A stretch of 64,000 bases of DNA from Escherichia phage p000y. The stretch lies in sequence record MK047718.1; one strand, 5' to 3'. Both the position numbers and the translations under genes were made by a program. The notes under the pieces were generated by a model. That model was not told where the DNA came from. It saw only the letters and a program-made list of their open reading frames with translations, and did not search any database. This document shows, piece after piece, positions 1 to 64,000 of this stretch. How positions within the stretch are numbered: the stretch's first letter is position 1; each line of letters starts with the position of its first letter.

Positions 1-1397
1 GCCATAACGTAATTGTTAACTGGTGTGATATTATTCCTGACTTTGGTTCATGGTCTTGGAATGTTAACGCAATCTATGTTAAGGGTGATGAATGTCGATA
101 TAATTTCGATGGTGAAAATATCACTAACGTAGGTTCAACAGGTGGTAATGTTGTAGGAATTTATCAGTTCAAAGACTGGGAATTCTACATGGGTTCTACT
201 GATGAGGAAATTCACGAATACTGCAAAGGTCGTGATTTCGTAGAATTCCTTTACGGCAGTGCATTCAATAAATCAGAGCTTATGAATCTAATTGATTTAG
301 GTGATATGCCTAAACTTGAAAAGGCTCATGAAGTTCGTGAACTGAATCGTAGTTTTAATGCAGTTGAAATTGGCGAAGAAACTGTAACTAAATTCGCGTT
401 AACCGAACAAGGTCGAGCTCTTCAAAAAGATGAGATTTCATGGTATTTGAAAGTGAAATCAGATTCAGTTCCTCAGTTAGTTTCGGTAAATGAAAATAAT
501 TTTGAAATGGAACGTATTAAAGGTAAGCCGGCATTTGAATATATTAAATCCAAATCAAGTCTTGCTCGTCCACAAATTGTTGATGCAATTTTAGATGCAC
601 TGAAATTCAGCACGGACACTTATTTTGTAAGTCCTGAAACTGTTCGCCGTGATTTCACTAAAGAGTTCTATACGAAAGTTATTGATCGTTGTGAAAGCAT
701 TCAGCCATTGATTGATTCATTTGGTAAAATCACACACGTGAACTACACTAAAATTGGACGTCTGAAGCCAATGTTGAAACAAGCTTTAGAACATCTTATT
801 CGTTATCATAACCGTTCTCAGGGACAGTACTCTGTTATTCATGGTGACCCGAACTTCAGTAATACTATGATTACCGATAACGGCGAAGTCAAGTTTATCG
901 ACCCTCGTGGATATTTTGGTGAAACCAAGATTTACGGGCCAAAATTATATGATGAAGCTAAAGTGCTTTATGCTGTTTCAGGTTATGATGAATTCAATGC
1001 TAATCCGACCTGGGGACAGTTTACTATTGATGAAACAACTTGTAATGTGACTATTAACATCAATCCATTAGTTTACAAATATGGAAAGATGAGTTCGTTT
1101 AACGAGTATCATCATTTGGCTGTAGCAATTATCTGGATTGCATTAGGTGGTTATTTCAAGAATAATCCACTTAAAGCGGTTGCCGCATATTATAAAGGTA
1201 TGGAACTTCTGACTAAGCAATTACGTAACATGGGCCGTGTACTTCAAGACGGCTCTATTAGTTATGACGTAGCAGAACCTGTAACGGCTACTCTGATTAC
1301 AAAAAATCCTGGTAAATGGGTACTAACTGATAAAGAAACTGGTGTTTCCTATCGTCCAATCGGCGGCGATATCACTCATCAATGGGAACGAATCTAA
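1..1397 (+). CDS. 5'-truncated fusion protein: C-terminal part of a LicC/MurU-like nucleotidyltransferase joined to an APH/choline-kinase-fold (LicA/AmgK-like) kinase
   Basis: Frame 3 is open from the window edge (HNVIVNWCDIIPDFGSW...GGNVVGIYQFKDWEFY) into tracked ORF 189-1397, so the first Met is not the real start. The kinase half has the HxDxxxxN signature (IHGDPNFSN) followed by Mg-binding FIDPRG. The NTase assignment of the N-terminal remnant is weak. Confidence 0.55.
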   Translation, partial: HNVIVNWCDIIPDFGSWSWNVNAIYVKGDECRYNFDGENITNVGSTGGNVVGIYQFKDWEFYMGSTDEEIHEYCKGRDFVEFLYGSAFNKSELMNLIDLGDMPKLEKAHEVRELNRSFNAVEIGEETVTKFALTEQGRALQKDEISWYLKVKSDSVPQLVSVNENNFEMERIKGKPAFEYIKSKSSLARPQIVDAILDALKFSTDTYFVSPETVRRDFTKEFYTKVIDRCESIQPLIDSFGKITHVNYTKIGRLKPMLKQALEHLIRYHNRSQGQYSVIHGDPNFSNTMITDNGEVKFIDPRGYFGETKIYGPKLYDEAKVLYAVSGYDEFNANPTWGQFTIDETTCNVTININPLVYKYGKMSSFNEYHHLAVAIIWIALGGYFKNNPLKAVAAYYKGMELLTKQLRNMGRVLQDGSISYDVAEPVTATLITKNPGKWVLTDKETGVSYRPIGGDITHQWERI

Positions 1398-1783
1398 TGC
1401 ACCGTGTAGAAAACATGCTTAATCTTTGTTTTGATGTCGATGATTGTATAACAGAGTGGAATAACAATCGTGATTACGTGAACTTCAAACCAGACGTCGA
1501 AATGGTGTCTGCCATTAATGCCCTGTATGATGCAGGGCATACCATAACGCTTTACACTGCCCGTGGTATGAAGTCGGTAGGTCCTGGTCGTATAGCAATT
1601 GACATTCTCCCAAGTCTGATTCAGAACTTGGAAAACATTGGTTTGAAGTACCATAATTTGCTAACACATAAACCAGTATATGATTGGATTATCGACGACA
1701 AAGCTATGCGTCCTGACGAATTCAAAGCTCTTATGAATAAAGGCGAATTCGAAACATTTAAATCATATAAACCAAATCTATAA
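1397..1783 (+). CDS. small HAD-superfamily phosphatase
   Basis: ATG at 1397 overlaps the upstream stop (TAATG). HAD motif I is FDVDDCIT near the N-terminus, motif II LYTARG, motif IV WIIDDKA. 128 aa. Confidence 0.6.
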   Translation: MHRVENMLNLCFDVDDCITEWNNNRDYVNFKPDVEMVSAINALYDAGHTITLYTARGMKSVGPGRIAIDILPSLIQNLENIGLKYHNLLTHKPVYDWIIDDKAMRPDEFKALMNKGEFETFKSYKPNL

Positions 1784-1829
1784 TAATTTAAGTAAGACCT
1801 GCAAAAACCATCGCATCAATTAACGCGAG

Positions 1830-2999
1830 ATGCAAAAAATGAATACTTTTAAAATCGGAACGAATTTTGATTTAGCTCTTCTTGATAAAATCGTAGAGCT
1901 CAATAAAACCTATCCTAATAGCTTGATAAACGAAGTATATGGCTCTACAAGAGAAATGGCTTTTGTAGCAGCCAGACCTGATTTTAGGCTTCCTGACGTT
2001 GACAAAAAGATGTTAGAAGACTACGTTAAACGTTGTAACGAATTAGGTATTTGCTTTAACTATACACTCAACACGATAAATCCTGGTTCAAAAAGAGAAC
2101 TAGTTGAGTGGAAGAAGAAAGCTATTCAGGATTATGTTCAGTATCTTTGGTCAATAGGCGTATGGCGTATTACTATCGCTAACCCTGTTGTTATGGAAAT
2201 TGTTCGTGAAGTCAATAAAGATATTGAGATTGAAGTTTCAACAATTCTACATGTCGATGCGGTAACTCAAATCAAATACTTACATGACCAATATAACATC
2301 AAAAAGGTCTGTTGCGGAATTCATAAGAACCGTTCAGTTTCTTTCCTGAAGCGTGCAGCAGAGTTTTGCAATAAGAACAATATAATATTTGAAGTTCTTG
2401 TAAATGAGTTCTGTTCTAATGCTGGTAAAGGGTATACAACACATTGTAGTTATCGTGACTCTTGCTATATTTTCCATAGTACTGATGTTACCGCTGATGA
2501 TGCTAAATCCTTAAATGGATATCCTATGCAGCACTGTATTAAAGCTCGTGATACAGACCCATTTAACTGGTTGAGAACTCGTTTTGTTCGTCCTCAAGAT
2601 TTGAAACTTTATAATGATATTGGTATCACTCAATTCAAAGTTTCAGGACGTACAGGTAGCACAGACTACATTTTGAAAGTTCTTGAAGCATACGCTTCTG
2701 AAAAGTTTGAAGGTAATTTGTTAGAACTGTGGAAGCCTTTAGAGACTATTTTCACTCTTGAAAATGAGACTGAGTTTTCACATACAGTAAATATTGAAAC
2801 CTCTTTGTTAGATGGCTTTTTAGAAAAAAGGTGGTTCAGACATCCAGATTTTGATTGTGCTAATGAAATCTGTGGGTCAACGTGTACATATTGTGAAAGG
2901 TATTATAAACGTCAATTATCTAAAAACGGGTTAGCAGAAAACTCCATATCTATTATTGATATAACTAACTCTGATGACGCTTTGAGGTACCCGGAATGA
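1830..2999 (+). CDS. peptidase-U32-family protein (TIM-barrel, Cys-rich / Fe-S type)
   Basis: 389 aa with a UbiU/YhbU-like layout. N-terminal FKIGTNFDLALLDKIVEL, CFNYTLNT, central Cys cluster EFCSNAGKGYTTHCSYRDSC...HC, and ITQFKVSGRTGSTDYILKVLEAY (compare the family KIEGR segment). Extra C-terminal CANEICGSTCTYC cluster. Confidence 0.6.
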   Translation: MQKMNTFKIGTNFDLALLDKIVELNKTYPNSLINEVYGSTREMAFVAARPDFRLPDVDKKMLEDYVKRCNELGICFNYTLNTINPGSKRELVEWKKKAIQDYVQYLWSIGVWRITIANPVVMEIVREVNKDIEIEVSTILHVDAVTQIKYLHDQYNIKKVCCGIHKNRSVSFLKRAAEFCNKNNIIFEVLVNEFCSNAGKGYTTHCSYRDSCYIFHSTDVTADDAKSLNGYPMQHCIKARDTDPFNWLRTRFVRPQDLKLYNDIGITQFKVSGRTGSTDYILKVLEAYASEKFEGNLLELWKPLETIFTLENETEFSHTVNIETSLLDGFLEKRWFRHPDFDCANEICGSTCTYCERYYKRQLSKNGLAENSISIIDITNSDDALRYPE

Positions 3000-3235
3000 T
3001 TTCTAGAAAAAGTTTTAATTATAAACTTAACGAAGAGATTTTGACTATGAAACTGAACACTAACGAACAAATTCTTAAAAAGGCCCTTATGGGCCTGTTT
3101 GAAACCAAAGCGGCTAAAGTGATTAAAGAACCTGTTCAATTGGAATACTACACTGATGCATTCCTTCATAGTGTTCTTGGAAGTATAGATTCTGAAGCTT
3201 TACGTTATATCAACATTGTCAAGAAATTCAAATAA
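2996..3235 (+). CDS. hypothetical protein (79 aa)
   Basis: ATGA overlap with the U32 stop suggests translational coupling. No recognisable family. Confidence 0.5.
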   Translation: MISRKSFNYKLNEEILTMKLNTNEQILKKALMGLFETKAAKVIKEPVQLEYYTDAFLHSVLGSIDSEALRYINIVKKFK

Positions 3236-3258
3236 GCTTTACGAATTGAGTATATAAT
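3235..3258 (+). promoter_or_regulatory. MotA-dependent middle promoter (hydroxymethylase-like gene)
   Basis: MotA-box-like AGCTTTA 3235-3241, 11-nt spacer, -10 TATAAT 3253-3258. Confidence 0.5.
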
Positions 3259-3277
3259 AAATTGTATTGAGGTAAAC

Positions 3278-3994
3278 ATGGGAAAACATAACACAATGAA
3301 ATATATCAAAGCCGCAGATTTTCAAACCGCATTTAAAGCAGTCAATCGTGAAATTTTAGAAAACCCGGAATTCGTAACTGATTCTCGTATTGGACGTTGT
3401 AATGAAATTGGGTCTATGACAGTAGTTGTTGACACTCCATCATCATTCAAAATGACCGACCCACGTATTAACCGCATCTCTTATGAATATGCCGAAGACT
3501 TCTGGAAGTTTATGATTTCTGGTGGTACCAACGCAGAAGAAGCGTTTAAGGCATATCCTAATGTCGCTAAATTTATTTCTAAACCAAAATCAGATGTTTT
3601 GCCGGCGAACTTCAACACTTTCTATGGTCCTCGCATTGCGGCCCAATTACCAACTCTTCTAAAAGAACTTAAAGAAAAACCTAACTCTCGAAGAGTTGTG
3701 TTCCAAATTCTAGAAAGTTCTGATCAGGCTTTGCTTGATTCGGACGAAACACTTGAATATCCATGTACTGACTCAGTAACTTATTATATTCGTGATGGTA
3801 AGCTTTATACCCACTGTCATATGCGTTCTCAGAACTGTGCTGTTGTTATGCAGTTGGATTTTTATCTCCAAGGAAAATTACTTCATTATATCGCTAACGA
3901 ATGCGGTGTAGAAGTTGGTGATTATACTCATACCATGGTAAGTGCCCATGTGTTTGAACGTGATTTTGATTATGTTAAAGGATTCCTTGACTAA
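3278..3994 (+). CDS. thymidylate-synthase-fold deoxycytidylate hydroxymethylase-like enzyme (gene 42 position, divergent from T4 gp42)
   Basis: TS-family blocks NSRRVVFQI, catalytic Cys in EYPCTDSVTYYIRDGKL, HMRSQNCAVVMQLDFY with Asp where true TS has Asn. GAGG SD lies 8 nt upstream and a MotA-box promoter sits at 3235-3258. Confidence 0.7.
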   Translation: MGKHNTMKYIKAADFQTAFKAVNREILENPEFVTDSRIGRCNEIGSMTVVVDTPSSFKMTDPRINRISYEYAEDFWKFMISGGTNAEEAFKAYPNVAKFISKPKSDVLPANFNTFYGPRIAAQLPTLLKELKEKPNSRRVVFQILESSDQALLDSDETLEYPCTDSVTYYIRDGKLYTHCHMRSQNCAVVMQLDFYLQGKLLHYIANECGVEVGDYTHTMVSAHVFERDFDYVKGFLD

Positions 3995-4893
3995 TGGCTA
4001 TTTTCCGCGTACCAATCTTGAGTATGCGGTCTTATGAAACTGGACAGTATGCTATCCTTAAGGATGGCAACTTCCAACTTCATTTGCACCGTGCTAATCC
4101 GGGTGATGTGATTACATATCCACGTAATGCATCTGATATTAAAGAATGCGAACGTCTTTTCCCAGAATTTAAGTTTGTTCCATTATGGTATAAAGATAAC
4201 GCGTATAACACTCGTAAATATTTCTGGACTGAAAATGAATTTGTGGTTGATTCATTAATTGATTATTATGATTGTGATTTTCTAATCACAGATATCACTG
4301 GTTATGGCGGCGCTTTTGATGTGGAATTCAATTTCAATATCACTGCAGACCCTAATAAACCACGTTTTTATATTGATGAATTCTTAAAAACCGACATGTT
4401 GTCTGTTAATCGTTCACTTCAAACTACTGTGTTGAATGAACGTCAAAAAGAAGTGCTGGTTAACGCAGGTGCAGATGGTAATAAGATTATCGTAACGCAG
4501 AAAGTTATACGTCCTTCCATCATGCAGCGTCTTGTAGGTGATTTGGCTCCTATTCATCTAGATGGTATTTTTCATCCATTTCGAATTAGTGACCCATGTT
4601 ATCGTTTTGAACAAGTGGTTGAATGTGCAATTCAATTAGGTCAACCGCTTTATATAACCGATCCAAATAATAGCTTCGACAGAAATAAGTATCCTGAAGA
4701 AGCGCTGATTCGAATTTTTAAACCAACTAAAACTGAGTACTATCAAATTCTTAAAGGACGTCCGAAAATTCAATATTTCGAAAATCCTGAAGAAGTATTC
4801 CATCCAGGTCTTGGTGAGTTCATCTACTTTAATGCTTTAATTTCTTCGCCGTATAATATACCTAAATACGAAGATGTCGTAATCGAGGAATAA
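3994..4893 (+). CDS. hypothetical 299-aa protein in the T4 beta-glucosyltransferase slot; candidate DNA sugar transferase
   Basis: TAATG-coupled to the hydroxymethylase-like gene and lying between it and uvsX, where T4 has beta-gt. No motif I can assign firmly (HPFRISDP, FHPGLGEF). The function is inferred from position only. Confidence 0.45.
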   Translation: MAIFRVPILSMRSYETGQYAILKDGNFQLHLHRANPGDVITYPRNASDIKECERLFPEFKFVPLWYKDNAYNTRKYFWTENEFVVDSLIDYYDCDFLITDITGYGGAFDVEFNFNITADPNKPRFYIDEFLKTDMLSVNRSLQTTVLNERQKEVLVNAGADGNKIIVTQKVIRPSIMQRLVGDLAPIHLDGIFHPFRISDPCYRFEQVVECAIQLGQPLYITDPNNSFDRNKYPEEALIRIFKPTKTEYYQILKGRPKIQYFENPEEVFHPGLGEFIYFNALISSPYNIPKYEDVVIEE

Positions 4894-4894
4894 A

Positions 4895-5443
4895 ATGGCT
4901 AAAATTATTTTAGTAGATGGCCCGGATAATGCTGGTAAAACAACTTTCATTAATGACATAATGGAAATTAGTGAAAGATATGTAAAGATTGATTTCCCTA
5001 AACGAACAGTTGATGGACGTTTCGATGTTAAGTCTCGAAATGAAGTTGGCTGTTTCGAAACGATGTTGAATTATTTAGACCCTACTAAGATTTATCTGTT
5101 AGACCGTGGATATATTAGTAACTGGGTTTATGGACGTATTCGACAAGATGCGGACTCGATTCTTGACGTTTATGAACAGGACTATGTTCGTCTTTGCCAA
5201 AACCATGATGTGTTCACAATTATTTTAACACGTAACGAAATGACTGAAAGTTTTGAAGACGACCTTATTACTTTGTCTTCATTCGGTTTTAATACAGTCA
5301 TTTCACATTTTGAAGAGTTTGCAATTCATAACAAAATCCAAACGTATCAATTACTTAATCATGATGGTGCTAACAAAGTTATAGGATTTAATGCAAGCGA
5401 ACGTAATTATTTGATTACAGAAATTATCAAATGGGCTCGTTAA
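4895..5443 (+). CDS. P-loop thymidylate-kinase-like (d)NMP kinase
   Basis: Walker A GPDNAGKTT near the N-terminus and a TMK-like DR[YH] motif (DRGYISNWVYG). 182 aa. Unlike T4 gp1. Confidence 0.6.
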   Translation: MAKIILVDGPDNAGKTTFINDIMEISERYVKIDFPKRTVDGRFDVKSRNEVGCFETMLNYLDPTKIYLLDRGYISNWVYGRIRQDADSILDVYEQDYVRLCQNHDVFTIILTRNEMTESFEDDLITLSSFGFNTVISHFEEFAIHNKIQTYQLLNHDGANKVIGFNASERNYLITEIIKWAR

Positions 5444-5463
5444 GAGCCATTTAAAGTTTTAAA

Positions 5464-5488
5464 TGCTGTATAACCCTTAGTATATAAT
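5464..5488 (+). promoter_or_regulatory. MotA-dependent middle promoter (uvsX)
   Basis: MotA box variant TGCTGTA 5464-5470, 12-nt spacer, TATAAT 5483-5488. T4 uvsX is a classic middle gene. Confidence 0.6.
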
Positions 5489-5541
5489 CATCTTATCTTT
5501 TAAACATGAGTAAAATATAATGATGCCTATGGAAAAATACA

Positions 5542-6714
5542 ATGTCTGATTTAAAATCTCGTCTGATTAAAGCTTCTACTTCTAAAATGACTGCAGACTT
5601 GACTAAGTCTAAGCTGTTTAATAATCGTGATGAAGTCCCTACTCGTATTCCGATGTTGAATATTGCATTAGGTGGTGCACTGAATGCCGGGTTGCAATCA
5701 GGCTTAACTATTTTTGCTGCTCCTTCTAAACACTTTAAAACGTTGTTTGGGCTGACCATGGTTGCAGCATATATGAAGAAATATAAAGATGCAATCTGTT
5801 TGTTTTATGACTCAGAATTCGGTGCTTCAGAATCTTATTTTCGTTCAATGGGTGTTGATTTAGACCGTGTAGTTCATACTCCGATTCAATCTGTCGAACA
5901 ACTTAAAGTTGATATGACTAATCAGCTTGACGCGATTGAACGCGGTGATAAAGTTATTATCTTTATCGATTCAATCGGTAATACTGCATCTAAGAAAGAA
6001 ACCGAAGATGCGTTGAACGAGAAAGTTGTAGGTGATATGTCTCGTGCTAAGGCACTTAAATCTCTGTTTCGCATTGTGACCCCGTATCTGACTATTAAAG
6101 ATATTCCGTGTGTTGCAATTAACCATACCGCAATGGAAATCGGCGGACTATATCCTAAAGAGATTATGGGTGGTGGTACAGGTATTCTTTACTCTGCTAA
6201 CACTGTATTCTTTATCTCTAAACGTCAGGTTAAAGAAGGTACAGAATTGACCGGTTATGACTTCACGTTGAAAGCAGAAAAATCTCGTACAGTTAAAGAG
6301 AAATCTACTTTCCCAATCACAGTTAATTTTGATGGTGGTATCGACCCATTCAGTGGCTTGTTAGAAATGGCAACTGAAATTGGTTTTGTAGTTAAGCCTA
6401 AAGCCGGGTGGTATGCTCGTGAATTCCTTGACGAAGAAACAGGTGAAATGATTCGTGAAGAGAAATCATGGCGTGCTAAAGCTACTGATTGTGTAGAATT
6501 CTGGGGACCGTTGTTTAAACACAAACCTTTCCGTGACGCAATTGAAACTAAATATAAACTAGGTGCTATCTCTTCTATTAAAGAAGTTGATGACGCTGTT
6601 AATGACCTTATTAATTGCAAAGCAACAACTAAAGTTCCGGTTAAAACTTCTGATGCTCCGTCTGCAGCAGATATAGAAAACGACCTTGATGAAATGGAAG
6701 ATTTCGATGAATAA
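5542..6714 (+). CDS. uvsX: UvsX RecA-like recombinase
   Basis: Near-colinear with T4 UvsX as I recall it (MSDLKSRLIKASTSK..., GGGTG, acidic C-terminal tail). 390 aa. Confidence 0.97.
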   Translation: MSDLKSRLIKASTSKMTADLTKSKLFNNRDEVPTRIPMLNIALGGALNAGLQSGLTIFAAPSKHFKTLFGLTMVAAYMKKYKDAICLFYDSEFGASESYFRSMGVDLDRVVHTPIQSVEQLKVDMTNQLDAIERGDKVIIFIDSIGNTASKKETEDALNEKVVGDMSRAKALKSLFRIVTPYLTIKDIPCVAINHTAMEIGGLYPKEIMGGGTGILYSANTVFFISKRQVKEGTELTGYDFTLKAEKSRTVKEKSTFPITVNFDGGIDPFSGLLEMATEIGFVVKPKAGWYAREFLDEETGEMIREEKSWRAKATDCVEFWGPLFKHKPFRDAIETKYKLGAISSIKEVDDAVNDLINCKATTKVPVKTSDAPSAADIENDLDEMEDFDE

Positions 6715-7048
6715 TCTCGATGATTTAAATCTAGAAATCGTTGATGAATCCCCTTCTTCGGAAGGGGAAGACATTCGCAAAGAACGAGTGTTTAATGAAT
6801 CTCTTAAAATTGTCCGTTCAGCAATGGAAAATGTCATTCAAGAGATTCTGATTACGCTTGAAGATGGTTCTCATCATATAGTCTATATTACAAAACTAGA
6901 CTGGGTTGGTGGTAAAATCGTAATGGACTTTGCAGTTCTTGACCAGGGCAGAAAAGCAGAACTTGCACCACATGTTGAAAAATGTGTTACAATGCAAGTA
7001 CAACAAGCTTTTAATGAACGGACCAAGAAAAAATTTAAATTCTTTTAA
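6707..7048 (+). CDS. 40: gp40 head vertex assembly chaperone (by position)
   Basis: Small ORF between uvsX and 41 as in T4. The tracked ORF starts at TTG 6686; I prefer ATG 6707 (GGAAG SD 7 nt upstream, ATGA-type overlap with the uvsX stop). Confidence 0.6.
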   Translation: MNNLDDLNLEIVDESPSSEGEDIRKERVFNESLKIVRSAMENVIQEILITLEDGSHHIVYITKLDWVGGKIVMDFAVLDQGRKAELAPHVEKCVTMQVQQAFNERTKKKFKFF

Positions 7049-7057
7049 GGAGTTATC

Positions 7058-8500
7058 GTGGTAGAAATTATTTTGTCTCATCTAGTATACGACCAGGCTT
7101 ATTTTTCTAAGGTCTGGCCTTATATGGATTCTGAGTATTTTGAGCGTGGACCGGCAAAAAATGTCTTTAAAATTATAAAGAGCCACGTTAACGAATATAA
7201 TGCAATGCCATCTATCAATGCGTTAAAGGTGGCTTTAGATAACAGTTCTTTAACTGAAGCCGAATATAAAGGAACTTCAGACCTAATTGAAAAATTGGCT
7301 GATACTCCTGAAGACCATGAGTGGTTGGTTAAAGAAACTGAGAAATATGTCCAGCAAAAAGCGATGTATAATGCTACATCCAAAATCATTGAGATTCAGT
7401 CTAATGCTGAACTACCTCCAGAACAACGTAACAAGAAAATGCCTGACGTAGGAGCTATTCCTGATATTATGCGTCAAGCACTTTCAATTTCGTTCGATAG
7501 TTATGTTGGACATGACTGGATGGAAGACTATGAAGCACGCTGGCTTTCTTATCTAAATAAAGCACGTAAGGTCCCGTTCAAATTAAACATTCTTAATAAA
7601 ATCACCAAAGGTGGCGCAGAAACAGGTACACTGAACGTTTTAATGGCCGGTGTTAACGTTGGTAAATCTTTAGGCCTTTGTTCACTTGCTGCAGATTATC
7701 TTCAAACAGGACATAATGTTCTTTATATTTCCATGGAAATGGCTGAAGAAGTTTGTGCTAAGCGTATAGATGCAAACATGCTTGACGTATCACTCGATGA
7801 TATCGATGATGGTAACGTATCTTATGCTGAATATAAAGCCAAGATGGAAAAATGGCGTTCAAAAACAACATTAGGACGTTTAGTAGTTAAACAGTATCCT
7901 ACTGGTGGAGCTAATGCTAATACATTTCGTGCATTGCTTAATGAGTTAAAACTTAAGAAGAACTTTGTGCCATCTGTAATCATGGTTGATTACTTAGGTA
8001 TTTGTGGGTCTTGTCGTATCAGAGTTTACACTGAAAATAGCTACACATTAGTTAAAGCTATCGCAGAAGAACTTCGTGCATTAGCAGTAGAATCTGAAAC
8101 AGTTCTATGGACTGCAGCTCAAGTAGGACGTGCAGCATGGGATGCTTCAGACATGAACATGAGTGATATCGCAGAATCGGCAGGTTTACCAGCAACGGCA
8201 GATTTCATGTTGGCTGTAATTGAAACCGAAGAACTTGCACAAGCTGAACAACAACTTATCAAACAAATCAAATCACGATACGGCGATAAGAATAAGTGGA
8301 ATAAATTCCTGATGGGTGTACGTAAAGGCAATCAGAAATGGGTTGAGATTGAGCAAGAAGGCATGAACACACCTAACACAGTAAATGAAAACGCAGGTGC
8401 TCAGATGCGTCAGGCAGAGGTGAATCGTACGGAACGCGTAGGTAAAGCCAAAGCAACACGTGCTGACCTAGATAGCTTAGCCAATGAGTTAAAATTTTAA
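7058..8500 (+). CDS. 41: gp41 replicative DNA helicase
   Basis: MVEIILSHL..., Walker A GVNVGKS, C-terminal LANELKF match T4 gp41. GTG start with AAGGAG SD at 7047-7052. Confidence 0.97.
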   Translation: MVEIILSHLVYDQAYFSKVWPYMDSEYFERGPAKNVFKIIKSHVNEYNAMPSINALKVALDNSSLTEAEYKGTSDLIEKLADTPEDHEWLVKETEKYVQQKAMYNATSKIIEIQSNAELPPEQRNKKMPDVGAIPDIMRQALSISFDSYVGHDWMEDYEARWLSYLNKARKVPFKLNILNKITKGGAETGTLNVLMAGVNVGKSLGLCSLAADYLQTGHNVLYISMEMAEEVCAKRIDANMLDVSLDDIDDGNVSYAEYKAKMEKWRSKTTLGRLVVKQYPTGGANANTFRALLNELKLKKNFVPSVIMVDYLGICGSCRIRVYTENSYTLVKAIAEELRALAVESETVLWTAAQVGRAAWDASDMNMSDIAESAGLPATADFMLAVIETEELAQAEQQLIKQIKSRYGDKNKWNKFLMGVRKGNQKWVEIEQEGMNTPNTVNENAGAQMRQAEVNRTERVGKAKATRADLDSLANELKF

Positions 8501-8505
8501 TAAAA

Positions 8506-8527
8506 AGGAGACTTCGGTCTCCTTTCG
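8506..8527 (+). terminator. rho-independent terminator, C(UUCG)G tetraloop
   Basis: AGGAGAC-TTCG-GTCTCCT then TTCGGGGTTT, just after the gene 41 stop. Confidence 0.6.
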
Positions 8528-8530
8528 GGG

Positions 8531-8559
8531 TTTACATCTTCCTCTAGGCATGATATGAT
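8531..8559 (+). promoter_or_regulatory. T4-type early (sigma-70) promoter
   Basis: -35 TTTACA 8531-8536, 17-nt spacer, -10 TATGAT 8554-8559. Upstream of ORF 8589. Confidence 0.6.
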
Positions 8560-8588
8560 GAACTTACACCAACCAAGAGGAAAACATT

Positions 8589-8963
8589 ATGAATATGTCT
8601 CAAGCAATTTTTACTGCAATCACCGAAAACACAACTGTTGAAGTAGTTTCTCCACTGGCAACCTACGTTATTCTTGCTCCTAAAACTATTGTATCTCGTA
8701 TGGAAAACATGGGCAAACGTATCGTACAAATAGTTGGAGCTGGAAATCAAAAACTTGATTATCTACGAACCATCAAAGCTTATGAACATTTCCAACTCGA
8801 AAAAGGTTCTCCTATCCAGGTAGAACTCGTAAATGGTGATATCGTTCGAGCAATGTTCCATCATTTCTATGCATTGAATGACCCATCTAAAGCGGTTCGT
8901 TTAATTGCATACGACGCAAACCAAAAAGAAATCAACGCAGATGTATCTAAATTACGTTTTTAA
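8589..8963 (+). CDS. hypothetical protein (124 aa)
   Basis: Early promoter at 8531-8559 and AGAGGA SD upstream. No recognisable family. Confidence 0.6.
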   Translation: MNMSQAIFTAITENTTVEVVSPLATYVILAPKTIVSRMENMGKRIVQIVGAGNQKLDYLRTIKAYEHFQLEKGSPIQVELVNGDIVRAMFHHFYALNDPSKAVRLIAYDANQKEINADVSKLRF

Positions 8964-8964
8964 G

Positions 8965-9012
8965 TTTACTTCTCCAGTAGTTGTGTTATTATAGACCTAT
9001 CAACTACTGGAG
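8965..9012 (+). promoter_or_regulatory. early promoter embedded in a 12-bp stem-loop
   Basis: -35 TTTACT 8965-8970, -10 TATTAT 8987-8992. Perfect inverted repeat CTCCAGTAGTTG (8972-8983) / CAACTACTGGAG (9001-9012); the 3' arm contains the SD GGAG of ORF 9019. Confidence 0.65.
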
Positions 9013-9018
9013 AACAAA

Positions 9019-9336
9019 ATGAAAACCATCGATTGTAAAGCAGAATTTAAGATTTTTTATCACGGTTCAAGTAGTTCAGCTAACATCGAAAACATGCTTT
9101 GTCCTCCTGAGGAAACAGGAGTTCTGTCTGAAACTGGACGTAAGAAAAACTTGGATCGTGTATTCTTTACTGAAGATATCGGTTTAGCAAAGATTTATGC
9201 AGGACGAGCGGCACGCTCTTATGGAGGTGAACCACGTCTCTATCGAGTAATTTCTCCGGTAGACGTAGTTCAAATGAATAATACTAAAGGTGCTACAGTT
9301 TATCACGCTGAATGGGCATTTTGCGAGGAAATATGA
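9019..9336 (+). CDS. small Arr (rifampin ADP-ribosyltransferase)-like protein, candidate ADP-ribosyltransferase
   Basis: 105 aa. FYHGSS...(30 aa)...RVFFTEDIGLAKIYAGRAA...GEPRLYRVISP follows the Arr pattern FYHGT...YFS...A.WGAELA...G.IY.VEP as I recall it. It has its own early promoter in a stem-loop. Confidence 0.35.
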   Translation: MKTIDCKAEFKIFYHGSSSSANIENMLCPPEETGVLSETGRKKNLDRVFFTEDIGLAKIYAGRAARSYGGEPRLYRVISPVDVVQMNNTKGATVYHAEWAFCEEI

Positions 9337-9521
9337 GCAAATTAACTAAAATTACTTTTATTGGCTGGTTTAAAAGCGGTGAGATGTTCACTAAAGATAT
9401 CATGTTATCAGGTGATCGTGAAGAAATCGAGTGGGTTGCGGTACAACTTGCTGAAGTAAACAATGCATTAGTTAAAGCATTTATTAATGACGAGAAAGTT
9501 TTTGAAGCAGATTTTCGATAA
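9333..9521 (+). CDS. dmd: Dmd, antitoxin against RnlA/LsoA-type RNases
   Basis: MSKLTKITFIGWFKSGEMFTKDI...AEVNNALVKAFINDEKVFEADFR aligns with T4 Dmd (..VFMGWFKNESMFTKEI...AEVNKALVKAFIDDKKV). ATGA overlap with the upstream stop, GAGGAA SD. Confidence 0.85.
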   Translation: MSKLTKITFIGWFKSGEMFTKDIMLSGDREEIEWVAVQLAEVNNALVKAFINDEKVFEADFR

Positions 9522-9535
9522 TTTTAAAATAACTG

Positions 9536-9564
9536 TTTACAAGCACCGCATACTGTGTTACTAT
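9536..9564 (+). promoter_or_regulatory. early promoter
   Basis: TTTACA 9536-9541, 17 nt, TACTAT 9559-9564. Confidence 0.65.
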
Positions 9565-9592
9565 CTTTCTATCAACTACAGAGGAAATTGAA

Positions 9593-9961
9593 ATGAAAAA
9601 ATTAATCGCTTTAGCAATGGTATTTGGATTAACCGGATGTGGTGCCCACGGCTTTATCCCTAATAACGTTGGCCAACTGATTTACAATCCGAATGTTAAA
9701 CAGTACGACCAACCTAAAGTTGAAGTGGAAGATCCGGTTACTGTAGGTAATCGAATGATTCAAGCTGATGCTCATGCTCAACGTTATCGTGATTCTGATA
9801 CTGTAGCATTGTCAAAAGAACAACGCGTTAAAGAACATTGTCTACAGGCTACTGAAATCGCATTCATTCGCTATGTTGAAACAACTGGTAAAGAGCCTAC
9901 CCAGAAACAAATCGCGAATAACTACGTCCAGTGTATTGAACGTTTAAACAAATTTAATTAA
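9593..9961 (+). CDS. lipoprotein (122 aa)
   Basis: Signal peptide MKKLIALAMVFGLTGC with lipobox LTGC. Own early promoter at 9536-9564. Confidence 0.7.
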   Translation: MKKLIALAMVFGLTGCGAHGFIPNNVGQLIYNPNVKQYDQPKVEVEDPVTVGNRMIQADAHAQRYRDSDTVALSKEQRVKEHCLQATEIAFIRYVETTGKEPTQKQIANNYVQCIERLNKFN

Positions 9962-9965
9962 TTGG

Positions 9966-9994
9966 TTTACGCAAAAGTTAAAACAAGATACTAT
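9966..9994 (+). promoter_or_regulatory. early promoter
   Basis: TTTACG 9966-9971, 17 nt, TACTAT 9989-9994. Confidence 0.6.
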
Positions 9995-10022
9995 AAACAT
10001 AACAAATCAAGAGGAAATTAAC

Positions 10023-10271
10023 ATGGAATTATTCGTAGCTAGTTCAGTAGCAGTTTTAATCGCAGGTATTGGTTCAATCATCATTTACATGTTGCCTTGG
10101 GTAATCGCACTTATTCGTGGCACAAAAAGCACAACAGCAATCTTCTTTGTATCTTTACTCTTTAACTGGACGATGATTGGTTGGATTGGAACTTTAATTT
10201 GGTCTATCGTTGCCGAAAAGAAATCTGCTCAGCAGCCTCAACAAGTAATTATTATTCGCGAAAAAGAATAA
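10023..10271 (+). CDS. superinfection-immunity (Imm)-family small membrane protein
   Basis: 82 aa with two TM segments. YMLPWVIALIRGTKSTTAIFFVSLLFNWTMIGWIGTLIWSI matches the Imm_superinfect pattern (LP.iIA..RG....aIf.lNl..GWT.iGW...liW). Confidence 0.6.
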   Translation: MELFVASSVAVLIAGIGSIIIYMLPWVIALIRGTKSTTAIFFVSLLFNWTMIGWIGTLIWSIVAEKKSAQQPQQVIIIREKE

Positions 10272-10276
10272 ACTTG

Positions 10277-10310
10277 TTTACATTATAGATGGACTATAGT
10301 ATAGTAGTCC
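10277..10310 (+). promoter_or_regulatory. early promoter with inverted repeat around the -10
   Basis: TTTACA 10277-10282, 17 nt, TATAGT 10300-10305. IR GGACTA (10291-10296) / TAGTCC (10305-10310). Confidence 0.65.
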
Positions 10311-10334
10311 TATCAAATCAACTAAGGAGTTAAA

Positions 10335-10628
10335 ATGAAAAAGTTATCATTGGCAGCAATCTTACTTGCAGTATCATGTGCACCGGCTCCAGTTACGGCA
10401 GGTTATGATAAAGACCTCTGTGAGTGGTCAATGACTGCAAATCAAGAAGATGTTGAACAACAAATCTTCTCTGATATCATGAACATCACTAAACGAGACC
10501 GTCCTAATATGGTTAATAAAGTTGTTGAACAACTTAAGTCTGGTGGTATCATGCAGTACAACTATGTTTTGTATTGTGACCCTAATTTCGATAACAAAGA
10601 TATCGTAACCGAAATCACAGGTGAATAA
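10335..10628 (+). CDS. sp: Spackle periplasmic inhibitor of tail lysozyme (superinfection exclusion)
   Basis: 97 aa. Signal peptide followed by GYDKDLCEWSMTA...MQYNYVLYCD closely matches T4 Sp (gp61.3). Confidence 0.9.
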   Translation: MKKLSLAAILLAVSCAPAPVTAGYDKDLCEWSMTANQEDVEQQIFSDIMNITKRDRPNMVNKVVEQLKSGGIMQYNYVLYCDPNFDNKDIVTEITGE

Positions 10629-10629
10629 T

Positions 10630-11280
10630 ATGATTTATTATATGCACAAAAACGCACCATTTAAATATGGTAAATTTCCTAATGCACAATGTTATAATAT
10701 AACGCCGAACGAAAATAATAACGGATATCATATTGGTGTAATTTTTGTAATTGTTAAAGATAACGAAATCATTGCCTGGGCCGATTTTAAAGGTACAACA
10801 TATGATGTTAATCCTGTGCCTTTCACATATTACAATATAATGGATTTGGCATATGATTATAATTGGTTTAATCATGACACGTTGGCTCATATTGAAGGTG
10901 TAGGATTTGACATCTCTTATTCTAGCTATTCATTATGTCCTATGAGCCGAGCTCACGGTAAAGATGTATCATATCTTTCAATTCGGAAACGTGTAAACTT
11001 CAAACGTAGTACAGAGTATGTTGGTGGACTCTTTGTTAAAGATAATAAAATAACCCGTATTAGTTATCCTTTAAGTGTAGGTCAAAAAGATGTTGACGTT
11101 GATTTGGACTTAACTGAAAATAACATTAATCGTATTGCTTCTGTATATTTTGATATCGATGAAAAAATTGTAGTGTGTGGATACGAATTACCACCTGAAG
11201 AAAAGGCTGAAGCAATTGAAGTCGAATTAGAAATTTCTGTTGATGACCAAATATTTAATGCATTTATGAATCGAGGTTAA
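10630..11280 (+). CDS. gp61.2-like protein (T4 61.2 position)
   Basis: 216 aa directly after sp, as T4 61.2. I prefer ATG 10630 (AGGTG SD) over the tracked GTG 10621. Confidence 0.6.
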   Translation: MIYYMHKNAPFKYGKFPNAQCYNITPNENNNGYHIGVIFVIVKDNEIIAWADFKGTTYDVNPVPFTYYNIMDLAYDYNWFNHDTLAHIEGVGFDISYSSYSLCPMSRAHGKDVSYLSIRKRVNFKRSTEYVGGLFVKDNKITRISYPLSVGQKDVDVDLDLTENNINRIASVYFDIDEKIVVCGYELPPEEKAEAIEVELEISVDDQIFNAFMNRG

Positions 11281-11281
11281 A

Positions 11282-11479
11282 ATGACTACTGCAATTTGCA
11301 CTGGTTCTAAAATTAGTGTTTTTACAAGTTTTGAAGATTATGAAGTTGTTTCAAAACACCAATGCCATATTAGCGTAAAAGCTAATGACGGTGTAATTTG
11401 GAATATTCCACAGTATGAAGGCACTACATATGAAGTCACAGATATAAATGGTAACAAAGCAATCTTTGTAATTGATTAA
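11282..11479 (+). CDS. hypothetical protein (65 aa)
   Basis: ATG 1 nt after the upstream stop. No recognisable family. Confidence 0.5.
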   Translation: MTTAICTGSKISVFTSFEDYEVVSKHQCHISVKANDGVIWNIPQYEGTTYEVTDINGNKAIFVID

Positions 11480-11498
11480 ATATACTCAGGAGGTACCT

Positions 11499-11966
11499 AT
11501 GGGTATTATTAACACTGCAATAGATTCTGTTTACGCATATAAGTTTATTCGACTAATGCAAAAACCTTTTACCGAATGGAAAGCATACGAAGCCAAAATC
11601 ATCGATGAACGTGGAAGTGTTCTTAAACGCCCTTCCACTCCTGAAGAGAAAGCGGCTTATACACCTTTTCATGCTTCAGTTCGTTCAATGAAGCGAATGA
11701 TGAACACTGTTCCAGGTCTTAATGGAATGGCATCAATGATGTCTGCCTGGAGTGCTGTAGCATCCCGCTATAACATTACAGAAGAACAGCAGAAAGAAAT
11801 ATTTAAAGAACTCCCTTTATTTGAGGATATGGTGGCTGGTGATTCAGGTGGCAGCCCTCAAGCTATTGCATCAGGAACAACCACAGGTGCAGTCGTAAAT
11901 AAAGGTCCAGAACAAATTCCTTCCAAGAAAAGAAAGCGAATTAAAGTAAATATTAATAAGTTGTGA
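11499..11966 (+). CDS. hypothetical protein (155 aa), 61.1 position
   Basis: ATG 11499 is preceded by a strong SD (AGGAGG), which I prefer over the tracked TTG 11472. The C-terminus is basic (KKRKRIK). Confidence 0.6.
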   Translation: MGIINTAIDSVYAYKFIRLMQKPFTEWKAYEAKIIDERGSVLKRPSTPEEKAAYTPFHASVRSMKRMMNTVPGLNGMASMMSAWSAVASRYNITEEQQKEIFKELPLFEDMVAGDSGGSPQAIASGTTTGAVVNKGPEQIPSKKRKRIKVNINKL

Positions 11967-12005
11967 TATGATGGCCTTATTAATTTAAGGCCTCTGGAGA
12001 ATACT

Positions 12006-13028
12006 ATGGCTGAATGGATAGATAATGAATTTGCTTATCGTGCGTTTTCTCACCTCCCTCGTTTTAGACAAATCAATAATTCAAGCACATTTAAATTAAC
12101 GTTTCGTTGTCCAGTTTGTGGCGACTCCCAGACAGATGCAATGAAAGCTCGCGGATGGTATTATGGCGGTACTCCTGGTAATGTACATTGCTATAACTGC
12201 CAATACCACAATACAATTTCCGGATACTTAAAAGAGTATGATGAAGAGCTTTATCGCGAATATCTAATGGAAGTTCGTAAAGAAAAAGCTAGAATGGAAC
12301 CGAAGATTGAAAAGGTTCCTGAACATAAACCAGAACCGGAGAAAAAGACTATAAATTCTTTGCCGTCTTGTTCTCGTCTGGACAAACTGCCTGAAGAGCA
12401 TCCTATTGTGAAATATGTTAAGTCTCGGTGTATTCCTAAAGAATCGTGGAATAGATTATGGTTCACATTAGAATGGCCTAAATTGGTCAACAAGATTCAA
12501 CCTGGTACGTATAAGAAAGAGATTCCCGAGCCACGTTTAGTGATTCCTATTTTTAATAAAGACGGGAAGGCCGAGTCATTCCAAGGACGTGCACTTCGTA
12601 AAGATGCTCCTCAGAAATATATCACTATTAAAGCGTTTGAGTCTGCAACAAAAATTTATGGTGTTGAACGTGTTAAGGAAGGAGACGTCTGGGTAATGGA
12701 AGGCCCTATTGATAGTTTATTCATACCCAATGCAATCGCTATTACAGGCGGCTCAATAGATTTAGATGTGGTACCATTTAAAGAACGTCGGGTATGGGTA
12801 ATGGATAATGAACCTAGGCATCCAGATACTATAGCTCGCATGAAGCGATTAGTTGATGCAGGCGAACGTGTCATGTTCTGGGACCGAGCTCCATGGAGAT
12901 CAAAGGATGTGAATGATATGGTAATGAAAGAAAATGCAACACCACAAGAAATTTTAGAATATATGAAACAGAATATTTCAAGTGGGTTGCATGCTAAAAT
13001 GAGATTATCTCGTTATTCGAAGATTTAA
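12006..13028 (+). CDS. 61: gp61 DNA primase
   Basis: Zinc ribbon CPVCGDS...CYNC and a Toprim-like MEGPIDSLF...DNE; colinear with T4 gp61. 340 aa. Confidence 0.95.
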   Translation: MAEWIDNEFAYRAFSHLPRFRQINNSSTFKLTFRCPVCGDSQTDAMKARGWYYGGTPGNVHCYNCQYHNTISGYLKEYDEELYREYLMEVRKEKARMEPKIEKVPEHKPEPEKKTINSLPSCSRLDKLPEEHPIVKYVKSRCIPKESWNRLWFTLEWPKLVNKIQPGTYKKEIPEPRLVIPIFNKDGKAESFQGRALRKDAPQKYITIKAFESATKIYGVERVKEGDVWVMEGPIDSLFIPNAIAITGGSIDLDVVPFKERRVWVMDNEPRHPDTIARMKRLVDAGERVMFWDRAPWRSKDVNDMVMKENATPQEILEYMKQNISSGLHAKMRLSRYSKI

Positions 13029-13222
13029 ACAAGCCCTATAATAGCAAAGGCCAAATCAACTACAGTATCCAATGGAACAGAAGGAACTATAATACCATGG
13101 GCAACTAACAATGGTGCAATCCCGAAGTTCCATGAAATAATGCCACCTACAACTATTGCAGCGATAGCAGTTTTCTTTTTATTGCCTTTAATAGCGTTGA
13201 TTAACGATGGAAGTTTAAACAT
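13025..13222 (-). CDS. small membrane protein (65 aa) on the opposite strand
   Basis: Strong SD on the - strand (AAGGAG 6 nt before ATG). Two hydrophobic segments (TAIAAIVVGGIISW, VVDLAFAIIGLV). Its stop abuts the gene 61 stop. Confidence 0.55.
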   Translation of the reverse strand: MFKLPSLINAIKGNKKKTAIAAIVVGGIISWNFGIAPLLVAHGIIVPSVPLDTVVDLAFAIIGLV

Positions 13223-13253
13223 AATATCTCCTTAGTTACCTATTATTTATTAC

Positions 13254-13277
13254 GCTTTATAAAATTAATGTTAGAAT
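13254..13277 (+). promoter_or_regulatory. MotA-dependent middle promoter (gene 56)
   Basis: GCTTTA 13254-13259, 12-nt spacer, TAGAAT 13272-13277. Confidence 0.5.
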
Positions 13278-13310
13278 TAACTCTCTTATATTGAATTGAA
13301 AGGAAAAATA

Positions 13311-13832
13311 ATGGCACACTTTAACGAATGTTCACAACTTATTTCCGGTGTTGATAAAGCAGAAGAAGCTTATTTTAATGCTCTGATTCACGAAGATAAA
13401 GACCCACTGCAGGTAATGCTTGATATGCAGAAATCTTTACAGGTTCGTCTGGCAAATGACAAGCCTGAACATAACAAACATCCTGATGAATTGGCCACTG
13501 CTGGTGATGTTGTTGATTGGCTGCGTAATCAGAAAGATTATATTGATGATGAATTTCGTGAACTGCTGACTTCACTTGGTGGTATGAGCAACGGTGAAAA
13601 AGCCGCCAGCAGTGTATGGAAGCCGTGGAAGGCACAACATGCTGAATATCGTAATCGTCGTATTGATGAACTGTCTCCTGAAGACCAGCTCGAAATTAAA
13701 TTCGAAATGATTGATATTCTGCACTTCGTTCTGAACATGTTCCAAGGTCTGGGTCTTTCTGCTGAAGAAATCTTTAAACTGTATTATCTGAAGAATGCTG
13801 AAAACTTTGCTCGTCAAGACCGAGGTTATTAA
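13311..13832 (+). CDS. 56: gp56 dCTPase/dUTPase (dCTP pyrophosphatase)
   Basis: MAHFNEC...DPLQVMLDMQ...EIFKLYYLKNAENFARQDRGY matches T4 gp56. ATG 13311 (the tracked start 13296 is an alternative codon). Confidence 0.95.
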   Translation: MAHFNECSQLISGVDKAEEAYFNALIHEDKDPLQVMLDMQKSLQVRLANDKPEHNKHPDELATAGDVVDWLRNQKDYIDDEFRELLTSLGGMSNGEKAASSVWKPWKAQHAEYRNRRIDELSPEDQLEIKFEMIDILHFVLNMFQGLGLSAEEIFKLYYLKNAENFARQDRGY

Positions 13833-14005
13833 TGGCTCGTTTAAATAAACGTCAGCTTAAGAAAGCTCATAAGAAACGTATTGACCAACTATTTAAAAAT
13901 GATAACAGTGAGCTTATTTGTAAGCTCCTGTCTAATCAACTTCAGCATGTTAGTCAATTATCAGACCATCTACATATGGTTGATTGGGTTGCAAATGAAA
14001 CTTGA
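13832..14005 (+). CDS. hypothetical basic protein (57 aa), soc.2 position
   Basis: TAATG overlap with the gene 56 stop. MARLNKRQLKKAHKKRIDQLF.... Below the ORF-track size cut-off. Confidence 0.45.
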   Translation: MARLNKRQLKKAHKKRIDQLFKNDNSELICKLLSNQLQHVSQLSDHLHMVDWVANET

Positions 14006-14219
14006 TTTTTATGCATGGCAAAAAGCCGGGAGACCGGCTAATAAAGCATTCGGCTCTGATGGATATAATACTAGACTCCACTGGAAATTTAATACTCCAG
14101 ATGATTATTCTCCGGTAATAATTAACGGTGATGTTGTTATATTAGCTAAATTCGGATATTTTATTGTCCCGAAGAAATTCATTATAAATACACCTGTAAT
14201 TAAACAACAAAGGAGTTAA
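13995..14219 (+). CDS. hypothetical protein (74 aa), soc.1 position
   Basis: In frame with tracked ORF 13881-14219. First ATG is at 13995, overlapping the previous ORF by 11 nt. Confidence 0.4.
   Translation: MKLDFYAWQKAGRPANKAFGSDGYNTRLHWKFNTPDDYSPVIINGDVVILAKFGYFIVPKKFIINTPVIKQQRS
14183..14190 (+). promoter_or_regulatory. late promoter (soc)
   Basis: Exact TATAAATA 32 nt upstream of the soc ATG. Confidence 0.75.
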
Positions 14220-14221
14220 TT

Positions 14222-14458
14222 ATGGGTGGTTATGTAAACATCAAAACCTTTACGCATCCTGCTGGTGAAGGTAAAGAAGTTAAAGGTATGGAAGTTTCTG
14301 TTCCGTTTGAAATCTATTCTAACGAGCATCGTATTGCAGATTCTCATTACCAAATCTTTCCATCAGAAAAGGCAGCTTATTCTACTGTAGTTTCTGATGC
14401 AGCTGACTGGAAAACTAAGAACGCTGCAATGTTTACCCCTACACCAGTAAGTGGTTAA
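14222..14458 (+). CDS. soc: Soc small outer capsid protein
   Basis: GYVNIKTF...HYQIFPSEKAAYSTV matches T4 Soc. Late promoter TATAAATA at 14183-14190 and AAGGAG SD. Confidence 0.93.
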   Translation: MGGYVNIKTFTHPAGEGKEVKGMEVSVPFEIYSNEHRIADSHYQIFPSEKAAYSTVVSDAADWKTKNAAMFTPTPVSG

Positions 14459-14466
14459 ATAATTTA

Positions 14467-14493
14467 AGGAATCCTTCGGGATTCCTTTTTTTG
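14467..14493 (+). terminator. rho-independent terminator, UUCG tetraloop
   Basis: AGGAATCC-TTCG-GGATTCCT followed by a T7 run, after soc. Confidence 0.85.
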
Positions 14494-14502
14494 TTTCTAC
14501 AG

Positions 14503-14531
14503 TTTACAACCACTAAAAACTGTGTTAAGAT
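14503..14531 (+). promoter_or_regulatory. early promoter
   Basis: TTTACA 14503-14508, 17 nt, TAAGAT 14526-14531. Confidence 0.55.
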
Positions 14532-14559
14532 ATTCTTACTTACTCAAGAGGAGAACAAT

Positions 14560-14787
14560 ATGTTAAATCGTTGGATTAAACCTAATAACACATTAGGTGC
14601 TTTGATTGCTCAAGAAGTTTCGTTGAAATACGGTCTTGGATATTACGATGATGTAGTCGTACACTCATTCATGATGGATGGTGAAGACGTCAAATTTAAT
14701 GCCGAAATCCGTTGGGATGACGGTGGTGTTCGTTTTGTTCGAGGAACAATTAATGCTTACGATGCTGAAGAAGTTGTTTGCTGTTAA
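14560..14787 (+). CDS. hypothetical protein (75 aa)
   Basis: ATG 14560 with GAGGAG SD, downstream of the early promoter at 14503-14531. Confidence 0.55.
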   Translation: MLNRWIKPNNTLGALIAQEVSLKYGLGYYDDVVVHSFMMDGEDVKFNAEIRWDDGGVRFVRGTINAYDAEEVVCC

Positions 14788-14800
14788 ACCAGGCGAAGGT

Positions 14801-14989
14801 ATGATGCCTATTCCTGATACACACGAAAAAAGTTGGGAATACATTGGTGACGGCATGATGGAAGAAGTTATTCGTCCTAAGTCTGCTTCAAACTCTTCAA
14901 GTTATAATCATTCATACGTATCGTCTTGGCCTGGTGATTCCGGGTCAAGTTATTCTGATTGTGGTTCAAGCTCAGGGAGCTGCGAATGA
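14801..14989 (+). CDS. hypothetical Ser-rich protein (62 aa)
   Basis: ATG 14801, in frame with tracked ORF 14678-14989. C-terminal low-complexity SNSSSYNHSYVSSWPGDSGSSYSDCGSSSGSCE. Confidence 0.45.
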   Translation: MMPIPDTHEKSWEYIGDGMMEEVIRPKSASNSSSYNHSYVSSWPGDSGSSYSDCGSSSGSCE

Positions 14990-15165
14990 ACAAGATAGTT
15001 AAATGGTTTAAAAGCTGGGACGATGGTGTCGGTCCAGAAGATTGGCTGGATGTTCTTGAAGAGAATATGGCTAAAGAATTCCAGAAACATGAAGAAAAGC
15101 TCGTCGAAGATGAAGGCGAACGTATTGTAAAACTTTATATGGGTGAACCATCGAGGAAATTATAA
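14986..15165 (+). CDS. hypothetical acidic protein (59 aa)
   Basis: ATGA overlap with the upstream stop. Confidence 0.5.
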   Translation: MNKIVKWFKSWDDGVGPEDWLDVLEENMAKEFQKHEEKLVEDEGERIVKLYMGEPSRKL

Positions 15166-15629
15166 TGGATGCTATGCTATTTAAAATGTATTTGCTTGAA
15201 GCCAAGTCATTTAAACATATACCAGTAGAAGATAAGACTCCACTAGAAATAGCTATTCTCATTAACAAAAGTCTAAATAATCCGCAATATATCGTAGAAG
15301 AATTCTGCAAATTGCAGATTCCTAAAGGTTACAAAATTCGTGTAGAGCGAGTTGGAGCTATTACTCGTTCTAAAAATTCTCCGTTTAGTCTTGAAGAAGG
15401 CATAAAGGACTTAGGTTATGAATCTACGGAAAATGCAGTTTATGTGAATCCTGAAAAGCGTTTAGACCTGTTTGAAAAGCGAGACCATAAGTATTTTGCC
15501 AAAAAATACTTTATTACATCATTAGCAGATTTAATCCATTTGCAACGAGCTATTTGGAAATTTTTTAAGACAAAAGGTGTAGCACTAGAAACGTTCTCTG
15601 AACCTGCTAGTTTTTATCTCGGTGAATAA
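15165..15629 (+). CDS. hypothetical protein (154 aa), mrh region of the T4 map
   Basis: ORF coupled to its neighbours. Position corresponds to mrh, but I cannot confirm this by sequence. Confidence 0.55.
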   Translation: MDAMLFKMYLLEAKSFKHIPVEDKTPLEIAILINKSLNNPQYIVEEFCKLQIPKGYKIRVERVGAITRSKNSPFSLEEGIKDLGYESTENAVYVNPEKRLDLFEKRDHKYFAKKYFITSLADLIHLQRAIWKFFKTKGVALETFSEPASFYLGE

Positions 15630-15630
15630 T

Positions 15631-15810
15631 ATGGACCTTATGAGTATGTTTGATGAGCCTGAAGTTGAGGCTCCTAAAGTGCATCGTAGTGAACTTGTTG
15701 ATGAACTAGATAGTATTATACAGCGTCATGGCTTTAGTTTACCATTAGATGTCCTGAAAGACCTCGCCTCTTATTATGATGACCCTCCACCATGGAGTCC
15801 ATGGAAATGA
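15631..15810 (+). CDS. hypothetical acidic protein (59 aa)
   Basis: ATG 15631, 2 nt after the upstream stop. Confidence 0.5.
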   Translation: MDLMSMFDEPEVEAPKVHRSELVDELDSIIQRHGFSLPLDVLKDLASYYDDPPPWSPWK

Positions 15811-15971
15811 AAGAGAAATTGAAAGAGAAATTCTTACTAGAAATCAAGGAAAAAGACTTTGAGACATGGTATCGAATGGTGAAAGGGTTGACATTGCTTT
15901 TTAAAGCATCCTTATTCATGTTAGAACAACCTGGTCCTGATGGACCTTTAGTAGGAAAGCTTAAAAAGTAG
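15807..15971 (+). CDS. hypothetical protein (54 aa)
   Basis: ATGA overlap. MKEKLKEKFLLEIKEKDFETWYRMV.... Below the ORF-track cut-off. Confidence 0.45.
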   Translation: MKEKLKEKFLLEIKEKDFETWYRMVKGLTLLFKASLFMLEQPGPDGPLVGKLKK

Positions 15972-15999
15972 TTTACATTCCCTCCTCTCGTGTTATGAT
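15972..15999 (+). promoter_or_regulatory. early promoter (modA)
   Basis: TTTACA 15972-15977, 16 nt, TATGAT 15994-15999. Confidence 0.6.
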
Positions 16000-16026
16000 A
16001 GGCTTATCTTTAAATGGAGGTCTATC

Positions 16027-16608
16027 ATGACATGTCAATCTGAACTTCAAGAACGTGAATACCTAACAAATCTGATTGATAGCAAATTCACCCGCCAAGA
16101 ACAAAACATTCTCTGGGCTTGCACCGATTCTAAGGAAGACCCAGATTTCCACTATGAATTAGACCATCTTGTTCGTAAGCATATGACTTCTACAGTACCA
16201 GTAGAACTCTACCGTGGTGTAACTCCAGAAGAAGTAGAACGTCTTTCCCTTCTTTCTGTTGGATGCCATTGGTCTCCTGGACGAGTAACATCGTTCACAA
16301 CTGATTTCGGTACGGCTCGTCAATTCTCCGGGAGATGGGAATATCAGACGTACACTATTCTTAGTCTCAGGAATGCTCCATTCATTTTTGATTACTACCA
16401 AAACATGGTTAACATTGTACTCGCCGGAAAGAACCCTAAACATGTTATGGAAGAAACGCGTGTTGACGTCTTAGATATGATTGAATCTGAACAAGAGTAC
16501 ATGGTCTCAAGTATCTCTAGATTTGAGATTGTGGAAATTGAAGACTTAGAATATGACCCTTTATCTCGATTATACAAAATCATTCATTTGAAAATGTTGA
16601 ATTTTTAG
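16027..16608 (+). CDS. modA: ModA-like ADP-ribosyltransferase
   Basis: R-S-ExE ART triad: ELYRGV, VTSFTTDFGTARQF, ESEQEYMV. First of two adjacent paralogues upstream of srd/dda, as in T4. Confidence 0.75.
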   Translation: MTCQSELQEREYLTNLIDSKFTRQEQNILWACTDSKEDPDFHYELDHLVRKHMTSTVPVELYRGVTPEEVERLSLLSVGCHWSPGRVTSFTTDFGTARQFSGRWEYQTYTILSLRNAPFIFDYYQNMVNIVLAGKNPKHVMEETRVDVLDMIESEQEYMVSSISRFEIVEIEDLEYDPLSRLYKIIHLKMLNF

Positions 16609-16637
16609 TGTACAAACTCTTCCGATGATGATACTAT
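16609..16637 (+). promoter_or_regulatory. early promoter (modB)
   Basis: TGTACA 16609-16614, 17 nt, TACTAT 16632-16637. Confidence 0.6.
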
Positions 16638-16665
16638 AGACCTATCAACCACAGGAGAAACCTAA

Positions 16666-17274
16666 ATGTTTATGCCGTATAACGAGTGTGAAATTGAAGA
16701 AATGGTTCGTCGTGCTCAAAACCCTGAATATCAAGATGAATTGCAGTATGAAATTGATAGTCAATTCAGTGACATTGAACAAAGTGTACTGTGGCGGTGT
16801 ATGGAAAACAAGCCAGACTGTATTCAACAGGAGTTAAGTTCAATCGTTCGTAGAAATTGGACGTCTTCTGTTCCTGAGACAATGTATCGTGGAATCTCTA
16901 AGAAAACTATGGCCGCACTCGATGATAAAGGCATTGGTAGTATTATTAAATTTGACAGAGTAATGAGCTTCAGCCCAGTGTTCGGTGTAGCACGTAACTT
17001 TGCTTCGTATAATTTTTACGGAACATTTAATATGTTCTGCATCAAAGATGCACCATTTGCTTTCAACTTCCGTGAACATATGCTTAACATGATTCTGGCT
17101 GCGCCATCTTGTGAGTTCAATGGAGCTTTCCCTGAAGCGACAAGACGGTCTAATGCTAGACTTATATCCGACGAATGTGAATTTATGCTCCCTATAGGGA
17201 CTACACTGCGTGTAGATTCTATTATTCAAGATGGACGTTATACAATCTGGAATCTGTCTATTGTCAGTTACTGA
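16666..17274 (+). CDS. modB: ModB-like ADP-ribosyltransferase
   Basis: R-S-ExE triad: TMYRGI, VMSFSPVFGVARNF, SDECEFML. Paralogue of the preceding gene. Confidence 0.75.
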   Translation: MFMPYNECEIEEMVRRAQNPEYQDELQYEIDSQFSDIEQSVLWRCMENKPDCIQQELSSIVRRNWTSSVPETMYRGISKKTMAALDDKGIGSIIKFDRVMSFSPVFGVARNFASYNFYGTFNMFCIKDAPFAFNFREHMLNMILAAPSCEFNGAFPEATRRSNARLISDECEFMLPIGTTLRVDSIIQDGRYTIWNLSIVSY

Positions 17275-17349
17275 CTGAATTGGAATAACCGGATGGAACT
17301 CAGAACCATTATAACACATAAAAAATTAAAGCATTTTACGAAAAAAGAG

Positions 17350-17378
17350 TGTACACTACCTGAGGGCATGATATTATA
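17350..17378 (+). promoter_or_regulatory. early promoter (srd)
   Basis: TGTACA 17350-17355, 16 nt, TATTAT 17372-17377. Confidence 0.55.
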
Positions 17379-17427
17379 GACTTATCAGCTAAATGACCTT
17401 AACGTCCGTAAGACAGAGGAAAATATT

Positions 17428-18174
17428 ATGTTATCAAATAATAAAATTAACAAAATCAATCGTCGTCTTGACCACACCAGAGCTTCTGCGAAGAGACGCT
17501 CTAAGGATTTTAACTTAGACTTTAATTACCTTAAAAACATTCTTGATCAAAAGGTCTGCGCTTACTCAGGCGAATCTTTCAATAACTCTGTTGAAGGTGA
17601 GAAATTATCCTTAGAACGTTTTAATAACGATATCGGCTACATTAAAGGTAATGTTATCCCAGTTAAGAAAAAATATAACACGGCTCGTTCTGATTTAACA
17701 TTAGAAGAACTTATTGAGAAACGTGACGCTGTTGCAAGACGTATTGCTAATCCTTCTGCCCGTAAAGTAGAGAAACTTAATCTCGACGAGAAGAAATGGG
17801 CCCAAATTAAAAAGGTTTATGATACTATTTTAAAAATACGAGCAAAACGTGAAAATCGTGTTAAGCATATGGCGAACATGATGAAAAATCAACCTTTATC
17901 TAACGAATCTAAACTTAGAATTGTTGCTTTGAAAGCACGCATTAATGGCTCACATCAAGCAGAAGGCCATGAACTTACTAAACTCAACGTTCTTCTTAAA
18001 GGCTCTGACTGGAAAACTAAAACTAAATTAACTGACGCTGAATCGCTTTTCGATACATATGATAAAGTTATCCAAGGTCTGCAACGTTTTGAAAAGATTG
18101 GTTTCATTGGTAAATTAAAATTGAAACGTGGCTTACCACTTAGCGCATCATTATTCCAACTGATTAAAGGTTAA
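17428..18174 (+). CDS. srd: Srd-like protein (by position and size)
   Basis: 248 aa between modB and dda.1/dda, as T4 srd. Basic, coiled-coil-like C-terminal half. Confidence 0.55.
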   Translation: MLSNNKINKINRRLDHTRASAKRRSKDFNLDFNYLKNILDQKVCAYSGESFNNSVEGEKLSLERFNNDIGYIKGNVIPVKKKYNTARSDLTLEELIEKRDAVARRIANPSARKVEKLNLDEKKWAQIKKVYDTILKIRAKRENRVKHMANMMKNQPLSNESKLRIVALKARINGSHQAEGHELTKLNVLLKGSDWKTKTKLTDAESLFDTYDKVIQGLQRFEKIGFIGKLKLKRGLPLSASLFQLIKG

Positions 18175-18176
18175 TT

Positions 18177-18488
18177 ATGGTTTATGTATATGCAATAGTT
18201 TATCGAGATATGGAAGGATTTACTGTCCCGGTTCCACTTGATGAGCATCGTCCTGCAGTATTTTTTAGAAAGGATATTGCAGATAAAGTTTTCGATACTT
18301 TGAAAACACAGTATAAAACAGATTTAAAAATGGGAGTTCTAAGAATGGTCGAAACTCCGCGTAAGTTTTGGTTTAATAAGCTTGAAATGAAACACGTTAA
18401 ACTAGATGCGGAGACGCAAAGATTGTATCAACGAATTCTGGACACAGGCCGTATTGTTAGTATTCCAATTGCAGGGACTTTACGATGA
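18177..18488 (+). CDS. hypothetical protein (103 aa), dda.1 position
   Basis: Coupled to dda by an ATGA overlap at 18485. Confidence 0.6.
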   Translation: MVYVYAIVYRDMEGFTVPVPLDEHRPAVFFRKDIADKVFDTLKTQYKTDLKMGVLRMVETPRKFWFNKLEMKHVKLDAETQRLYQRILDTGRIVSIPIAGTLR

Positions 18489-19798
18489 CATTTGATGATT
18501 TGACTGAAGGTCAGAAAAACGCCTTCAACGTTGTTATGAACGCTATTAAAGAAAAGAAACATCACGTAACTATTAATGGGCCCGCTGGTACAGGTAAAAC
18601 AACCCTTACTAGATTCATCGTTGAAGCTCTTATTTCTGCCGGAGAATCAGGTATTATTTTAGCAGCCCCTACACATGCTGCTAAAAAGGTTCTAAGCAAA
18701 CTTGCTGGTCAAGAAGCATCGACTATTCATAGCATTCTTAAAATCAACCCAACTACATACGAAGAAAACGTATTGTTTGAACAGAAAAAGGTTCCCGACT
18801 TAGCCTTGTGTCGTGTACTGTTATTTGATGAAGCGTCAATGTGCGACCGTTCTCTGTTTAAAATAATGTTAGCTAGTATCCCTAAATGGTGTACAGTAAT
18901 TGGAATCGGCGACCGATGCCAGATTCGTCCGGTAGACCCAGGCGAATCAACTGCGTATCTAAGTCCTTTCTTCACTCACAAAGACTTCGTGCAATGCAAC
19001 CTTACAGAAGTTAAACGTAGCAATGCACCAATTATTGATGTTGCGACTGATATTCGTAATGGCAAATGGATTTACGATAAAGTAGTTGATGGACACGGTG
19101 TTCATGGATATACAGACCTTAAATCCTATATGATGAACTATTTTAACGTCGTTAAAACTCCTGAAGACCTTTTCGAAAATCGAATGATGGCATTCACAAA
19201 TAAGTCGGTGGACAAGTTGAATTCAATTATTCGCCGAAAACTTCTTGAAACAGAAAAACCGTTTATTAAAGACGAAGTCATTGTTCTACAAGAGCCATTT
19301 ACTAAGACATATAAACTAGATGGCAAAAATATGACCGAAATGCTTTTCAATAACGGGCAATTCGTTCGTATTCGAGATGCTGTAGAAACGTCTACATTCG
19401 TTAAAGCACGTGGTGTTTCAGGCGAATATATGATACGATACTGGAATCTTACAGTAGAAACATATGGGGATGATGAAGAATACATCCGCGAAGATATAAA
19501 GGTTATTTCTTCTGAAGAAGAGCTTTATAAATTCAATTTGTTTTTGGCTAAGACCGCAGAAACATACAAATTCTGGAATAAAGGCGGTAAAGCTCCATGG
19601 AGCGAATTCTGGGATGCTAAACGTATGTTCACTAAGGTGAAGGCACTACCAGTATCAACCTTCCATAAGGCCCAGGGCATGTCCGTCAATACAGCCTTTG
19701 TTTATACTCCGTGTATCCATTACGCTGATTCAGAATTAGCTAAACAGTTATTGTATGTCGGCACAACTCGTGGTCGTTTTGACGTCCATTTTATTTGA
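18485..19798 (+). CDS. dda: Dda SF1B DNA helicase
   Basis: MTFDDLTEGQKNAFN..., Walker A GPAGTGKTT, C-terminal STFHKAQGMSV...YVGTTRGR match T4 Dda. Confidence 0.97.
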   Translation: MTFDDLTEGQKNAFNVVMNAIKEKKHHVTINGPAGTGKTTLTRFIVEALISAGESGIILAAPTHAAKKVLSKLAGQEASTIHSILKINPTTYEENVLFEQKKVPDLALCRVLLFDEASMCDRSLFKIMLASIPKWCTVIGIGDRCQIRPVDPGESTAYLSPFFTHKDFVQCNLTEVKRSNAPIIDVATDIRNGKWIYDKVVDGHGVHGYTDLKSYMMNYFNVVKTPEDLFENRMMAFTNKSVDKLNSIIRRKLLETEKPFIKDEVIVLQEPFTKTYKLDGKNMTEMLFNNGQFVRIRDAVETSTFVKARGVSGEYMIRYWNLTVETYGDDEEYIREDIKVISSEEELYKFNLFLAKTAETYKFWNKGGKAPWSEFWDAKRMFTKVKALPVSTFHKAQGMSVNTAFVYTPCIHYADSELAKQLLYVGTTRGRFDVHFI

Positions 19799-19807
19799 GA
19801 GAAAATT

Positions 19808-20485
19808 ATGAGCACTGATGTTATTATAGATTTTGAAACATTCGGCAATACATCAAAAGCGGCTGTTATTGACCTTGCGGTTATTGCATATAATTCCGAC
19901 CCTGAAGTTGTTGAATCATTTGAAGAACTTGTTCAACGAGGTAAGCGAATTAAATTTAATTTAGCTTCTCAGAAAGGGAAGCGAGTTTTCGCTAAATCCA
20001 CTATGAAATGGTGGAAAGAACAATCAGCAGAAGCACGTAAAAACCTGGCTCCGTCTGAAGACGATGTCACTACGCTTGAAGGTATTAAAATCTTTTTAGA
20101 TTATTGTCGAGCTAATAAAGTTGACCAATGGAAATCACAGATGTGGTGCCGTGGTATGAGCTTTGACTTCCCGATCTTGGTCGATTTGATTCGTGATCTC
20201 TATCGTGATGAAGGTGTTCTTGAACCAGATATTGATACTGATAAATTAGAACCTGTTAAATTCTGGGCTCAACGTGATATTCGTACGGCAATCGAAGCTT
20301 ACTCGTTGACACGAGGATTAAGTATGTGTCCATTACCGATGGGTACGCTAAAAGGATTCGTTGCCCATGATAGTATTCACGATTGTGCTAAAGATATTTT
20401 GATGTTAAAATATGCTCAGCGTTATGCGCTTGGCCTTGAAGATGTCCCTGAGAATCCTGACCCGTTAAGTGTAAAACAGCGATAA
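19808..20485 (+). CDS. dexA: DexA exonuclease A
   Basis: 225 aa with a DEDD-type N-terminus IIDFETFG and a C-terminal HDSIHDC. Position after dda as in T4. Confidence 0.85.
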   Translation: MSTDVIIDFETFGNTSKAAVIDLAVIAYNSDPEVVESFEELVQRGKRIKFNLASQKGKRVFAKSTMKWWKEQSAEARKNLAPSEDDVTTLEGIKIFLDYCRANKVDQWKSQMWCRGMSFDFPILVDLIRDLYRDEGVLEPDIDTDKLEPVKFWAQRDIRTAIEAYSLTRGLSMCPLPMGTLKGFVAHDSIHDCAKDILMLKYAQRYALGLEDVPENPDPLSVKQR

Positions 20486-20491
20486 AACCAG

Positions 20492-20520
20492 TTTACAACC
20501 AAGGATGGTTGGAGTATAAT
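20492..20520 (+). promoter_or_regulatory. early promoter with spacer hairpin
   Basis: TTTACA 20492-20497, 17 nt, TATAAT 20515-20520. The spacer forms CAACCA-AGGA-TGGTTG. Confidence 0.7.
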
Positions 20521-20550
20521 CTTTCTATCTTAACCAAACAGGAAAACATT

Positions 20551-21045
20551 ATGAATATCAATACCACGGCTACTTACATCCTGAAAGATGAAAAACAAAT
20601 CAACTGGTACGGTGCTTCAGTGCGAGCTTATGAAAAGTTTTGTGAAATTTTAGGTGCCACTCAAGGTAATAGTTTCACTATTGTTAACTTCATCAAACAA
20701 GTTGAAGGCCCTTGGTTATTCTTAGAAATTAAAAATTCATATGGTATAATTTCTACTACCGCCCTTCCAAGCACCGACTTTGAACTGTTGATTGAAGAAG
20801 TAGAACCCGTTAAAGATATCTGTATTGATATGGATATCGCTTGTATGTACGGTACTCTGATTAAGCCTATTGAGCCTACTGATTTGTTGTGTAAATATGT
20901 TTCAATTCGACGCCCATTCGCTGGTCCAGTAAATGGATGGGTAACTGACCAATGGATTGAAGACGGTGTTGAACTTCTGAACGTTGTTCATGCAGGTGAT
21001 TTTAGTGTAGTTCCACGTAGTGCTGTGGTTAATATCCTTAATTAA
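20551..21045 (+). CDS. hypothetical protein, member 1 of a tandem paralogue triplet
   Basis: ATG 20551 after the early promoter at 20492-20520. Shares the C-terminal motif GWVTDQWIEDGVELLNVVHAGDFSVVP with the next two ORFs. Confidence 0.6.
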   Translation: MNINTTATYILKDEKQINWYGASVRAYEKFCEILGATQGNSFTIVNFIKQVEGPWLFLEIKNSYGIISTTALPSTDFELLIEEVEPVKDICIDMDIACMYGTLIKPIEPTDLLCKYVSIRRPFAGPVNGWVTDQWIEDGVELLNVVHAGDFSVVPRSAVVNILN

Positions 21046-21048
21046 TGT

Positions 21049-21077
21049 TGTACATCCAAGGACGGATGGAGTATAAT
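21049..21077 (+). promoter_or_regulatory. early promoter with spacer hairpin
   Basis: TGTACA 21049-21054, 17 nt, TATAAT 21072-21077. Spacer CATCC-AAGGAC-GGATG. Confidence 0.7.
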
Positions 21078-21107
21078 GAATTCAACTTAAACAAAGAGAG
21101 AGAAATT

Positions 21108-21563
21108 ATGATTACTATTGGTGAAATTAAGCGTGTATCGTCTGCATCTCGTTCTAAAGCTGCAGGTCGTCTAGTTGAAGTGGTAGGACTTCGTACTAAT
21201 GGTACTGGTCGTGTTAAAGAAGTTAAAGTTCGAATCATTCCTAGTTCTGGAAAAACTGAAACTCAGTACGCTTACGTAAGTCCTAAATTCTTGGAAACTC
21301 ATGTGAGCGCTCATTTTGCTTCTACTGAACCTAATGTACAGTTCAAATGGGCCTTGTGTAAAGGTGTTGAATTCCAGACTGATAAAGAATTTGACTTCAT
21401 CGATGAATACGGTTATCCAAGCAAAACTGATACTATGTGTGGCTTCATTAGTGACCAATGGGTTGAAGATGGTGAAAAGTTATACAATATCGTATTCTTA
21501 GGTGACTTCCGAGTTGTTAAAGAATCTGAAATCACTCGCTATGTGTCTCCTCGTAAAGCTTAA
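21108..21563 (+). CDS. hypothetical protein, member 2 of a tandem paralogue triplet
   Basis: ATG 21108 after the early promoter at 21049-21077. Motifs SSASRSKAAGRLVEVV and GFISDQWVEDGEKLYNIVFLGDFRVV. Confidence 0.6.
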   Translation: MITIGEIKRVSSASRSKAAGRLVEVVGLRTNGTGRVKEVKVRIIPSSGKTETQYAYVSPKFLETHVSAHFASTEPNVQFKWALCKGVEFQTDKEFDFIDEYGYPSKTDTMCGFISDQWVEDGEKLYNIVFLGDFRVVKESEITRYVSPRKA

Positions 21564-21572
21564 GGAATTATT

Positions 21573-21992
21573 ATGAATATTGTAAATCTCTCTACAGGTG
21601 ATTACGTATATGTATCTGTTGCTTCTCGCTCTAAAGTTGCCGGGAAGTTGGTTGAAGTTCTTTCTGTGAGTGATCCGGTTTTTGGTCGTAACCAAGTTAA
21701 AGTTCGTGATGCTAATGGTAATATTGGCTACATCTCAAGCCAGTTCATTGAGCCAGAAGAACGTGCGTTCAAATGGAAACTGTGCAGGTCAGTTTTAGTT
21801 GTAAAAGACCATGAATTTACTATTGCTGCCGCAACTGATGGGTCTCCATGGACAACGAATCAAGTCGCTGGTTTTATTTCAGACCAATGGGTTGAAGATG
21901 GTGTTAAGCTTTATAACATCGTTTTCGCCGGACAGTTCATGGTAGTTCCTGAATTCCAAATCAAAGGATATAGCCAAGCATCTTTTGCATAA
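21573..21992 (+). CDS. hypothetical protein, member 3 of a tandem paralogue triplet
   Basis: Motifs SVASRSKVAGKLVEVL and GFISDQWVEDGVKLYNIVFAGQFMVV. Confidence 0.6.
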   Translation: MNIVNLSTGDYVYVSVASRSKVAGKLVEVLSVSDPVFGRNQVKVRDANGNIGYISSQFIEPEERAFKWKLCRSVLVVKDHEFTIAAATDGSPWTTNQVAGFISDQWVEDGVKLYNIVFAGQFMVVPEFQIKGYSQASFA

Positions 21993-21997
21993 AGTTG

Positions 21998-22046
21998 TTT
22001 ACTTCTCCTCCGGTTTTGATATTATAACCATATCAACCAGAGGAGA
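21998..22046 (+). promoter_or_regulatory. early promoter embedded in a stem-loop
   Basis: TTTACT 21998-22003, -10 TATTAT 22020-22025. IR TCTCCTCCGGTT (22004-22015) / AACCAGAGGAGA (22035-22046), 11 of 12 bp; the 3' arm contains the SD of ORF 22052. Confidence 0.65.
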
Positions 22047-22051
22047 ATAAT

Positions 22052-22576
22052 ATGTTAGTTTACCGCGTAGAACGTAGTTTTTGTACTCAACGTGAATCAT
22101 TACCAGGAATTGCTATCGAAGACGGTAAAGCCGTCAGAATTTGGGAAACCTCTTGGAATAAAGAACCTCGCTCGCCATACGGTTGGTCGGGCACCGACAA
22201 CTCTGAAGAAACATGGGAGTTCCTTGATAAGCATGGAATACTCTCAGGTAACTTCTACCATCACGGCGACAACTATAATGTCCCTAATCGTCCTACAGTA
22301 AATGAAGACAAACTCCTTGAACAAAATATCTTAAGATACCATAGAATTGAGTACACATTTGAATTGAGTGAAGATTGGGCTCAAGGGTTCTATTTTGGAT
22401 TTGAAAGCGTTGACGCGGTTTATGCATGGTTTGATGACCAGGTGGATGTTGAACTCTTGAAAGCTAAAGGATACTACATCGCGGTCTATGAAGCACCTGA
22501 TTTCATCCTCGGAAGTTGTCAATTAATGTTCAGACGTTCATTGGCAGAACAAGTTGATTTTATTTTGCTAAAATGA
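22052..22576 (+). CDS. hypothetical protein (174 aa)
   Basis: Early promoter/stem-loop at 21998-22046 and GAGGAG SD. No recognisable family. Confidence 0.6.
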   Translation: MLVYRVERSFCTQRESLPGIAIEDGKAVRIWETSWNKEPRSPYGWSGTDNSEETWEFLDKHGILSGNFYHHGDNYNVPNRPTVNEDKLLEQNILRYHRIEYTFELSEDWAQGFYFGFESVDAVYAWFDDQVDVELLKAKGYYIAVYEAPDFILGSCQLMFRRSLAEQVDFILLK

Positions 22577-22605
22577 TGTACAACAACTATGGTTTATGAT
22601 ACTAT
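22577..22605 (+). promoter_or_regulatory. early promoter
   Basis: TGTACA 22577-22582, 17 nt, TACTAT 22600-22605. Confidence 0.6.
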
Positions 22606-22633
22606 AGACCTATCAAATCAAGAGGAGAATATT

Positions 22634-22861
22634 ATGAAATGTCAAATCATTAAAAACGTAACTACTGATTCAAACATCGATGAGTTTGAAGATGTTCTGT
22701 TTAATCCTGATTTAGTTGTTGTACAGAAAAACTGGACCGGATTTTTATGCTACACCGAAGTGGTTTACGTTTACGAAAAACTCGGCGATGAAATGCCTAT
22801 CTATGGTATCTTCCGTGAAATCACTGAAAACGGTACAACTTATTGGAAGGAAACTTACTAA
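22634..22861 (+). CDS. hypothetical protein (75 aa)
   Basis: ATG 22634 with GAGGAG SD after the early promoter at 22577-22605. Confidence 0.55.
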
Positions 22862-23271
22862 TGGCTAATAAATTCCGCGTTAACTCATGGTACCAATTTA
22901 AAGATAAACGTGCCCAAGAAGAGTTTATTAAGGACCACACCGATAATGGTATTTATGCACGACGTCTTGGCATGGAACCATTTAAAGTATTAGATGTTGA
23001 CCATCTTGGTCGTCCTACTAAAATTGTGACATCTACTGGCATGGTTGGATACGCGACAGGTGGTGATATCCTTGATGAAAACTTTATCTGGCTCTCCACG
23101 AATGAAGCAGAGTTTTTTGATGAAGTGGGAAATCCGTATCAAGCGTCCGAAGAGCAAGATTCTGGTGAACTTGACGAATTGTCTGAATTTCCGGTGATGA
23201 CAATTACTATCGAAAATAACGACCAGGCATGGTCTTTGTATCAAATGTTGAAAGCACATTTTAAGGAATAA
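22861..23271 (+). CDS. hypothetical protein (136 aa)
   Basis: TAATG overlap with the upstream stop. Resembles 23456-23878 and 50784-51188 in its N- and C-terminal patterns. Confidence 0.55.
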
Positions 23272-23273
23272 TA

Positions 23274-23453
23274 ATGCCGTTATACGACTATAAATGCCAA
23301 TCTGAAGATTGCGGACATGAATATGAAAAAATTAAAAGGATTTCTGAACGAGAAAACGATGTTTGCCCTGAATGTCATCGTCTGTCTACTCGTCGGGTTT
23401 CTGCTCCTAAACATGTGAACGGTGGTTTTTACGACTTACTTAAGAAGGGTTAA
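23274..23453 (+). CDS. FmdB/CxxC zinc-ribbon family small protein (59 aa)
   Basis: MPLYDYKCQSEDCGHEYE...(x)...CPECH matches the FmdB-type pattern MPxYEYxCxxCGxxFE...CPxCG. Below the ORF-track cut-off. Confidence 0.6.
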   Translation: MPLYDYKCQSEDCGHEYEKIKRISERENDVCPECHRLSTRRVSAPKHVNGGFYDLLKKG

Positions 23454-23455
23454 TT

Positions 23456-23878
23456 ATGGCTTTTAAAGGTTTTGAAGTTGGTAAGAAATATCGTATTATC
23501 AAAGGACAGGAAGATAATTTCTTGAGAATTCTTAATACGACTGGTAAACGTCTTAACACTACTCTGCATACAGTTTTATTATCAAGAGATTTTATTGTAG
23601 AAGAGATGATTGGTTATGGTGTTTCAATGATTGCCGCTGAAACCGATGGACCTGGACGTACAATCATTAGTATGCAAGGTGATATTCTGATTTATGGTGC
23701 AGAATTTAAATTCTTTGAAGAAGTTCCGGAACAAGATACAGCTGTCGATTTCAAAAAAGGCTCTATAGAATTTGTTGATGGTTCGGTGATCGTATCAGGC
23801 GATGTGGTCATTACAGTTAAAAGTGAACAAGGGCGTTTGGCTGCAATTGATGCACTTCAGAAAATTAAATTTAAATAA
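23456..23878 (+). CDS. hypothetical protein (140 aa)
   Basis: ATG 2 nt after the upstream stop, followed by a UUCG terminator. Confidence 0.6.
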   Translation: MAFKGFEVGKKYRIIKGQEDNFLRILNTTGKRLNTTLHTVLLSRDFIVEEMIGYGVSMIAAETDGPGRTIISMQGDILIYGAEFKFFEEVPEQDTAVDFKKGSIEFVDGSVIVSGDVVITVKSEQGRLAAIDALQKIKFK

Positions 23879-23896
23879 GGGCTTCGGCCCTTTTTG
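23877..23896 (+). terminator. rho-independent terminator, UUCG tetraloop
   Basis: AAGGGC-TTCG-GCCCTT followed by a T run. Confidence 0.75.
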
Positions 23897-23919
23897 CTTT
23901 AGATTTCGGATGATAGAAT
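23895..23919 (+). promoter_or_regulatory. MotA-dependent middle promoter (gene 39)
   Basis: Consensus MotA box TTTGCTTTA (TGCTTTA 23895-23901), 12-nt spacer, TAGAAT 23914-23919. Confidence 0.65.
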
Positions 23920-23941
23920 ACCTTCATAACGAGGAGACAAC

Positions 23942-25759
23942 ATGATTAAAAATGAAATTAAGGTATTGTCAGATGTAGAACATATTAAGAAACGTAGTGG
24001 TATGTATATTGGTTCTTCTGCTAAAGAAGCACATGAGCGTTTTTTGTTTGGTAAATATCAACAAGTTGAATATGTTCCAGGTCTGGTTAAATTAATCGAT
24101 GAGATTATTGACAACTCGGTTGATGAAGCTATTCGTACATCATTTAAGTTTGCAAATAAAATTGATGTGCAAATTAAAAATAATCAAGTTTCGGTGGAAG
24201 ATAACGGACGTGGTATTCCTCAAGGTTTAGTTACCGACCAAACAGGTGAACAAATTCCTGGTCCTGTAGCAGCCTGGACTATTCCAAAGGCCGGTGGTAA
24301 CTTTGGTGATGACTCTGAACGCAAGACTGGTGGTATGAACGGCGTCGGGAGTAGTTTAACTAATATCTTCTCTACGTTGTTTACAGGCATCACGTCAGAT
24401 GGCGAAAATGAAATCACTGTTAACTGTTCAAACGGAATGGAAAACAAATCATGGTCTTCTAAGAAATCTAAAGGTAAAGGCACTAAAGTAATCTTCACTC
24501 CTGATTTCTCTTCATTTGAAGAGCATAATTTATCTCAAATTTATTTAGATATTACTTTAGACAGACTTCAAACATTGGCAGTCGTTTATCCTGATATCAA
24601 GTTCACATTTAATGGTAAAAAGGTTGATGGTAATTTTAAACGATTTGCTAAACAATTTGGTGAAGATAACATCATTCAAGAAAATGATAAAGTCTCTATA
24701 GCATTCACAACATCACCAGATGGCTTCCGTCATTTAACTTATGTGAATAACATCCATACTAAAAATGGTGGTCATCATGTTGAATGTGTAATGGATGATA
24801 TCTGCGAACATCTTTTGCCTGGTATTAAAAAGAAATATAAGGGTATTGAAGTCACTAAAGCTCGTGTTAAAGAATGCCTCACAATGTTGATGTTTATTAG
24901 AGACATGAGCAATATGCGTTTTGATTCTCAGACTAAAGAACGTTTAACGTCAACGTATGGTGATATTCGTAATCATATCCAATTAGATGCTAAGAAAATT
25001 GCTCAGGCACTTCTTAAAAACGAAGCCTTGATTATGCCTATTGTTGAAGCAGCATTAGCTCGTAAATTGGCGGCAGAAAAGGCTGCAGAAACTAAAGCAG
25101 CTAAAAAGGCAACTAAAGCTAAGGTTCATAAGCATATTAAAGCTAACCAATGTGGTAAAGACGCAGATACGACATTGTTCTTAACAGAAGGTGATTCTGC
25201 AATTGGTTATCTCATTGATGTTCGTGACCGTGAACTACACGGCGGATTCCCATTACGTGGTAAGGTGATGAATAGCTGGGGTATGTCATATGCGGATATG
25301 ATGAAGAACAAAGAGCTCTTTGATATCTGTGCTATCACAGGTCTTATTCTTGGTGAAAAGGCCGAGAATACGAACTATCGTAATATTGCAATTATGACTG
25401 ACGCAGATCACGACGGTCTTGGAAGTATCTATCCGGCTTTGCTTGCTTTCTTTAGTAATTGGCCTGAATTGTTTGAACAAGGACGTATTCGCTTTGTTAA
25501 AACACCTGTAATTATTGCACAAATTGGCAAAACTCAAAAATGGTTTTATACTGTAGCTGAGTATGAAGAAGTTAAAGATACACTGCCTAAGCATAGTATT
25601 CGATACATCAAGGGATTAGGCTCCCTTGAAAAGTCAGAGTATCGTGAAATGATTCAGAACCCTGTGTACGACGTAGTTAAACTTCCTGAAAATTGGAAAG
25701 AACTCTTTGAAATGTTGATGGGTGATGATTCAGAACTTCGTAAAGAATGGATGTCCTAA
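23942..25759 (+). CDS. 39: DNA topoisomerase II large subunit (gp39 with gp60 portion fused, GyrB-like)
   Basis: GHKL ATPase motifs (EIIDNSVDEA, DNGRGIP, GGMNGVGSS) and Toprim (LTEGDSA, MTDADHDG) lie in a single 605-aa ORF. There is no separate gene 60. Confidence 0.95.
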   Translation: MIKNEIKVLSDVEHIKKRSGMYIGSSAKEAHERFLFGKYQQVEYVPGLVKLIDEIIDNSVDEAIRTSFKFANKIDVQIKNNQVSVEDNGRGIPQGLVTDQTGEQIPGPVAAWTIPKAGGNFGDDSERKTGGMNGVGSSLTNIFSTLFTGITSDGENEITVNCSNGMENKSWSSKKSKGKGTKVIFTPDFSSFEEHNLSQIYLDITLDRLQTLAVVYPDIKFTFNGKKVDGNFKRFAKQFGEDNIIQENDKVSIAFTTSPDGFRHLTYVNNIHTKNGGHHVECVMDDICEHLLPGIKKKYKGIEVTKARVKECLTMLMFIRDMSNMRFDSQTKERLTSTYGDIRNHIQLDAKKIAQALLKNEALIMPIVEAALARKLAAEKAAETKAAKKATKAKVHKHIKANQCGKDADTTLFLTEGDSAIGYLIDVRDRELHGGFPLRGKVMNSWGMSYADMMKNKELFDICAITGLILGEKAENTNYRNIAIMTDADHDGLGSIYPALLAFFSNWPELFEQGRIRFVKTPVIIAQIGKTQKWFYTVAEYEEVKDTLPKHSIRYIKGLGSLEKSEYREMIQNPVYDVVKLPENWKELFEMLMGDDSELRKEWMS

Positions 25760-25785
25760 GCTCCTTCGGGAGCTTCATTTTAATT
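25758..25785 (+). terminator. terminator-like hairpin, UUCG tetraloop
   Basis: AAGCTCC-TTCG-GGAGCTT then CATTTTAATTTT, after gene 39. Confidence 0.6.
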
Positions 25786-25801
25786 TTAATAAGGCTTAAT
25801 T

Positions 25802-26902
25802 ATGAAAGTTATGTTTATCCCATCTCGCGCAGTCCCATTTAACCCAGAACGTGTACAAGGTGGTCTTGAAGCAGTACATTTAAATGTGTTGAAATATTTA
25901 GTTTCTATCTGTGCTGATATTGATTATATCGGTTTTGATAATGACACATTTGGTGATTGGAAGGTTAATCATCATCCTGTTGGTCATCTGACAAAATTCA
26001 GTCTAGGTATGAGTTATACTATGGCTCGTAAGATTGTTGAACTAGCCGGCATCCATGAATACGATTTCGTTGTTACTATGGAACCGACTAAACTAACCGT
26101 TCAGGCAATTAAAGACGCAGGCCTCTCTAAAGTTCATAAGAATTTTATGGCAACACCATTTGAACCGGTATCTCGTGGCATTGTTCAAATTTGGGACCAG
26201 ACTATTCAAATTCATAAGAATGGTGGTAAGAGTTATGCTCCTACTAAAGCCTTCCGTGAATTTGAACGCAAATATTGTTATATGACTTCAGGTCTGACTG
26301 ACAAAATTGATTATGATTATTGGCGAGCAAATCCGTTGTTTGAAGCCGAAGATTATCCGGTTATTTGTTTGAATGAGAAACCTGAAGTTCTTCCGGCGAC
26401 GGATCTGATTATTAGTGCACAACGTTATGACACTAAAATGCGTCGTACTGATGTTGCTCTTGAAGCGATTAAAGCACTAGGCGAAAATGGTGCAGGATAC
26501 TGTCCTAGTAAATGGGCACCACCAGCTAAATATCCTGTTATTATTGATGCTCCACACAGTGAAATCATGGAACGCCTTAAAACAGCTAAAGCACTTATTA
26601 ATACGTGTCCTGACACAGGTACGGTAGAGAATAGTTCTATTGAAGCCATCTCTAAAGGTGTCCCTGTAATCCAGTTAGTTTTTAAGGATTATCCTCATGC
26701 GACATTTGAATACGACCCAGATACTGTGCGTGTAGAAATTGATTCCTCTACTCCTAAGAAAGAAGTAGTTGCGCTTTACACAAAAGCTGTATTAGAATTC
26801 ACTGACACATACGAAGCTCGAGTTAAACGTGCTGAAGCAGTATGGAAGAAGTATAACCGAGATGCAGTTGTTGCGATGTGGGATAAAATCTTCACAGCGT
26901 AA
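25802..26902 (+). CDS. GT-B (GT4-like) glycosyltransferase, candidate DNA sugar transferase
   Basis: N-terminal MKVMFIPSR...GGLE, C-terminal ISAQRYDTKMRRTDVALEAIKAL and TGTVENSSIEAISKGVPVI (E...EA..G.PVI donor-binding pattern). Sits between 39 and rIIA.1, where T4 has gene 60/mobA. Confidence 0.6.
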   Translation: MKVMFIPSRAVPFNPERVQGGLEAVHLNVLKYLVSICADIDYIGFDNDTFGDWKVNHHPVGHLTKFSLGMSYTMARKIVELAGIHEYDFVVTMEPTKLTVQAIKDAGLSKVHKNFMATPFEPVSRGIVQIWDQTIQIHKNGGKSYAPTKAFREFERKYCYMTSGLTDKIDYDYWRANPLFEAEDYPVICLNEKPEVLPATDLIISAQRYDTKMRRTDVALEAIKALGENGAGYCPSKWAPPAKYPVIIDAPHSEIMERLKTAKALINTCPDTGTVENSSIEAISKGVPVIQLVFKDYPHATFEYDPDTVRVEIDSSTPKKEVVALYTKAVLEFTDTYEARVKRAEAVWKKYNRDAVVAMWDKIFTA

Positions 26903-26918
26903 ATCCTGAATAGCCTGA

Positions 26919-26969
26919 GGCACTATTACACATAAGATGATAGATTATATGGTCTTTAGTAATAGTGCC
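26919..26969. repeat. 11-bp perfect inverted repeat with 29-nt loop between the GT gene and rIIA.1
   Basis: GGCACTATTAC (26919-26929) / GTAATAGTGCC (26959-26969). The loop contains a -10-like GATAGATTAT, but no -35 is recognisable. Confidence 0.6.
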
Positions 26970-26994
26970 CTAGGAATCTACTGAAGAGAATATT

Positions 26995-27195
26995 ATGAGA
27001 ACATATAACGTGGACTTGGAACTTTTTGATAAAGCAGTGCTCCGGGAATTCCGGCTTATCCAAAGATTTTTTGATATTGAGTCAGCAGAGTCCTTTAAAG
27101 AACGCTTTAAAGAAATTCGATATAAAATACAAACTGATACAGCTACTAAAGAAGAACTTCTCGAAGTGGCAGAAATTTTTAAACGTAACTTGTGA
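26995..27195 (+). CDS. hypothetical protein (66 aa), rIIA.1 position
   Basis: ORF immediately upstream of rIIA. Confidence 0.55.
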   Translation: MRTYNVDLELFDKAVLREFRLIQRFFDIESAESFKERFKEIRYKIQTDTATKEELLEVAEIFKRNL

Positions 27196-27207
27196 TGAGA
27201 GAAAAAT

Positions 27208-29421
27208 ATGATTATTGAAACGGCTAAAGAAACAATTATTGGTTCAGGCGGTAAGAGCACAGCATTTACTATTCAAGGCAATAGCAAAGTTTATAAGATT
27301 TTGTCTAATGACCTTTATACAAACAAAGAATTGGCTTGTGTACGTGAATTAATCACAAACTGTATCGATGGACAAATTCTTAATGGTTGCACCGACAAGT
27401 TTATTGTTCAGGCTCCAGGTCGTTTAGACCCACGTTTTGTAGTTCGAGACTTTGGTCCTGGTATGAGTGATTTCACCATTCGAGGTAATGATGAAGAGCC
27501 AGGAATCTATAACTCATATTTTGCTTCAACTAAAACATCGAGTAACGATTTCATTGGTGGTTTCGGTCTCGGTTCTAAAGCTCCATTAGCATATACTGAT
27601 ACGTTTAACCTTACGTCTTATCACAACGGTGAAGTTCGTGGTTACGTAATTTACCAAGATGACACGGGTCCACAAATTAAGCCAACCTTTGTAGATAAGA
27701 TGGGCCCTGATGACAGTACGGGTGTAGAAGTAGTTGTACCGGTTAACCCAGAAGATTTTGAAAAGTTCGCATCCGAAATTGCTTATGTTATGCGTCCTCT
27801 CGGCGATATTGCAGAAGTTCGTGGTGTTAAAGATATTAAATACTTTCCTGAATTTGACGATGTATATTTGGCCAAGGAAGCTCCATGGGGTGAACGTGGT
27901 AATATCATGGCTGTTTATGGTGGTATTGTATATCCAATCGGAAGTGTTATTAAAGAACAAACATGGATGATGACACGATGCACTACAGCTTATATTAAAT
28001 TCCCTATGGGTGAACTAGATGTAGCCCCGTCTCGTGAAGCATTGTCATTTGATAAACGTACAGTAGCAAATATCCATAAACGCGTTGCAGAAATCGATGC
28101 AAAATTATTTGCTGAAGATTCTAAGAAATGGATTGATTGTGAATATCCACGTCATGTATTCCGTGAAATCGATTCTCTTGGTTACTCTGCTCGTAAATAT
28201 ATGGAAAAGGCCGGGTCTAATATTGAATCACTGAAATACTCTAAAGAACAACTAACTTATTCTGAGTTGTACAAACGTTTTAAAATGGGGCCTGAGTGGT
28301 GTAATCTTGGTGTCGTATACGATATCGTTGAATCCCCTCGTCTTCGTCGTATTCGTGAAAGCGGTAGCTCAACGGCAACCATTTCAATTAACAGTCTGAT
28401 TGGCATTAACATTAAAAACGTTGAAATTGTTATTGACGACGTTAAGGGACGCGTTCCATTAATGCGAGCTCTTAATTCAATTGAAATGTCTAAAGACGAG
28501 GTTAAATTAACCGGTAAAGTTCCACGCGGTTTTGGTAAAAGCGTACTATTCGTTGACCCTACAGACGAAGATGCAATGAAACTTCTGGAACGCCTTAAAG
28601 TTATCTTTGATGGCGACAACATTAACATGTACAAGACTTCAGAGCTTTTACAAATCGTTAAGCCATGGATTGAAGTCAAGACTCGTTCTAATGGGCCTCG
28701 TCCTAAATCCCCAAGTGCTCATCGGTTCTTTAAGAATGAAAACGATGTTTGGGTATCAGAAGACCTCTTTATTCCGGCAAGTGAAGCAGATGAAATCCAA
28801 GGTTATGCTATAGTTCGTAATCGTTCTAATGCTGAATGTCTTGACTCAGATAAAGGTTGGTTGAACTATGACTCCAATTTCTTGACCCGTATTGCTGATT
28901 TGTCAGGTATTAAAGAGTTCACTGTAGTTCGTCCACAGATTGCTAAGAAAGTTCGTAAACTTGGTGAAGTAGAATGCTTGTTCGAAAAATCAATTAATGA
29001 CTATATTACGCTAATCGATAAAGTAGATTATGATGAGTATGTATCACCAAGTCGTAGAGCACAGCCCTATCTAAACCATATTACTCGTAATGAAGAGCTT
29101 AACTTCCTTAGTAAGTATTTTAGCTCTAAGAACAAAGAAATCAGTAAAGACTTTGCAAAACTCTCCACAGTAAATAATCGCTGGGGATGGAATCGATTCG
29201 CAGGTGCTACTAATACAGACCTGAATAAGAAGTTAGAATTGTGTGCTAAAATTTTCGATAAGCTTAAAGATAATGCTTACGATAATGATGATAAAATGGT
29301 TATTGAATTCGAAACCAATTATCATATTGTGTCAGACTACATGGGACGACGTGGTACTCTTTCCAAAGAACAGGTCGCTCAAATCGTTAAATTCATGAAG
29401 GCCGTGGAAGCGGCCAAATAA
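27208..29421 (+). CDS. rIIA: rIIA protein (GHKL-ATPase-like membrane-associated lysis-inhibition / Rex-exclusion protector)
   Basis: MIIETAKETIIGSGGKS...VRELITNCIDG...GGFGLGSK colinear with T4 rIIA. 737 aa. Confidence 0.95.
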   Translation: MIIETAKETIIGSGGKSTAFTIQGNSKVYKILSNDLYTNKELACVRELITNCIDGQILNGCTDKFIVQAPGRLDPRFVVRDFGPGMSDFTIRGNDEEPGIYNSYFASTKTSSNDFIGGFGLGSKAPLAYTDTFNLTSYHNGEVRGYVIYQDDTGPQIKPTFVDKMGPDDSTGVEVVVPVNPEDFEKFASEIAYVMRPLGDIAEVRGVKDIKYFPEFDDVYLAKEAPWGERGNIMAVYGGIVYPIGSVIKEQTWMMTRCTTAYIKFPMGELDVAPSREALSFDKRTVANIHKRVAEIDAKLFAEDSKKWIDCEYPRHVFREIDSLGYSARKYMEKAGSNIESLKYSKEQLTYSELYKRFKMGPEWCNLGVVYDIVESPRLRRIRESGSSTATISINSLIGINIKNVEIVIDDVKGRVPLMRALNSIEMSKDEVKLTGKVPRGFGKSVLFVDPTDEDAMKLLERLKVIFDGDNINMYKTSELLQIVKPWIEVKTRSNGPRPKSPSAHRFFKNENDVWVSEDLFIPASEADEIQGYAIVRNRSNAECLDSDKGWLNYDSNFLTRIADLSGIKEFTVVRPQIAKKVRKLGEVECLFEKSINDYITLIDKVDYDEYVSPSRRAQPYLNHITRNEELNFLSKYFSSKNKEISKDFAKLSTVNNRWGWNRFAGATNTDLNKKLELCAKIFDKLKDNAYDNDDKMVIEFETNYHIVSDYMGRRGTLSKEQVAQIVKFMKAVEAAK

Positions 29422-29430
29422 GGAAACATT

Positions 29431-30357
29431 ATGTACAATATCAAATGCTTGTCCCAAGAAGAACAGTTAGAAGCTTACAGACTGGTTGAATCAGGTCAAT
29501 GGACCCGTCGGGAAATTGCTGATTACTTCGACATTTCAACAGATACTCTTCGTAAGATTGTTAAGAATTTTAAAGCCGAAGATGAGACTTCGAAAGTTGA
29601 AGAAGTTCCAGAAAATGATGAACCTATTATCGGCGGCCATCGTCCTGAAATCGTATGGAACGCGTCATCTAAATTTATTTCAATTATTGAAGGACGCGTA
29701 GCATATAATGCGACTCCATCAAGTCATGCAAATTTTGAAGAAATTAAAGCTAATCTGGTCGCAGGAAACCTTAGTAAAGCTGTCGAACTTATTAACATCA
29801 AGAAAGCTATTAGTAAGTTTGTTGACGGTAATGTTGTTATTGAAGGTGGTAGTTTATTTTATCAAGGTATAGAGATTCGTTCAGGGCTGGTTAACCGTAT
29901 TATTGATTCCATGGAAAAAGGCGAAGACTTTAAATTCTATCTGCCATTCCTTGAAAACCTGTTAGAAAACCCAAGTGAAAAAGCTGTACAACGTTTATTC
30001 GACTTCTTGGTTGCAAACGATATTGAAATCACTGAAGATGGTCATTTCTATGCGTGGAAAGTAGTTCGTAAGGACTATTTAGACTGCTATAGTGGTACAT
30101 TCGATAACTCACCAGGTAAAGTTGTTTCAATGCCTCGTACTCGTGTTAACGATGATGATACTCAAACCTGCTCCCGTGGTCTACATGTTTGTGCTAAATC
30201 TTATATTCGCCACTTTGGTTCAAGCTCAGATAAAGTTGTTAAGGTTAAAGTTCATCCACGTGATGTTGTATCTATCCCAGTTGACTACGGCGATGCTAAG
30301 ATGCGTACTTGTCGTTACGAAGTAATTTCAGACGTTACTGAATTATTTGCAGAATAA
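29431..30357 (+). CDS. rIIB: rIIB protein
   Basis: MYNIKCL...FYLPFLENLLENPS...CSRGLHVC...HPRDVVSIP match T4 rIIB. Confidence 0.95.
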   Translation: MYNIKCLSQEEQLEAYRLVESGQWTRREIADYFDISTDTLRKIVKNFKAEDETSKVEEVPENDEPIIGGHRPEIVWNASSKFISIIEGRVAYNATPSSHANFEEIKANLVAGNLSKAVELINIKKAISKFVDGNVVIEGGSLFYQGIEIRSGLVNRIIDSMEKGEDFKFYLPFLENLLENPSEKAVQRLFDFLVANDIEITEDGHFYAWKVVRKDYLDCYSGTFDNSPGKVVSMPRTRVNDDDTQTCSRGLHVCAKSYIRHFGSSSDKVVKVKVHPRDVVSIPVDYGDAKMRTCRYEVISDVTELFAE

Positions 30358-30362
30358 TAATT

Positions 30363-30385
30363 GGGGACTTCGGTCCCCTTTTTTC
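30363..30385 (+). terminator. rho-independent terminator, UUCG tetraloop
   Basis: GGGGAC-TTCG-GTCCCC followed by T6, after rIIB. Confidence 0.85.
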
Positions 30386-30398
30386 TTTAGGGGTAATT

Positions 30399-30686
30399 AT
30401 GATTCATCCATTTGACGTATCAGAATCCAAAATTGCTAATCTTCGTGGTCATCATAAGTGTAAATCGGTTTATTGTGCTAAATTGGTAAAACACCCAGGT
30501 GATGCACACTATGGCTGGTTAGAATGCGACGAAGTTGTTAATGAAATTCCACCTGTAGATGCTGAATATCTTGAAGAAGGTGACCGCATTTATTTTGGCG
30601 AACTACACATCAGAGGTATCTATGGTAAAGACGAACTTGGGATTGTTGAGACTGAAGAGTCTTCCGACATTTATTCTGTCGAATGA
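30399..30686 (+). CDS. hypothetical protein (95 aa), rIIB.1 position
   Basis: ORF after the rIIB terminator. No recognisable family. Confidence 0.55.
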   Translation: MIHPFDVSESKIANLRGHHKCKSVYCAKLVKHPGDAHYGWLECDEVVNEIPPVDAEYLEEGDRIYFGELHIRGIYGKDELGIVETEESSDIYSVE

Positions 30687-30702
30687 GTTTTTGACTAGTG
30701 AA

Positions 30703-31179
30703 ATGAAGGTGAAGATTGCTGACACTGCTCGATATTCGTTGAGCCAAAATCCAGGTCAAATAAAAGAAGACGTTGTTCGACGTTGTAAGGTTGCAGTCTT
30801 TGCAGAGTATGTAGTAGCAAATTGGCTAGACGGATATGTTAATAAAGGTAATGAAGACGTAGAAGACCCGTACACGTATGCATGGGACGTTTTAGCTCAT
30901 CCTAAGTACTGTGGTCTACGCGTAGAAGTAAAGACCCATCAGATGGATTCGAAATGGATTTCGGTTACCACAGGATACGGTGGTGATTATCCGGGTGGTA
31001 ATGGAATCAATATAGGGCCCTTCTTGAATCATCGAGTCGCAGATTGTATTATTATATTAGATGTCAAAGAAACCTCACCTGACGTCTTCTCTTATTCTAT
31101 AAAGTTCGTGGGAGACCATGAAGACCTAAAGAAAATCGTCCGTAAGAGCAACTACAACGGATGGTATCTTCATCTTTAA
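30703..31179 (+). CDS. denB: DenB-like endonuclease IV (dC-specific ssDNA endonuclease), PD-(D/E)xK-like
   Basis: Position after rIIB/rIIB.1 as T4 denB. AWDV...RVEVKTH resembles a D...ExK nuclease core. I prefer ATG 30703, because the tracked start 30559 overlaps the previous ORF by 128 nt. Confidence 0.6.
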   Translation: MKVKIADTARYSLSQNPGQIKEDVVRRCKVAVFAEYVVANWLDGYVNKGNEDVEDPYTYAWDVLAHPKYCGLRVEVKTHQMDSKWISVTTGYGGDYPGGNGINIGPFLNHRVADCIIILDVKETSPDVFSYSIKFVGDHEDLKKIVRKSNYNGWYLHL

Positions 31180-31192
31180 TTTCATAAAAGTG

Positions 31193-31228
31193 TTTACAAC
31201 TAAGTAGGACTATGATATAGTAGTCCTA
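31193..31228 (+). promoter_or_regulatory. early promoter with 8-bp inverted repeat around the -10
   Basis: TTTACA 31193-31198, 17 nt, TATAGT 31216-31221. IR TAGGACTA (31205-31212) / TAGTCCTA (31221-31228). Confidence 0.7.
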
Positions 31229-31247
31229 TCTAAAAGAGGATAACATC

Positions 31248-31511
31248 ATGAAATTTAAATTTTTCTACGCAAAACATAAAGTAACAGGCGAATTTGTTTC
31301 AATGTACAACACTGCAGATGACGAAGGGATGATTTATACCCATTTGGGTCTATCTCATTGGGACTCAGACGTGCCTTATATGTCATCTGAAGCCGAAATA
31401 ACTCGTTTAGTTAACGGACATATGAACGACCATTTTAGTGTTATTCTTTCTAAAGACCTTAAAGAGGTTATCAACAAAGGATATATGGAACTTGCGGAAG
31501 TTGAGATATGA
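31248..31511 (+). CDS. hypothetical protein (87 aa)
   Basis: Early promoter/stem-loop at 31193-31228 and GAGGA SD. Confidence 0.6.
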   Translation: MKFKFFYAKHKVTGEFVSMYNTADDEGMIYTHLGLSHWDSDVPYMSSEAEITRLVNGHMNDHFSVILSKDLKEVINKGYMELAEVEI

Positions 31512-31594
31512 GCTCTAAAATGTGGATCGGAATATGGTTGCTTAGTATCCCTATGATTTGTATAATATTTTCAATTGCATTGAGGTACTTATGA
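31508..31594 (+). CDS. small hydrophobic peptide (28 aa)
   Basis: ATGA-coupled. MSSKMWIGIWLLSIPMICIIFSIALRYL forms a single TM segment. Confidence 0.4.
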   Translation: MSSKMWIGIWLLSIPMICIIFSIALRYL

Positions 31595-31698
31595 AAAATG
31601 CACTTATTGTATTAAGAACAATTTGTGATACGGGTTTTTACATTGCATGTTCGTTCACTGGAACATGGTTGGCTTTAACATATTTTAATGTAATTTAA
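31591..31698 (+). CDS. small hydrophobic peptide (35 aa)
   Basis: ATGA-coupled to the previous peptide. MKNALIVLRTICDTGFYIACSFTGTWLALTYFNVI. Confidence 0.4.
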   Translation: MKNALIVLRTICDTGFYIACSFTGTWLALTYFNVI

Positions 31699-31701
31699 TT
31701 G

Positions 31702-31738
31702 TTTACAACAAGGTAGGATTATGGTATAGTAGTCCTAC
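31702..31738 (+). promoter_or_regulatory. early promoter with inverted repeat around the -10
   Basis: TTTACA 31702-31707, 17 nt, TATAGT 31725-31730. IR GTAGGA (31713-31718) / TCCTAC (31733-31738). Confidence 0.7.
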
Positions 31739-31758
31739 TGAAACATGAGGAACACAAA

Positions 31759-31959
31759 ATGGCTAAGCTTTTTAAAGATGTTGAAATTGGTGAAAAATTT
31801 GTTCTGAATAACGGTCAGCAGCTTATTCGTGTAGCTTCTATCGCCGGACAAACTCATAACTGTATCGCCCCAACGTGTTGGACTCGATTCTTTATTGAAG
31901 ATGACACTGAATGTTTAACTGTTGAAGAGCTTTTTGAACGTTCCGATATAGCCGAATAA
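31759..31959 (+). CDS. hypothetical protein (66 aa)
   Basis: Early promoter/stem-loop at 31702-31738 and GAGGAA SD. Confidence 0.55.
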   Translation: MAKLFKDVEIGEKFVLNNGQQLIRVASIAGQTHNCIAPTCWTRFFIEDDTECLTVEELFERSDIAE

Positions 31960-31962
31960 AAT

Positions 31963-31998
31963 TGTACAAACTCTTGAGAGCAGAGTATAATGCTCTCA
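31963..31998 (+). promoter_or_regulatory. early promoter with 8-bp inverted repeat around the -10 (ndd)
   Basis: TGTACA 31963-31968, 17 nt, TATAAT 31986-31991. IR TGAGAGCA (31975-31982) / TGCTCTCA (31991-31998). Confidence 0.7.
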
Positions 31999-32035
31999 TG
32001 GATTACAAAAACATTAATCAATTGAGGAAATTAGC

Positions 32036-32482
32036 ATGTCCAAATATTTAACTCGTAAAGACCTTCTGGCAGTTGGTGGTGAAGTTGTTGCCGTAGTTCG
32101 TAATGGCGAATACGGTTCTGAAGTTTCTAAAGAGTTTCGTTCTCGTGAAGGTTTTTACTTCTTTGTTAAAGGCTCATCCGATTGGCGACAAGTAGCAGCA
32201 CGATTCTTTGTAGGACGTCAACGTTCTAAACAAGGGTTGGATGCAATTCTTTCTCACATTCGTCAAGGCCGTTCGCAACTAGCCCGCACTATGGGCACTA
32301 ACAATATTGAATATGATGTAATCTTTGTTGCAGCTAAGAACATGAAACCACTGACCACTGGTTATGGTAAAGGTCAATTGGCTCTGGCATTCACTCGCAA
32401 CCATACATCAGAATATCAAACACTCACTGAAATGAACCGTCTTCTGGCAGATAATTTCAAATTCATTCTTCAGAGTTACTAA
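32036..32482 (+). CDS. ndd: Ndd nucleoid disruption protein
   Basis: [11 protein letters not shown]...[14 protein letters not shown]...[39 protein letters not shown] matches T4 Ndd as recalled, and the position is right. Confidence 0.8.
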
Positions 32483-32534
32483 TTTATACAGGCCTATTAA
32501 GTTGGGCCTTTAATTTATTTTTGAGGTAATTAAA

Positions 32535-32681
32535 ATGATAGCATGGATTATTGCATTGCTGTGTTGGACATTTTTATTCGTTAGCACTTTAGTTACAGGC
32601 GAAACAACAGTATTTCAACAGGCCATATCACAAGGTACCTTAGCGGTCTTAGCTCTTCTTAACGTGTTAAAAGGCGAGTAA
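32535..32681 (+). CDS. small membrane protein (48 aa)
   Basis: GAGG SD. MIAWIIALLCWTFLFVSTLV...LAVLALLNVL. Lies in the ac/stp region of the T4 map. Confidence 0.45.
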   Translation: MIAWIIALLCWTFLFVSTLVTGETTVFQQAISQGTLAVLALLNVLKGE

Positions 32682-32821
32682 TGATTAAGAAAATCTTAGC
32701 AGGAGCCTTCGGGCTCTTGTTGTTGCTTACGGTTCTGTACTACGGTGTGATGTTTGGACTAATCCAAGTAGTGCTTTTCATTTCAGATGTTATAATGGAT
32801 ATTCGTTCATTAATATGGTGA
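32681..32821 (+). CDS. small membrane protein (46 aa)
   Basis: TAATG-coupled. MIKKILAGAFGLLLLLTVLYYGVMFGLIQVVLFI.... Confidence 0.45.
   Translation: MIKKILAGAFGLLLLLTVLYYGVMFGLIQVVLFISDVIMDIRSLIW
32772..32796 (+). promoter_or_regulatory. MotA-dependent middle promoter (gene 52)
   Basis: TGCTTTT 32772-32778, 12-nt spacer, TATAAT 32791-32796. Confidence 0.5.
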
Positions 32822-32825
32822 AAAT

Positions 32826-34151
32826 ATGCAATTGAATTCTCGTAATCTAAAAAGTATTATTGATAACGAAGCCTTAGCATATGCGATGTACACCGTTGAA
32901 AACCGTGCAATCCCAAACATGATTGATGGATTTAAGCCGGTTCAACGTTTTGTGGTCCATCGTGCGTTAGATTTGGCTCGTGGTAATAAAGAAAAATTTC
33001 ATAAACTTGCGTCAATTGCAGGCGGTGTTGCAGATTTAGGTTATCACCATGGTGAATCTTCTGCACAAGATGCAGGTGCATTGATGGCTAACACATGGAA
33101 CAACAACTATCCACTGTTAGATGGCCAAGGCAACTTTGGTTCTAGAACAGTCCAAAAAGCTGCAGCATCTCGTTATATTTTTGCTCGTGTAAGTAAAAAT
33201 TTCTATAACGTATATAAAGATACTGAATATGCTCCAGCTCATGAAGATAAAGAACACATTCCACCAAAATTCTATCTTCCTATTATTCCGACAGTTCTTT
33301 TGAATGGCGTCTCTGGTATTGCAACCGGTTACGCAACAAATATTCTGCCTCATAGTTTTAAATCGGTAAAAAAGGCTGTATTACAAGCTCTTCAAGGTAA
33401 AAATGTCACTAAGCCAAAAGTTGAATTCCCGGAATTCCGTGGTGAAGTACATGAAGTTGATGGGCGTTATGAGATTCACGGAACGTATAAGTTCACATCT
33501 CGCACTCAAATGCAGATAACTGAAATCCCATATAAATTCGACCGTGAAACGTATGTGAGTAAGGTTCTTGACCCGTTGGAAGACAAAGGTCTAATCTCAT
33601 GGGAAGATGATTGTGGTGAACACGGCTTTGGGTTTAAGGTGAAGTTCCGTAAAGAGTACTCGCTTCCTGATGATGAAGAGCTACGTCATGAAAAAATCAT
33701 GAAAGATTTTAGTCTCATCGAACGTCGTTCACAAAACATCACAGTGATTAATGAAAAGGGTAAATTAGCTGTCTACGATAACGTAGTGGACTTAATCAAA
33801 GATTTTGTTGAAGTCCGTAAGACTTACGTTCAGAAACGTATTGACAACAAAATCCTTGAATCTGAAAAAGCATTTAAACTGGCTTTTGCTAAGGCACACT
33901 TCATCAAAAAAGTTATCAACGGTGAAATTGTGATTCAGGGCAAGACTCGTAAAGCTTTGACTGAAGAGCTAGCACAAATAGAAATGTATAAAGAACATGT
34001 CGATAAACTGGTAGGTCTTAACATCTTCCATATCACTTCCGATGAAGCACGTAAACTAGCCGAAGAAGCTAAAGCTAAGAAAGAAGAAAATGAGTATTGG
34101 AAGTCTACTGATGTTGTGACAGAGTACACTAAAGACTTGGAGGCACTTTGA
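32826..34151 (+). CDS. 52: DNA topoisomerase II medium subunit gp52 (GyrA-like)
   Basis: MQLNSRNLKSIIDNEALAYAMYTVENRAIPNMIDGFKPVQR... matches T4 gp52, including the active-site region AASRYIFARV. Confidence 0.97.
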   Translation: MQLNSRNLKSIIDNEALAYAMYTVENRAIPNMIDGFKPVQRFVVHRALDLARGNKEKFHKLASIAGGVADLGYHHGESSAQDAGALMANTWNNNYPLLDGQGNFGSRTVQKAAASRYIFARVSKNFYNVYKDTEYAPAHEDKEHIPPKFYLPIIPTVLLNGVSGIATGYATNILPHSFKSVKKAVLQALQGKNVTKPKVEFPEFRGEVHEVDGRYEIHGTYKFTSRTQMQITEIPYKFDRETYVSKVLDPLEDKGLISWEDDCGEHGFGFKVKFRKEYSLPDDEELRHEKIMKDFSLIERRSQNITVINEKGKLAVYDNVVDLIKDFVEVRKTYVQKRIDNKILESEKAFKLAFAKAHFIKKVINGEIVIQGKTRKALTEELAQIEMYKEHVDKLVGLNIFHITSDEARKLAEEAKAKKEENEYWKSTDVVTEYTKDLEAL

Positions 34152-34226
34152 GTGCCCTAGCCTTAGGATTTCTCGGTGCAATAGCTGCACTAGTGATTTG
34201 GCTGTATTGGTTGGACAAACATGATT

Positions 34227-34248
34227 AGGGAGCTTCGGCTCCTTTTTG
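34227..34248 (+). terminator. rho-independent terminator, UUCG tetraloop
   Basis: AGGGAGC-TTCG-GCTCCTT followed by a T run, after gene 52. Confidence 0.8.
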
Positions 34249-34269
34249 TGCATTTTTCTCACAAAACAG

Positions 34270-34298
34270 TTTACACGTGCTTCAAACATGATATTATA
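34270..34298 (+). promoter_or_regulatory. early promoter (motA)
   Basis: TTTACA 34270-34275, 16 nt, TATTAT 34292-34297. Confidence 0.65.
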
Positions 34299-34336
34299 AA
34301 CCTATCAAAACAAAACAACCGAATTGGAGAAATAAA

Positions 34337-34969
34337 ATGTCTAAAGTTACTTACATCATCAAAGCTTCTGAAAACGCTCTGAATGAAAAAACTGCTGCAA
34401 TAATGGTTTATATCATTAAGAACAACTTCACCACTGCTGCCAATGTCCGTGAAGCTCTGGAAGCAGAATACAATGCATCGGTTGTTAACTCTAACATTGG
34501 TGTATTGATTAAGAAAGGTTTGGTCGAAAAATCCGGTGATGGACTTGTAGCAACAGGCGAAGCAATGGATATTATCCAAAAAGCTGCAGACCTATTTGCT
34601 CAAGAAAATGCTCCAGAACTTCTTCAGAAACGTAACACCAGAAAAGCACGTGGAGTTACTCCTGAAATGCATGAATTAGCAAACTTTGTTTTTGAAAATA
34701 TTAAAGATAAAGTTGAAGTTAAAGAAATTGGTGAAAACCGTAGTAACTTAGAAGTTCGATTTGCAAAACGAGTTCTAGGTATTCGTCAGATCGAAATTCG
34801 TCGAGATGGCGCTCTTAGAATCTTTGCATACAACATGTCAGAAACTGAATCAAAGCTGTTTACTTCTCTTGAAAATGATGTTAAGATTAAGATCGGTGGT
34901 AAATATACTTACATTGACTTCCCTAATGTGTCCAAAGAAATCATTACCCTTGTAACTAACGTACTGTGA
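34337..34969 (+). CDS. motA: MotA middle-transcription activator
   Basis: MSKVTYIIKASENALNEKTAAIM...VLIKKGLVEKSGDGL matches T4 MotA. 210 aa. Confidence 0.93.
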   Translation: MSKVTYIIKASENALNEKTAAIMVYIIKNNFTTAANVREALEAEYNASVVNSNIGVLIKKGLVEKSGDGLVATGEAMDIIQKAADLFAQENAPELLQKRNTRKARGVTPEMHELANFVFENIKDKVEVKEIGENRSNLEVRFAKRVLGIRQIEIRRDGALRIFAYNMSETESKLFTSLENDVKIKIGGKYTYIDFPNVSKEIITLVTNVL

Positions 34970-34979
34970 GGAATACATA

Positions 34980-35309
34980 ATGAATAAGCTGAATATTATT
35001 AACGAACTTCGTAAATGTGCAGAACCTACTCAGGAAGGATGGGATATTTGGTACCACGGGGCTTATTTAGGGACAATTGTAAAGATTAAAGCAGGCCAAT
35101 ATACGGTTATTCGTGAAAATAATGACGCGCCATTTGGCCTTCGTAAAAACTACATGGCAGCGATCAGTTCATTTGTTGATGCAGCTTACGAAATCTATAA
35201 AGAAGATTATAAAGAATATCAGCAGTCACAACCGGTTATTCGTTCAATTGGTGTTAACAAAGCTCAGCAGAAAACTTTGTGGCAACGTATTAAAGGATGG
35301 TTTAAATGA
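34980..35309 (+). CDS. hypothetical protein (109 aa), motA.1 position
   Basis: ORF 10 nt after motA. Confidence 0.6.
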
Positions 35310-35767
35310 AAACTTTTAAAGAACGTTTAGCTCTGTTAGATAAAGCTTTGACGCGTGAGACTCCGGAAAGTCTGGCTGCTAAATTAGCTTCTTACGGTGG
35401 TGAATATACAGAACAAAATGTTTTAGATGAAGTTCCTGAAATCTGTTGGCAGACTCTGTATTGGGATGAAAACCAAAAGTATCAACGACGAATTGTCTGC
35501 GCAGCCAACCGTTTTAAATTAAAAGATGGACGAACTCTTATTATTCCAGGTGCTCGTCATTATTCTAAAGATATGGCAGAAGTTTTAGATGTAGTTAAAC
35601 CTCAATTAGTTACTCAACAAGTTTGTGATGATGACCAAGGGTTTATTGACCAGTATAGTAATTATTGGACACGTGAAGAAGCAATGATTATTGCAACTTA
35701 CGCTGGACAAGTACGTATTGAACGTGGTGGTAATGAAAAAGAACTTTACTCTGAGGACCTTTACTAA
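35306..35767 (+). CDS. hypothetical protein (153 aa)
   Basis: ATGA-coupled. Conserved-looking core [27 protein letters not shown]...[21 protein letters not shown], but I cannot name a family. Confidence 0.6.
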
Positions 35768-36048
35768 TGAATCTTAAACAACTCCAGATTGATGCTATTG
35801 AAGCCCACATTAATCATATCAAACGCCTGAATGCTATGATGGAAGAAAATTATGGTATGTATGCTAATCAGCCTGGTTGGGATGCTTTAGACCATCCTTA
35901 TTTGGTTAATTTATGTAAAGGTGATACGTTAGCAATTATTCGTGATGGGTTAAAACCTTTCTTGCGCGACATGTATATTAAAATGAACGAAGAAATTATT
36001 AGCTCGTTGCAATATCAATTAAGGAAATTAGATGATGAGAATAATTGA
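35767..36048 (+). CDS. hypothetical protein (93 aa)
   Basis: TAATG-coupled. Confidence 0.55.
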   Translation: MNLKQLQIDAIEAHINHIKRLNAMMEENYGMYANQPGWDALDHPYLVNLCKGDTLAIIRDGLKPFLRDMYIKMNEEIISSLQYQLRKLDDENN

Positions 36049-36250
36049 TTCTAAAGCAGATTATTTTAATTCTGTTAATGATAAGAATAAAGCTTTAATT
36101 CGCCACTTTATTACTGAGATGGGTTATACTGACTCTAAAGATTTGAAAGAGCACATTATCGAATGTTCTGTGGCTAAAAAGTTTTCTTTCACAGACAAAT
36201 GTTTAAATGAGGTTATAAATCATTATGAACAATCTTGTAGCAAAACATGA
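36032..36250 (+). CDS. hypothetical protein (72 aa)
   Basis: Overlaps the upstream ORF end by 17 nt. Confidence 0.5.
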   Translation: MMRIIDSKADYFNSVNDKNKALIRHFITEMGYTDSKDLKEHIIECSVAKKFSFTDKCLNEVINHYEQSCSKT

Positions 36251-36633
36251 TTTCAATAAGGCTTCTGTCCATAAGGACAAAAAGAAATCAGAACTTCAAT
36301 CTAAACGTAAACAAAAACATAAGGGTAAAGACTATGCTTACTAAAATCAAAGAAAATCCTGCCACTGAACTTGTTATTCGATGTGAAGAACTTGCAGAGC
36401 TTTATCAGGTTAACCGAGAAGTGTGTCGTAGTGTTATCGTAGATATGGAAGATGAAGTCTGTTCTCGTATTCCTTTTAGTGTCGATTTCAATCACATGAA
36501 GCCCGGTGAAATCACTATCGTCTTTGGTTCTGACTATACTGAAGAACGGGCTCTTAACGTCCTAGAATATGAAATGTCGTTTTTCGACATACAGGACTAT
36601 ATTGATAGTTATAAGGAACGATATGAGTCATAA
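36247..36633 (+). CDS. hypothetical acidic protein (arn region of the T4 map)
   Basis: ATGA-coupled ATG at 36247. An alternative ATG at 36334 (AAGGG SD) would give a 99-aa strongly acidic protein. Confidence 0.5.
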   Translation: MISIRLLSIRTKRNQNFNLNVNKNIRVKTMLTKIKENPATELVIRCEELAELYQVNREVCRSVIVDMEDEVCSRIPFSVDFNHMKPGEITIVFGSDYTEERALNVLEYEMSFFDIQDYIDSYKERYES

Positions 36634-36784
36634 TCTTCAGAACGTAGTAGAGGCCGAACGTGAGCGCGAGGCTTTAGTCTATAATGAACTATTAGTTCAA
36701 TTCTTGGTCTTACACTCGTATGAACAGGAAGACTATACCAATTACGTTAAAAGCGTAGAAAAAGCCGTTTACAATCAACACTGA
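36623..36784 (+). CDS. hypothetical protein (53 aa), asiA.1 position
   Basis: ATG 36623 in frame with tracked ORF 36569-36784. Carries the asiA early promoter in its 3' end. Confidence 0.45.
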   Translation: MSHNLQNVVEAEREREALVYNELLVQFLVLHSYEQEDYTNYVKSVEKAVYNQH

Positions 36785-36796
36785 TAATGGTACTAT
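36768..36796 (+). promoter_or_regulatory. early promoter (asiA)
   Basis: TTTACA 36768-36773, 17 nt, TACTAT 36791-36796. Confidence 0.65.
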
Positions 36797-36830
36797 ATCC
36801 ATATCAACTAAGTGGAATGAATAAAACGTT

Positions 36831-37103
36831 ATGAATAAAGACATTGAAATCGTACGTGAAATTATTACTATTGCTTCTATTTTGATTAAATTCTCTAGGG
36901 AAGATATTGTTGAAGACCGAGCAAGTTTCATCGGATTCTTGAATGAGATTGGAATTAAAAAAGATGGTCGGCAGCTAAATCAGAATTCTTTTAGAAAACT
37001 AATTACAAATTTAACTGCCGAAGAAAAGAAAACACTGATTAGTGAATTCAATGAAGGTTTTGAAAATATTTATCGTCATTTAGCGATGTATTCTAACAAC
37101 TAA
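36831..37103 (+). CDS. asiA: AsiA anti-sigma-70 factor
   Basis: MNKDIEIVREIITIASILIKFSREDIVE.RA.FI.FLNEIG...NQNSFRK...FNEGFE matches T4 AsiA. 90 aa. Confidence 0.95.
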   Translation: MNKDIEIVREIITIASILIKFSREDIVEDRASFIGFLNEIGIKKDGRQLNQNSFRKLITNLTAEEKKTLISEFNEGFENIYRHLAMYSNN

Positions 37104-37766
37104 TTATTTAGCCCTTCCTAGTATTCGGATCGCTTGGTTACATATAGCCGCTAAGCGATCTTCCTCAAGTATATTATTATTCCCCTTATACCAATACATC
37201 GTCACAGTTCCAGCATAGATGTTATCCAAATTAAAGTATGGACAACTATACATATAAGAAAGTTCGGCAGTTTTAGATTTTGTAGGCAAAAATGCAAATT
37301 CTGATTTAGACGAGAAATGACGGCCACTTAAATGAATTATATATTCATTGGCCGTTTTATCCACCGGGAATCCGCCAAGGGACTTTTCAGAAATTGTGCT
37401 AGGTAGTTTGCCTTCATAAGCTATAAGGTCGACAAAATAATTTAAGTTTTTAGGTCTGAAAGAATACACAGCACTAAAATCTGCACCAGATGAGATATGA
37501 ACTATTTGCAGTTGTTCTAGAGCCGCAGATTCAAAACGTAAAGCTCGTTCTTTTTGGATTATTTCAGTATAAGTATCATACTTAGCTCTTACATAATAAT
37601 CCAGCAAAATACTTCCTTTGTACCATATTAGTGCCATTAGGAACAAAAGAATAATTACCGCTACTCGGGACATTAAAACCTTTCCAGTAGCGTTATCTTT
37701 GAAAATACGATCTAGCAACCCAAATAGAATATCACTAGGCGAAAATGACACTTTTGGTGTTGCCAT
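37104..37766 (-). CDS. t: holin T
   Basis: 220 aa. N-terminal cytoplasmic segment, a single TM (VAVIILLFLMALIWY) and a large periplasmic domain, like the T4 t product. SD AAGGAGG and late promoter at 37787-37794. Confidence 0.9.
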   Translation of the reverse strand: MATPKVSFSPSDILFGLLDRIFKDNATGKVLMSRVAVIILLFLMALIWYKGSILLDYYVRAKYDTYTEIIQKERALRFESAALEQLQIVHISSGADFSAVYSFRPKNLNYFVDLIAYEGKLPSTISEKSLGGFPVDKTANEYIIHLSGRHFSSKSEFAFLPTKSKTAELSYMYSCPYFNLDNIYAGTVTMYWYKGNNNILEEDRLAAICNQAIRILGRAK

Positions 37767-37775
37767 AATACCTCC

Positions 37776-38327
37776 TTACTTAAAGATATTTATAATCGCT
37801 TTGATAATAGATTTGTTTTCAAGGTCAGGGAATTTAGGGAATTCGCCGCCAAGATGTTCATGTTTTTCTAAAAGGGCAAAGAATTTTTTGAGCTCTTTAA
37901 ATTTTCGTTTTTCTTCTCTATTAGCAACCTCTGCGTCAATAAGAGAACTTAAAACACTGAATAATTTATAGAGTTCATGAATTTTCTTATCACGTTGAAC
38001 TACGCGTTTATATGCTTCATCTTCCTTCCACCCGTCGTCGGTCCAAATGTCAAATTCACCAGGTTCTTCCGTAGTAACATTTTGAAGAGCACCCGGAGTG
38101 TCAATAACAATTTTTTGCTTATCATAAGTCCATACTGTTTTTCCACGATGGTCTTCAACATATACCCATTCTTGTTCGTGTTCATCAAATAAAACAGCAT
38201 AGCCTTCTTTAGGGTCTAAAGGTTTTTTTGGTGTTGAATGAGCCGGAAATCCTACACCTTTTAATGGTTTATAATTTTCTTCTTTGTAAAATTCTTTAGT
38301 GTCAAAATAATAATGATAGAGTTTCAT
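37776..38327 (-). CDS. 38: gp38 T4-type long-tail-fibre assembly chaperone
   Basis: MKLYHYYFDTKEFYKEENYKP...EPGEFDIWTDDGWKEDE...FFALLEKHEHLGGEFP matches T4 gp38. Confidence 0.93.
   Translation of the reverse strand: MKLYHYYFDTKEFYKEENYKPLKGVGFPAHSTPKKPLDPKEGYAVLFDEHEQEWVYVEDHRGKTVWTYDKQKIVIDTPGALQNVTTEEPGEFDIWTDDGWKEDEAYKRVVQRDKKIHELYKLFSVLSSLIDAEVANREEKRKFKELKKFFALLEKHEHLGGEFPKFPDLENKSIIKAIINIFK
37787..37794 (-). promoter_or_regulatory. late promoter (t)
   Basis: Exact TATAAATA on the - strand, inside the 3' end of gene 38 and 21 nt upstream of the t ATG. Confidence 0.7.
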
Positions 38328-38330
38328 ATT

Positions 38331-38351
38331 ATAAAAAGGGACCGAAGTCCC
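38331..38351 (-). terminator. terminator-like hairpin between genes 37 and 38, UUCG tetraloop
   Basis: - strand GGGAC-TTCG-GTCCC followed by T5, immediately before the gene 38 ATG. Confidence 0.6.
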
Positions 38352-38357
38352 TTCTCC

Positions 38358-41300
38358 TTATGCTAAACGAACGATATAGTTAAAAGCAACGTTTTTAACT
38401 GTGTTTTCTGTATTTCCTGTGGCATTTACAGTTATTGTATGTCCATGGGAACCAATCGCTACCGAATGAGAGTGGGCACCAATACCTACAGTATGTGTAT
38501 GGGCACCAATACCTACAGTATGCGCGTGGTTACCTGTGGTACTTGTGGTTCCTGACCAAGAGTGTGTATGGTTACCTTCTGAAGAAGTTTTGGCCATATT
38601 CGACGATGCGGTAGCACCACTCACGGTTGCAGTGAATTTAGCGTTACCGTTTGGACCCGCACTATTGTATCCATCATAGAATACGCTAGTGGGTATGCCG
38701 CCTTGTACCTGAGGACCTGAGCGCGCATGTTGGTGGTTACCTGCAGCACTTGTAGTTCCACTCACCGTATGGTTATGGTTACCTGTGGTATTACTGGTCT
38801 TAGTACCATAATCAAAGCTTGAAGTCGTTTTGCTACCGTAATCAAAACTAGAAGTGGTCTTAGTACCCAAATCTGTGCTTGATGCACTTGCACTATGGCT
38901 ATGTGACTTAACACCGTCTGCTTCTGTACTCAATACAGCACGCCCAGATGGTTTACCCTTGATAGTTTGACCACGCATATCAGGCAGAGTGCCGGAAGGA
39001 TACACCGCAGCTAACTTAGGATACAAGTCAGCATCAAATGTTTGACCTTCCATTATGGCATAACCTTCAGGAGGTGTATCAGTAGGCCAAGGAATCGGAG
39101 CACCGATTGGGTAACTCGAGACAATATCCGTCTTAAGGTTATTTATTGTTGTATTCAAGTTAGCAAAATTACCAGAACCACCAGTGATATTACCATCAGT
39201 ACCAATACGAACATTACCAGCGCCTAATTTACCAGGAGAATAAAAATCACCGTTTTTATTAAATTCCCATCCAAGATCCTTTATAACAGCACCAGTAGAA
39301 ACGCCGTCACCACCTTCGTGATAATGAACTCTAAAGTTACCACCATTAATTAAAGTACCAATAGAATAGCAACTATTATTTTGAACGTATCTTTGTTTCA
39401 CAATAGGAACATAAGTGCTTGTATCTGTTCTATCAATATTCATATAGAACGGAGCACGAACGTTTTCATTATTTTGTGAAGCAAAAGAACCGGCTCCAGC
39501 AGGTCGTGCAGTATCAGTACATTCAGCGTCGATATATGCCGATTGTCCTAATTGCATACGGTAATTAGGAGAAATACGACTATTACTAGTGATAACAACA
39601 AGTTTATTATCATTATCGACCGTTACCATATTACCGCCAGCACCATCATCGCCTAATGTAACGGAATGGCGCATTTGTACCATACCGTTGTTAAGAGAAA
39701 CACTCAATGGGCGAAGGTTAGAAATACCACCACTTTCACCTGCATCTTTAAGTGTAGGTATAATATGCAAAGACGCTTCAGAACGACGGAAAATAGCTCC
39801 ATATTCAGCATTGTAAATACGGAAAGCATCTGCGGTATTACCGATTTTAACTTGACCGGTAATAGAACCACCGCCGGATAAAACAAGCCCGTTATCCATA
39901 GTAACTTGTCCGGATAATGTACTTAATCCATTAACTCTAAGACTTCCATCGGTGATAATGCTCCCTCTTGCATTCAGTTGTCCATTAATTTGTGTTACAA
40001 CAGGTCCCACAGTTTCTGAACCGGTTGGAGCTACGCGCTGAGAATAAAAATAATATCCCTGCCCGTCAGCTACTTCAAAAACTGTTTCACGAGTACGATC
40101 GCCGGATGCGTTAAATGAATTACCCCATGCTTTAACAGTTACGTAGCTTTTATTCTGCCCAGCACGAGTACCACCTTCCCACAAAATTTGCTTAGTGCCA
40201 TCAACTGTAGTAGTTGGAGCGAATGTTAGCCCAGCAGTAGAATTATTAGCTGCTAAATATACACCATTATATATTGAAAGCTGCTTAGTGGATGTAATAC
40301 CGCCATCAGCATAAAACATCACATTATTTGCACCGGTTACCAATTTCAAAATACCCGGGTTAATTTCCATACCTTGTTGGGTATTGATATTCATCTGACC
40401 TGTACCACGGAAATAATGGGAAAATTTACCGCCAGAATTATATCCGATGTGGGTTTGACCATCACCTGCATTGTTTGTATCAGCCTGGGTTTGAACCGAT
40501 AAAAGCGCGGCGTTGGTTCCAGGCATTGTCCAGGTTCCGCCTTGGTCTTCTGAGCGTCCAAATAATGCTTTACGAGTACTACGGAAACTATCAGGAGTAA
40601 TAGAAGCAACAGAATTCCAATTACCTACTAAATCATAAACGCCTTGCTTAATATATTTTAAACCAGTTGCAGCATCGCCCAAAGCAATATATCTTTCTCC
40701 CATTGGAGTAGGAGAGCCGTAGTTGTTAGTATTTTCGTCAGCAGTAATTGTGCCAATAGCAAGTGAACGACGTAATACCATTGCTCCATCATTACGAAGA
40801 CCCATTAATTTAGTAGTAAGTGTATTTCCGGTCCACCAAGAAATTTCATCATTCTTACCAGTTTGAGCTGAAGCGATTTCATGGTAAATGGTTCCACCTG
40901 ATTTAGCTCGAACTTTACGAAGATAGTTTATACCATTTTCTTCACCTGTTCCAGGATAAACATATTGAACTAATGACTGCGAATCGTATTGTCCAAATGC
41001 TTTTGTGTCTAAAACAATGGTTTTCGTATTAACTTGTGGAGCAGAAACTATACCATTAGCGGAGTTAATATTGCCTGACGCAGAAATATTACCTTTGCTG
41101 ACAAATAAATCACCAGTGTCAACTTGGAAATTACCATTACGATTAAAAGTCCAATATTTCGAATCCCCAGTTTCATCAATATAATGGAACTTAAAACTGC
41201 CTTCAGCAACCAATGTACCCGCTGAAAACGTACCATCTTTATAACGTTGCTTAATGAGTGGATGATATTCTGAAATAGAAGTAGTTGAACTTAAATCTGT

Positions 41301-41633
41301 AAAGATAGGAGCTTTATTTAGGTGTTGATTTGCCCACGCGCCATTACCAGCTGTTTTAGGTAAAAATTCAATATATTTTCCTGCATAAACAAACTGATTT
41401 CCATTGAGATTATATGTGCCGTTTTGTAAATAATCACCATTTTGAGTTACATTACCGTTAATATCCCCGCCCTTAGCAAAACCTAGGCTAATAATATTAC
41501 CGAGGTCATCTTTAGTAAAAAGAGTTCGATCTTTTAAGTTTATCGCTAATTCGCCTTCGGCTAATTGTGCTGCAGTAGGATTAACTCCTGCCACTTTGCT
41601 TCTTTTAAATTGTATCTGTTTTAATGTAGCCAT
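38358..41633 (-). CDS. 37: gp37 long tail fibre distal subunit (receptor-binding tip)
   Basis: [13 protein letters not shown]...[11 protein letters not shown]-terminus and a C-terminal His-x-His repeat needle ([48 protein letters not shown]), as in T4 gp37. Confidence 0.95.
38805..38864 (-). repeat. 30-nt tandem duplication inside gene 37
   Basis: + strand units 38805-38834 and 38835-38864 match at about 23 of 30 nt and encode KTTSSFDYG(S/T) twice, just N-terminal to the HxH region. Confidence 0.7.
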
Positions 41634-41641
41634 AAGTCCTC

Positions 41642-42304
41642 TTAATAATAGCCGAAATCTTGAACAGAATCTTTAATTACAATCTGGTCGAAACGAGGAA
41701 CATGATTAGCCTCGGAGGCCGGATTCTGTGAGAAAAAGTTTGGTGCTGTTAAAGTACCAGTCATGGTATCGCCTTTACGCAATACACGGGAATTTGCGTT
41801 ATCCGTAACAATATTTATTCGTCCATCAACATAATCTTTACGAGTAAGGTCATTTGCTGCTATAGGAGCAGTAGCGTTAGAACGGACAGGACCAATTGCA
41901 TAAAAACCGCCCTTAGTGCTGATATCACCGGTACGAGCGTTAATTACAACAGTTCGGTCCGCTGAACCTTGTGATGACTTAAAACCAATACCATTCCACG
42001 AAACGATGTCAATATTTGCCATATCAAAAGTAGCTGCATCACCGTTACCTGGATAAACACCACACTGTTGACTACTACCTACAGTAGGAACATGTACTCC
42101 TCCATTAAATCGAACAGTTGCAGCGTAAGTACCACCATTAGCTTTAGAAACGAAATCGTTATCAGCCGCTTGTGGTTTATTATATTCTGAATAAAGTTTA
42201 AACGTTTTATACAGGACGTCATCACCTGCTGGCATTAAAGGGAAATTACCTTGATGCCATATGACAGCACCGCCAGTTGTACTACCAGCTTTTAAATCGG
42301 CCAT
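41642..42304 (-). CDS. 36: gp36 long tail fibre hinge connector
   Basis: [23 protein letters not shown]...[17 protein letters not shown] matches T4 gp36. Confidence 0.95.
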
Positions 42305-42328
42305 AGTTGTCTCCTTATATGTATACCA

Positions 42329-42336
42329 TATTTATA
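42329..42336 (-). promoter_or_regulatory. late promoter (gene 36)
   Basis: Exact TATAAATA on the - strand, 25 nt upstream of the gene 36 ATG, followed by AAGGAG SD. Confidence 0.75.
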
Positions 42337-42361
42337 CAAAAATGGGAGACCGAAGTCTCCC
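42336..42361 (-). terminator. terminator-like hairpin between genes 35 and 36, UUCG tetraloop
   Basis: - strand GGGAGAC-TTCG-GTCTCCC then CATTTTTG, just upstream of the gene 36 late promoter. Confidence 0.6.
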
Positions 42362-42366
42362 TAAAT

Positions 42367-43494
42367 TTATTCTGATGCTTCTTTAAATTCTTGTCCAAAT
42401 ACCTTACCAGTATCAGTTGAAGATTGAGTAGGTAATGTCATTATGTCTGGAGCACTTAAAGATTCTGAAACATAATTTACACGAATACCATTTATACCAA
42501 ACTCAGCAGGTTTTGAAACGCTTCCATTACATGATACTTCAGTGAATATAACGTTTCTTAATCCGCCTTGCCCGACTGGAGCTGTACGATAACAATAAAT
42601 CGTGAACCCGTCAGCACCAGCAGGAATTTCTATGTAGTCTTCATATATCTTCCATTCACCTGCGCCCCCATCAAAGTTTATATCCTTAAATGAAATAGGT
42701 GAAGTAGAAGGAGATTTAAAGAAACGAATAGAAAGTCGTGTCGTCCCTTGTGCTAACAAATCGGCATCGGCCATTAGTTGGAATTTCATATAAAGGAAAT
42801 CTCCAGGCTTCAATTTATACCCAGCGAGAGGTGTAATAAGGGATGTTGTAGGCATCCTTTTAATTTCATTATTAGTACCTCCAATGGCAGATAAAAATGT
42901 GTCTGACGATTCATACGTACGTCTAGGGAAGCCGGTAGCACCAATATCATCGATCGTGTCGTACACAACATCAAGTGGTGTACTATAGTCGGTTGAAGTT
43001 TTCTTATTACTATACTTAATATGTTCTAGTGCTATAGCATTCTTACCAGAAATATAAAATGCAGAATAAGAAATGTCCACTATATTTAAAACTTGTTGAG
43101 CTAATGGAATAGCAGAACTCCCAGCTTTAGTAAACCATGCAAGAACTTCTGGTGGAAAGTTTGTTTTAGCGTTAGTAACAAGAGCAAATATAAAATTTGA
43201 AGCATATGTGTCCATGAAAGTAACAAATGCACTTGACGTGGTGTCGTTTTCAGTAGAGAAATTATATGTCTTAGATTCAACTACTGCACCTGTTGTAGGA
43301 TTTATTACACGAACGTTTAATCCAACGGAAAAAACCTGGGACCCAAGTGGATTATCCTGGAACTTAATATAAGCAGGAGATGTTGATAGCGGGCAAGAGC
43401 CCGCTATGCTTAATTTAAATCGTACTGAATTGCTTTCCGATAAAAATGGCGTTTGGACGTATCCTTGTCCAAACTTAGCCATAAATTTTTCCAT
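42367..43494 (-). CDS. 35: gp35 long tail fibre hinge protein
   Basis: 375 aa between 34 and 36 on the late strand. Size and position match T4 gp35. Confidence 0.85.
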   Translation of the reverse strand: MEKFMAKFGQGYVQTPFLSESNSVRFKLSIAGSCPLSTSPAYIKFQDNPLGSQVFSVGLNVRVINPTTGAVVESKTYNFSTENDTTSSAFVTFMDTYASNFIFALVTNAKTNFPPEVLAWFTKAGSSAIPLAQQVLNIVDISYSAFYISGKNAIALEHIKYSNKKTSTDYSTPLDVVYDTIDDIGATGFPRRTYESSDTFLSAIGGTNNEIKRMPTTSLITPLAGYKLKPGDFLYMKFQLMADADLLAQGTTRLSIRFFKSPSTSPISFKDINFDGGAGEWKIYEDYIEIPAGADGFTIYCYRTAPVGQGGLRNVIFTEVSCNGSVSKPAEFGINGIRVNYVSESLSAPDIMTLPTQSSTDTGKVFGQEFKEASE

Positions 43495-43502
43495 AATACC
43501 TC

Positions 43503-46500
43503 TTATTCAATCCACTCGAATTTAACAGATTTATTCACAGGGTCTGGAATAATGCGGACATTACCAATCCTTAAGAAATCCCTTATTGTCAAGTTTCCGA
43601 TTGTTGCATTATCAGAAGGTAAAGCACCAATATCAGATGGCTGAGGAGGGTTACCCCCATCAAATACTTGAACAAAACTTGACCAAGAATTTTTAGTTTT
43701 CTGCCATGTACGAGTCCAACGGGTTGTACGTGCTTCTGGGGTTGTTGGATAAGTAATCCAATCTTGGTAAAGTGAATCAAGTGTGTTACCAAACTGAGTC
43801 AGTGTACCAGGAGATTTAACTTCTTCGCCACGTTCTAAGTATGGAAGCCCAGTCACTTCATTAGTTTTTTCAACCATTTTAAAATAACCTGGGAACTGGT
43901 TATAAGTGGCTGAATCGTTAATATCAATTGACCAGAATCCTACATTATCAGATGTTGGCGCACGGGTATATAAATCGGATGTTTTAGTACCCTGAGAACG
44001 AATTCTCGAGTTAACAGTCAAACCGCCAGAATTTATAGTAGCACCTTTGGCAATGATTAAGCTTTCACCAATCGTAACTTGACCGGATTGATTATTAATT
44101 GATAATGGACGTAATCCATTAAATCCACCGGTCTGATCACCAGATGCAGTAAGCATAAAATATGTGCTGCCACCATCATTGCGAATAAAGAATCCGTAAT
44201 CACCACTAATTGCTCTGAAAGCATTTGCAGACTTGCTAATGAATTCGCCATTGGCTGTAACTGAACGACCAAATGTTGCAACGCCATTCGCATTTAACAT
44301 GCCGGATGCGTTAACATTTATTGGCATCACAGTACCATTGATACTAAACGTTATATTCCCGGCTTTATTACGTTGAGAATAAAAGTGATTAGATGTTTCA
44401 TCGCCAACTTCAAATACAGTAGAACGTGTTGTATCTGAACCACCACCAAATTCATTTCCCCAAACTCTGATAGTCATCGTCTGTGCTGGGTTAGTTCCAG
44501 TTTGAGGTCCTTTCTCAAAAATCAGACGAGTTGCCGTTCCAGTATTAGAAATAGTTAATGTACTATTTGCCGAAACTGAACCACCAAACGTAGCAGTACT
44601 AGATGATACAAGAGGGGCACTCAGATTCGTTTGTTGGGTTAAGGTTAGTGAACCATTAACCGTCTGTGCAATGTCCCTACGAATGAACTGAGATGAATCT
44701 AGGCCATCTAATAAATTTGCGTCAGCAGCTTTTGCTTTTAATGGCAAATAGTTAGCAAGTACACGGTTTAATTCATATGGAGAAATAGCATAACTATTTT
44801 TTTCATATGATTCTAAAGGTTGTGTTGAACCAACTGTATCATTACCAACGAATGTAATTGAACCAGATGAAGTTTTAACAAAACCTCTTATTGCAGTAGT
44901 AGCAGCCCATGTCGGTTCATTCTGGACAATCCATTTTAAATTCTTAGGAGATACAGCAGTATTAGCAGAAGTTCCTGTTACAGTTTCAGCCTGAGTAGCA
45001 ACCTTAATTACGCCTTCAGACGTTTCAGTGGACTTAGTCCCTAAAAGCTTTTTAGGAGTAATAAGAACATCATCTAAAGTTCCTGCATTAGATTCTGCTT
45101 GGGTCGCTACACGAAGTGTACCACGTTGTGTTTCATTTGCTTTAGAAATATCAAGAGTATAATGGTTCCACAAGGTTCCTTCTTCAATAAGTCCGGAATC
45201 AGAATTAACACTGGTACGGTCAGAAGAATCAAAATGAGTTTTAATTTTCAGTGGAGTTGAGATACGAGTATCATCAGTTCCAGTATCAAATTCAACTTGC
45301 GTAGCAAGTTCGGCTATGCCGGATAATCCTTCCGTAGCTTTCCTATCATTTAACGTCTTAGGCGTTACTGCACGTGTATAATCAGTCCCAGCATTAGTTT
45401 CTGTTTGCGTAGCAATTTCAATTAAACCAATACGTCCATCAGTAGAAGTTTTCTTATGTAGTGTTTCAGGAGTTACTACAGCGTGAGAATAACCTGCTTG
45501 AGATTGGCCGGCAATTACTTCACTATCAACAGCTAAAATTACTGCACCTTGTTGAGCATAAGTTGCTTTATATTGGTCAAGGGCTTTAGGAGAAATAGTT
45601 AAATTATTTACGGTTTTATTATAAACGTTAGTGCCTGCGGTACCACGAGTTTCAGCAGGAGTAGCAGAAGTAGTTGATACATATTTAACTATACCAGATA
45701 GTGTTTCAGAACCCTGACGGGCCTGTAATTTCTTAGGCGTAATAATCGTTGTGTCATCAAGACCAGCATCGGTTTCAGCCTGAGTAGCAATTTCAGCAAG
45801 ACCGCGACGAGTTTCAGTTGCTGTACGCCCATTTAGTTTTTTAGGCGTAACAATAGTATCGTCCACAAATGTTGCTGTGGAATTCTGGTTAACTTGTGCT
45901 GTTGTAGCAATTTTAGCGATACCACGTCGAGCTTCAGTTGCTGTACGATTTGCCAACGTTTCAGGAGTAATAGCCACTTCTTTAGCCGGAGTATTCTCTA
46001 AATCAACATTTGCTTGCGCTTGAGTAGCAAGAGCAATAACACCTAAACGAGCTCGTGTAGCATCAGTTCCAGCATCAACACGTTCTACCGTAGGGACGTT
46101 TTGTTGAACGACCCAATAACGTGTACCAGCAACGGTGTCTTCGATATACGCTAATTCTAATACAGGAACATATGAAGTAGTGCCATTGAATTCTAGTTCA
46201 GTAACAGAGACCCATTGAGCATCAGGTGGATATTCAGAACGTTTAGGGAACTGAAGCAATGCAACAGAAGAAGCAATTGTATCACCTTCGGCAGCTTTAA
46301 TTTTTACTGTTTGGCCTTTACGCATGTAGTTCATTGAAATTTTAACAGTGTCACCACTCAAAATTCCGGAAGGCAGCGTAAGATTAATAGTTCCGGCTGT
46401 AGCGTTATTTGTGCCAAAAATAAGAACTTCTTCATTTGGACGAATATTTGAATCCGCACGGATAATACGAAGACGCGATTTCTGGTCGCCTTCCCATATA

Positions 46501-47378
46501 CGCCATAAACTATTTGCAGCATCAAAAACAAAAAACGCGTCAGAGTCATTTCTGCCTTCGGCAATATGAGTCCCGACTTCACCAATAGACGTTGTATCAT
46601 CAAATGTTTTAACAATTGTATGATACAGTGGGTTTAATTTATCTAAATCAACTAGGTGGATTATATCACCGTTGTTAGCATTACGTGGAAGTGTAATGTT
46701 GATTGGTGCTGCACTAGTAAAACGACGAACGATAAAATCATTTGCTTGTGCTTGATATGGTGTCGCAGGTGTAACAGTGATTGATTCTTTACCATAATCG
46801 GTAATATACATCTGCCACAAACGATTACTAAACACAAACAATAGTTGTGAACGTGGGCGCGTCATTAAAACCGTACGAACTTGTTCACCTCTAAAGTTTA
46901 AAATACTCTGTACAGACGCGTTAATCTGTACTTTAACTGTCCCGGTTCTTCCACCAATATCAGCCAAAACAACAGTATCACCATCAACCGGCGTATTTGG
47001 CAACGTGAAAACCATATCATTGCCGGCACCAGTGTTAACCGAAATAGATTCACCTGAAGAAAGTTGATAAGTCCCAGAAGCGACAGTTATCCATTGTGCA
47101 TCAGTACGAACTGCACGCCATTGTAAAAGGTTAAATGCCCCGGAAGGAGACACGATATCATTTATTGCTTGATATAAACGGTTGTCATAAAGAACAACAA
47201 ATCCTTTGTTATATCCACGCGTAGAATCATATACTTGAACGGTGTTTTCTTGTACCAGGAAGTCAACGTTTACGCCATCAGTACCTACTGTACGGTCGGC
47301 TAATGCTACGTTAACAATCTTGTCGCCACCGGCGTCCAGACCGTCTTCGGCTCTGAACTTACGTTTGATGTCGGCCAT
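43503..47378 (-). CDS. 34: gp34 long tail fibre proximal subunit
   Basis: 1291 aa. MADIKRKFRAEDGLDAGGDKI N-terminus, internal ATQAE...TPKKL repeats. Late promoter at 47409-47416. Confidence 0.95.
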   Translation of the reverse strand: MADIKRKFRAEDGLDAGGDKIVNVALADRTVGTDGVNVDFLVQENTVQVYDSTRGYNKGFVVLYDNRLYQAINDIVSPSGAFNLLQWRAVRTDAQWITVASGTYQLSSGESISVNTGAGNDMVFTLPNTPVDGDTVVLADIGGRTGTVKVQINASVQSILNFRGEQVRTVLMTRPRSQLLFVFSNRLWQMYITDYGKESITVTPATPYQAQANDFIVRRFTSAAPINITLPRNANNGDIIHLVDLDKLNPLYHTIVKTFDDTTSIGEVGTHIAEGRNDSDAFFVFDAANSLWRIWEGDQKSRLRIIRADSNIRPNEEVLIFGTNNATAGTINLTLPSGILSGDTVKISMNYMRKGQTVKIKAAEGDTIASSVALLQFPKRSEYPPDAQWVSVTELEFNGTTSYVPVLELAYIEDTVAGTRYWVVQQNVPTVERVDAGTDATRARLGVIALATQAQANVDLENTPAKEVAITPETLANRTATEARRGIAKIATTAQVNQNSTATFVDDTIVTPKKLNGRTATETRRGLAEIATQAETDAGLDDTTIITPKKLQARQGSETLSGIVKYVSTTSATPAETRGTAGTNVYNKTVNNLTISPKALDQYKATYAQQGAVILAVDSEVIAGQSQAGYSHAVVTPETLHKKTSTDGRIGLIEIATQTETNAGTDYTRAVTPKTLNDRKATEGLSGIAELATQVEFDTGTDDTRISTPLKIKTHFDSSDRTSVNSDSGLIEEGTLWNHYTLDISKANETQRGTLRVATQAESNAGTLDDVLITPKKLLGTKSTETSEGVIKVATQAETVTGTSANTAVSPKNLKWIVQNEPTWAATTAIRGFVKTSSGSITFVGNDTVGSTQPLESYEKNSYAISPYELNRVLANYLPLKAKAADANLLDGLDSSQFIRRDIAQTVNGSLTLTQQTNLSAPLVSSSTATFGGSVSANSTLTISNTGTATRLIFEKGPQTGTNPAQTMTIRVWGNEFGGGSDTTRSTVFEVGDETSNHFYSQRNKAGNITFSINGTVMPINVNASGMLNANGVATFGRSVTANGEFISKSANAFRAISGDYGFFIRNDGGSTYFMLTASGDQTGGFNGLRPLSINNQSGQVTIGESLIIAKGATINSGGLTVNSRIRSQGTKTSDLYTRAPTSDNVGFWSIDINDSATYNQFPGYFKMVEKTNEVTGLPYLERGEEVKSPGTLTQFGNTLDSLYQDWITYPTTPEARTTRWTRTWQKTKNSWSSFVQVFDGGNPPQPSDIGALPSDNATIGNLTIRDFLRIGNVRIIPDPVNKSVKFEWIE
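44935..46075 (-). repeat. intragenic degenerate repeats in gene 34
   Basis: At least six copies of a roughly 35-45-aa unit, G(I/L)xxxATQAExxxGxxxxxx(I/V)TPKxLxxRxATE. At the DNA level there are recurring ...TGAGTAGCAA... blocks on the + strand. Confidence 0.7.
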
Positions 47379-47408
47379 TCGTTTTTCCTTTATTGTTTCA
47401 ATAATACT

Positions 47409-47416
47409 TATTTATA
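47409..47416 (-). promoter_or_regulatory. late promoter (gene 34)
   Basis: Exact TATAAATA on the - strand, 31 nt upstream of the gene 34 ATG. Confidence 0.75.
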
Positions 47417-47420
47417 CCAG

Positions 47421-47449
47421 TTTACGCTTTCAAATGAGTGTGTTACTAT
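47421..47449 (+). promoter_or_regulatory. early promoter (rnh)
   Basis: TTTACG 47421-47426, 17 nt, TACTAT 47444-47449. Divergent from the gene 34 late promoter. Confidence 0.6.
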
Positions 47450-47481
47450 AGACAAGTTGACTAACTGAACAAGAGGTTCAT

Positions 47482-48399
47482 ATGGATTTAGAAATGATGT
47501 TGGATGAAGATTACAAAGAAGGTATTGCGCTTGCCGACTTTAGTAACATTGCACTGGCAGCCGCATTAAACAACTTTGAAGACGGCGATAAAATTACAGT
47601 TCCAATGGTTCGCCATGTAATCTTGAATTCAATTCGTAAAAACGTAGTGATGTTCCGTAAGCAAGGCTATACAAAATTTGTATTGTGTATGGATAATGCT
47701 ACTTCGGGTTATTGGCGTCGAGACTTTGCTTACTATTACAAGAAAAATCGTAAAACCGATCGTGAAGCTTCAAAGTGGGATTGGGAAGGATATTTTACTG
47801 CACTCCATCAAGTTGTTGATGAGATTAAGAAATACATGCCATACGTTGTAATGGATATTGACAAGTATGAAGCGGATGACCATATCGGTGTATTAACTAA
47901 ATATTTGTCATTAGCTGGACATAAAGTATGTATTGTTGCATCAGATGGTGACTTTACACAATTACACAAATATCCTAACGTTAAACAGTGGTCGCCACCA
48001 CAGAAAAAATGGGTTAAAATTAAGAATGGTTCTGCTGAAATTGATTGCATGACTAAAATTCTTAAAGGTGACCGTAAGGATGGTGTTGCATCTGTTCGAG
48101 TTCGTGGCGACTTCTGGTTTACCAGAGTTGATGGTGAACGAACTCCGAGTATGAAAACATCGATTATTGAAGCAATTGCCAATGACCGTTCTCAAGCTGA
48201 AGTATTATTAAGTGCAGAAGAATATAAACGGTATCAAGAAAATTTGGTTCTCATTGATTTTGATTATATCCCTGATAATATTGCTTCAACCATTATAGAG
48301 TATTATAACTCGTATAAACAACAACCTAAAGGCAAGATTTATTCATACTTTGTAAAATCTGGTCTTTCTAAATTAACAAGTGTAATTAATGAATTCTGA
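47482..48399 (+). CDS. rnh: RNase H (5'-3' exonuclease / flap endonuclease)
   Basis: MDLEMMLDEDYKEG...DKYEADDHI...SSDGDFTQL match T4 RNase H. 305 aa. Confidence 0.96.
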   Translation: MDLEMMLDEDYKEGIALADFSNIALAAALNNFEDGDKITVPMVRHVILNSIRKNVVMFRKQGYTKFVLCMDNATSGYWRRDFAYYYKKNRKTDREASKWDWEGYFTALHQVVDEIKKYMPYVVMDIDKYEADDHIGVLTKYLSLAGHKVCIVASDGDFTQLHKYPNVKQWSPPQKKWVKIKNGSAEIDCMTKILKGDRKDGVASVRVRGDFWFTRVDGERTPSMKTSIIEAIANDRSQAEVLLSAEEYKRYQENLVLIDFDYIPDNIASTIIEYYNSYKQQPKGKIYSYFVKSGLSKLTSVINEF

Positions 48400-48406
48400 G
48401 GTAAAC

Positions 48407-48676
48407 ATGGCTAAGAAAGAAGCAGTTGAATTTAATCAAGATGTGCACGGTGAAGAACTGGCTAAACTAGTCAAGGAAGCTTCCGATAACAAACTTAAAA
48501 TTTCTGGTTATAATGAACTGATTAAAGACATTCGTACTCGTGCTAAAGAAGAGCTTGGTGTTGATGGAAAAATGTTTAATCGTTTGTTAGCTCTTTATCA
48601 TAAAGACGCTCGTGACCAATTTGAAGCTGAAAACGAAGAGGTAGTCGAGCTTTATGACACAGTTTTCACTAAGTGA
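48407..48676 (+). CDS. dsbA: DsbA double-stranded DNA-binding protein (late transcription)
   Basis: MAKKEAVEF...KLKISGYNELIKDIR.RAK.ELGVDGKMFNRLLALYHKD matches T4 DsbA. 89 aa from ATG 48407. Confidence 0.92.
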   Translation: MAKKEAVEFNQDVHGEELAKLVKEASDNKLKISGYNELIKDIRTRAKEELGVDGKMFNRLLALYHKDARDQFEAENEEVVELYDTVFTK

Positions 48677-48992
48677 TATTAAACCGGTTGATGAGGCCGG
48701 TTTATCTGAACAAGAATTAGCAGTAAAACACGATAAAGATGATATCGCTAAATTGCTTGACCGACAAGAAAACGGATTCATTATCGAATCCATGGTTGAA
48801 CAATTTGGTATGTCTTATTTAGAAGCAACAACTGCTTTCTTGGAAGAAAATTCTATTCCAGAAACACAATTTGCTAAATTTATTCCTACAGGAATTGTTG
48901 AAAAAATTACAAGCGAAGCAATTGACGAAAACATGCTTCGCCCATCAGTTGCTCGTGGTGAAAAAACTAATACGTTAGATTTCTTATTATGA
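48654..48992 (+). CDS. 33: gp33 late transcription co-activator
   Basis: MTQFSLSDIKPVDE.GLSE...LLDRQENGFIIE...EKTNTLDFLL matches T4 gp33. 112 aa. Confidence 0.95.
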   Translation: MTQFSLSDIKPVDEAGLSEQELAVKHDKDDIAKLLDRQENGFIIESMVEQFGMSYLEATTAFLEENSIPETQFAKFIPTGIVEKITSEAIDENMLRPSVARGEKTNTLDFLL

Positions 48993-49642
48993 TTAAAATA
49001 CGCATGCCTCCTGATGGAGAACGTTATATTAACGGAAAATCGGTATACAAACTATACTTGATGTGCAAACAACATTTTAATGGTCGGTATGACGTAATCA
49101 AATATAACTGGTGCATGCGTGTTTCGGATAATGCGTATCAAAAACGCCGAGATAAATATTTCTTTGAAAAACTAGCAGAGAAATATAAATTGAAGGAACT
49201 CACCTTGATATTCATAAGCAACTTAGTTGCTAACCAAGACGCATGGATTGGTGAGATATCAGACGCTGATGCATTAGTTTTCTATAGGGAATATATTGGA
49301 CGTCTCAAACAAGCTAAAGAGACGTTTTCTGAAGACGTACGTAACATCTACTATTTCAGTAAGAAAGTTGAAGTTAGTGCGCTTCAAGAGATATTTGATT
49401 ATAATAACAACGTTCAGTCGAGCTACATATTCAAATTGCTACAAAGCAATATAATTTCATTTGAGACTTTCTTATTGTTAGACTCGTTTTTGAATATTAT
49501 AGATAAGCACGACGAACTCACTGACAATTTAGTGTGGCAAAATTATTCTACCAAATTAAAGGCATATCGAAAAATACTTCAAATCGATGGAAATGCTGCT
49601 AAGAAATTGTTCATAGAAACAATCAAATCATGTAAGTATTAA
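48989..49642 (+). CDS. 59: gp59 helicase loader
   Basis: MIKIRMPPDGERYINGKSVYKLYLM...NWCMRVSD..YQKRRDKYFF matches T4 gp59. 217 aa. Confidence 0.96.
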   Translation: MIKIRMPPDGERYINGKSVYKLYLMCKQHFNGRYDVIKYNWCMRVSDNAYQKRRDKYFFEKLAEKYKLKELTLIFISNLVANQDAWIGEISDADALVFYREYIGRLKQAKETFSEDVRNIYYFSKKVEVSALQEIFDYNNNVQSSYIFKLLQSNIISFETFLLLDSFLNIIDKHDELTDNLVWQNYSTKLKAYRKILQIDGNAAKKLFIETIKSCKY

Positions 49643-49666
49643 GCTTTATTTCTTGTGTGTTAAAAT
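49643..49666 (+). promoter_or_regulatory. MotA-dependent middle promoter (gene 32)
   Basis: GCTTTA 49643-49648, 12-nt spacer, TAAAAT 49661-49666. Confidence 0.5.
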
Positions 49667-49671
49667 TACTT

Positions 49672-49679
49672 TATAAATA
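49672..49679 (+). promoter_or_regulatory. late promoter (gene 32)
   Basis: Exact TATAAATA upstream of the gene 32 leader. Confidence 0.65.
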
Positions 49680-49689
49680 AATCATACCA

Positions 49690-49767
49690 GCTACGAGGTA
49701 TAAGTGTCGTAGCAACCAACTGTAAATAAATTAAATAATTTAAATAATCTAAATAAAGGTAAATATA
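49690..49767 (+). promoter_or_regulatory. gene 32 autoregulatory translational operator (5' hairpin/pseudoknot plus unstructured A/U-rich tract)
   Basis: Stem GCTACGA (49690-49696) / TCGTAGC (49707-49713), followed by reiterated (T)AAATAA units (TGTAAATAAATTAAATAATTTAAATAATCTAAATAAAGGTAAATATAATG) running into the ATG, as in the T4 gene 32 leader. Confidence 0.7.
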
Positions 49768-50670
49768 ATGTTTAAACGTAAATCTACTGCTGACCTCGCT
49801 GCTCAAATGGCTAAACTGAACGGTAACAAAGGTTTCTCTTCAGAAGATAAAGGCGAATGGAAGCTGAAGCTAGATGCATCCGGTAATGGTCAAGCGGTAA
49901 TTCGTTTCTTGCCAGCAAAAACTGATGATGCACTACCATTTGCAATTCTTGTTAACCACGGTTTCAAGAAAAATGGTAAATGGTATATTGAAAATTGCTC
50001 TTCTACACATGGTGATTACGACTCTTGTCCTGTATGTCAGTACATTAGTAAAAATGACCTGTACAATACCAACAAAGCTGAATATTCTCAACTGAAACGT
50101 AAAACTTCTTATTGGGCTAATATTCTGGTTGTTAAAGACCCTCAAGCTCCAGATAATGAAGGTAAAGTATTTAAATATCGTTTCGGTAAAAAGATTTGGG
50201 ACAAAATCAATGCAATGATTGCAGTTGATACCGAAATGGGTGAAACTCCAGTTGATGTTACTTGTCCGTTTGAAGGTGCTAACTTCGTTCTGAAAGCTAA
50301 GCAGGTTTCTGGTTTTAGCAACTATGACGAATCTAAATTCTTGGGTCAATCTGAAATTCCTCGTATTAATGACGAAGCATTCCAGAAAGAACTATATGAC
50401 CAGATGGTAGACCTTACCACTTTGACGGCTAAAGACCAGTTCAAATCCTTTGAAAAATTAAATGAATCTTTCGCTAAGGTTCTTGGTACTGCCGCTCTTG
50501 GTGGTGCAGCAGCCGCAGCAGCTTCTGTTGCAGATAAAGTTGCTTCTGACCTTGACGATTTTGATAAAGACATGGAAGCCTTTAGTTCTGCAAAAACTGA
50601 AGATGACTTCATGAGTTCTACCTCATCCTCTGATGATGGTGACCTCGATGACCTGTTAGCTGGTCTATAA
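49768..50670 (+). CDS. 32: gp32 single-stranded DNA-binding protein
   Basis: [36 protein letters not shown]..., zinc site [14 protein letters not shown], acidic C-terminus. Closest in my memory to the RB69 form. Confidence 0.98.
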
Positions 50671-50676
50671 TAAATC

Positions 50677-50698
50677 GGGAGACTTCGGTCTCCCTTTT
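50677..50698 (+). terminator. rho-independent terminator, UUCG tetraloop
   Basis: GGGAGAC-TTCG-GTCTCCC followed by TTTT, after gene 32. Confidence 0.8.
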
Positions 50699-50726
50699 GA
50701 GTATCTGTAAATTGCCGAAAAAGTTG

Positions 50727-50755
50727 TTTACTTCTTCCCTGGATGTATTAGTATA
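50727..50755 (+). promoter_or_regulatory. early promoter
   Basis: TTTACT 50727-50732, 16 nt, TAGTAT 50749-50754. Confidence 0.55.
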
Positions 50756-50783
50756 GACATATCAACAACATGAGGAAATCAAA

Positions 50784-51188
50784 ATGGAAATCGGAAAATC
50801 TTATATCATTAACCCTTTATTTAAAGACGACTTTGTTCAAGAAGCACCACATAATAACGCTAAGATGTTAAAACTGATTGAACTCCATGGGCCTAGTTTT
50901 GTTGTAAACGGAATGGAACCTGATTACGATAGCGATACGCCAAACGTAGTAAGTGTAACTATGGAAGATGGTACTGTATGTTCTGCCGGTGGTGAAATTG
51001 AAACTTATTTTGAGATTTATCCTGATGAGTTCAAATACTTTATTGAGTACTTTACTGAGGTAGATTTAGTAAAGCCTCAACCTACTAACGAAGGTATAAC
51101 TTTAGGTGTAACAAAAATCCATTGTATCGTAGATGAAACCAACGTCGACGAAATCATCGAACTTTTGCAAAAAACTTTTAAAAAGTAG
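50784..51188 (+). CDS. hypothetical protein (134 aa)
   Basis: Early promoter at 50727-50755 and GAGGAA SD. Confidence 0.6.
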   Translation: MEIGKSYIINPLFKDDFVQEAPHNNAKMLKLIELHGPSFVVNGMEPDYDSDTPNVVSVTMEDGTVCSAGGEIETYFEIYPDEFKYFIEYFTEVDLVKPQPTNEGITLGVTKIHCIVDETNVDEIIELLQKTFKK

Positions 51189-51224
51189 TTTACAATCAGA
51201 TAGGGTTATGTTATAGTAGCCCTA
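51189..51224 (+). promoter_or_regulatory. early promoter with inverted repeat around the -10
   Basis: TTTACA 51189-51194, 17 nt, TATAGT 51212-51217. IR TAGGG (51201-51205) / CCCTA (51220-51224). Confidence 0.65.
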
Positions 51225-51251
51225 TCAAATAAAAGTGAAGAGGAGAATAAA

Positions 51252-51494
51252 ATGAGATTGCAACGCCAGAGCATCAAAGATTCAGAAGTTAGAGGTAAAT
51301 GGTACTTCAACATCGTTGGTAAAGATGCTGAACTCCTTGAACAAGCTGAAGAAGCTTTACGTGAAATGGGTTGGAACGAAGAATGTGATGGATGTCCACT
51401 CTACGAAGATGGTATATCATCCGGATTCTGGATTTATCACTCGGATGTCGACCAATTTAAAGCTGATTGGAAAATTGTGAAAAAGTCTGTTTGA
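51252..51494 (+). CDS. hypothetical protein (80 aa)
   Basis: Early promoter/stem-loop at 51189-51224 and GAGGAG SD. Confidence 0.6.
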   Translation: MRLQRQSIKDSEVRGKWYFNIVGKDAELLEQAEEALREMGWNEECDGCPLYEDGISSGFWIYHSDVDQFKADWKIVKKSV

Positions 51495-51503
51495 GGAAAT
51501 ACA

Positions 51504-51755
51504 ATGAAAACACTAAATTTACTTAAGGTTGGGGAAGACATAGATATTGCTGATATCTACAAAAATCTAACTTATTATGATAATTTATTTGTCGTTCAAA
51601 CCTTAAATGGCGATTATTACACTGTTTCTTTAGTGCGAAATAAATTTAAAAACAAATTTTACTTTTGTATTTATAATTATCACGGCCAACGCTCTAGCAA
51701 TTATATTGAACCATCTGACATATTTTATATTGAGGAATTAAAATGCTTAAATTAG
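51504..51755 (+). CDS. hypothetical protein (83 aa)
   Basis: ORF with GAGGAA SD. Its end overlaps the frd start. Confidence 0.55.
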   Translation: MKTLNLLKVGEDIDIADIYKNLTYYDNLFVVQTLNGDYYTVSLVRNKFKNKFYFCIYNYHGQRSSNYIEPSDIFYIEELKCLN

Positions 51756-52330
51756 TATTCGCATGCGCACCATCTAAAACAGTTGATGATAAACTGGAAT
51801 ATGCTTTTGGATTAGGTGATGGACTTCCATGGAAGCATATCAAACAAGATATGAGTAACTTTGTTGCTCGCACTAAAAACACTGTAATGGTTATGGGTGC
51901 TAAGACTTTTGCATCATTACCTCGTCTACTCCCAGATCGTACTCATGTAGTTGTCACCGATATGTCTAGAAAACTGCCTAGGACTAAAAGCGACGAACTT
52001 GCACGGTTCTATATCACCCAAGCAGAATTTATTACCCTGGTGACTGGTAGTGAAATTAACTTGTTCGGCCCTTCAACAGACGTACCATTTAAACTTTCTA
52101 CTGAACATGTTGATGTATCTGTTATCGGTGGCCCGGCTCTATTAAAACAAGCACTGCCTTATGCCGATGAAATTGTGATGACTAAAATCATTAAGAAATG
52201 TCGTGTTAATTCAGACGTTCAACTTGATAAAGATTTCATCCAAGATATTATGCTTCAACGTTCTATGGTAGAATCTCATTACTACAGAATCGATGAACTC
52301 ACCGAAATTACTGAGAGCGTATATAAATGA
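51743..52330 (+). CDS. frd: dihydrofolate reductase
   Basis: MLKLVF...LGDGLPW...MGAKTF.SLP...VIGGPALL...LPYADE..TESVYK match T4 Frd. Confidence 0.95.
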   Translation: MLKLVFACAPSKTVDDKLEYAFGLGDGLPWKHIKQDMSNFVARTKNTVMVMGAKTFASLPRLLPDRTHVVVTDMSRKLPRTKSDELARFYITQAEFITLVTGSEINLFGPSTDVPFKLSTEHVDVSVIGGPALLKQALPYADEIVMTKIIKKCRVNSDVQLDKDFIQDIMLQRSMVESHYYRIDELTEITESVYK

Positions 52331-53187
52331 AACAATACCAATACCTGATTAATGATATCCTAGAAAATGGCTACGAAACAGACGACCGTACAGGCACAGG
52401 AACAATTGCCCTGTTCGGAACTAAATTACGTTGGGACCTGACTAAAGGATTCCCTGCAGTAACAACTAAGAAATTAGCATGGAAAGCTTGTATTGCCGAG
52501 TTACTGTGGTTCATGTCTGGTTCTACCAATGTTAATGATTTACGTATTCGTACTCACGGTAGTCTTATTCAAGGTAAAACTATTTGGGACGACAACTATG
52601 AAAATCAGGCAAAAGACCTTGGATATCATAGCGGCGAACTTGGTCCTATTTATGGTAAGCAATGGCGTGATTTTGGCGGTGTAGACCAATTGGTCAAAAC
52701 TATCGACCGCATTAAAGCTCTTCCTAATGATCGTCGTCAAATTGTTTCTGCCTGGAATCCGGCTGAAATAAATCAAATGGCACTTCCTCCTTGCCATATG
52801 TTCTATCAGTTCAATGTGCGTAATGGTCATCTTGATTTACAATGGTACCAGAGAAGTGTTGATGTTTTCTTGGGCTTGCCGTTCAACATTGCCTCGTACG
52901 CTGCCTTGACTCATATTGTAGCTAAGATGTGTAATCTTATCCCGGGTGATTTAGTGTTCTCAGGCGGCAACACGCATATCTACAGCAATCATGTCGAGCA
53001 ATGCAAAGAAGTTCTTCGTCGTGAACCTAAAGAGTTATGTTCTCTTGAAATTAATTGGCCTAGTAATTTTGAGAATTGGCCTACAAAAATCCAAATGGAC
53101 TGGGTTACTGGAACGATGACACATTCTGATTTCGTTCTTAAAAATTACGAATCTCATCCAGCTATCAAAGCTAAAATGGCGGTATAA
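52327..53187 (+). CDS. td: thymidylate synthase (uninterrupted)
   Basis: DRTGTGT, LPPCH catalytic Cys, QRSVDVFLGLPFNIASYAAL. A single 286-aa ORF with no intron. Confidence 0.97.
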   Translation: MKQYQYLINDILENGYETDDRTGTGTIALFGTKLRWDLTKGFPAVTTKKLAWKACIAELLWFMSGSTNVNDLRIRTHGSLIQGKTIWDDNYENQAKDLGYHSGELGPIYGKQWRDFGGVDQLVKTIDRIKALPNDRRQIVSAWNPAEINQMALPPCHMFYQFNVRNGHLDLQWYQRSVDVFLGLPFNIASYAALTHIVAKMCNLIPGDLVFSGGNTHIYSNHVEQCKEVLRREPKELCSLEINWPSNFENWPTKIQMDWVTGTMTHSDFVLKNYESHPAIKAKMAV

Positions 53188-53188
53188 A

Positions 53189-53443
53189 ATGATTTTACGT
53201 TTTATTAATTCATATGGCACCACAATTTTTGAAATGAAAAATCCAAGTGAACTGGATATCCCTTCACCAAATAGTGAAATCACAGTTAAAGGTGAACGAT
53301 TCATTTGTTATTCACATGAACGAATTTATGAATATCGTGAATTCTGTGGTGGATTCGGTATAGAAAAAGAACCGTTGGTTTATTTTAATATCACGGTCTT
53401 GACTCCTAAAGAATACGAAGAAATTATTGCAGAGGACATGTAA
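53189..53443 (+). CDS. hypothetical protein (84 aa)
   Basis: ATG 2 nt after the td stop. Confidence 0.55.
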   Translation: MILRFINSYGTTIFEMKNPSELDIPSPNSEITVKGERFICYSHERIYEYREFCGGFGIEKEPLVYFNITVLTPKEYEEIIAEDM

Positions 53444-53748
53444 TGAAAATGTGCCGCGTTGTGAATAAATATAAATCCGATTTTGATGTTAATATTCATC
53501 GTGGCACATTCTGGGGAAATTATGTAGGCAAGGATGCCTCTTCCCGAGAAGAAGCTATTGAGCTTTTCAAAAAGGATTTTATTAAGAGAATTAAGTGTGG
53601 AGAAATCACAAAAGCTCATCTAGAACCTTTACGTGGTATGCGTCTGGGATGCACATGTAAACCAAAAGCCTGTCATGGTGATATAATATCTCTAGTGGTT
53701 AATAAACTTTTTAAAGACGAATTTAATATAGAGGACATATGCAAGTAA
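53443..53748 (+). CDS. DUF4326-like small protein
   Basis: 101 aa. ...GNYVGKDASSREEAIELFKKDF...LRGMRLGCTCKPKACHGDII matches the C-terminal L.C.C.P..CHGD pattern of that family as recalled. Confidence 0.5.
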   Translation: MKMCRVVNKYKSDFDVNIHRGTFWGNYVGKDASSREEAIELFKKDFIKRIKCGEITKAHLEPLRGMRLGCTCKPKACHGDIISLVVNKLFKDEFNIEDICK

Positions 53749-55994
53749 CTAAGAGCAGTGGCGTATCCCAAAATTTTGATGCACAGAAAATTATCCAAGT
53801 TCTGACCTGGCAATGTGAAGGAACACAAATTGACCCATATGAATTGTACGAAGAAATTAAGACCCATCTTGTCGACGGGATGAGCACCAAAGATATTCAG
53901 AAGATTTGTATTAAAGTTGCAGCTAACTCGATTTCTGTCGAAGAACCTGATTATCAGTATGTCGCCGCCAAAGGGCTAATGTTTGCACTTCGTAAAGATG
54001 TGTATGGCCAGTTTGAACCGCCTGCTTTTATCGACCATATTTCTTATTGTGTTAATGAAGGCAAATATGACCCTGAGCTGTTGTCTCAATATTCAGCAGA
54101 AGAAATCATTTATCTCGATTCACAGATTAAACATGAACGAGACTTTGACCTGACTTATGCTGGTGCTATGCAACTTAAAGAAAAATATCTAGTTAAAGAT
54201 AAAACAACTGGGAAGATTTATGAAACTCCCCAGTTTGCTATCATGGCTATTGGCATGGCCTTACACCAAGACGAAACTCATGACCGTTTGAAACATATTA
54301 TTCGTTTTTATGATGCCGTTTCTACTCATCAAGTTTCATTGCCAACCCCAATTATGGCAGGTGCTCGTACTCCGACTCGCCAGTTTTCTAGTTGTGTAGT
54401 TATTGAAGCCGGTGATTCCTTAAAATCTATTAACAAAACTTCAGCATCAATTATTGAATATATTTCTAAACGAGCTGGTATTGGTATCAACGTTGGTATG
54501 CTTCGTGCAGAAGGTTCTAAGATCGGTATGGGTGAAGTTCGACATACGGGTGTTATTCCGTTCTGGAAACATTTCCAAACTGCAGTAAAATCTTGTTCTC
54601 AAGGCGGTATTCGTGGTGGTGCTGCTACAGCATATTATCCGATGTGGCACTTAGAAGTAGAGAACCTATTAGTTCTGAAAAATAACAAAGGCGTGGATGA
54701 AAACCGTATTCGACATATGGACTACGGAATTCAGATTAATGACCTTATGATGGAACGCCTTGGTAAAAATGATTATATTACTTTATTTAGCCCTCACGAA
54801 ATGTCAGGCGAACTATACTACTCGTTCTTTGAAGATCAAGATAAATTCCGTGAGCTTTATGAGAAAGCTGAAAAAGACCCAACAATCAGAAAGAAAAGAA
54901 TCAAAGCACTAGAACTCTTTGAATTGTTCATGACTGAACGTTCTGGCACCGCTCGAATTTATCCGCAATTCGTTGATAACACGAACAACTACACTCCATT
55001 TATTCGTGAAAAAGCTCCAATTCGTCAGAGTAACTTATGTTGTGAAATCGCTATTCCAACTAATGATGTGAATGGTCCTGATGCTGAAATTGGTTTATGC
55101 ACATTATCTGCTTTTGTATTAGATAAATTTGATTGGCAAGACCAAGATAAAATTAATGAACTTGCTGAAGTACAAGTACGTGCACTTGATAACCTGTTAG
55201 ACTATCAAGATTATCCGGTTCCAGAAGCTTTAAAAGCTAAAAAGCGTCGAAACCTCGGTGTTGGTGTGACGAACTATGCCGCATGGTTAGCTTCTAACTT
55301 TGCTTCATATGAAGACGCTAACGATTTGACTCATGAATTGTTTGAGAGATTGCAATATGGCCTTATCAAAGCATCAATCAAACTCGCCAAAGAAAAAGGA
55401 TGTTGCGAGTATTATTCAGACACTAAATGGTCTAGAGGCGAATTACCTATCGACTGGTACAATAAAAAGATTGACCAAATCGCAGCCCCGAACTACGTCT
55501 GTGACTGGGAAGAACTTCGAGCTGAACTCAAAGAACATGGAATTCGTAACTCAACGTTGTCTGCACTCATGCCTTGTGAGTCAAGCAGTCAAGTATCAAA
55601 CTCTACAAACGGGATTGAGCCACCACGTGGTCCAGTAAGTATTAAAGAATCTAAAGAAGGCAACTTCCGACAGGTTGTTCCTAATATCGAACATAACATG
55701 AGTCTTTACGACTACGCGTGGAAACTTGCTAAGAAAGGTAATAAACCTTATTTGACCCAAGTTGCTATCATGTTGAAATGGGTGTGCCAATCTGCTTCTG
55801 CTAATACTTACTATGACCCTGCAGTATTTGAGAAAGGTAAAGTGCCAATGTCAGTAATGCTTGACGATCTGCTTTACTTCTGGTACTTTGGCGGAAAAAA
55901 CCTCTACTATCATAACACTCGTGATGGGTCCGGTACAGACGACTATGAATTAGAAACACCTAAAGCAGAAGATTGTTCTGCTTGTAAGCTTTAA
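53739..55994 (+). CDS. nrdA: aerobic ribonucleotide reductase large subunit
   Basis: Colinear with T4 NrdA (ATP-cone N-terminus, SNLCCEI active site, C-terminal CSACKL). 751 aa. Confidence 0.98.
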   Translation: MQVTKSSGVSQNFDAQKIIQVLTWQCEGTQIDPYELYEEIKTHLVDGMSTKDIQKICIKVAANSISVEEPDYQYVAAKGLMFALRKDVYGQFEPPAFIDHISYCVNEGKYDPELLSQYSAEEIIYLDSQIKHERDFDLTYAGAMQLKEKYLVKDKTTGKIYETPQFAIMAIGMALHQDETHDRLKHIIRFYDAVSTHQVSLPTPIMAGARTPTRQFSSCVVIEAGDSLKSINKTSASIIEYISKRAGIGINVGMLRAEGSKIGMGEVRHTGVIPFWKHFQTAVKSCSQGGIRGGAATAYYPMWHLEVENLLVLKNNKGVDENRIRHMDYGIQINDLMMERLGKNDYITLFSPHEMSGELYYSFFEDQDKFRELYEKAEKDPTIRKKRIKALELFELFMTERSGTARIYPQFVDNTNNYTPFIREKAPIRQSNLCCEIAIPTNDVNGPDAEIGLCTLSAFVLDKFDWQDQDKINELAEVQVRALDNLLDYQDYPVPEALKAKKRRNLGVGVTNYAAWLASNFASYEDANDLTHELFERLQYGLIKASIKLAKEKGCCEYYSDTKWSRGELPIDWYNKKIDQIAAPNYVCDWEELRAELKEHGIRNSTLSALMPCESSSQVSNSTNGIEPPRGPVSIKESKEGNFRQVVPNIEHNMSLYDYAWKLAKKGNKPYLTQVAIMLKWVCQSASANTYYDPAVFEKGKVPMSVMLDDLLYFWYFGGKNLYYHNTRDGSGTDDYELETPKAEDCSACKL

Positions 55995-56048
55995 GACTTT
56001 TTATTATAATTTACTCATGGATGAGTTAATAACTAAGTGAGAAATATA

Positions 56049-57227
56049 ATGAGTACAGTTTTTAACACACAACAAGTCGATGTTTTGAATGAACCGATGT
56101 TCTTTGGTTCTGGTCTTGGCCTCGCACGGTATGATATTCAGCGTCATAAAGTTTTTGAAGAGCTTATCGAAAAGCAGCTCTCGTTCTTTTGGCGTCCCGA
56201 GGAAGTAAACTTGATGTTGGATTCGGCCCAGTTTAATAAGCTTCCACAGTTCCAACAGGACATCTTTACCAACAACCTTAAGTATCAATCATTATTAGAT
56301 TCTATCCAAGGTAGAGCACCATCTGCGGTACTTATGTCATTGCTTTCAGACCCTTCATTAGATACATGGGTTGCTACATGGACTTTCAGTGAAACTATTC
56401 ACTCTCGTTCATATACTCATATTATGCGAAATCTTTATACAGATCCATCGAAGGTGTTTGATGAGATTGTATTAGATGAAGCTATTATGAAGCGTGCCGA
56501 ATCTATCGGACGATATTATGATGATGTTCTGGTTAAAGCTCGTTATTGGGAAAACGCTAAAGCTGATATCGAATACCAAAAAGAAATTAATGCAGACGAA
56601 GACGTTATTGAAGATGCTATTGAGCATGAGACATATTGGAAGCGTGAGCTAATGAAATCTCTTTACCTCTGTTTGCACGTTATTAATGCCTTAGAAGCTA
56701 TTCGTTTTTATGTATCTTTCGCATGCACCTTTAACTTCCACAAGAATATGGAAATCATGGAAGGTAATGCCAAGATTATGAAGTTCATTGCTCGTGATGA
56801 ACAGCTCCACCTCAAGGGCACTCAATATATTATTCGCGCTTTACAAGATGGCGAAGACGGTGATGAATGGGTCAAAATTGCTCAAGAGTGTGAACAAGAA
56901 GCAGTTGATATTTTCATGGAAGTTAACGCTCAAGAAAAAGAATGGGCTGAACACTTGTTTAAAGATGGTGCTCTTCCAGGTCTAAATGTTAAAATCCTAA
57001 GTGAATTTGTGGATTATCTTACCGTGTCTCGTATGCGTAGTTGTGGTCTGCCATGTCCTCTTAAAGACGTATCAACTCGTCATCCTATTCCATGGATTCG
57101 TGAGTATTTGAACTCTGATTTGGTTCAAGCAGCCCCACAAGAAGTTGAAATCAGTTCTTATCTTGTCGCACAAATTGATAATGATGTAGACCAAAATGTA
57201 ATCAATTCATACAAAAAATATTTCTAA
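56049..57227 (+). CDS. nrdB: aerobic ribonucleotide reductase small subunit (uninterrupted)
   Basis: MSTVFNT...EPMFFG..., di-iron ligands EAIRFYVSF / ARDEQLH. ATG 56049 (the tracked GTG 56037 is less likely). No intron. Confidence 0.97.
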   Translation: MSTVFNTQQVDVLNEPMFFGSGLGLARYDIQRHKVFEELIEKQLSFFWRPEEVNLMLDSAQFNKLPQFQQDIFTNNLKYQSLLDSIQGRAPSAVLMSLLSDPSLDTWVATWTFSETIHSRSYTHIMRNLYTDPSKVFDEIVLDEAIMKRAESIGRYYDDVLVKARYWENAKADIEYQKEINADEDVIEDAIEHETYWKRELMKSLYLCLHVINALEAIRFYVSFACTFNFHKNMEIMEGNAKIMKFIARDEQLHLKGTQYIIRALQDGEDGDEWVKIAQECEQEAVDIFMEVNAQEKEWAEHLFKDGALPGLNVKILSEFVDYLTVSRMRSCGLPCPLKDVSTRHPIPWIREYLNSDLVQAAPQEVEISSYLVAQIDNDVDQNVINSYKKYF

Positions 57228-57231
57228 GGAC

Positions 57232-57250
57232 GGGACTTCGGTCCCACTTT
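57232..57250 (+). terminator. hairpin with UUCG tetraloop between nrdB and denA
   Basis: GGGAC-TTCG-GTCCC then ACTTTATT. The U-tract is weak, so this may be a stability or processing element rather than a terminator. Confidence 0.45.
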
Positions 57251-57253
57251 ATT

Positions 57254-57664
57254 ATGAAAGATATCGCCGCCGAATATTCCTTTATTAAATATACAGAATT
57301 GGAGCTATTAGAAGATGCAACAATTAAAACAGTTGATGTCCCTAATAAGAAAAATGTCATATATGCTATTGCTATAGATGACGAACTTGTGTATATTGGT
57401 AAAACCAAGAATTTAAAGAAACGCATTAACTATTATCGAACAGCCATAAATCGAAAAGACCAGACTTCAGATTCAAGAAAATCACTTATGATTTTGGATG
57501 CCTTAATGCAAGGCAAAAAGGTTGAATTCTGGGCCCGCCAATGTTTTGACCTTTCAGTCACCAACGAACTTGGTTCAATGACCATCGCAACAATGGACCT
57601 TGAAGAACCACTTTTTATCAAAAAGTTCAACCCGCCTTGGAATATCCAACATAAGAAAAAGTAG
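57254..57664 (+). CDS. denA: endonuclease II (GIY-YIG, dC-DNA nicking)
   Basis: 136 aa. YSFIKYTELEL...NVIYAIAI.DELVYIGKTKNL.KRINYYRTAINRKD...FNPPWNIQHKKK matches T4 DenA. Confidence 0.93.
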   Translation: MKDIAAEYSFIKYTELELLEDATIKTVDVPNKKNVIYAIAIDDELVYIGKTKNLKKRINYYRTAINRKDQTSDSRKSLMILDALMQGKKVEFWARQCFDLSVTNELGSMTIATMDLEEPLFIKKFNPPWNIQHKKK

Positions 57665-57693
57665 TTTACATACCACAAGGATTGTGGTACAAT
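57665..57693 (+). promoter_or_regulatory. early promoter with spacer hairpin (rnlA)
   Basis: TTTACA 57665-57670, 17 nt, TACAAT 57688-57693. Spacer CCACAA-GGA-TTGTGG. Confidence 0.65.
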
Positions 57694-57710
57694 TTAAAAA
57701 AACTAACTGA

Positions 57711-58844
<1,134 letters not shown>

Positions 58845-58847
58845 CGG

Positions 58848-58876
58848 TTTACAAACACCAAGGATGGTGATACTAT
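58848..58876 (+). promoter_or_regulatory. early promoter with spacer hairpin (alc)
   Basis: TTTACA 58848-58853, 17 nt, TACTAT 58871-58876. Spacer CACCA-AGGA-TGGTG. Confidence 0.65.
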
Positions 58877-58905
58877 GGGTTTATCAACAACACGAGGAGA
58901 AAATT

Positions 58906-59406
58906 ATGAATATGCAATTGATTACTAACGATATGGTCGTAAACGCTTTTGGAGACACAACTGACGGAATCCGGGTCTTTAAGAAAGGACGTCCAGTTGG
59001 TTATCTTACTGACCTACGGGTTACACTGGCCAAAAATCTTAAAAAGAAAGTAAAACAAAAAGAGTATTCAACCCGATACGCTGAAGAGAAACGCGAAGCG
59101 ATGCCAGAAGCAGTTAATGCTATGGTAGAATTTCTTCAAAACAATTTGACTAAATATGACGCTAATGTGTTCATTAATATTAGTCAACCAAACGTACATA
59201 TCGCAGGTATAAAATTCTACATTATTTGCGACCCTCTTACCGACAAATTCAACCGTCTCGGAATTTCAAGTCCATATCATACAGCAGAAGAGTTGTGTGT
59301 ATTGTTTGAATCGTACAAAATCCAGTGTGATGGTTTGAAAACCGTTCTTATCAATGGATTATCCCGAGATGAAATCATTGAGATTATTAAAACATGCTTA
59401 AAGTAA
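58906..59406 (+). CDS. alc: Alc (inhibitor of transcription from dC-containing DNA), by position and size
   Basis: 166 aa from ATG 58906 (GAGGAG SD), directly after rnlA as T4 alc (about 167 aa). I cannot confirm sequence identity from memory. Confidence 0.6.
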   Translation: MNMQLITNDMVVNAFGDTTDGIRVFKKGRPVGYLTDLRVTLAKNLKKKVKQKEYSTRYAEEKREAMPEAVNAMVEFLQNNLTKYDANVFINISQPNVHIAGIKFYIICDPLTDKFNRLGISSPYHTAEELCVLFESYKIQCDGLKTVLINGLSRDEIIEIIKTCLK

Positions 59407-59750
59407 ATCCTATTTACGCTATAGTAGCAGCTTTTGCTCTAGTTTCTACGGTAACAATAGTTGTCTTAAACAACAAAGTTGATTCGTTGAATACTGAATT
59501 AGCTTCTGTCAAAGAGACTGCTAAAAACAATGCTAAAGTATTAGATGACTTCAAGGTTCAATATCAGTCAATCGAAGAAATGACTTATAAGAACCGTGTT
59601 TTAGTTGACCAACTTAAGGCCGAAAATGAAAAGCTCCGTAAGGATTCGAAGAAGAAGAACGTGGTGGCAAGTAAGCCAGGATTGGTCGAAAAACAAATCA
59701 ACAGGTCCTTCGATTCCTTTGCAGAAGACCTCAGGAAGCTCTCAGAATGA
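59394..59750 (+). CDS. membrane-anchored coiled-coil protein (118 aa), pseT.3 position
   Basis: N-terminal TM IYAIVAAFALVSTVTIVVL followed by a coiled-coil segment. Confidence 0.55.
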   Translation: MLKVNPIYAIVAAFALVSTVTIVVLNNKVDSLNTELASVKETAKNNAKVLDDFKVQYQSIEEMTYKNRVLVDQLKAENEKLRKDSKKKNVVASKPGLVEKQINRSFDSFAEDLRKLSE

Positions 59751-60037
59751 TTAAATTAACTGTGGCTGTATTATCTATTGGTCTCCTAGTTGGATGTACT
59801 CAGGATGTGCCAGTAAGCCCTAAAGAAACTTTACATCCTTCATGGCCTACGCCTATTTCCGAATACAACCAGAAATGGCAAGTAAAGGTTATTGATGGTA
59901 ATCCGTGGGTTGGAATGCCATTTGAAGACTCTCAAGAATTTCGTATCTGGTTAAACGACGTAAAAAGATATATACATGACCAGAAGACTATGTTATGTTA
60001 TTATCGTAGTGGTTTAAAAGAGGAAAAATGCCAATGA
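59747..60037 (+). CDS. lipoprotein (96 aa)
   Basis: MIKLTVAVLSIGLLVGC with lipobox LVGC. ATGA-coupled. Confidence 0.65.
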   Translation: MIKLTVAVLSIGLLVGCTQDVPVSPKETLHPSWPTPISEYNQKWQVKVIDGNPWVGMPFEDSQEFRIWLNDVKRYIHDQKTMLCYYRSGLKEEKCQ

Positions 60038-60252
60038 CTAAAGAACAGCATGAATACATTAAAGGGCTTATCTATGAATCTGAAATGGCGGCTATGATTT
60101 ATGGACGCCAGATTCAACGATTAGAATCTTTGCCTCCGACTAATGACCGCTTGTTAGTTCAGTCTCGTGCTAATCTGAAAAATGAATATCAGAATAAGTG
60201 GGCAGTAGCGACTAAAGCTCTTCATGAGTATATTGAATCTTTAGTAAAATAG
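60028..60252 (+). CDS. hypothetical protein (74 aa)
   Basis: Overlaps the upstream ORF end by 10 nt. Confidence 0.5.
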   Translation: MPMTKEQHEYIKGLIYESEMAAMIYGRQIQRLESLPPTNDRLLVQSRANLKNEYQNKWAVATKALHEYIESLVK

Positions 60253-60287
60253 TTTACAAACTCTCAGGAGCAGAGTATAATGCTCCT
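60253..60287 (+). promoter_or_regulatory. early promoter with 7-bp inverted repeat around the -10
   Basis: TTTACA 60253-60258, 17 nt, TATAAT 60276-60281. IR AGGAGCA (60266-60272) / TGCTCCT (60281-60287). Near-copy of the 31963-31998 cassette. Confidence 0.7.
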
Positions 60288-60309
60288 ATGGATAATTGAG
60301 GAAATCTAA

Positions 60310-60608
60310 ATGAAAACATTACTAGAGAATTACATCAAACGGTCTGATGAGTATATTGATATCTGTCGTGGAATGTCACTTGGCAATTATGACAAAGATG
60401 CAGCAAAGGCACTAGATGAAGCAGGTAAAGCTCTTCGTAAAGCTGCTAAAGAAAAAGGGTTGGATTTGCAACAACTCAAAAGTCATATGATTAAATTTAT
60501 TTCTTCAAACGTTAGAAGTACGTCAATTAATAAAAACGTTGCTGAAATTAATAAAGACCGGCGCGAGCATAACATTCGTATTCTTGAAATTTTCTTAGGA
60601 ATAAAATA

Positions 60609-60609
<1 letters not shown>
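60310..60609 (+). CDS. hypothetical protein (99 aa)
   Basis: Early promoter/stem-loop at 60253-60287 and GAGGAA SD. Confidence 0.6.
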
Positions 60610-61696
<1,087 letters not shown>

Positions 61697-61888
61697 ATGA
61701 AACGATTATATGAAGTGATTGAGGCCATCGAACATCATAAAGAATATTTGTTTGTAGCCTGGCCTTTAGTAAATGGACAGTTCGGTATTGATGTGCTGGA
61801 CTATGAGCATGAAGAACGTTTGGACGGCGGTATATTTGATAACGTCGACCAGGCAATTGAATGGTTAAATGAAAACTATGTACGATAA
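61697..61888 (+). CDS. hypothetical protein (63 aa)
   Basis: ATG directly after the pseT stop. Confidence 0.5.
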   Translation: MKRLYEVIEAIEHHKEYLFVAWPLVNGQFGIDVLDYEHEERLDGGIFDNVDQAIEWLNENYVR

Positions 61889-62093
61889 ACATCATGAAAT
61901 AGAAGATGAAGCATACAAAATGCTTCGTAAACTAGTGGGACTTAATATGAGTCCTACATTAATCAACAAACTCGCAGGAATTCGTAATGATCTGAATACT
62001 CGTTACAAAGGTGAATATCATGTAGAGTTTGTTCCTGTAGGTGAACCAACCGAGCGATTTGTTGTTCGAGTTAAAGTAAATACTGTGCACTGA
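61869..62093 (+). CDS. hypothetical protein (74 aa)
   Basis: Overlaps the upstream ORF by 20 nt. Confidence 0.5.
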   Translation: MKTMYDKHHEIEDEAYKMLRKLVGLNMSPTLINKLAGIRNDLNTRYKGEYHVEFVPVGEPTERFVVRVKVNTVH

Positions 62094-62100
62094 GGTAATT

Positions 62101-62376
62101 ATGTTCCCAACTTATTCTGAAATTGTAAAGGTAGTCTTCAGTCAGATTATTGCTAATAATATGTTTGAAGTGCTTGATAATGCAGCCGAACTCAGAGTTC
62201 ATGCTCAAGTAACTCATGTACTCAATGCTTTGCTCCCAGACCAAGTAGATTCTATTGCTATTACTCTTCTCCCTGGATCTGCACACGTCATCGTGGTATT
62301 TGATCTTGACGGCGATTTAGTTATCCAATGTGATATCAATTTCGGTACACAAAAAATTGAATGCAAAGCAATTTGA
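62101..62376 (+). CDS. hypothetical protein (91 aa)
   Basis: GAGG SD upstream. Confidence 0.55.
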   Translation: MFPTYSEIVKVVFSQIIANNMFEVLDNAAELRVHAQVTHVLNALLPDQVDSIAITLLPGSAHVIVVFDLDGDLVIQCDINFGTQKIECKAI

Positions 62377-62379
62377 TGG

Positions 62380-62408
62380 TTTACAACATGGTGGAGTTGT
62401 GATACTAT
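62380..62408 (+). promoter_or_regulatory. early promoter
   Basis: TTTACA 62380-62385, 17 nt, TACTAT 62403-62408. Confidence 0.6.
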
Positions 62409-62436
62409 AACTCTACCAACAAATGAGGAAATAGAA

Positions 62437-62673
62437 ATGCTAAGTGAAAACCCAATTACAGTACACGAATTTCAGATTAAAGTAAAAGAATTTGCTCAAG
62501 CACTCATCAATAAAGTGTCTGAACGTTTCCAAGATGCAACATTACGAGTTATTCAAGAATCTCCACGTTCTTTTCTCATAATCGTTAATCCTAAAGATGG
62601 TGACCAAATTACTAATCTTAAATTAGGCAGTGATGGTCTTGTTGAAGCAACTCGAGTATATGGAACACTATAA
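62437..62673 (+). CDS. hypothetical protein (78 aa)
   Basis: Early promoter at 62380-62408 and GAGGAA SD. Confidence 0.55.
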   Translation: MLSENPITVHEFQIKVKEFAQALINKVSERFQDATLRVIQESPRSFLIIVNPKDGDQITNLKLGSDGLVEATRVYGTL

Positions 62674-62793
62674 TGAGAGCTATCTCATTACTATCGAGAA
62701 TGGTCATAAATCTGAGCACTACCAACTTAGCCTGTCTAATCCGGTTAAAGGTATTGTTGAATCAGAATCTGTTTATATCTCCTAAGGATTGTT

Positions 62794-63786
62794 ATGTTAC
62801 CTGTCGTCGGAAAACTTATTTCTCCAAAAGAACTGGCTGAGATTATTCCTTTGTCGGAAGCTTACGCATCACAAGTGGCTTCTCATCGCGAACAAGTTAA
62901 TTCGATTATGAACGGTGAAGACCCACGCAAACTTATTGTTGTAGGTCCTTGTTCAATTCATGACCCTATTGCTGCTGTTGAATACGGCAAACGTCTGGCT
63001 GAACTTCAAACTCGTCTTCCTAATGTTCTGTTAGTGATGCGCGTTTATTTTGAAAAGCCTCGAACTACCGTAGGTTGGAAAGGTCTTGTAAATGATCCAT
63101 ATCTTGACGGAAGTTTTGATATGAACCACGGTCTTATAGTTGCACGAACATTGTGTCGTAAACTTCTACGTATGGGACTTCCATTAGCAACTGAAGTATT
63201 AGACCCATTCACGATTAAGTATCTTTCTGGTATTTTCTCATGGGTTGCTATTGGCGCCCGTACGACTGAAAGTCAGACACATCGTGAAATTGCTTCAGGT
63301 CTACCGATGTGCGTAGGCTTCAAGAACGCAACCAATGGTTCTATTAAAGTAGCTACAGACGCGATGTATAGCGCCGCCTGGCCTCATCGGTATATGGGTA
63401 TGGACGTCGATGGTACTGTAGGCATTGTTGAAGCTGAAGGTAATCAGAATACGCATATCGTATTGCGTGGCGGGACCAACGGCCCGAACTATCATTCTTC
63501 TGATATTCAAGAAGCTTCTAACAAAGCAAGTGCAGTAGGTCTGAATCATTATGTAATGGTTGACTGTAGCCATGCAAACGCTGCTGGGCATTATAGCAAT
63601 CAAATTGGTATTGGTAAAAATTTAGCAGCTAATGATTTGGTCAAAGGAATTATGATAGAATCATTCCTACATGAAGGAAATCAAAAAATTTCTGATAATA
63701 TGTCCTATGGCGTTTCCGTTACCGATGCGTGCATCAGTTGGGAACAAACTAAAGAGCTGTTAACTTATATTAATAAGGTTCAATAA
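62794..63786 (+). CDS. 3-deoxy-D-arabino-heptulosonate-7-phosphate (DAHP) synthase, class I-alpha (AroF/G/H-like)
   Basis: 330 aa colinear with E. coli AroG. LIVVGPCSIHD, MRVYFEKPRTTVGWKGL.NDP, IGARTTESQ.HRE.ASGL, VGFKN, ILRGG, DCSHAN, MIESFLHEGNQ, SVTDACISWE. AAGGA SD. Confidence 0.9.
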   Translation: MLPVVGKLISPKELAEIIPLSEAYASQVASHREQVNSIMNGEDPRKLIVVGPCSIHDPIAAVEYGKRLAELQTRLPNVLLVMRVYFEKPRTTVGWKGLVNDPYLDGSFDMNHGLIVARTLCRKLLRMGLPLATEVLDPFTIKYLSGIFSWVAIGARTTESQTHREIASGLPMCVGFKNATNGSIKVATDAMYSAAWPHRYMGMDVDGTVGIVEAEGNQNTHIVLRGGTNGPNYHSSDIQEASNKASAVGLNHYVMVDCSHANAAGHYSNQIGIGKNLAANDLVKGIMIESFLHEGNQKISDNMSYGVSVTDACISWEQTKELLTYINKVQ

Positions 63787-64000
63787 TGAAAGCTAGCACA
63801 TATCTTCAAATTGCTTATTTGATTTCTCAAGAATCAAAATGTTGTTCATGGAAAGTTGGTGCCGTCATTGAAAAAGATGGACGCATTATTTCTACAGGTT
63901 ATAATGGCTCTCCTTCAGGTGGTACAAACTGTTGCGAACATGCATCCGAAAACGGTTGGTTGAAGAATAAACCAAGCCCGGTCATCGTTGCTGGGCATAA
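63786..64000 (+). CDS. cd: dCMP deaminase (3'-truncated by the window edge)
   Basis: TAATG overlap at 63786. MKASTYLQIAYLISQESKCCSWKVGAVIEKDGRIISTGYNGSP.GG.NCC matches the T4 Cd N-terminus. Confidence 0.9.
   Translation, partial: MKASTYLQIAYLISQESKCCSWKVGAVIEKDGRIISTGYNGSPSGGTNCCEHASENGWLKNKPSPVIVAGH

Follow-up and report, generated by a model that had tools for sequence, protein, structure and literature searches.

Alt, ModA and ModB of T4 are the textbook host-takeover ADP-ribosyltransferases (ARTs) of phage; all three work as infection begins, fall in the R-S-E clade and have a length of about 200 aa or more. Tpt1, which belongs to the H-H-h clade, works without an acidic third catalytic residue, and Tpt1/KptA enzymes have two lobes, of which the N-terminal one is an RNA-binding winged-helix lobe. 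Arr (PF12120; PDB 2HW2, 9IAF and 9IBA) is a small, single-domain ART with rifamycin as its substrate. For the small ART AcrIF11, found in phages and plasmids, the substrate of ADP-ribosylation is the type I-F Csy complex (PMC12421852). In Escherichia, Shigella and Salmonella phages, Dmd and a predicted ART "of the p0068 family" have also been proposed to form a novel toxin-antitoxin system (Iyer et al. 2022; PMC9503650).

We analysed a stretch of 64,000 nucleotides from Escherichia phage p000y (MK047718.1; hereafter the window), in which a first-pass annotation, made from the sequence alone, had singled out a 105-aa open reading frame (ORF) as a putative small Arr-like ART. The protein is like Arr in its small size, single domain and predicted ART fold, and the two have four motifs in common ([FY]-x-H-G-T/S, S-x-E-x-G-R, [IV]-[YF]-[IF]-T and G-x-x-x-[IV]-[YF]-x-V-x-P). 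With Alt, ModA and ModB it would share a role early in infection, but it is unrelated to them in sequence and has an H-aromatic configuration. It lacks the RNA-binding lobe of Tpt1/KptA and carries Phe in place of their strand-2 His. No sequence-level relationship with AcrIF11 was detected, and hosts and gene context differ. The description of the p0068 system fits the locus in the window, and its ART, equated from that description only, is probably a member of the 105-aa family, although the name p0068 has no match among the locus tags of phage p000v; the comparative data given below, however, do not support an obligate pair with Dmd.

The idea that this family consists of ARTs is not new, since a predicted ART next to Dmd has been published (Iyer et al. 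2022) and orthologues carry the name "ADP-ribosyl transferase" in GenBank, RefSeq or UniRef (phages HX01, Phynn, Kimel, DLP1, SemperBestia, VR5, MX01 and IME281). In the literature we found no experimental work on RB69ORF040c, the RB69 copy, or on an Arr-like phage ART. The 105-aa protein is a divergent, minimal member of a known superfamily and not a new kind of system.

The gene and its neighbourhood

The product of the gene is 100% identical to RB69ORF040c (NP_861730.1), and positions 8500-9600 of the window are 98% identical to RB69, HX01, p000v and other phages, marking an RB69-type Mosigvirus segment. The three segments quoted in the first-pass annotation are present, FYHGSS at residues 13-18, VFFTEDIGLAKIYAGRAA at 48-65 and GEPRLYRVISP at 70-80. 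The protein matches phrog_2110 (function unknown) over its entire length (E = 6.9e-60; all 105 profile positions aligned to residues 1-105). By tblastn, orthologues occur in 609 phage records, with Escherichia, Klebsiella, Acinetobacter, Aeromonas, Enterobacter, Cronobacter and Vibrio phages among the hits, and the identical protein is found on 157 contigs. The family is thus spread broadly over the Straboviridae. Pairwise dN/dS between genera is 0.05-0.2, which indicates strong purifying selection. On these counts the ORF is a real gene, far past what chance would give. The same search did not find it in T4 or in T4-type Tequatrovirus records; the gene has escaped study because T4 lacks it, though hundreds of T4-like phages keep it.

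Database entries give the orthologue a length of 80 aa in the BASEL phages Bas46 and Bas47 and of 149 aa in Shigella phage Shf125875; a misplaced start codon in the annotation of the 105-aa protein is the probable cause. A terminator-like hairpin within the ORF (9104-9121; CTCCTGAGGAAACAGGAG, then a T-rich tail) was flagged by a scan and was dismissed as probably a chance occurrence, since one such site was found where 1.1 were expected.

Table 1. Features of the 105-aa gene, its 5' region and its surroundings in the window
Feature	Coordinates	Strand	Details
ORF041 homologue	8589-8963		124 aa; phrog_10668, function unknown; no Pfam or NCBIfam family
T4-early-type sigma-70 promoter	8964-8992	+	-35 GTTTAC (8964-8969), 17-nt spacer, TG (8984-8985), -10 TATTAT (8987-8992)
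Inverted repeat (hairpin)	8970-9014	+	14 bp; arms 8970-8983 and 9001-9014
Shine-Dalgarno GGAG	9009-9012	+	6 nt 5' of the ATG, in the 3' arm of the hairpin
Gene for 105-aa Arr-related minimal ART-fold protein	9019-9336	+	ATG start; RB69ORF040c, phrog_2110
dmd (antitoxin against RnlA/LsoA)	9333-9521	+	Pfam PF17587 (E = 1.5e-19), phrog_2102, RB69 annotation
adfA (AdfA, anti-DarT factor A)	10630-11280		216 aa; Pfam PF23813 (E = 8e-120)
ModA/ModB-like ARTs	16027-16608, 16666-17274		phrog_832; R-S-E; adjoin srd, 7 kb downstream

In the window the gene lies between gene 41/ORF041 and dmd, in the order gene 41, ORF041, ART, dmd, imm.1, imm, sp, adfA and onward to 61.1 and 61 (Table 1). This is a counter-defence and exclusion island, which bears out the earlier description of an anti-defence neighbourhood: Dmd and AdfA are identified by Pfam, and imm.1, imm and sp are named by synteny with RB69. 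AdfA, a counter to a host DNA ART, is encoded 1.3 kb from the putative phage ART. RB69 has in addition gene 61.4 (tifA, encoding a ToxN inhibitor) between dmd and imm.1 (positions 5026-5238 of the RB69 locus; compare 9521-9593 of the window). The window lacks tifA, since dmd is followed directly by imm.1, and the same is true of phage p000v, whose Dmd is 100% identical.

On the other side of the gene, ORF041 separates gene 41 from the ART in Mosigvirus. Dhakavirus, Tegunavirus and Kanagawavirus have no ORF041, and their ART comes directly after gene 41. In the window it has a promoter-like site of its own (TTTACA-17-TATGAT, 8531-8559). As had been suggested, the 105-aa protein would be the third ART of the window, and it is unrelated to either of the two ModA/ModB-like proteins. 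It is this modA/modB-like pair that lies directly upstream of srd in the window; at four loci from Slopekvirus, Pseudotevenvirus and Tulanevirus, the ART itself is found a few genes upstream of srd and not after gene 41.

Predicted fold, conserved residues and relation to Arr

An AlphaFold2 model of the 105-aa protein, built from a 26-sequence alignment (pLDDT 83, pTM 0.76), has a split beta-sheet ART/NAD-binding fold, and the closest solved relatives of the predicted structure are Tpt1 and Arr. The model is of low confidence at residues 31-50 (pLDDT 61-71), a stretch that includes the invariant E38 and R41. In a Foldseek search of the PDB, Arr (9iaf) was the sole confident match (probability 0.99, TMq 0.59); among the matches in BFVD, the third was a phage protein of 94 aa that carries the name "Rifampin ADP-ribosyl transferase" (38% identity, TMq 0.73). 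Structure prediction therefore returned the ART-like fold that the first-pass annotation had called for, and we regard the claims of an ART fold and of homology to Arr as solid.

Six residues are invariant across the family (H15, G16, E38, R41, A57 and Y60) and nine more are nearly so (P29, P30, N44, V48, F49, T51, G69, G70 and G91). The NAD-binding strand-1 motif x-H-G-[ST] is Y14-H15-G16-S17, with H15 and G16 kept in 143 out of 143 relatives. At the strand-2 position, where ARTs have a Tyr, His or Ser that stacks on nicotinamide, F49 is Phe in 139 and Tyr in 10 of 150 sequences; it is thus aromatic, though not the canonical Tyr or His, and Y60 lies on the helix that follows this strand. For the third catalytic residue (Glu, Asp or Gln, on strand 5 or in the loop before it), no conserved acid was found, and positions 84 and 88 vary across relatives. 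E103 was considered as a family-wide catalytic Glu and set aside: every member of the T4-like subfamily has it, but its conservation does not extend to the wide family, where most alignments stop short of it. The missing acid does not exclude activity, since the H-H-h clade, with Tpt1, is also without one. Together, these residues are the mark of a conserved NAD site whose third position is atypical, which is reminiscent of Tpt1.

Direct sequence searches do not connect the protein to Arr. It has no Pfam match at E <= 10, missing the Arr-ms family (PF12120), and no NCBIfam match, and a family profile drew a blank against PDB sequences; the link to Arr is therefore made by structure, by profile-profile alignment and by transitive searches. 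A profile of the T4-like subfamily, run against 1.84 billion representative sequences, recovered 222 relatives, many of them as domains within large proteins. Pfam labels the homologous segment of the large relatives as Arr-ms in 25 out of 41 multidomain proteins (E <= 1e-3), and several distant relatives score above the PF12120 gathering threshold of 25 bits (P0126, 26.9; P0134, 27.5; P0145, 29.4; P0132, 29.7).

The profile-profile comparison gives the clearest alignment. The extended family (142 sequences) aligns with Arr at an HHalign probability of 97.0% (E = 1.3e-10, 68 columns), or 96.6% over 90 columns in a global alignment, whereas the T4-like subfamily alone reaches only 53-59% (E about 1e-4). 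Residues 11-84 of the window protein are paired with Arr-ms 15-82, which places H15 on Arr H19 and V-F49-F-T on I-Y49-I-T; H19, Y49 and D84 are presumably the Arr numbering of Baysarowich et al. (2008), and they agree with the PDB sequence. The S-x-E38-x-G-R41 motif can also be picked out by eye in Arr (S-N-F-E-A-G-R). The order of Arr motifs given in the first-pass annotation agrees with Arr-2 (PDB 9iba), which reads FYHGTKA ... HIYFSALMEPAVWGAELA ... GRGYIYIVEP. Its Arr-like reading is supported by the pairing of the His of the NAD site and the aromatic residue of strand 2 with their counterparts in Arr, and by relatives that score on the Arr-ms model.

The family is an unnamed sister of Arr at the sequence level; in structure, the NAD lobe of Tpt1 is equally close. 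The 105-aa protein is not a bona fide Arr, since the Pfam model misses it, the C-terminal third of Arr is absent and D84 has no counterpart. It ends at about Arr-ms residue 111, is some 40 residues shorter at the C-terminus and is without the C-terminal region (about 112-143 in Arr-ms). In its relatives, the match to the Pfam model (99 positions) covers positions 1-67 only. Arr Y49 is replaced by Phe, and the four-residue insertion that carries Arr D84 is missing. Arr modifies rifamycin, whereas nothing indicates a rifamycin substrate for the 105-aa protein. For comparison, the extended family resembles the Tpt1 NAD lobe only weakly, with a probability of 40.7 (E = 2.9e-4), against a small alignment of four Tpt1 sequences.

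The promoter, its hairpin and probable early expression

The gene is preceded by early-type promoter elements, as had been claimed for it, with 9 out of 12 consensus matches and a TG. A consensus scan of this kind is weak alone, with seven sites found against 4.1 ± 2.0 expected, which is not significant in AT-rich DNA. The arrangement GTTTAC-17-TAT(T/C)AT is, however, kept 5' of the orthologue in four genera (Mosigvirus, Dhakavirus, Tegunavirus and Kanagawavirus). Judged from these elements, transcription of the 105-aa ORF would start at about 8999-9001.

The hairpin covers the Shine-Dalgarno (SD) sequence. It is predicted to be far more stable than shuffled sequences (dG -25 kcal/mol, z = -4.99; 0 out of 200 shuffles equally stable in RNA folding). 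Its 5' arm holds an anti-SD CTCC, lies between the -35 and -10 elements and is upstream of the probable start of transcription. The pairing of anti-SD and SD is kept and covaries across genera, with TCTCC/GGAGA in most and TCCTC/GAGGA in PEi20. Sequence comparison therefore fits the earlier proposal that the promoter stem-loop masks the SD in read-through RNA. Since the anti-SD arm precedes the point where transcription would begin, the ribosome-binding site would be exposed only in promoter-proximal (immediate-early) RNA; in RNA reading through from gene 41/ORF041, the hairpin would sequester it. At three Tegunavirus and Kanagawavirus loci, we observe a GC-rich hairpin followed by a run of T, terminator-like, about 30-60 nt upstream of the ART promoter. 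It sits after gene 41, in the place that ORF041 occupies in the window.

Downstream, the stop codon of the 105-aa ORF (TGA, 9334-9336) overlaps the start codon of dmd (ATG, 9333-9335), giving the ATGA that the first-pass annotation had described. dmd is the second gene of the early transcription unit that the 105-aa ORF heads, and it would be co-transcribed with that ORF and translationally coupled to it through the ATGA. The T4 dmd-tifA pair is driven from an early promoter that closely precedes dmd (PMC9391042); in the window, the corresponding promoter is the one before the 105-aa ORF.

Candidate roles of the early protein

The relatives recovered by profile search provide a context outside T4-like phages. 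Some are fused to a lambda-type portal and a 2H phosphoesterase/Acb1-like domain, or to a minor-tail (tape-measure-type) protein; further fusion partners are ART-PolyVal, NUDIX, LPD23, CHAP, ddrB-ParB, GNAT, Toprim, PcfJ and DUF7178. Proteins that host such domains are the "polyvalent", virion-delivered effectors of Iyer et al. 2017 (PMC5512222), and this location of the relatives argues for action on host components at the start of infection. ART-PolyVal (PF18760), an ART family distinct from that of the 105-aa protein, shares these giant proteins of phages and conjugative elements with the relatives and in some cases lies beside them. Four distant stand-alone relatives (P0121, P0125, P0131 and P0138) are encoded on contigs of only 0.5-0.8 kb, which show no gene neighbourhood. 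The window protein differs from its polyvalent relatives in being a free-standing early gene product and not a part of a virion protein. One relative from a metagenomic contig (P0166, 954 aa; ERZ1426829) has a portal, an Arr-like domain and then a 2H domain that also scores as anti-CBASS Acb1, an architecture that suggests a virion-delivered enzyme pair.

The pairing of the gene with dmd is restricted. Adjacency is seen only in Mosigvirus, where the two genes overlap, and in Dhakavirus, where they abut. The ART overlaps sp in Tegunavirus, a 117-aa ORF in Kanagawavirus (PEi20), a small membrane ORF and not dmd in Slopekvirus and Pseudotevenvirus, and a 157-aa ORF in Acinetobacter phage 133; in Aeromonas phage 25 it precedes 30.6. 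In most ART-carrying phages tblastn detects no Dmd, either next to the ART or elsewhere (Klebsiella, Acinetobacter, Aeromonas and Vibrio phages, and Kanagawavirus and Tegunavirus), and the ART is without Dmd in Slopekvirus, Pseudotevenvirus and Tulanevirus too. Dmd itself is found in 800 records, all from Escherichia, Shigella, Yersinia, Salmonella and Citrobacter phages, while the ART records include 116 from Klebsiella, 68 from Acinetobacter, 62 from Aeromonas and 14 from Vibrio phages. Conversely, about 575 Dmd-carrying records of the Tequatrovirus type, which dominates the dmd matches and includes T4, have no ART.

We think it somewhat probable, arguing by analogy with known phage ARTs, that the 105-aa protein is an active NAD+-dependent mono-ART, made only as an immediate-early product, that modifies a host macromolecule for takeover or counter-defence. 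It would bind NAD+ and, in the first minutes of infection, transfer ADP-ribose to a protein or nucleic acid of the host, acting as a host-takeover or counter-defence enzyme as is known for Alt/ModA/ModB and AcrIF11. The fold, the homology, the conservation and the gene contexts are observed, whereas NAD+ use and ADP-ribosyl transfer are what we infer; the class of target is suggested entirely by analogy and context.

The published alternative, in which the protein is the toxin of a type II pair with Dmd as its antitoxin (Iyer, Burroughs, Anantharaman and Aravind 2022; PMC9503650), fits the Mosigvirus arrangement of adjoining genes with an ATGA overlap behind one early promoter, and the abutting genes of Dhakavirus, and Dmd is a known antitoxin mimic. 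We nevertheless consider it unlikely, since adjacency is confined to these two genera and the host distributions of the two proteins differ: the pairing is not conserved in either direction, and the same overlap links the ART to unrelated downstream genes, which makes the ATGA coupling generic to the slot and no specific toxin-antitoxin link. A strictly lytic phage, moreover, has no need to neutralise a toxin directed at its host. A location beside the anti-RNase Dmd would instead be rationalised by Tpt1-like chemistry, with the protein ADP-ribosylating a terminal or 2'-phosphate on RNA (or DNA), either to remove a 2'-phosphate in RNA repair or to cap a 5'-phosphate against host RNase-based defences. 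To this we give a low probability. At 105 aa the protein is without the N-terminal RNA lobe that supplies the phosphate-binding residues of Tpt1, it is not net basic (charged residues counted manually), and in sequence it is closer to Arr (probability 97) than to the Tpt1 NAD lobe (41, small alignment); only one relative is fused to a 2H domain, which scores as Acb1 too.

The closeness to Arr, a small-molecule ART, together with the small, single-domain and soluble nature of the protein, could point instead to the modification of a small molecule, such as an antibiotic-like compound that inhibits replication or RNA polymerase, or a nucleotide used in defence signalling. This we hold to be improbable: the protein is without the C-terminal part of Arr, its hosts (enterics, Acinetobacter, Aeromonas and Vibrio) do not produce rifamycins, and the relatives in injected polyvalent proteins suggest host macromolecules as targets (PMC5512222). 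Equally improbable, in our estimate, is a catalytically degenerate ART fold that serves as a binder of NAD+/ADP-ribose or of a host protein (a sponge or stoichiometric inhibitor), or as a simple NADase. The lack of a clear acidic catalytic residue and the Phe in place of the strand-2 Tyr or His are what such a loss would look like, but Y14-H15-G16-S/T17, F49, T51 and Y60 are invariant or nearly so down to about 30% identity, as is typical of an active site, and Tpt1 is active without an acidic third residue.

A bolder form of the active-enzyme reading is that the protein is the smallest free-standing ART (about 100 aa), which would do without an acidic catalytic residue and, right after infection, modify the phosphate end of a nucleic acid or a component of a defence system, RNase-type or other. 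In so small an ART, the invariant E38/R41 loop may possibly substitute for the acidic residue. This combination is unlikely to hold in full; if true, it would add a fourth, unstudied class of ART to the T4-like phages, a counter-defence enzyme found from Vibrio to Escherichia phages and common also to virion-injected polyvalent proteins.

If the 105-aa protein is an active mono-ART, as we favour, the gene would be the fourth ART of T4-like phages, structurally unlike Alt, ModA and ModB, and its product would define the minimal catalytic core of Arr/Tpt1-like ARTs. The gene is the first of an early operon, within an island already known for counter-defence (dmd, imm, sp and adfA, with tifA in RB69), and many of the phages that carry it are phage-therapy candidates. 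Since the domain recurs in phage-injected proteins, its target could bring to light a new process or defence system of the host that phages switch off by ADP-ribosylation.

A search of contigs with a family alignment returned mostly phage contigs within bacterial assemblies, plus two homologues from CPR bacteria (Patescibacteria) that are 47-49% identical to the 105-aa protein. These appear to be genuine cellular copies and not phage contamination. One of them lies at 3902-4348 of a Candidatus Kaiserbacteria chromosome (OY969413.1), where it encodes 148 aa, with an N-terminal extension, and adjoins an ORF whose translation, by eye, looks transposase-like.

Follow-up and report, generated by a model that had tools for sequence, protein, structure and literature searches.

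A stem-loop around the -10 box of early promoters in an RB69-like phage: covariation consistent with selection on RNA, and a RegB-type motif after the stem

Two early promoters of Escherichia phage p000y (MK047718.1) carry a hairpin around the -10 box, and the arms of the two hairpins differ in a way that leaves them paired. This raises the question of what keeps such a hairpin intact inside a promoter, and whether the selected form is the DNA or an RNA read from it. The window, that is, the whole stretch of 64,000 nucleotides analysed here, belongs to an RB69-like Mosigvirus and shows ca. 98% identity to APCEc01 and related phages.

Layout of the two copies and their class

Both cassette sequences described in a first-pass annotation were found in the window as given (Table 1), in the denB-ndd and alc-pseT regions. 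In each cassette, a hairpin of 7-8 bp encloses in its loop the -10 box of a sigma-70-type early promoter, and both promoters match 10 of the 12 consensus hexamer positions. Copy 1 is intergenic between ORF 31759-31959 and ndd (32036-32482; assigned by PF06591, E = 4e-89), and copy 2 between ORF 60028-60252, a pseT.1 homologue, and ORF 60310-60609. The cassette occupies ca. 60-75 bp between its two genes, with a shared repeat of ca. 60 bp; the sequence 5' of the promoters is AT-rich (AATAAAAT, AGTAAAATAG), and the hairpin lies 10-15 nt 3' of the upstream stop codon. From sigma-70 geometry, the start sites are predicted at about A31998 and A60288; a literature search found no usable global map of T4 5' and 3' ends. 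The 5' arm is located inside the promoter spacer and the 3' arm fills positions -7 to -1. Since the 5' arm is upstream of the predicted start site, locally started transcripts would lack the hairpin, and read-through RNA alone would fold it.

Table 1. Coordinates of the two cassette copies and of the other early promoters with paired arms in the window.
Feature	Position	Strand	Sequence and context
Stop codon TAA of upstream small ORF	31957..31959	+	ORF 31759-31959; 4 nt 5' of the copy 1 -35
Copy 1 early promoter (predicted)	31963..31991	+	-35 TGTACA 31963-31968; 17-nt spacer; -10 TATAAT 31986-31991
Copy 1 hairpin	31975..31998	+	(T)GAGAGCA 31975-31982; loop GAGTATAA 31983-31990; TGCTCTC(A) 31991-31998; core arms GAGAGCA 31976-31982 and TGCTCTC 31991-31997
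Copy 1 RegB-type motif	32000..32010	+	GGATTACAAAA; sequence match to consensus
Shine-Dalgarno and ndd start codon	32024..32038	+	GAGGAAA; ATG at 32036
Stop codon TAG of pseT.1 homologue	60250..60252	+	ORF 60028-60252; abuts the copy 2 -35 directly
Copy 2 early promoter (predicted)	60253..60281	+	-35 TTTACA 60253-60258; 17-nt spacer; -10 TATAAT 60276-60281
Copy 2 hairpin	60266..60287	+	AGGAGCA 60266-60272; loop GAGTATAA 60273-60280; TGCTCCT 60281-60287
Copy 2 RegB-type motif	60290..60300	+	GGATAATTGAG; overlaps Shine-Dalgarno GAGG 60298-60301 of ORF 60310-60609
Family B early promoter	10277..10316	+	Arms GGACTA/TAGTCC around -10 TATAGT
Family B promoter hairpin	31193..31228	+	TAGGACTA 31205-31212 with TAGTCCTA 31221-31228
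Family B promoter hairpin	31702..31739	+	GGTAGGATTA with TAGTCCTAC; one U.G pair
Family B promoter hairpin	51189..51226	+	GATAGGGTTA with TAGCCCTATC; one compensated pair, one U.G pair
Further early promoter	62380..62418	+	ATGGTGGAGTT with AACTCTACCA, arms around -10

The two copies differ at 6 of 41 aligned positions, and four of these six differences make up two compensated pairs (G-C to A-T and A-T to G-C). Their likeness extends to the ribosome-binding site (AATTGAGGAAAT), apart from a 16-bp indel in copy 1. From the stem to the Shine-Dalgarno sequence there are 26 nt in copy 1 and 10 nt in copy 2, where the latter is reachable only marginally. A pattern with the variable arm positions set to N matched exactly two sites in the window, with none expected (100 shuffles). 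Folded alone, the hairpins reached -12.6 kcal/mol (copy 1) and -11.4 kcal/mol (copy 2), with z-scores of -3.7 and -3.4. Rfam returned no family at gathering thresholds in the whole window. A small upstream ORF starting from an ATG after the stem was considered and rejected; it is present only in some copies, and others read ACGGAT or GTGGAG.

The first-pass annotation had pointed to promoter-early stem-loop (PeSL) cassettes of T4-type phages, and all the sequence-level features that define a PeSL were recovered at both sites. PeSLs, as reported for RB49/phi1 (Arbiol et al. 2010) and for PST/T4 and nt-1/KVP40 (Comeau et al. [quoted passage not shown] A stem-loop overlapping the -10, as found here, is a common PeSL subclass (Arbiol 2010; PMC2839356). 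Also shared are the tolerance of G-T pairs, the repetition of the cassette in the genome, its concentration among small genes of unknown function and in variable regions with non-essential small ORFs, and its occurrence at indel or replacement junctions, among them one where an ORF has a copy on either side. Unlike the polyG/polyC stems of RB49, those found here are of mixed sequence, and they surround the -10, whereas the stem-loop of PST/T4 PeSLs was drawn upstream of the promoter. The cassettes further differ in that their pairing is backed by cross-genus covariation and strand asymmetry, which neither PeSL paper tested, in that a RegB-type site directly follows the stem, and in that the hairpin also occurs in promoterless form in other genera. 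The start-site-dependent hairpins of T4 e, soc, 49 and I-TevI likewise have an embedded promoter and a 5' strand present in upstream transcripts only; however, they contain late promoters and sequester the Shine-Dalgarno sequence or AUG, while the ribosome-binding site lies outside the stem in both cassettes. Judged by these features, the cassette family appears to be of the PeSL type, with a predicted promoter. A literature search found no paper linking PeSLs to RB69 or Mosigvirus, and in the literature searched this family had not been reported before for RB69-like phages.

The sites at 10277, 31193, 31702 and 51189, which had been listed as similar promoters with inverted repeats, are real and form a second family, TAGGACTA/TAGTCCTA (family B). 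The further early promoter at 62380, absent from that list, gave a duplex energy of -17.1 kcal/mol (shuffle p = 0). The early promoters at 8965, 21998 and 8531 show a Shine-Dalgarno-sequestering design (anti-Shine-Dalgarno spacer class).

Covariation and strand asymmetry of the stem

The compensated changes between the two copies had been taken to mean that the hairpin itself is under selection, and this claim was strongly borne out on a larger and more diverse alignment and in family B. Searches that imposed no sequence on the arms yielded 39 distinct T4-type copies of family A, to which both window copies belong; their sources were Mosigvirus, Dhakavirus JS98, Tequatrovirus RB32, Kanagawavirus CIP9, an unassigned VR26-like type and metagenomes, with at least four named genera of the Tevenvirinae represented. 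Since IMG/VR holds few RB69-like genomes, most of the copy diversity came from a widened pattern, a metagenome scan and annotated phage records. Among these 39 copies, 98.9% of the stem positions pair as compared to 84.3% in shuffles, none of 500 of which reached the observed value, and only 41-51% were paired when the register of the alignment was slid. Two-sided changes occurred in five of the seven stem pairs, four Watson-Crick types were seen at one pair, and the ca. 15 arm haplotypes differ at six of the seven positions. Unrelated promoters with the same flanks (n = 23) showed only 24% Watson-Crick pairing at the stem positions.

The cells of the family A stem comprised 247 Watson-Crick pairs, 23 G.U pairs as read on the sense strand, no A.C pair and 3 true mismatches, and those of family B comprised 170 Watson-Crick pairs, 12 G.U pairs, no A.C pair and 2 others. 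A G.U closing pair is kept in 17 of the 39 distinct copies, in several genera. The first-pass annotation had named RNA, a cruciform or a recombination site as the selected form. These were narrowed down to RNA on the sense strand, since 23 G.U pairs stand against no A.C pair, and promoterless orthologues keep the hairpin as described below. When single mismatches were counted in every promoter-associated stem, the picture was less clear (G.U 28, A.C 13, other 22); short chance stems and the anti-Shine-Dalgarno class enter this census, and the two fixed-register family alignments were preferred.

Pairing of this kind was also seen beyond the two families. At 52 early-promoter-like sites genome-wide, the spacer pairs with its own downstream sequence at a mean of -9.97 kcal/mol, versus -6.92 kcal/mol with the downstream sequences of other promoters (permutation, 0 of 5,000), and ca. 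20 of the 52 promoters bear spacer-based hairpins. From these alignments and from the promoter geometry, it is very probable that the cassette is of the PeSL type with a hairpin selected as RNA and present only in read-through RNA.

The RegB-type motif and promoterless orthologues

Two features had not been part of the first-pass annotation, namely a RegB-type site directly after the hairpin and the persistence of the hairpin without a promoter in other genera. As for the former, a GGA(G/U) plus A-rich motif lies directly 3' of the hairpin. When compared with the consensus GGAG/U-RAYARAA (PMC3014915, PMC1702504), in which most positions exclude C, the motif of copy 1 (GGATTACAAAA) matches six of the seven tail positions and that of copy 2 (GGATAATTGAG) five of the seven. 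The family mean was 5.57 of 7, versus 2.76 of 7 for all 774 GGA[GT] sites genome-wide. As GGA[TG] was part of what defined family A, the invariance of the motif in its alignment is partly circular, while the ndd orthologue set described below is free of this bias. The 11-nt post-stem motif fits the consensus of RegB/S1 target sites in T4 early mRNAs (GG^AG-RAYARAA; Durand 2006; Uzan and Miller 2010) and, like those targets, is intergenic and located in an early transcript; it is predicted to be single-stranded in RNA from its own promoter. Moreover, the T4-type copy 5' of motB carries GGAGTATAAAA, which is the sequence of the motB RegB substrate GGAGUAUAAAA; this site is cut by RegB in vivo and in vitro and is a published RegB model substrate (Durand 2006; PMC1702504). 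The nearest relative carries a regB gene (PF10715).

Unlike the consensus targets with GGAG, both window copies carry GGAU, the weaker variant, as do most copies in the genus, and just 2 of 30 intergenic GGAU sites in T4 were cut well (Durand 2006; PMC1702504). Since RegB needs no sequence 5' of GGAG (Durand 2006; PMC1702504), the hairpin would be dispensable for the cleavage itself. In family B, no GGA directly follows the stem; since the nearest GGA, that of the downstream ribosome-binding site, is 15-25 nt away, the coupling of hairpin and GGA appears looser there. By thermodynamic prediction only, the motif is free in RNA from the predicted +1 and is paired with the spacer ACUCU in read-through RNA in 34 of the 39 copies. 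To our knowledge, descriptions of the RegB target have not so far included a conserved hairpin lying immediately 5' of the site.

Orthologues of ndd were collected through their protein, with no use made of the cassette sequence, and ten loci were folded. At the ndd loci of CC31, Klebsiella PhiKpNIH-6-like phages and EcS1, the promoter is absent and a hairpin directly before GGA(G/U) plus A-rich sequence is retained; a U-tract was not found in these promoterless orthologues. The stem is preserved at the orthologous ndd positions of these three further genera with unrelated arm sequences and loops, and the Klebsiella form shows the family arms GGGAGC/GCTCCC with a 4-nt loop in place of the -10 loop. 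The distance from GGA to AUG at ndd was 32-36 nt in nine of the ten folded loci and 25 nt in one outlier (L141).

Possible roles of the hairpin

Our best explanation, which we hold to be somewhat probable as a joint claim, is that both sites represent copies of one PeSL-type early-promoter cassette common to T-even-like phages and that the hairpin works by capping. The cassette consists, in order, of an upstream stop codon, a predicted strong sigma-70-type promoter, the hairpin, the GGA(G/U) plus A-rich RegB-type motif and a downstream ribosome-binding site, and selection on the sense-strand read-through RNA very probably maintains the hairpin. RegB would cut this RNA at GG^A, 2-5 nt past the stem; the hairpin would then act as a cap that shields the upstream message from 3'-exonucleases at its new 3' end, and the RNA of the downstream gene would decay on a separate schedule. 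The cassette would thereby form an RNA boundary between adjacent early genes. It has been proposed that RNase II and RNase R enter at RegB-made 3' ends (PMC3014915). The capping step after the RegB cut is itself put forward tentatively. A broader idea, which we advance with still more reserve, is that the conserved unit is an RNA 'punctuation mark' and not a promoter. The unit would be a hairpin directly 5' of a RegB/S1 site at a fixed 32-36 nt before the start codon, and it would cut polycistronic early RNA into independently decaying pieces, with the hairpin capping the upstream piece. In the T4-like, RB69-like, JS98-like and CIP9-like lineages, an early promoter would have been threaded through the hairpin, with the -10 in the loop and the structure then in read-through RNA alone, and the repeated module would serve as homology for gene shuffling.

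The function proposed for PeSL stem-loops is that of an attenuator or terminator, in which the hairpin halts RNA polymerase arriving from upstream so that small early genes rely on their own promoters. When one PeSL stem-loop of RB49 was inserted between a promoter and lacZ, it cut expression about as much as rrnB T1 (Arbiol 2010; PMC2839356), and a hairpin at such a distance after the upstream stop codon is in the typical position of a terminator; a sense-strand stem-loop soon after a stop codon is what the cassettes share with intrinsic terminators. Selection on the sense-strand RNA also fits this reading as well as it fits capping. However, a U-tract follows none of the copies (tails ATGGATTACA and ATGGATAATT; post-stem sequences include ATGGATTAC, ATGGATAAT and GTGGAGTAT), nor any of the promoterless orthologues, and unlike those of intrinsic terminators the stems are short, modest in energy (-11 to -13 kcal/mol) and only moderately G+C-rich, with a loop of 8 nt. 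A terminator scan called no cassette hairpin on the + strand, yet it called a canonical terminator at 32490-32519 after ndd. The RB49 assay, moreover, read lacZ output, which RNA processing would lower too. Since the U-tract is absent, the hairpin is not a canonical terminator; the terminator role of PeSLs is unsupported by the sequence here, and we regard this explanation as unlikely.

Less probable again is a start-site-dependent switch. An extended helix, formed by the spacer ACUCU with GGAG/U and stacked on the 7-bp stem, would hide the RegB site in read-through RNA, while RNA from the cassette's own promoter would expose GGA at +3, and RegB followed by polynucleotide kinase and RNase G/E would selectively remove locally initiated immediate-early RNA. 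The predicted pairing of GGA in 34 of 39 copies has a mean probability of 0.74, and in the T4-type copy it reaches 0.98 with a predicted 12-bp helix of -17.4 kcal/mol. Secondary structure inhibits RegB (PMC1702504, PMC3014915), and in primer extension, RNA preparations that contained motB-promoter transcripts also showed the RegB cut (Durand 2006; PMC1702504). The early promoters with an anti-Shine-Dalgarno spacer in the same genome indicate that such a design principle exists. On the other hand, the extension is invariant on both strands and its 5' strand belonged to the retrieval pattern, which makes a covariation test impossible; substitutions at the arm-adjacent column (L026) lower the predicted pairing and are uncompensated; the JS98-type ndd variant (spacer ACCTC) has, by inspection, no evident GGA pairing; and the masking helix was not seen in the promoterless orthologues. 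Since it is untestable by covariation and is not kept in the JS98-type ndd promoter, the masking helix was retained as a rival and not as the main model.

The remaining forms named by the first-pass annotation concern DNA, and its idea of module shuffling bears on them. Four family A copies occur per Mosigvirus genome (31963 and 60253 in the window; 12035 and 42548 in L021). At least 7 gene families occur downstream of the cassette and at least 14 different ORFs upstream of it, with the partners mixed on both sides. Flanking gene content was compared across relatives, and indels or replacements were found at the cassettes. At ndd, the VR26-like phage (L047) has the order U3, cassette, ORF (114 aa), cassette, ndd, and the window has U3, a single cassette and ndd. 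At pseT, no cassette separates the pseT.1 and D5 homologues in the T4-like PP01, the window has a cassette, and JS98 has a cassette and an extra ORF. The shuffling idea stands as a consequence of the repeat: a repeated ca. 60-bp cassette would provide recombination homology as a side effect, which fits its position at insertion, deletion and replacement junctions.

[quoted passage not shown] Since G.T on one DNA strand is A.C on the other, a structure at the duplex level should lack strand bias, yet G.U exceeds A.C by 23 to 0 in family A and by 12 to 0 in family B. The arms, at 7-8 bp around an 8-nt loop, are also too short for ready cruciform extrusion. The arm haplotypes vary at nearly every position (six of seven), which leaves a protein no conserved half-site to read, the hairpin is kept where promoter and repeat are both absent, and recombination needs only the ca. 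60 bp of homology and not pairing. We therefore consider selection on DNA very improbable. Least credible of all is that the pairing is a functionless by-product of templated quasi-palindrome mutation or of gene conversion between copies: although T4 is the classical system for hairpin-templated mutation, in which one event can alter both arms, and copies in one genome often share arms (GAGAGCA in three of the four Mosigvirus copies), templated correction gives perfect palindromes and would not leave the G.U closing pair stably kept in 17 of 39 copies across genera, the asymmetry of G.U over A.C requires selection on one strand, the stem is preserved at orthologous sites with unrelated arms and loops, and the pairing is absent from unrelated promoters with the same flanks.

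PeSLs have so far been treated as promoter-terminator units and recombination substrates, and the terminator part rests on one RB49 reporter assay. What is added here is a stem that appears to be selected as sense-strand RNA, lacks terminator features and is tied to a RegB-type site; one copy of the cassette is the best-studied RegB substrate, that of T4 motB. The family serves annotation as a marker of early promoters and of rearrangement junctions in at least four genera. The capping idea is directly testable in T4, where the cassette lies 5' of the non-essential motB. If the hairpin caps RegB-made 3' ends, the separate mRNA lifetimes of tightly packed early genes would be explained, and RegB, which is widely conserved but dispensable, would have a structural partner.

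Covariation of the promoter-hairpin cassette

The 2-kb stretch around copy 1 showed ca. 98% identity to many RB69-like Mosigvirus phages, including APCEc01, JK36 and mobillu. According to the RefSeq annotation of APCEc01, copy 1 is flanked by a small hypothetical gene and by ndd, within the rIIB-denB-ndd-ac-gene 52 region, and the identity of Ndd was confirmed by Pfam (PF06591, E = 4e-89); copy 2 is located in the alc-pseT.3-pseT.2-...-pseT region. Both sequences quoted in the first-pass annotation were recovered where it had placed them, and its claim that changes in the arms (the two strands of the stem around the -10 box) are compensated was borne out: six of the 41 aligned positions are not shared by the two copies, and four of these six make up two compensated pairs. 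With the variable arm positions masked, they were the sole matches to the pattern in the window, with none in shuffled sequences. Since their similarity reaches the ribosome-binding site, they are homologous cassettes rather than merely two good promoters. Folding of the hairpin alone gave -12.6 kcal/mol (copy 1) and -11.4 kcal/mol (copy 2), with z about -3.5.

Copies of this T4-type cassette (family A) were collected from IMG/VR, JGI/ENA metagenomes and annotated phage records with the pattern TACAAACTC-N9-GAGTATAAT, which leaves the arms unconstrained. The 39 distinct cassettes recovered came from several phage groups: Mosigvirus (four copies per genome), Dhakavirus JS98, Tequatrovirus RB32 (upstream of motB), Kanagawavirus CIP9 (upstream of ndd) and an unassigned VR26-like type. 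In a fixed register, 98.9% of stem cells held standard pairs, as compared with 84.3% in shuffles (0 of 500 reached the observed value) and 41-51% in slid registers, while 23 unrelated promoters with the same flanks, used as a negative control, reached 24% Watson-Crick pairing in the cassette register. Five of seven stem pairs had changed on both sides, one being seen as G-C, C-G, A-U and U-A, and ca. 15 arm haplotypes were present (e.g. GAGAGCA/TGCTCTC, GAGGACA/TGTCCTC, GGGGTCA/TGACCCC and GGGAGTA/TACTCCC). The suggestion that the hairpin itself is under selection thus holds in this larger alignment, and family B agrees.

The fourth Mosigvirus cassette, in APCEc01, has an uncompensated C.U mismatch; in its counterparts in L053 and L083 (GAGAGAT/TTCTCTC), the mismatch is repaired and the closing pair opened. 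These differences may capture the arms in the course of turnover.

Coordinates of promoter, hairpin and RegB-type features (window positions unless a comparison sequence is named; L021, APCEc01)
Feature	Position	Strand	Sequence or property
Copy 1, -35 box	31963-31968	+	TGTACA, 17-nt spacer
Copy 1, -10 box	31986-31991	+	TATAAT
Copy 1, arms	31976-31982 / 31991-31997	+	GAGAGCA / TGCTCTC
Copy 1, RegB-type motif	32000-32010	+	GGATTACAAAA
Copy 2, -35 box	60253-60258	+	TTTACA
Copy 2, -10 box	60276-60281	+	
Copy 2, arms	60266-60272 / 60281-60287	+	AGGAGCA / TGCTCCT
Copy 2, RegB-type motif	60290-60300	+	GGATAATTGAG
Canonical terminator-like hairpin, T-rich tail, directly after ndd	32490-32519		AGGCCTATTAAGTTGGGCCT TTAATTTATT
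Fourth Mosigvirus cassette	L021 42538-42594		GAGAGCA/TTCTCTC
Family B sites	10277, 31193, 31702, 51189; L021 8039, 14849, 16413, 27099		
Extra early promoter, arms around -10	62380-62418		ATGGTGGAGTT with AACTCTACCA, -17.1 kcal/mol
Anti-Shine-Dalgarno promoters	8965-9021, 21998-22054, 8531-8582; L021 22997, 19439, 26650, 10977		
Third repeated promoter family	20492-20520, 21049-21077; L021 32912, 33908; L020 4062		spacer (a/t)CCAAGGA(T/C)GG(T/A)TGGAG before TATAAT
Promoter with family A spacer start	16609-16637		AACTCTT

Hairpins at other early promoters

The four further sites named in the first-pass annotation proved real and make up a second promoter-hairpin family (family B), TAGGACTA/TAGTCCTA around TATAGT, with the layout GTTTACA...TAGGACTA-tgtTATAG-TAGTCCTATC. 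Family B was 84% paired as compared with 20-60% in slid registers, six of ten pairs showed double changes, and the 3' arm coincides with the conserved early-promoter start-site sequence AGnCCTATC. The extra early promoter in the table had not been listed in that annotation. For 52 early-promoter-like sites in a composite Mosigvirus genome (window plus APCEc01 pieces), spacer-to-downstream pairing averaged -9.97 kcal/mol with a site's own partner vs -6.92 kcal/mol with the partners of other promoters (permutation test, 0 of 5000); 17 of the 52 were individually significant, and in most of these the 3' arm adjoins the -10 box. The hairpin-around-promoter design is general in this composite genome.

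A smaller set of early promoters has an anti-Shine-Dalgarno sequence in the spacer, a -35 box of TTTACT being followed by a TCTCCTC-like spacer. At site 8965, TCTCCAGTAGTTG pairs perfectly over 13 bp with CAACTACTGGAGA, including the ribosome-binding site (-22.7 kcal/mol), and at 21998 the spacer pairing covers 12 bp with one C.A. The modelled pairing would hide the ribosome-binding site in read-through RNA and leave it free in locally started RNA. The ribosome-binding sites of T4 e, soc, 49 and I-TevI are hidden in read-through RNA by the same logic, but their promoters are late, not early.

Within the third repeated family there is a short internal repeat, CCAA...TTGG, wholly upstream of the -10 box. 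The promoter at 16609-16637 has no arms around the -10 box, and on folding its CUCUU pairs with the downstream Shine-Dalgarno AGGAG. Metagenome contigs L061, L069, L072, L080, L107, L115, L056 and L097 carry non-T4-type promoters with the same flanks (TTTTACAAACTC...GGAGTATAAT). A conserved hairpin unlike that of the cassette, GCCAGCC-nnnn-GGCTGGC, lies in their transcribed leader, and they appear to be a separate promoter-leader family of another phage group.

Read-through RNA and the RegB-type site

The non-Watson-Crick cells comprised 23 G.U, 0 A.C and 3 other in family A, and 12 G.U, 0 A.C and 2 other in the 8-bp core of family B. Since G.T on one DNA strand is A.C on the other, a sense-strand transcript is indicated, not a cruciform or protein-bound palindrome. 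Among the roles first suggested for the hairpin, RNA in read-through transcripts is thus supported and a cruciform is not; module shuffling, to which the junctions described below point, holds as a consequence of the cassette being repeated. The 5' arm invariably lies in the spacer, at about -24 to -17, and the 3' arm begins with the final base of the -10 box and ends at about -1; the predicted sigma-70 start, ca. 7 nt past the -10 box, is the A/G immediately 3' of the stem. Because this start follows the stem, RNA initiated at the cassette itself would be without the hairpin, and this geometry implies that only read-through RNA would have it. We consider it very probable that the cassette is of the type of promoter-early stem-loops (PeSLs) of T4-type phages (Arbiol 2010; Comeau 2014), with a hairpin selected as RNA and confined to read-through transcripts.

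In all T4-type copies the stem is immediately followed by GGA(G/U) and an A-rich tail, the invariance of GGA being partly circular because GGA[TG] served as a membership criterion for the alignment. Strong RegB/S1 sites, cut by the phage endoribonuclease RegB, have the consensus GG^AG-RAYARAA, with GGAU tolerated (PMC3014915; PMC1702504). The 14 distinct cassette tails matched it at a mean of 5.57 of 7 positions vs 2.76 of 7 for all 774 GGA[GT] sites of the genome, and 64% of the tails vs 2.6% of the background matched at least six. The T4-type copy upstream of motB reads GGAGTATAAAA. Since the motB substrate (GGAG followed by U, A, U, A, A, A, A), which RegB cuts efficiently in vivo and in vitro (Durand et al., PMC1702504), is carried by this copy, one family member is the standard RegB substrate. 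regB was found in the nearest relative (PF10715). We are not aware of any description of RegB sites preceded by a conserved hairpin.

ndd loci were gathered by protein similarity, independently of cassette sequence, and their upstream regions were then read.

Upstream regions of ndd orthologues
Phages	Promoter	Hairpin	Following sequence
Mosigvirus, VR26-like, Kanagawavirus	family A	family A arms	GGA(G/U)+A-rich
JS98-type Dhakavirus	diverged	new arms GAGAATCA/TGGTTCTC, one U.G	GGATAACAAAA
CC31 (Karamvirus; L127)	none	GGGCC-UUCG-GGCCC	GAGGAUAAAC
Klebsiella PhiKpNIH-6-like (L134-L136)	none	GGGAGC-CUAG-GCUCCC	AUAGAGGAUAAAAC
EcS1 / EcS1-like (L137-L138)	none	CGGACAU-loop-AUGUCCG	U-GGAGUAUAAAA

The GGA-to-AUG distance was 32-36 nt in nine of ten ndd loci folded (outlier L141, 25 nt). 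The promoterless tight-loop hairpins lie between the upstream stop codon and GGA(G/U)+A-rich, ca. 35-60 nt upstream of ndd, where the window has its promoter cassette; that of the Klebsiella phages has family A arms, a 4-nt loop replacing the -10 loop. On sequence grounds, the hairpin-plus-GGA module is conserved whether or not a promoter runs through it. Since the module is kept without a promoter, a promoter-level or DNA-level role is hard to reconcile, and the hairpin is tied to the RNA leader.

A U-tract after the stem was absent from every copy, a consensus terminator scan of the + strand did not call the cassette hairpins, and Rfam gave no match in the window. The scan did call a normal terminator just past ndd, and this terminator-like hairpin indicates that the phage uses ordinary terminators elsewhere. 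By these signatures the cassette hairpin is not a canonical terminator, and attenuation, as proposed for PeSLs, seems an unlikely function for it.

Proposed role and relation to PeSLs

The alignments show three points, namely a selected sense-strand RNA stem, conserved adjacency of a RegB-type site and no terminator tail. In the mechanism that we propose, read-through RNA would be cut by RegB at GG^A, 2-5 nt past the stem; the stem would block the 3'-exonucleases that have been named as users of RegB-made ends (PMC3014915), and the upstream message would thus be uncoupled from the downstream one. Such capping of the upstream RNA is plausible, and we put it forward tentatively. That the RegB site is instead masked in a start-site-dependent manner is doubtful: folding predicts that GGA pairs with spacer ACUCU in 34 of 39 copies, but both strands of this pairing are invariant and, by inspection, it is not kept in JS98-type ndd loci. 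A role at the DNA level is very improbable, since families A and B (core) tolerate G.U and never A.C, no half-site for a protein is conserved, and hairpin-plus-GGA persists in promoterless ndd orthologues. A mutational by-product can hardly be credited.

The cassette was found upstream of at least seven gene families, including MotB, Ndd and PHROGs 1475, 4482, 2364, 1203 and 10053, and downstream of at least 14 different ORFs. The order U3-cassette-ndd of the window (U3, an upstream ORF type) is U3-cassette-ORF-cassette-ndd in a VR26-like contig, with a 114-aa ORF between the two copies. At the pseT locus of T4-like PP01, the pseT.1 stop codon overlaps the start of the next gene and there is no cassette; the window has a 57-bp cassette inserted at this overlap, and in JS98 the cassette follows a different ORF and is accompanied by an additional one. 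Mixed partners included U2 (upstream type) with D5 (downstream type) in L049; in L060, MotB follows U5. This comparison of flanking gene content across phages, as originally suggested for module shuffling, revealed indels and mixed partners at the cassettes that fit the PeSL model. Every sequence-level feature that defines PeSLs is present, and the cassettes would therefore be of this kind. Neither the class of promoter nor that of RegB site is new, and a literature search found no report of the cassette family for RB69-like phages. New to the picture of PeSLs are the selection at the RNA level, the lack of a terminator signature and the coupling to RegB.

Follow-up and report, generated by a model that had tools for sequence, protein, structure and literature searches.

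The closest described counterparts of the enzyme analysed here are the E. coli DAHP synthases AroF, AroG and AroH (PDB 6AGM, 1KFL), in which the inhibitor site is formed in part by the first ~8 N-terminal residues. Published feedback-resistance mutations include AroG P150L and S180F and AroF N8K and Q152I (PMC11843938), and AroG D146N and AroF P148L are further engineered resistant forms. Bacteria also contain type I-beta DAHP synthases fused to chorismate mutase (CM) (DAHPS-CM; PDB 5J6F, 3NVT, 2D8D). Prephenate, formed from chorismate by CM, serves as the oxygen donor of the U32 proteins UbiU and UbiV, which work without O2 (PMC10990095). RlhA, which makes 5-hydroxycytidine in rRNA, also requires prephenate (PMC5727448), and TrhP (prephenate) and TrhO (O2) constitute dual pathways (PMC6599085), as do UbiU/V and UbiI/H/F. 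In vitro reconstitution of U32 hydroxylase activity has never been achieved for any member of the family (PMC10990095). In phage RB69, the arabinosyl-5-hydroxycytosine (arabinosyl-5hoC) cluster includes the arabinose-activating enzyme gp52:53 (AfhE-like) and a flavin- and O2-dependent 5-hydroxy-dCMP (5hodCMP) synthase, gp48; incorporation of 18O from O2 was demonstrated for the phage 5hodCMP synthase (PMC13326640). The U32 protein of RB69, gp50, was tentatively described by Lee et al. as a "sugar or heterocycle reductase".

We analysed a window of 64,000 nucleotides from Escherichia phage p000y, a T4-like phage of the genus Mosigvirus (MK047718.1; the whole stretch under study), which carries a DAHP synthase (DAHPS) gene close to its 3' end. 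The features of this region are as follows.

62380..62408, + strand: promoter candidate, sigma-70/T4-early-like (TTTACA-17-TACTAT, extended TG), upstream of cd.2
62437..62673, + strand: cd.2 homologue, 78 aa, upstream neighbour of the DAHPS cassette
62670..62682, + strand: left copy of a 13-nt direct repeat, ATAATGAGAGCTA, at the cd.2 stop
62674..62793, + strand: 120-nt spacer within the cassette, whose 3' end is the ribosome-binding site AAGGA before the DAHPS ATG
62794..63786, + strand: DAHP synthase, type I-alpha, 330 aa, with a predicted intact catalytic core, a truncated N-terminus and replaced regulatory-site residues
63783..63795, + strand: right copy of the direct repeat, ATAATGAAAGCTA, at the DAHPS stop and cd start
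63786..64000, + strand: 5' part of cd (dCMP deaminase), which continues beyond the window end

The DAHPS ORF runs on the + strand from the ATG at 62794 to the TAA at 63784-63786. This stop overlaps the ATG (63786-63788) of the next ORF, MKASTYLQIAYLISQESKCCSWKVG..., which is dCMP deaminase in the annotation of close relatives, and the TAATG coupling that a sequence-only reading of this DNA had described can be seen at 63784-63788. With a GC3 of 0.30, the gene resembles the adjacent phage genes. Operon context, coupling to cd and phage-like codon composition are all properties that it shares with the nucleotide-pool genes of T4-like phages (cd, td, frd, nrdAB, nrdDG), whereas its product belongs to shikimate metabolism and could be tied to DNA synthesis only indirectly, by way of a co-substrate. 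Like them, it would contribute to making DNA precursors if the prephenate hypothesis set out below is right. The promoter candidate could drive cd.2-DAHPS-cd; it remains a candidate only, and a promoter and terminator scan of the region gave site numbers not above the shuffled-sequence expectation. The spacer is missing from Kanagawavirus, in which 10 nt separate cd.2 and DAHPS. It contains short unannotated ORFs, and the one at 62673..62840 begins with MRAIS, similar to the cd start MKAST.

Several lines of evidence identify the gene product. All six motifs listed in the sequence-only reading (GPCSIHD, KPRTTVGWKG, GARTTESQ, DCSHAN, IESFL and TDAC) are present in the translation, and the protein passes the cutoffs of Pfam DAHP_synth_1 (PF00793; E=7e-75, 251.8 bits against 25.5), NCBIfam TIGR00034 aroFGH (427 bits against 173.2) and PRK12755 (454.8 bits against 343). 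By these model scores, membership in the type I-alpha DAHP synthase family is far beyond chance, and the claim of a near-full-length enzyme with its metal and PEP motifs intact stands. The label "AroG-type" holds only for the family: identity to E. coli AroF, AroG and AroH is 51, 47 and 43%, and AroF is both the nearer relative and the best PDB match. The phage protein has the fold family, length class, and metal and PEP/E4P residues of the three E. coli enzymes, and it retains their beta6a/6b segment. We compared it with 25 other phage sequences, giving a clade of 26 with pairwise identities down to 44%. The metal ligands Cys61, His268, Glu302 and Asp326 (AroG numbering) are kept throughout this clade, and the PEP/E4P residues R92, K97, R99 and T100 (KPRT), G163-A164-R165, K186 and R234 are invariant, so that every sequence keeps 13 of 13 catalytic positions of AroG (metal, PEP and E4P). 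The KPRT motif of the window enzyme is of the DAHPS type and not of the KDO8PS type. A KDO8P-synthase-like activity was considered and rejected, both for this enzyme and for a type I-beta enzyme of a viral contig described below (L029; 237 bits on the DAHPS model versus 63 on the KDO8PS model), since DAHPS models score far above KDO8PS models. The residue patterns support a catalytically intact DAHP synthase; activity itself is inferred, without enzymology.

The conservation of the active site contrasts with the regulatory site. The GPCS motif is preceded by 50 residues in the window enzyme versus 58 in AroG, AroG residues 2-9 have no counterpart, and total length is 330 versus 350 aa, in agreement with the earlier observation of a shorter N-terminus. 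Across the phage clade 46-50 residues precede GPCS, compared with 56-93 in 96 cellular homologues. The deletion removes the [DENQ][ND] pair (AroG D6/D7) and the equivalent of AroF N8. Four positions that are nearly uniform in the cellular set are also replaced in the phage clade: position 150 (P in 89 of 96, I in phages), 151 (Q in 96 of 96, K or R in phages, K in the window enzyme), 180 (S in 95 of 96, P in phages) and 209 (F in 95 of 96, Y in phages). At another position that is almost invariant in cellular enzymes, the phage protein carries P182C. It also falls below the cutoffs of the AroG equivalog model (364 bits, cutoff 568) and the AroH model (384.8 bits, cutoff 463). Compared with the engineered feedback-resistant enzymes, the phage DAHPS is naturally changed at four sites (150, 180, the AroF-152 equivalent and the deleted AroF-8 region); these changes are fixed in at least seven genera, and the residues introduced (Ile, Pro, Lys) are not those of the engineered forms. 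D146 and AroF-P148, on the other hand, are unaltered, and feedback resistance of the phage enzyme is inferred. The phage DAHPS thus appears to have lost the site through which aromatic amino acids inhibit its cellular relatives and is likely to escape feedback, as the sequence-only reading had suggested; the alignment with AroF, AroG and AroH supports this at the level of sequence, and regulation is inferred. The altered pocket could also respond to a different effector instead of none.

The DAHPS gene itself is already annotated in ~200 phage genomes (PHROG 5045), and what is new here is its genomic context. In our survey of T4-like genomes, at least seven genera of Straboviridae (Mosigvirus, Kanagawavirus, Kagamiyamavirus, Marfavirus, Winklervirus, Bragavirus and Gualtarvirus) have DAHPS in the slot between cd.2 and cd, and all of those sampled carry U32 beside 5hodCMP synthase. 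The phage sequences form a monophyletic clade whose closest cellular proteins are at most 55% identical, and these nearest matches are mixed (Planctomycetota, Pontiella, Pseudomonadales and enterobacterial AroF). Recent capture from a host was ruled out by the low cellular identity, the monophyly of the phage clade and the phage-like GC3, and a long residence in phages is inferred. The gene qualifies as an auxiliary metabolic gene, a host-type enzyme maintained by purifying selection, in that it is found in complete Straboviridae genomes, at a fixed locus, with invariant catalytic residues and phage-like GC3. The earlier description of a gene inserted upstream of cd is correct relative to RB69, in which the cd.2 stop is coupled directly to cd. 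However, a recent insertion is not supported. RB69 has one copy of the repeat and lacks exactly the 1113 bp between the two 13-nt copies, and the same slot is occupied in the other genera; we therefore read the difference as a loss in RB69 of a gene that, on this comparative evidence, is ancestral among relatives with U32.

The proposed consumer of the pathway product lies at the other end of the window, in a region that corresponds to the RB69 modification cluster.

189..1397, + strand: arabinose-activating enzyme, C-terminal kinase-like part (RB69 gp52:53/AfhE-like), assigned by weak kinase Pfam matches and RB69 position
1830..2999, + strand: U32-family protein, 389 aa, RB69 gp50 orthologue, the proposed prephenate consumer
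2996..3235, + strand: 79-aa ORF, orthologue of RB69 ORF049c, in the chorismate mutase slot of other genera
3278..3994, + strand: thymidylate-synthase homologue, orthologue of the RB69 gp48 5hodCMP synthase (98.7% identity to RB69 ORF048c)
3994..4893 and 4895..5443, + strand: two ORFs in the places of RB69 gp46:47 (arabinosyltransferase 1) and gp45 (nucleotide kinase), assigned by position only (PMC13326640)

The U32 gene is located two genes upstream of the 5hodCMP synthase gene. Its product matches Pfam PF01136 with 42.2 bits (cutoff 22.4), and hhalign pairs the phage U32 family with E. coli UbiU, UbiV, RlhA and TrhP at a probability of 95.5%. A plain MAFFT alignment with the E. coli U32 proteins misplaced the motif, and the profile-profile alignment resolved it: E188, C206 and C212 of the phage protein align with the essential E162, C170 and C177 of TrhP and are invariant in 18 homologues. 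In the same 18 diverse phage homologues ten cysteines are invariant, including a C-terminal CX4CX3CX2C motif. These cysteines could hold an iron-sulfur cluster. The protein belongs to a distinct subfamily, which has this C-terminal motif, is ~14-24% identical to RlhA, TrhP and UbiU/V and has no equivalent of the long C-terminal region of RlhA. Searches of the PDB with the U32 protein and its profile gave no match.

In 54 phage records from about ten genera, the gene between U32 and the synthase encodes an AroQ chorismate mutase in which every catalytic residue is kept. The CM of Serratia phage LC53 scores 44.6 bits on CM_2, and a phage CM profile matches PDB 1YBZ at 1e-16. Most sister genera have CM in this slot and Mosigvirus is an exception. 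We examined whether the 79-aa ORF at 2996..3235 is a diverged chorismate mutase and found no support for this, as no match came from Pfam, BLASTP, hhalign (probability 0.1%) or a phage-CM HMM; a chorismate mutase HMM run on the whole 64-kb window likewise found nothing. The association extends beyond T4-like phages, to unrelated uncultured phages with the same U32 subfamily. In 7 of 32 U32 loci on non-T4-like viral contigs, a type I-beta DAHPS, a DAHPS-CM fusion or a CM lies within ~1 kb of U32. These neighbours resemble the bacterial DAHPS-CM enzymes in being I-beta cores, either fused to CM_2 or bare, and in L029 a SIS-domain isomerase and a sugar kinase are found near the DAHPS. The window enzyme, in contrast, is of type I-alpha and unfused, and the T4-like CM is a separate small gene ~60 kb away or, as in this Mosigvirus, absent. 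Since DAHPS is also ~60 kb from U32 in T4-like genomes, their linkage there is a phyletic pattern within one clade, with few independent events.

DAHPS is found in 212 records and U32 in 221, with near-identical host and genus counts, and within Straboviridae both DAHPS and CM were found only where U32 is present. This rests on genus and host counts and explicit inspection of ~15 genomes, without complete per-genome lists. In Acinetobacter and Pseudomonas 5hoC phages, which have aerobic hosts, and in Dhakavirus, U32 and CM are absent from the cluster, and tblastn of DAHPS gave no phage-type match in these phages. Dhakaviruses infect E. coli and have 5hodCMP synthase without U32, CM or DAHPS, indicating that an enteric 5hoC phage can do without an anaerobic route. 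U32 in the absence of DAHPS is seen in RB69 and Yersinia Tegunavirus; as RB69 DNA is nonetheless fully modified in the laboratory, DAHPS is dispensable, at least aerobically. An I-alpha-like DAHPS also occurs in Aeromonas phage HJ05, which lacks U32, so that the enzyme can have other uses in phages. For Shewanella phage Thanatos-2, no cd region was located in the genome stretch examined.

Known U32 enzymes hydroxylate with the help of prephenate and without O2, and a deregulated supply of prephenate therefore explains these patterns best. Starting from what was observed directly (an intact gene, its residue patterns, conserved gene order, phyletic distribution and repeated linkage of U32 with DAHPS or CM), we propose, with a probability of roughly 55%, that a deregulated DAHPS supplies prephenate for U32-dependent anaerobic hydroxylation of cytosine at C5; enzyme activity, loss of feedback, the U32 substrate, and the dependence on prephenate and on O2 are inferred. 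In this model, an active type I-alpha DAHPS, co-expressed with early nucleotide-metabolism genes from cd.2-DAHPS-cd, would convert PEP and erythrose-4-phosphate to DAHP and force carbon into the host shikimate pathway even with plentiful Phe, Tyr and Trp, increasing chorismate and prephenate. The step from chorismate to prephenate would be carried out by the phage chorismate mutase in most sister genera and by the mutase domains of host PheA and TyrA in this Mosigvirus. Prephenate would then donate oxygen as co-substrate to the U32 protein, a putative iron-sulfur enzyme whose gene is beside that of 5hodCMP synthase and which may hydroxylate C5 of cytosine in dCMP or a related nucleotide without O2. 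Arabinosyl-5-hydroxycytosine DNA could in this way be made in the anoxic gut, where the flavin- and O2-dependent synthase cannot function. With ~63,000 C per genome and a burst of 100-200, 0.6-1.3e7 hydroxylations per cell would be needed; the total aromatic amino-acid content of a cell is ~6e7.

The arrangement would parallel the bacterial dual hydroxylation systems, in that a flavin hydroxylase dependent on O2 has a U32 protein encoded beside it, the U32 motif Glu and two Cys are kept together with further conserved Cys, prephenate-making genes are present and the hosts are facultative anaerobes. It would differ from UbiU/V, TrhP and RlhA in that the inferred substrate is a deoxynucleotide or DNA and not RNA or a quinone, and from the bacterial dual systems in that the phage brings its own, putatively deregulated DAHPS and usually its own chorismate mutase. 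A broader version holds that in many phages, of T4-like and of unrelated uncultured lineages, U32 is a dedicated O2-independent pyrimidine C5 hydroxylase for DNA hypermodification, fuelled through a host shikimate pathway that the phage reprogrammes with its own deregulated DAHPS and CM, with prephenate as stoichiometric oxygen donor, and that in enteric arabinosyl-5hoC phages it is the anaerobic twin of the flavin/O2 synthase; we hold this generalisation only tentatively, at somewhat under an even chance. Full-text literature yielded nothing linking U32, prephenate, CM or DAHPS to the DNA modification of these phages, within a scope that excluded He et al. 2026 (Nat Chem Biol, phage HY126) and Mahler et al. 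2025 (Cell Host Microbe), which may discuss them.

Other readings of the same genes have to be weighed against the supply of prephenate to U32. DAHPS might be a generic auxiliary metabolic gene that supplies Phe, Tyr and Trp for the synthesis of phage proteins, or chorismate-derived cofactors, with no specific tie to DNA modification. This is the published reading for a Kanagawavirus (PMC11845039), PHROG 5045 is categorised as "moron, auxiliary metabolic gene", and a deregulated first enzyme would lift every branch of the pathway; HJ05 and RB69, each with one of the two genes only, also fit. However, protein demand is similar across T4-like phages, and within Straboviridae the gene is found only in U32 lineages. 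The second shikimate-related gene of these phages, which separates U32 from the cytosine hydroxylase, encodes a monofunctional, prephenate-making chorismate mutase; enzymes of the Trp branch, dehydratases and transaminases are absent, and unrelated phages put DAHPS or CM beside U32 within DNA-modification loci. We consider the generic role unlikely, though not negligible. The CM beside U32, the nested distribution and the independent U32 adjacency support the sequence-only reading's preference for chorismate or prephenate supply over amino acids, and each inference of that reading survived the checks that sequence analysis allows.

The product could also serve RNA, with DAHPS, CM (where present) and U32 carrying out TrhP- or RlhA-like hydroxylation of tRNA U34 or rRNA C2501, and with prephenate also passing to CmoA (carboxy-SAM) for cmo5U and tuning translation of phage mRNA. 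T4-like phages encode their own tRNAs, and the Glu and two Cys that are essential in TrhP are kept in the phage U32. Among U32 enzymes that modify nucleic acids, all those characterised have RNA substrates and depend on prephenate (PMC5727448, PMC6599085). Yet the low identity to RlhA, TrhP and UbiU/V and the missing RlhA C-terminal region count against such a role, as does the company that U32 keeps: in several phage lineages it is always among deoxynucleotide or DNA-modification genes (5hodCMP synthase, dCMP deaminase, thymidylate kinase, dUTPase/DCD, TAGT and other glycosyltransferases, DNA polymerase), and in Straboviridae it is found only in phages with a 5hodCMP-synthase homologue. An RNA target is, in our judgement, improbable. 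Finally, the enzyme might act by redirecting carbon and not by making a product that the phage needs: consumption of E4P and PEP might pull the non-oxidative pentose-phosphate pathway towards pentose phosphates, from ribulose-5-P to arabinose-5-P and nucleotides, or the enzyme might have shifted to a different aldose phosphate, for example arabinose-5-P. The phage needs much ribulose-5-P-derived arabinose (PMC13326640), the DAHP_synth_1 fold includes KDO8P synthase, which uses arabinose-5-P, and the isomerase and sugar kinase near the L029 DAHPS would suit this role. Against this, the enzyme retains the KPRT motif for the E4P phosphate and every DAHPS-specific residue, the DAHPS equivalog cutoff is passed and L029 scores as a DAHPS; the chorismate mutase and the DAHPS-CM fusions are left unexplained, and the arabinosyl-5hoC phages of Acinetobacter and Pseudomonas and Dhakavirus, with equal arabinose demand, have no DAHPS. 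Redirection of carbon flux is accordingly very improbable.

If prephenate supply to U32 is confirmed, a phage shikimate gene would gain a concrete role in DNA synthesis, replacing the vague label of an amino-acid auxiliary metabolic gene. The naturally deregulated DAHPS clade would be a source of feedback-insensitive enzymes for metabolic engineering, and the phages would offer a high-flux, genetically simple system for reconstituting prephenate-dependent U32 hydroxylation. The unexplained U32 protein (RB69 gp50) would receive a function within a DNA-modification cluster whose characterisation dates only from 2025-26. Prephenate supply would also explain how phages that replace all of their cytosine by an O2-derived hydroxylated base could replicate in the anoxic gut, with a bearing on phage therapy with Mosigvirus and its relatives.

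The DAHP synthase (DAHPS) gene of the window is carried by one uninterrupted reading frame:

62794..63786, + strand: DAHPS, 330 codons by translation

Its product contains all six motifs quoted in the sequence-only reading, and the last A of its TAA stop (63784-63786) is also the first base of the ATG that opens the following ORF (MKASTYLQIAYLISQESKCC...), annotated as dCMP deaminase in close relatives, which bears out the TAATG coupling noted there. Membership of the DAHPS family is secure from profile matches to Pfam DAHP_synth_1 (E=7e-75), NCBIfam TIGR00034 (aroFGH; 427 bits vs a cutoff of 173) and PRK12755 (455 bits vs 343). The narrower description as AroG-type has to be amended: the protein falls below the cutoffs of both the AroG- and AroH-specific models, its identity to AroF/AroG/AroH is 51/47/43%, and among solved structures it matches E. 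coli AroF best (6AGM, 353 bits), followed by AroG (1KFL/1QR7, 310 bits). More than 100 genomes of Mosigvirus, the RB69-like T-even phages of E. coli and Shigella, are 98-99.5% identical across the region, and in many of them the gene is already labelled phospho-2-dehydro-3-deoxyheptonate aldolase. PHROGs lists it as phrog_5045 in the class 'moron, auxiliary metabolic gene', and the Kanagawavirus copy has been treated as an amino-acid auxiliary metabolic gene (PMC11845039), the only discussion of phage DAHPS that our literature search found. The gene was thus known before this analysis.

We compared the window protein by alignment with AroF, AroG and AroH of E. coli, six phage orthologues of other genera and the top 120 database homologues. 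All 13 AroG residues that bind metal, PEP or E4P (C61, R92, K97, R99, T100, G163, A164, R165, K186, R234, H268, E302 and D326, AroG numbering) are invariant across the 26 sequences of the phage clade, whose lowest pairwise identity is 44%. In contrast to these catalytic residues, which are common to AroF, AroG and AroH, the regulatory site is, as judged from the alignment, systematically rebuilt. Phage members have 46-50 residues ahead of the GPCS motif vs 56-93 in the 96 nearest cellular homologues, so the N-terminus is indeed shorter, as the sequence-only reading had it. The polar pair at AroG positions 6/7 ([DENQ][ND] in 96/96 cellular proteins) is deleted, and replacements occur at 150 (P in 89/96, I in phages), 151 (Q in 96/96, K or R in phages), 180 (S in 95/96, P in phages) and 209 (F in 95/96, Y in phages). 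The comparison with AroF/G/H proposed in the sequence-only reading finds these inhibitor-site residues deleted or replaced. Classic feedback-resistance mutations are P150L and S180F in AroG, and N8K and Q152I in AroF (PMC11843938). We infer, without measurement, that phage DAHPS is catalytically competent and free of inhibition by aromatic amino acids, and the suggested escape from aromatic feedback is supported to that extent; a different ligand may serve as an alternative effector at the rebuilt site.

A neighbour-joining tree (no bootstrap) groups the phage DAHPS sequences in one clade. The closest cellular proteins reach no more than 55% identity and come from scattered taxa, and the gene's GC3 is 0.30, the same as in the phage genes around it. 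By these sequence measures DAHPS is a long-standing lineage of phages and was not captured recently from E. coli. Between cd.2 and cd, in some cases with one or two small ORFs ahead of cd, the gene is found in Mosigvirus, Kanagawavirus (Entb_45, PEi26), Kagamiyamavirus EcS1, Marfavirus PhiKpNIH-6, Winklervirus X20, Bragavirus PM2 and Gualtarvirus PSTRCR_127. It is missing from Yersinia Tegunavirus and from RB69; in RB69 the stop of cd.2 is coupled to cd itself. Alignment of the window with RB69 shows that exactly 1113 bp are absent from RB69, bounded in the window by two 13-nt direct repeats of which RB69 has one copy:

62670-62682: first copy of ATAATGA(G/A)AGCTA, flanking the DAHPS cassette
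63783-63795: second copy

Such an absence fits a deletion in RB69 between these short repeats. A short ORF (62673..62840) starts MRAIS, resembling the cd start MKAST. RB69 cd (L002:4743-5252) is annotated as 169 aa vs ~193 aa in close relatives (mobillu: 582 nt), a gap that may stem from sequencing or from annotation at the 3' end. Elsewhere in the window, 10621..11280 is a full-length 219-aa ORF for the anti-DarT factor AdfA (PF23813, E=9e-120), a known counter-defence gene of T4-like phages.

The arabinosyl-5-hydroxycytosine cluster occupies the first kilobases of the window and includes, besides transferase and kinase homologues:

1830..2999: U32-family protein (PF01136), RB69 gp50 orthologue
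2996..3235: 79-aa ORF, RB69 ORF049c orthologue, overlapping the U32 stop (ATGA)
3278..3994: thymidylate-synthase homologue, RB69 gp48 orthologue (5hodCMP synthase)

RB69 DNA carries arabinosylated 5-hydroxycytosine (5hoC), and gp48 makes 5-hydroxy-dCMP with flavin and oxygen derived from 18O2; the U32 protein gp50 is only listed, as a possible 'sugar or heterocycle reductase', and is not discussed (Lee et al., PMC13326640). A text search of that paper found none of the words U32, prephenate, chorismate or DAHP. Prephenate is the oxygen donor for O2-independent hydroxylation by the U32 proteins UbiU/V (PMC10990095), is required for the RlhA-dependent 5-hydroxycytidine in 23S rRNA (PMC5727448), and is used by TrhP (U32) in a dual pathway to ho5U in which TrhO uses O2 (PMC6599085); no U32 hydroxylase has yet been reconstituted in vitro (PMC10990095). 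A profile of 18 phage U32 sequences aligned with E. coli U32 proteins at 95.5% probability and keeps the Glu and two Cys essential in TrhP, along with additional invariant Cys, including a C-terminal CX4CX3CX2C motif.

Chorismate mutase (CM), whose product is prephenate, is encoded in this cluster in other phages. Serratia phage LC53 has a 'chorismate mutase domain-containing protein' annotated between U32 and the 5hodCMP synthase (L019:6660-7004; CM_2 domain, 44.6 bits vs a cutoff of 27). Homologues fill the same slot in 54 records from about ten Straboviridae genera (Winklervirus, Kagamiyamavirus, Morganella, Providencia, Kanagawavirus, Klebsiella Marfavirus, Pectobacterium, Yersinia Tegunavirus, Shewanella and Proteus phages; further loci L020-L025 and L036-L049), often translationally coupled to both neighbours. 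They keep equivalents of EcCM R11, R28, K39, E52, S84 and Q88, and their profile matches solved AroQ mutases (1YBZ, E=1e-16); by these criteria the slot gene is a genuine small AroQ chorismate mutase. The 79-aa ORF in the Mosigvirus slot shows no similarity to CM or any Pfam family. With no recognisable CM, Mosigvirus must therefore use host PheA/TyrA to convert chorismate to prephenate. In several genera, seg-like homing endonuclease genes have been inserted near pseT and beside or within the U32-CM-synthase block (L012:1106-1822, L023:1432-2115, L020:686-1324, L022:424-1062), marking both places as recombination hot spots.

Using tblastn against 50,697 phage records, we found 5hodCMP-synthase homologues in 342 records, U32 in 221 (all at least 81% identical), DAHPS in 212 (about 195 in Straboviridae) and CM in 54. 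This survey, also foreseen from the sequence alone, gave nearly identical genus and host counts for U32 and DAHPS, and every DAHPS-bearing Straboviridae genome checked has U32; co-occurrence rests on these counts and on individually checked genomes, not on complete per-genome tables. U32 occurs without DAHPS in RB69 and Tegunavirus. Phages of aerobic hosts that have the 5hoC cluster, such as Acinetobacter phage Lazarus and Pseudomonas phage PspYZU05, have no U32 or CM in it, nor does Dhakavirus IME08, and tblastn gave no phage-type DAHPS match in the Acinetobacter, Pseudomonas or Dhakavirus groups. The pattern is nested, 5hoC synthase containing U32 and U32 containing CM and DAHPS, as expected if CM and DAHPS are supply genes serving U32. 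Because the whole T4-like pattern lies in one clade, it represents few independent events.

Metagenomes contain a large set of U32 homologues, 48-58% identical to window U32, on contigs of other large phages with DnaE-type polymerases. Neighbouring genes encode dCMP deaminase, thymidylate kinase, UDG, dUTPase/DCD, TAGT and other glycosyltransferases, GLF mutase and radical-SAM proteins; in these uncultured phages (contigs L027-L033, L048, L050-L073) U32 always lies among deoxynucleotide and DNA-glycosylation genes. Such contexts suggest a general role of the U32 subfamily in DNA base modification. An IMG/VR scan returned 40 U32 loci. In 7 of 32 non-T4-like loci, U32 has a shikimate gene no more than about 1 kb away:

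L029:9145-9891 and L048:9384-10127: bare type I-beta DAHPS core, 248 aa, no regulatory domain, directly downstream of U32
L059:8399-9430, L061:3-968, L062:7290-8354 and L064:8323-9384: fused DAHP_synth_1 + CM_2 protein (Pfam), just upstream of U32
L066:11113-11439: stand-alone CM_2 gene (Pfam), directly downstream of U32

The L029 protein reaches 237 bits with PRK08673 vs 63 bits with KDO8PS. Different DAHPS subtypes and architectures therefore converge on one U32 subfamily, and of all the evidence presented, this convergence of gene neighbourhoods argues most strongly for joint action of DAHPS, CM and U32. A 326-338-aa ORF without Pfam match abuts or overlaps the U32 start at L030:5028-6032, L031:5022-6008, L032:5016-5996 and L033:2735-3751; by analogy with UbiU/UbiV, it may be a partner subunit of U32.

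We propose that a deregulated DAHPS, co-transcribed with early nucleotide genes, would open the shikimate pathway whatever the aromatic amino-acid levels. Chorismate would be converted to prephenate by phage CM, or by host enzymes in Mosigvirus, and U32, with prephenate as hydroxyl donor, would make 5-hydroxycytosine nucleotides without O2 as a backup for the flavin/O2-dependent gp48-type synthase. Hydroxylation would be needed on a large scale: with about 63,000 cytosines in each genome and a burst of 100-200, the total is 0.6-1.3e7 per infected cell, and whole-cell aromatic amino-acid content is about 6e7 molecules. Under rich or gut conditions AroF, AroG and AroH are feedback-inhibited and repressed (TyrR/TrpR), a bottleneck that a feedback-insensitive phage enzyme would lift.

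Phage CM and the independent U32-DAHPS/CM linkages outside T4-like phages considerably strengthen the idea, raised from the sequence alone, of chorismate or prephenate supply tied to U32, which is supported to the limit of what sequences can show. RNA or the sugar could instead be the target of U32. Against prephenate supply for 5hoC, RB69 and Tegunavirus manage without DAHPS, Dhakavirus on E. coli manages without the whole module, and Mosigvirus has no recognisable CM. Aeromonas phage HJ05 (79 kb, not Straboviridae) carries a I-alpha-like DAHPS (L077:6257-7420, 38% identity) with no U32 or CM within 19 kb and no U32 detected by tblastn, whose matches were all at least 80% identical; phage DAHPS is therefore not always tied to U32.

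The window enzyme belongs to a known family, in which it represents a distinct and apparently deregulated phage lineage. That it supplies prephenate for hydroxylating DNA bases without O2 is a hypothesis, with the activities of DAHPS, CM and U32 inferred. The gene itself was already annotated; its proposed role in prephenate supply is new and directly testable.
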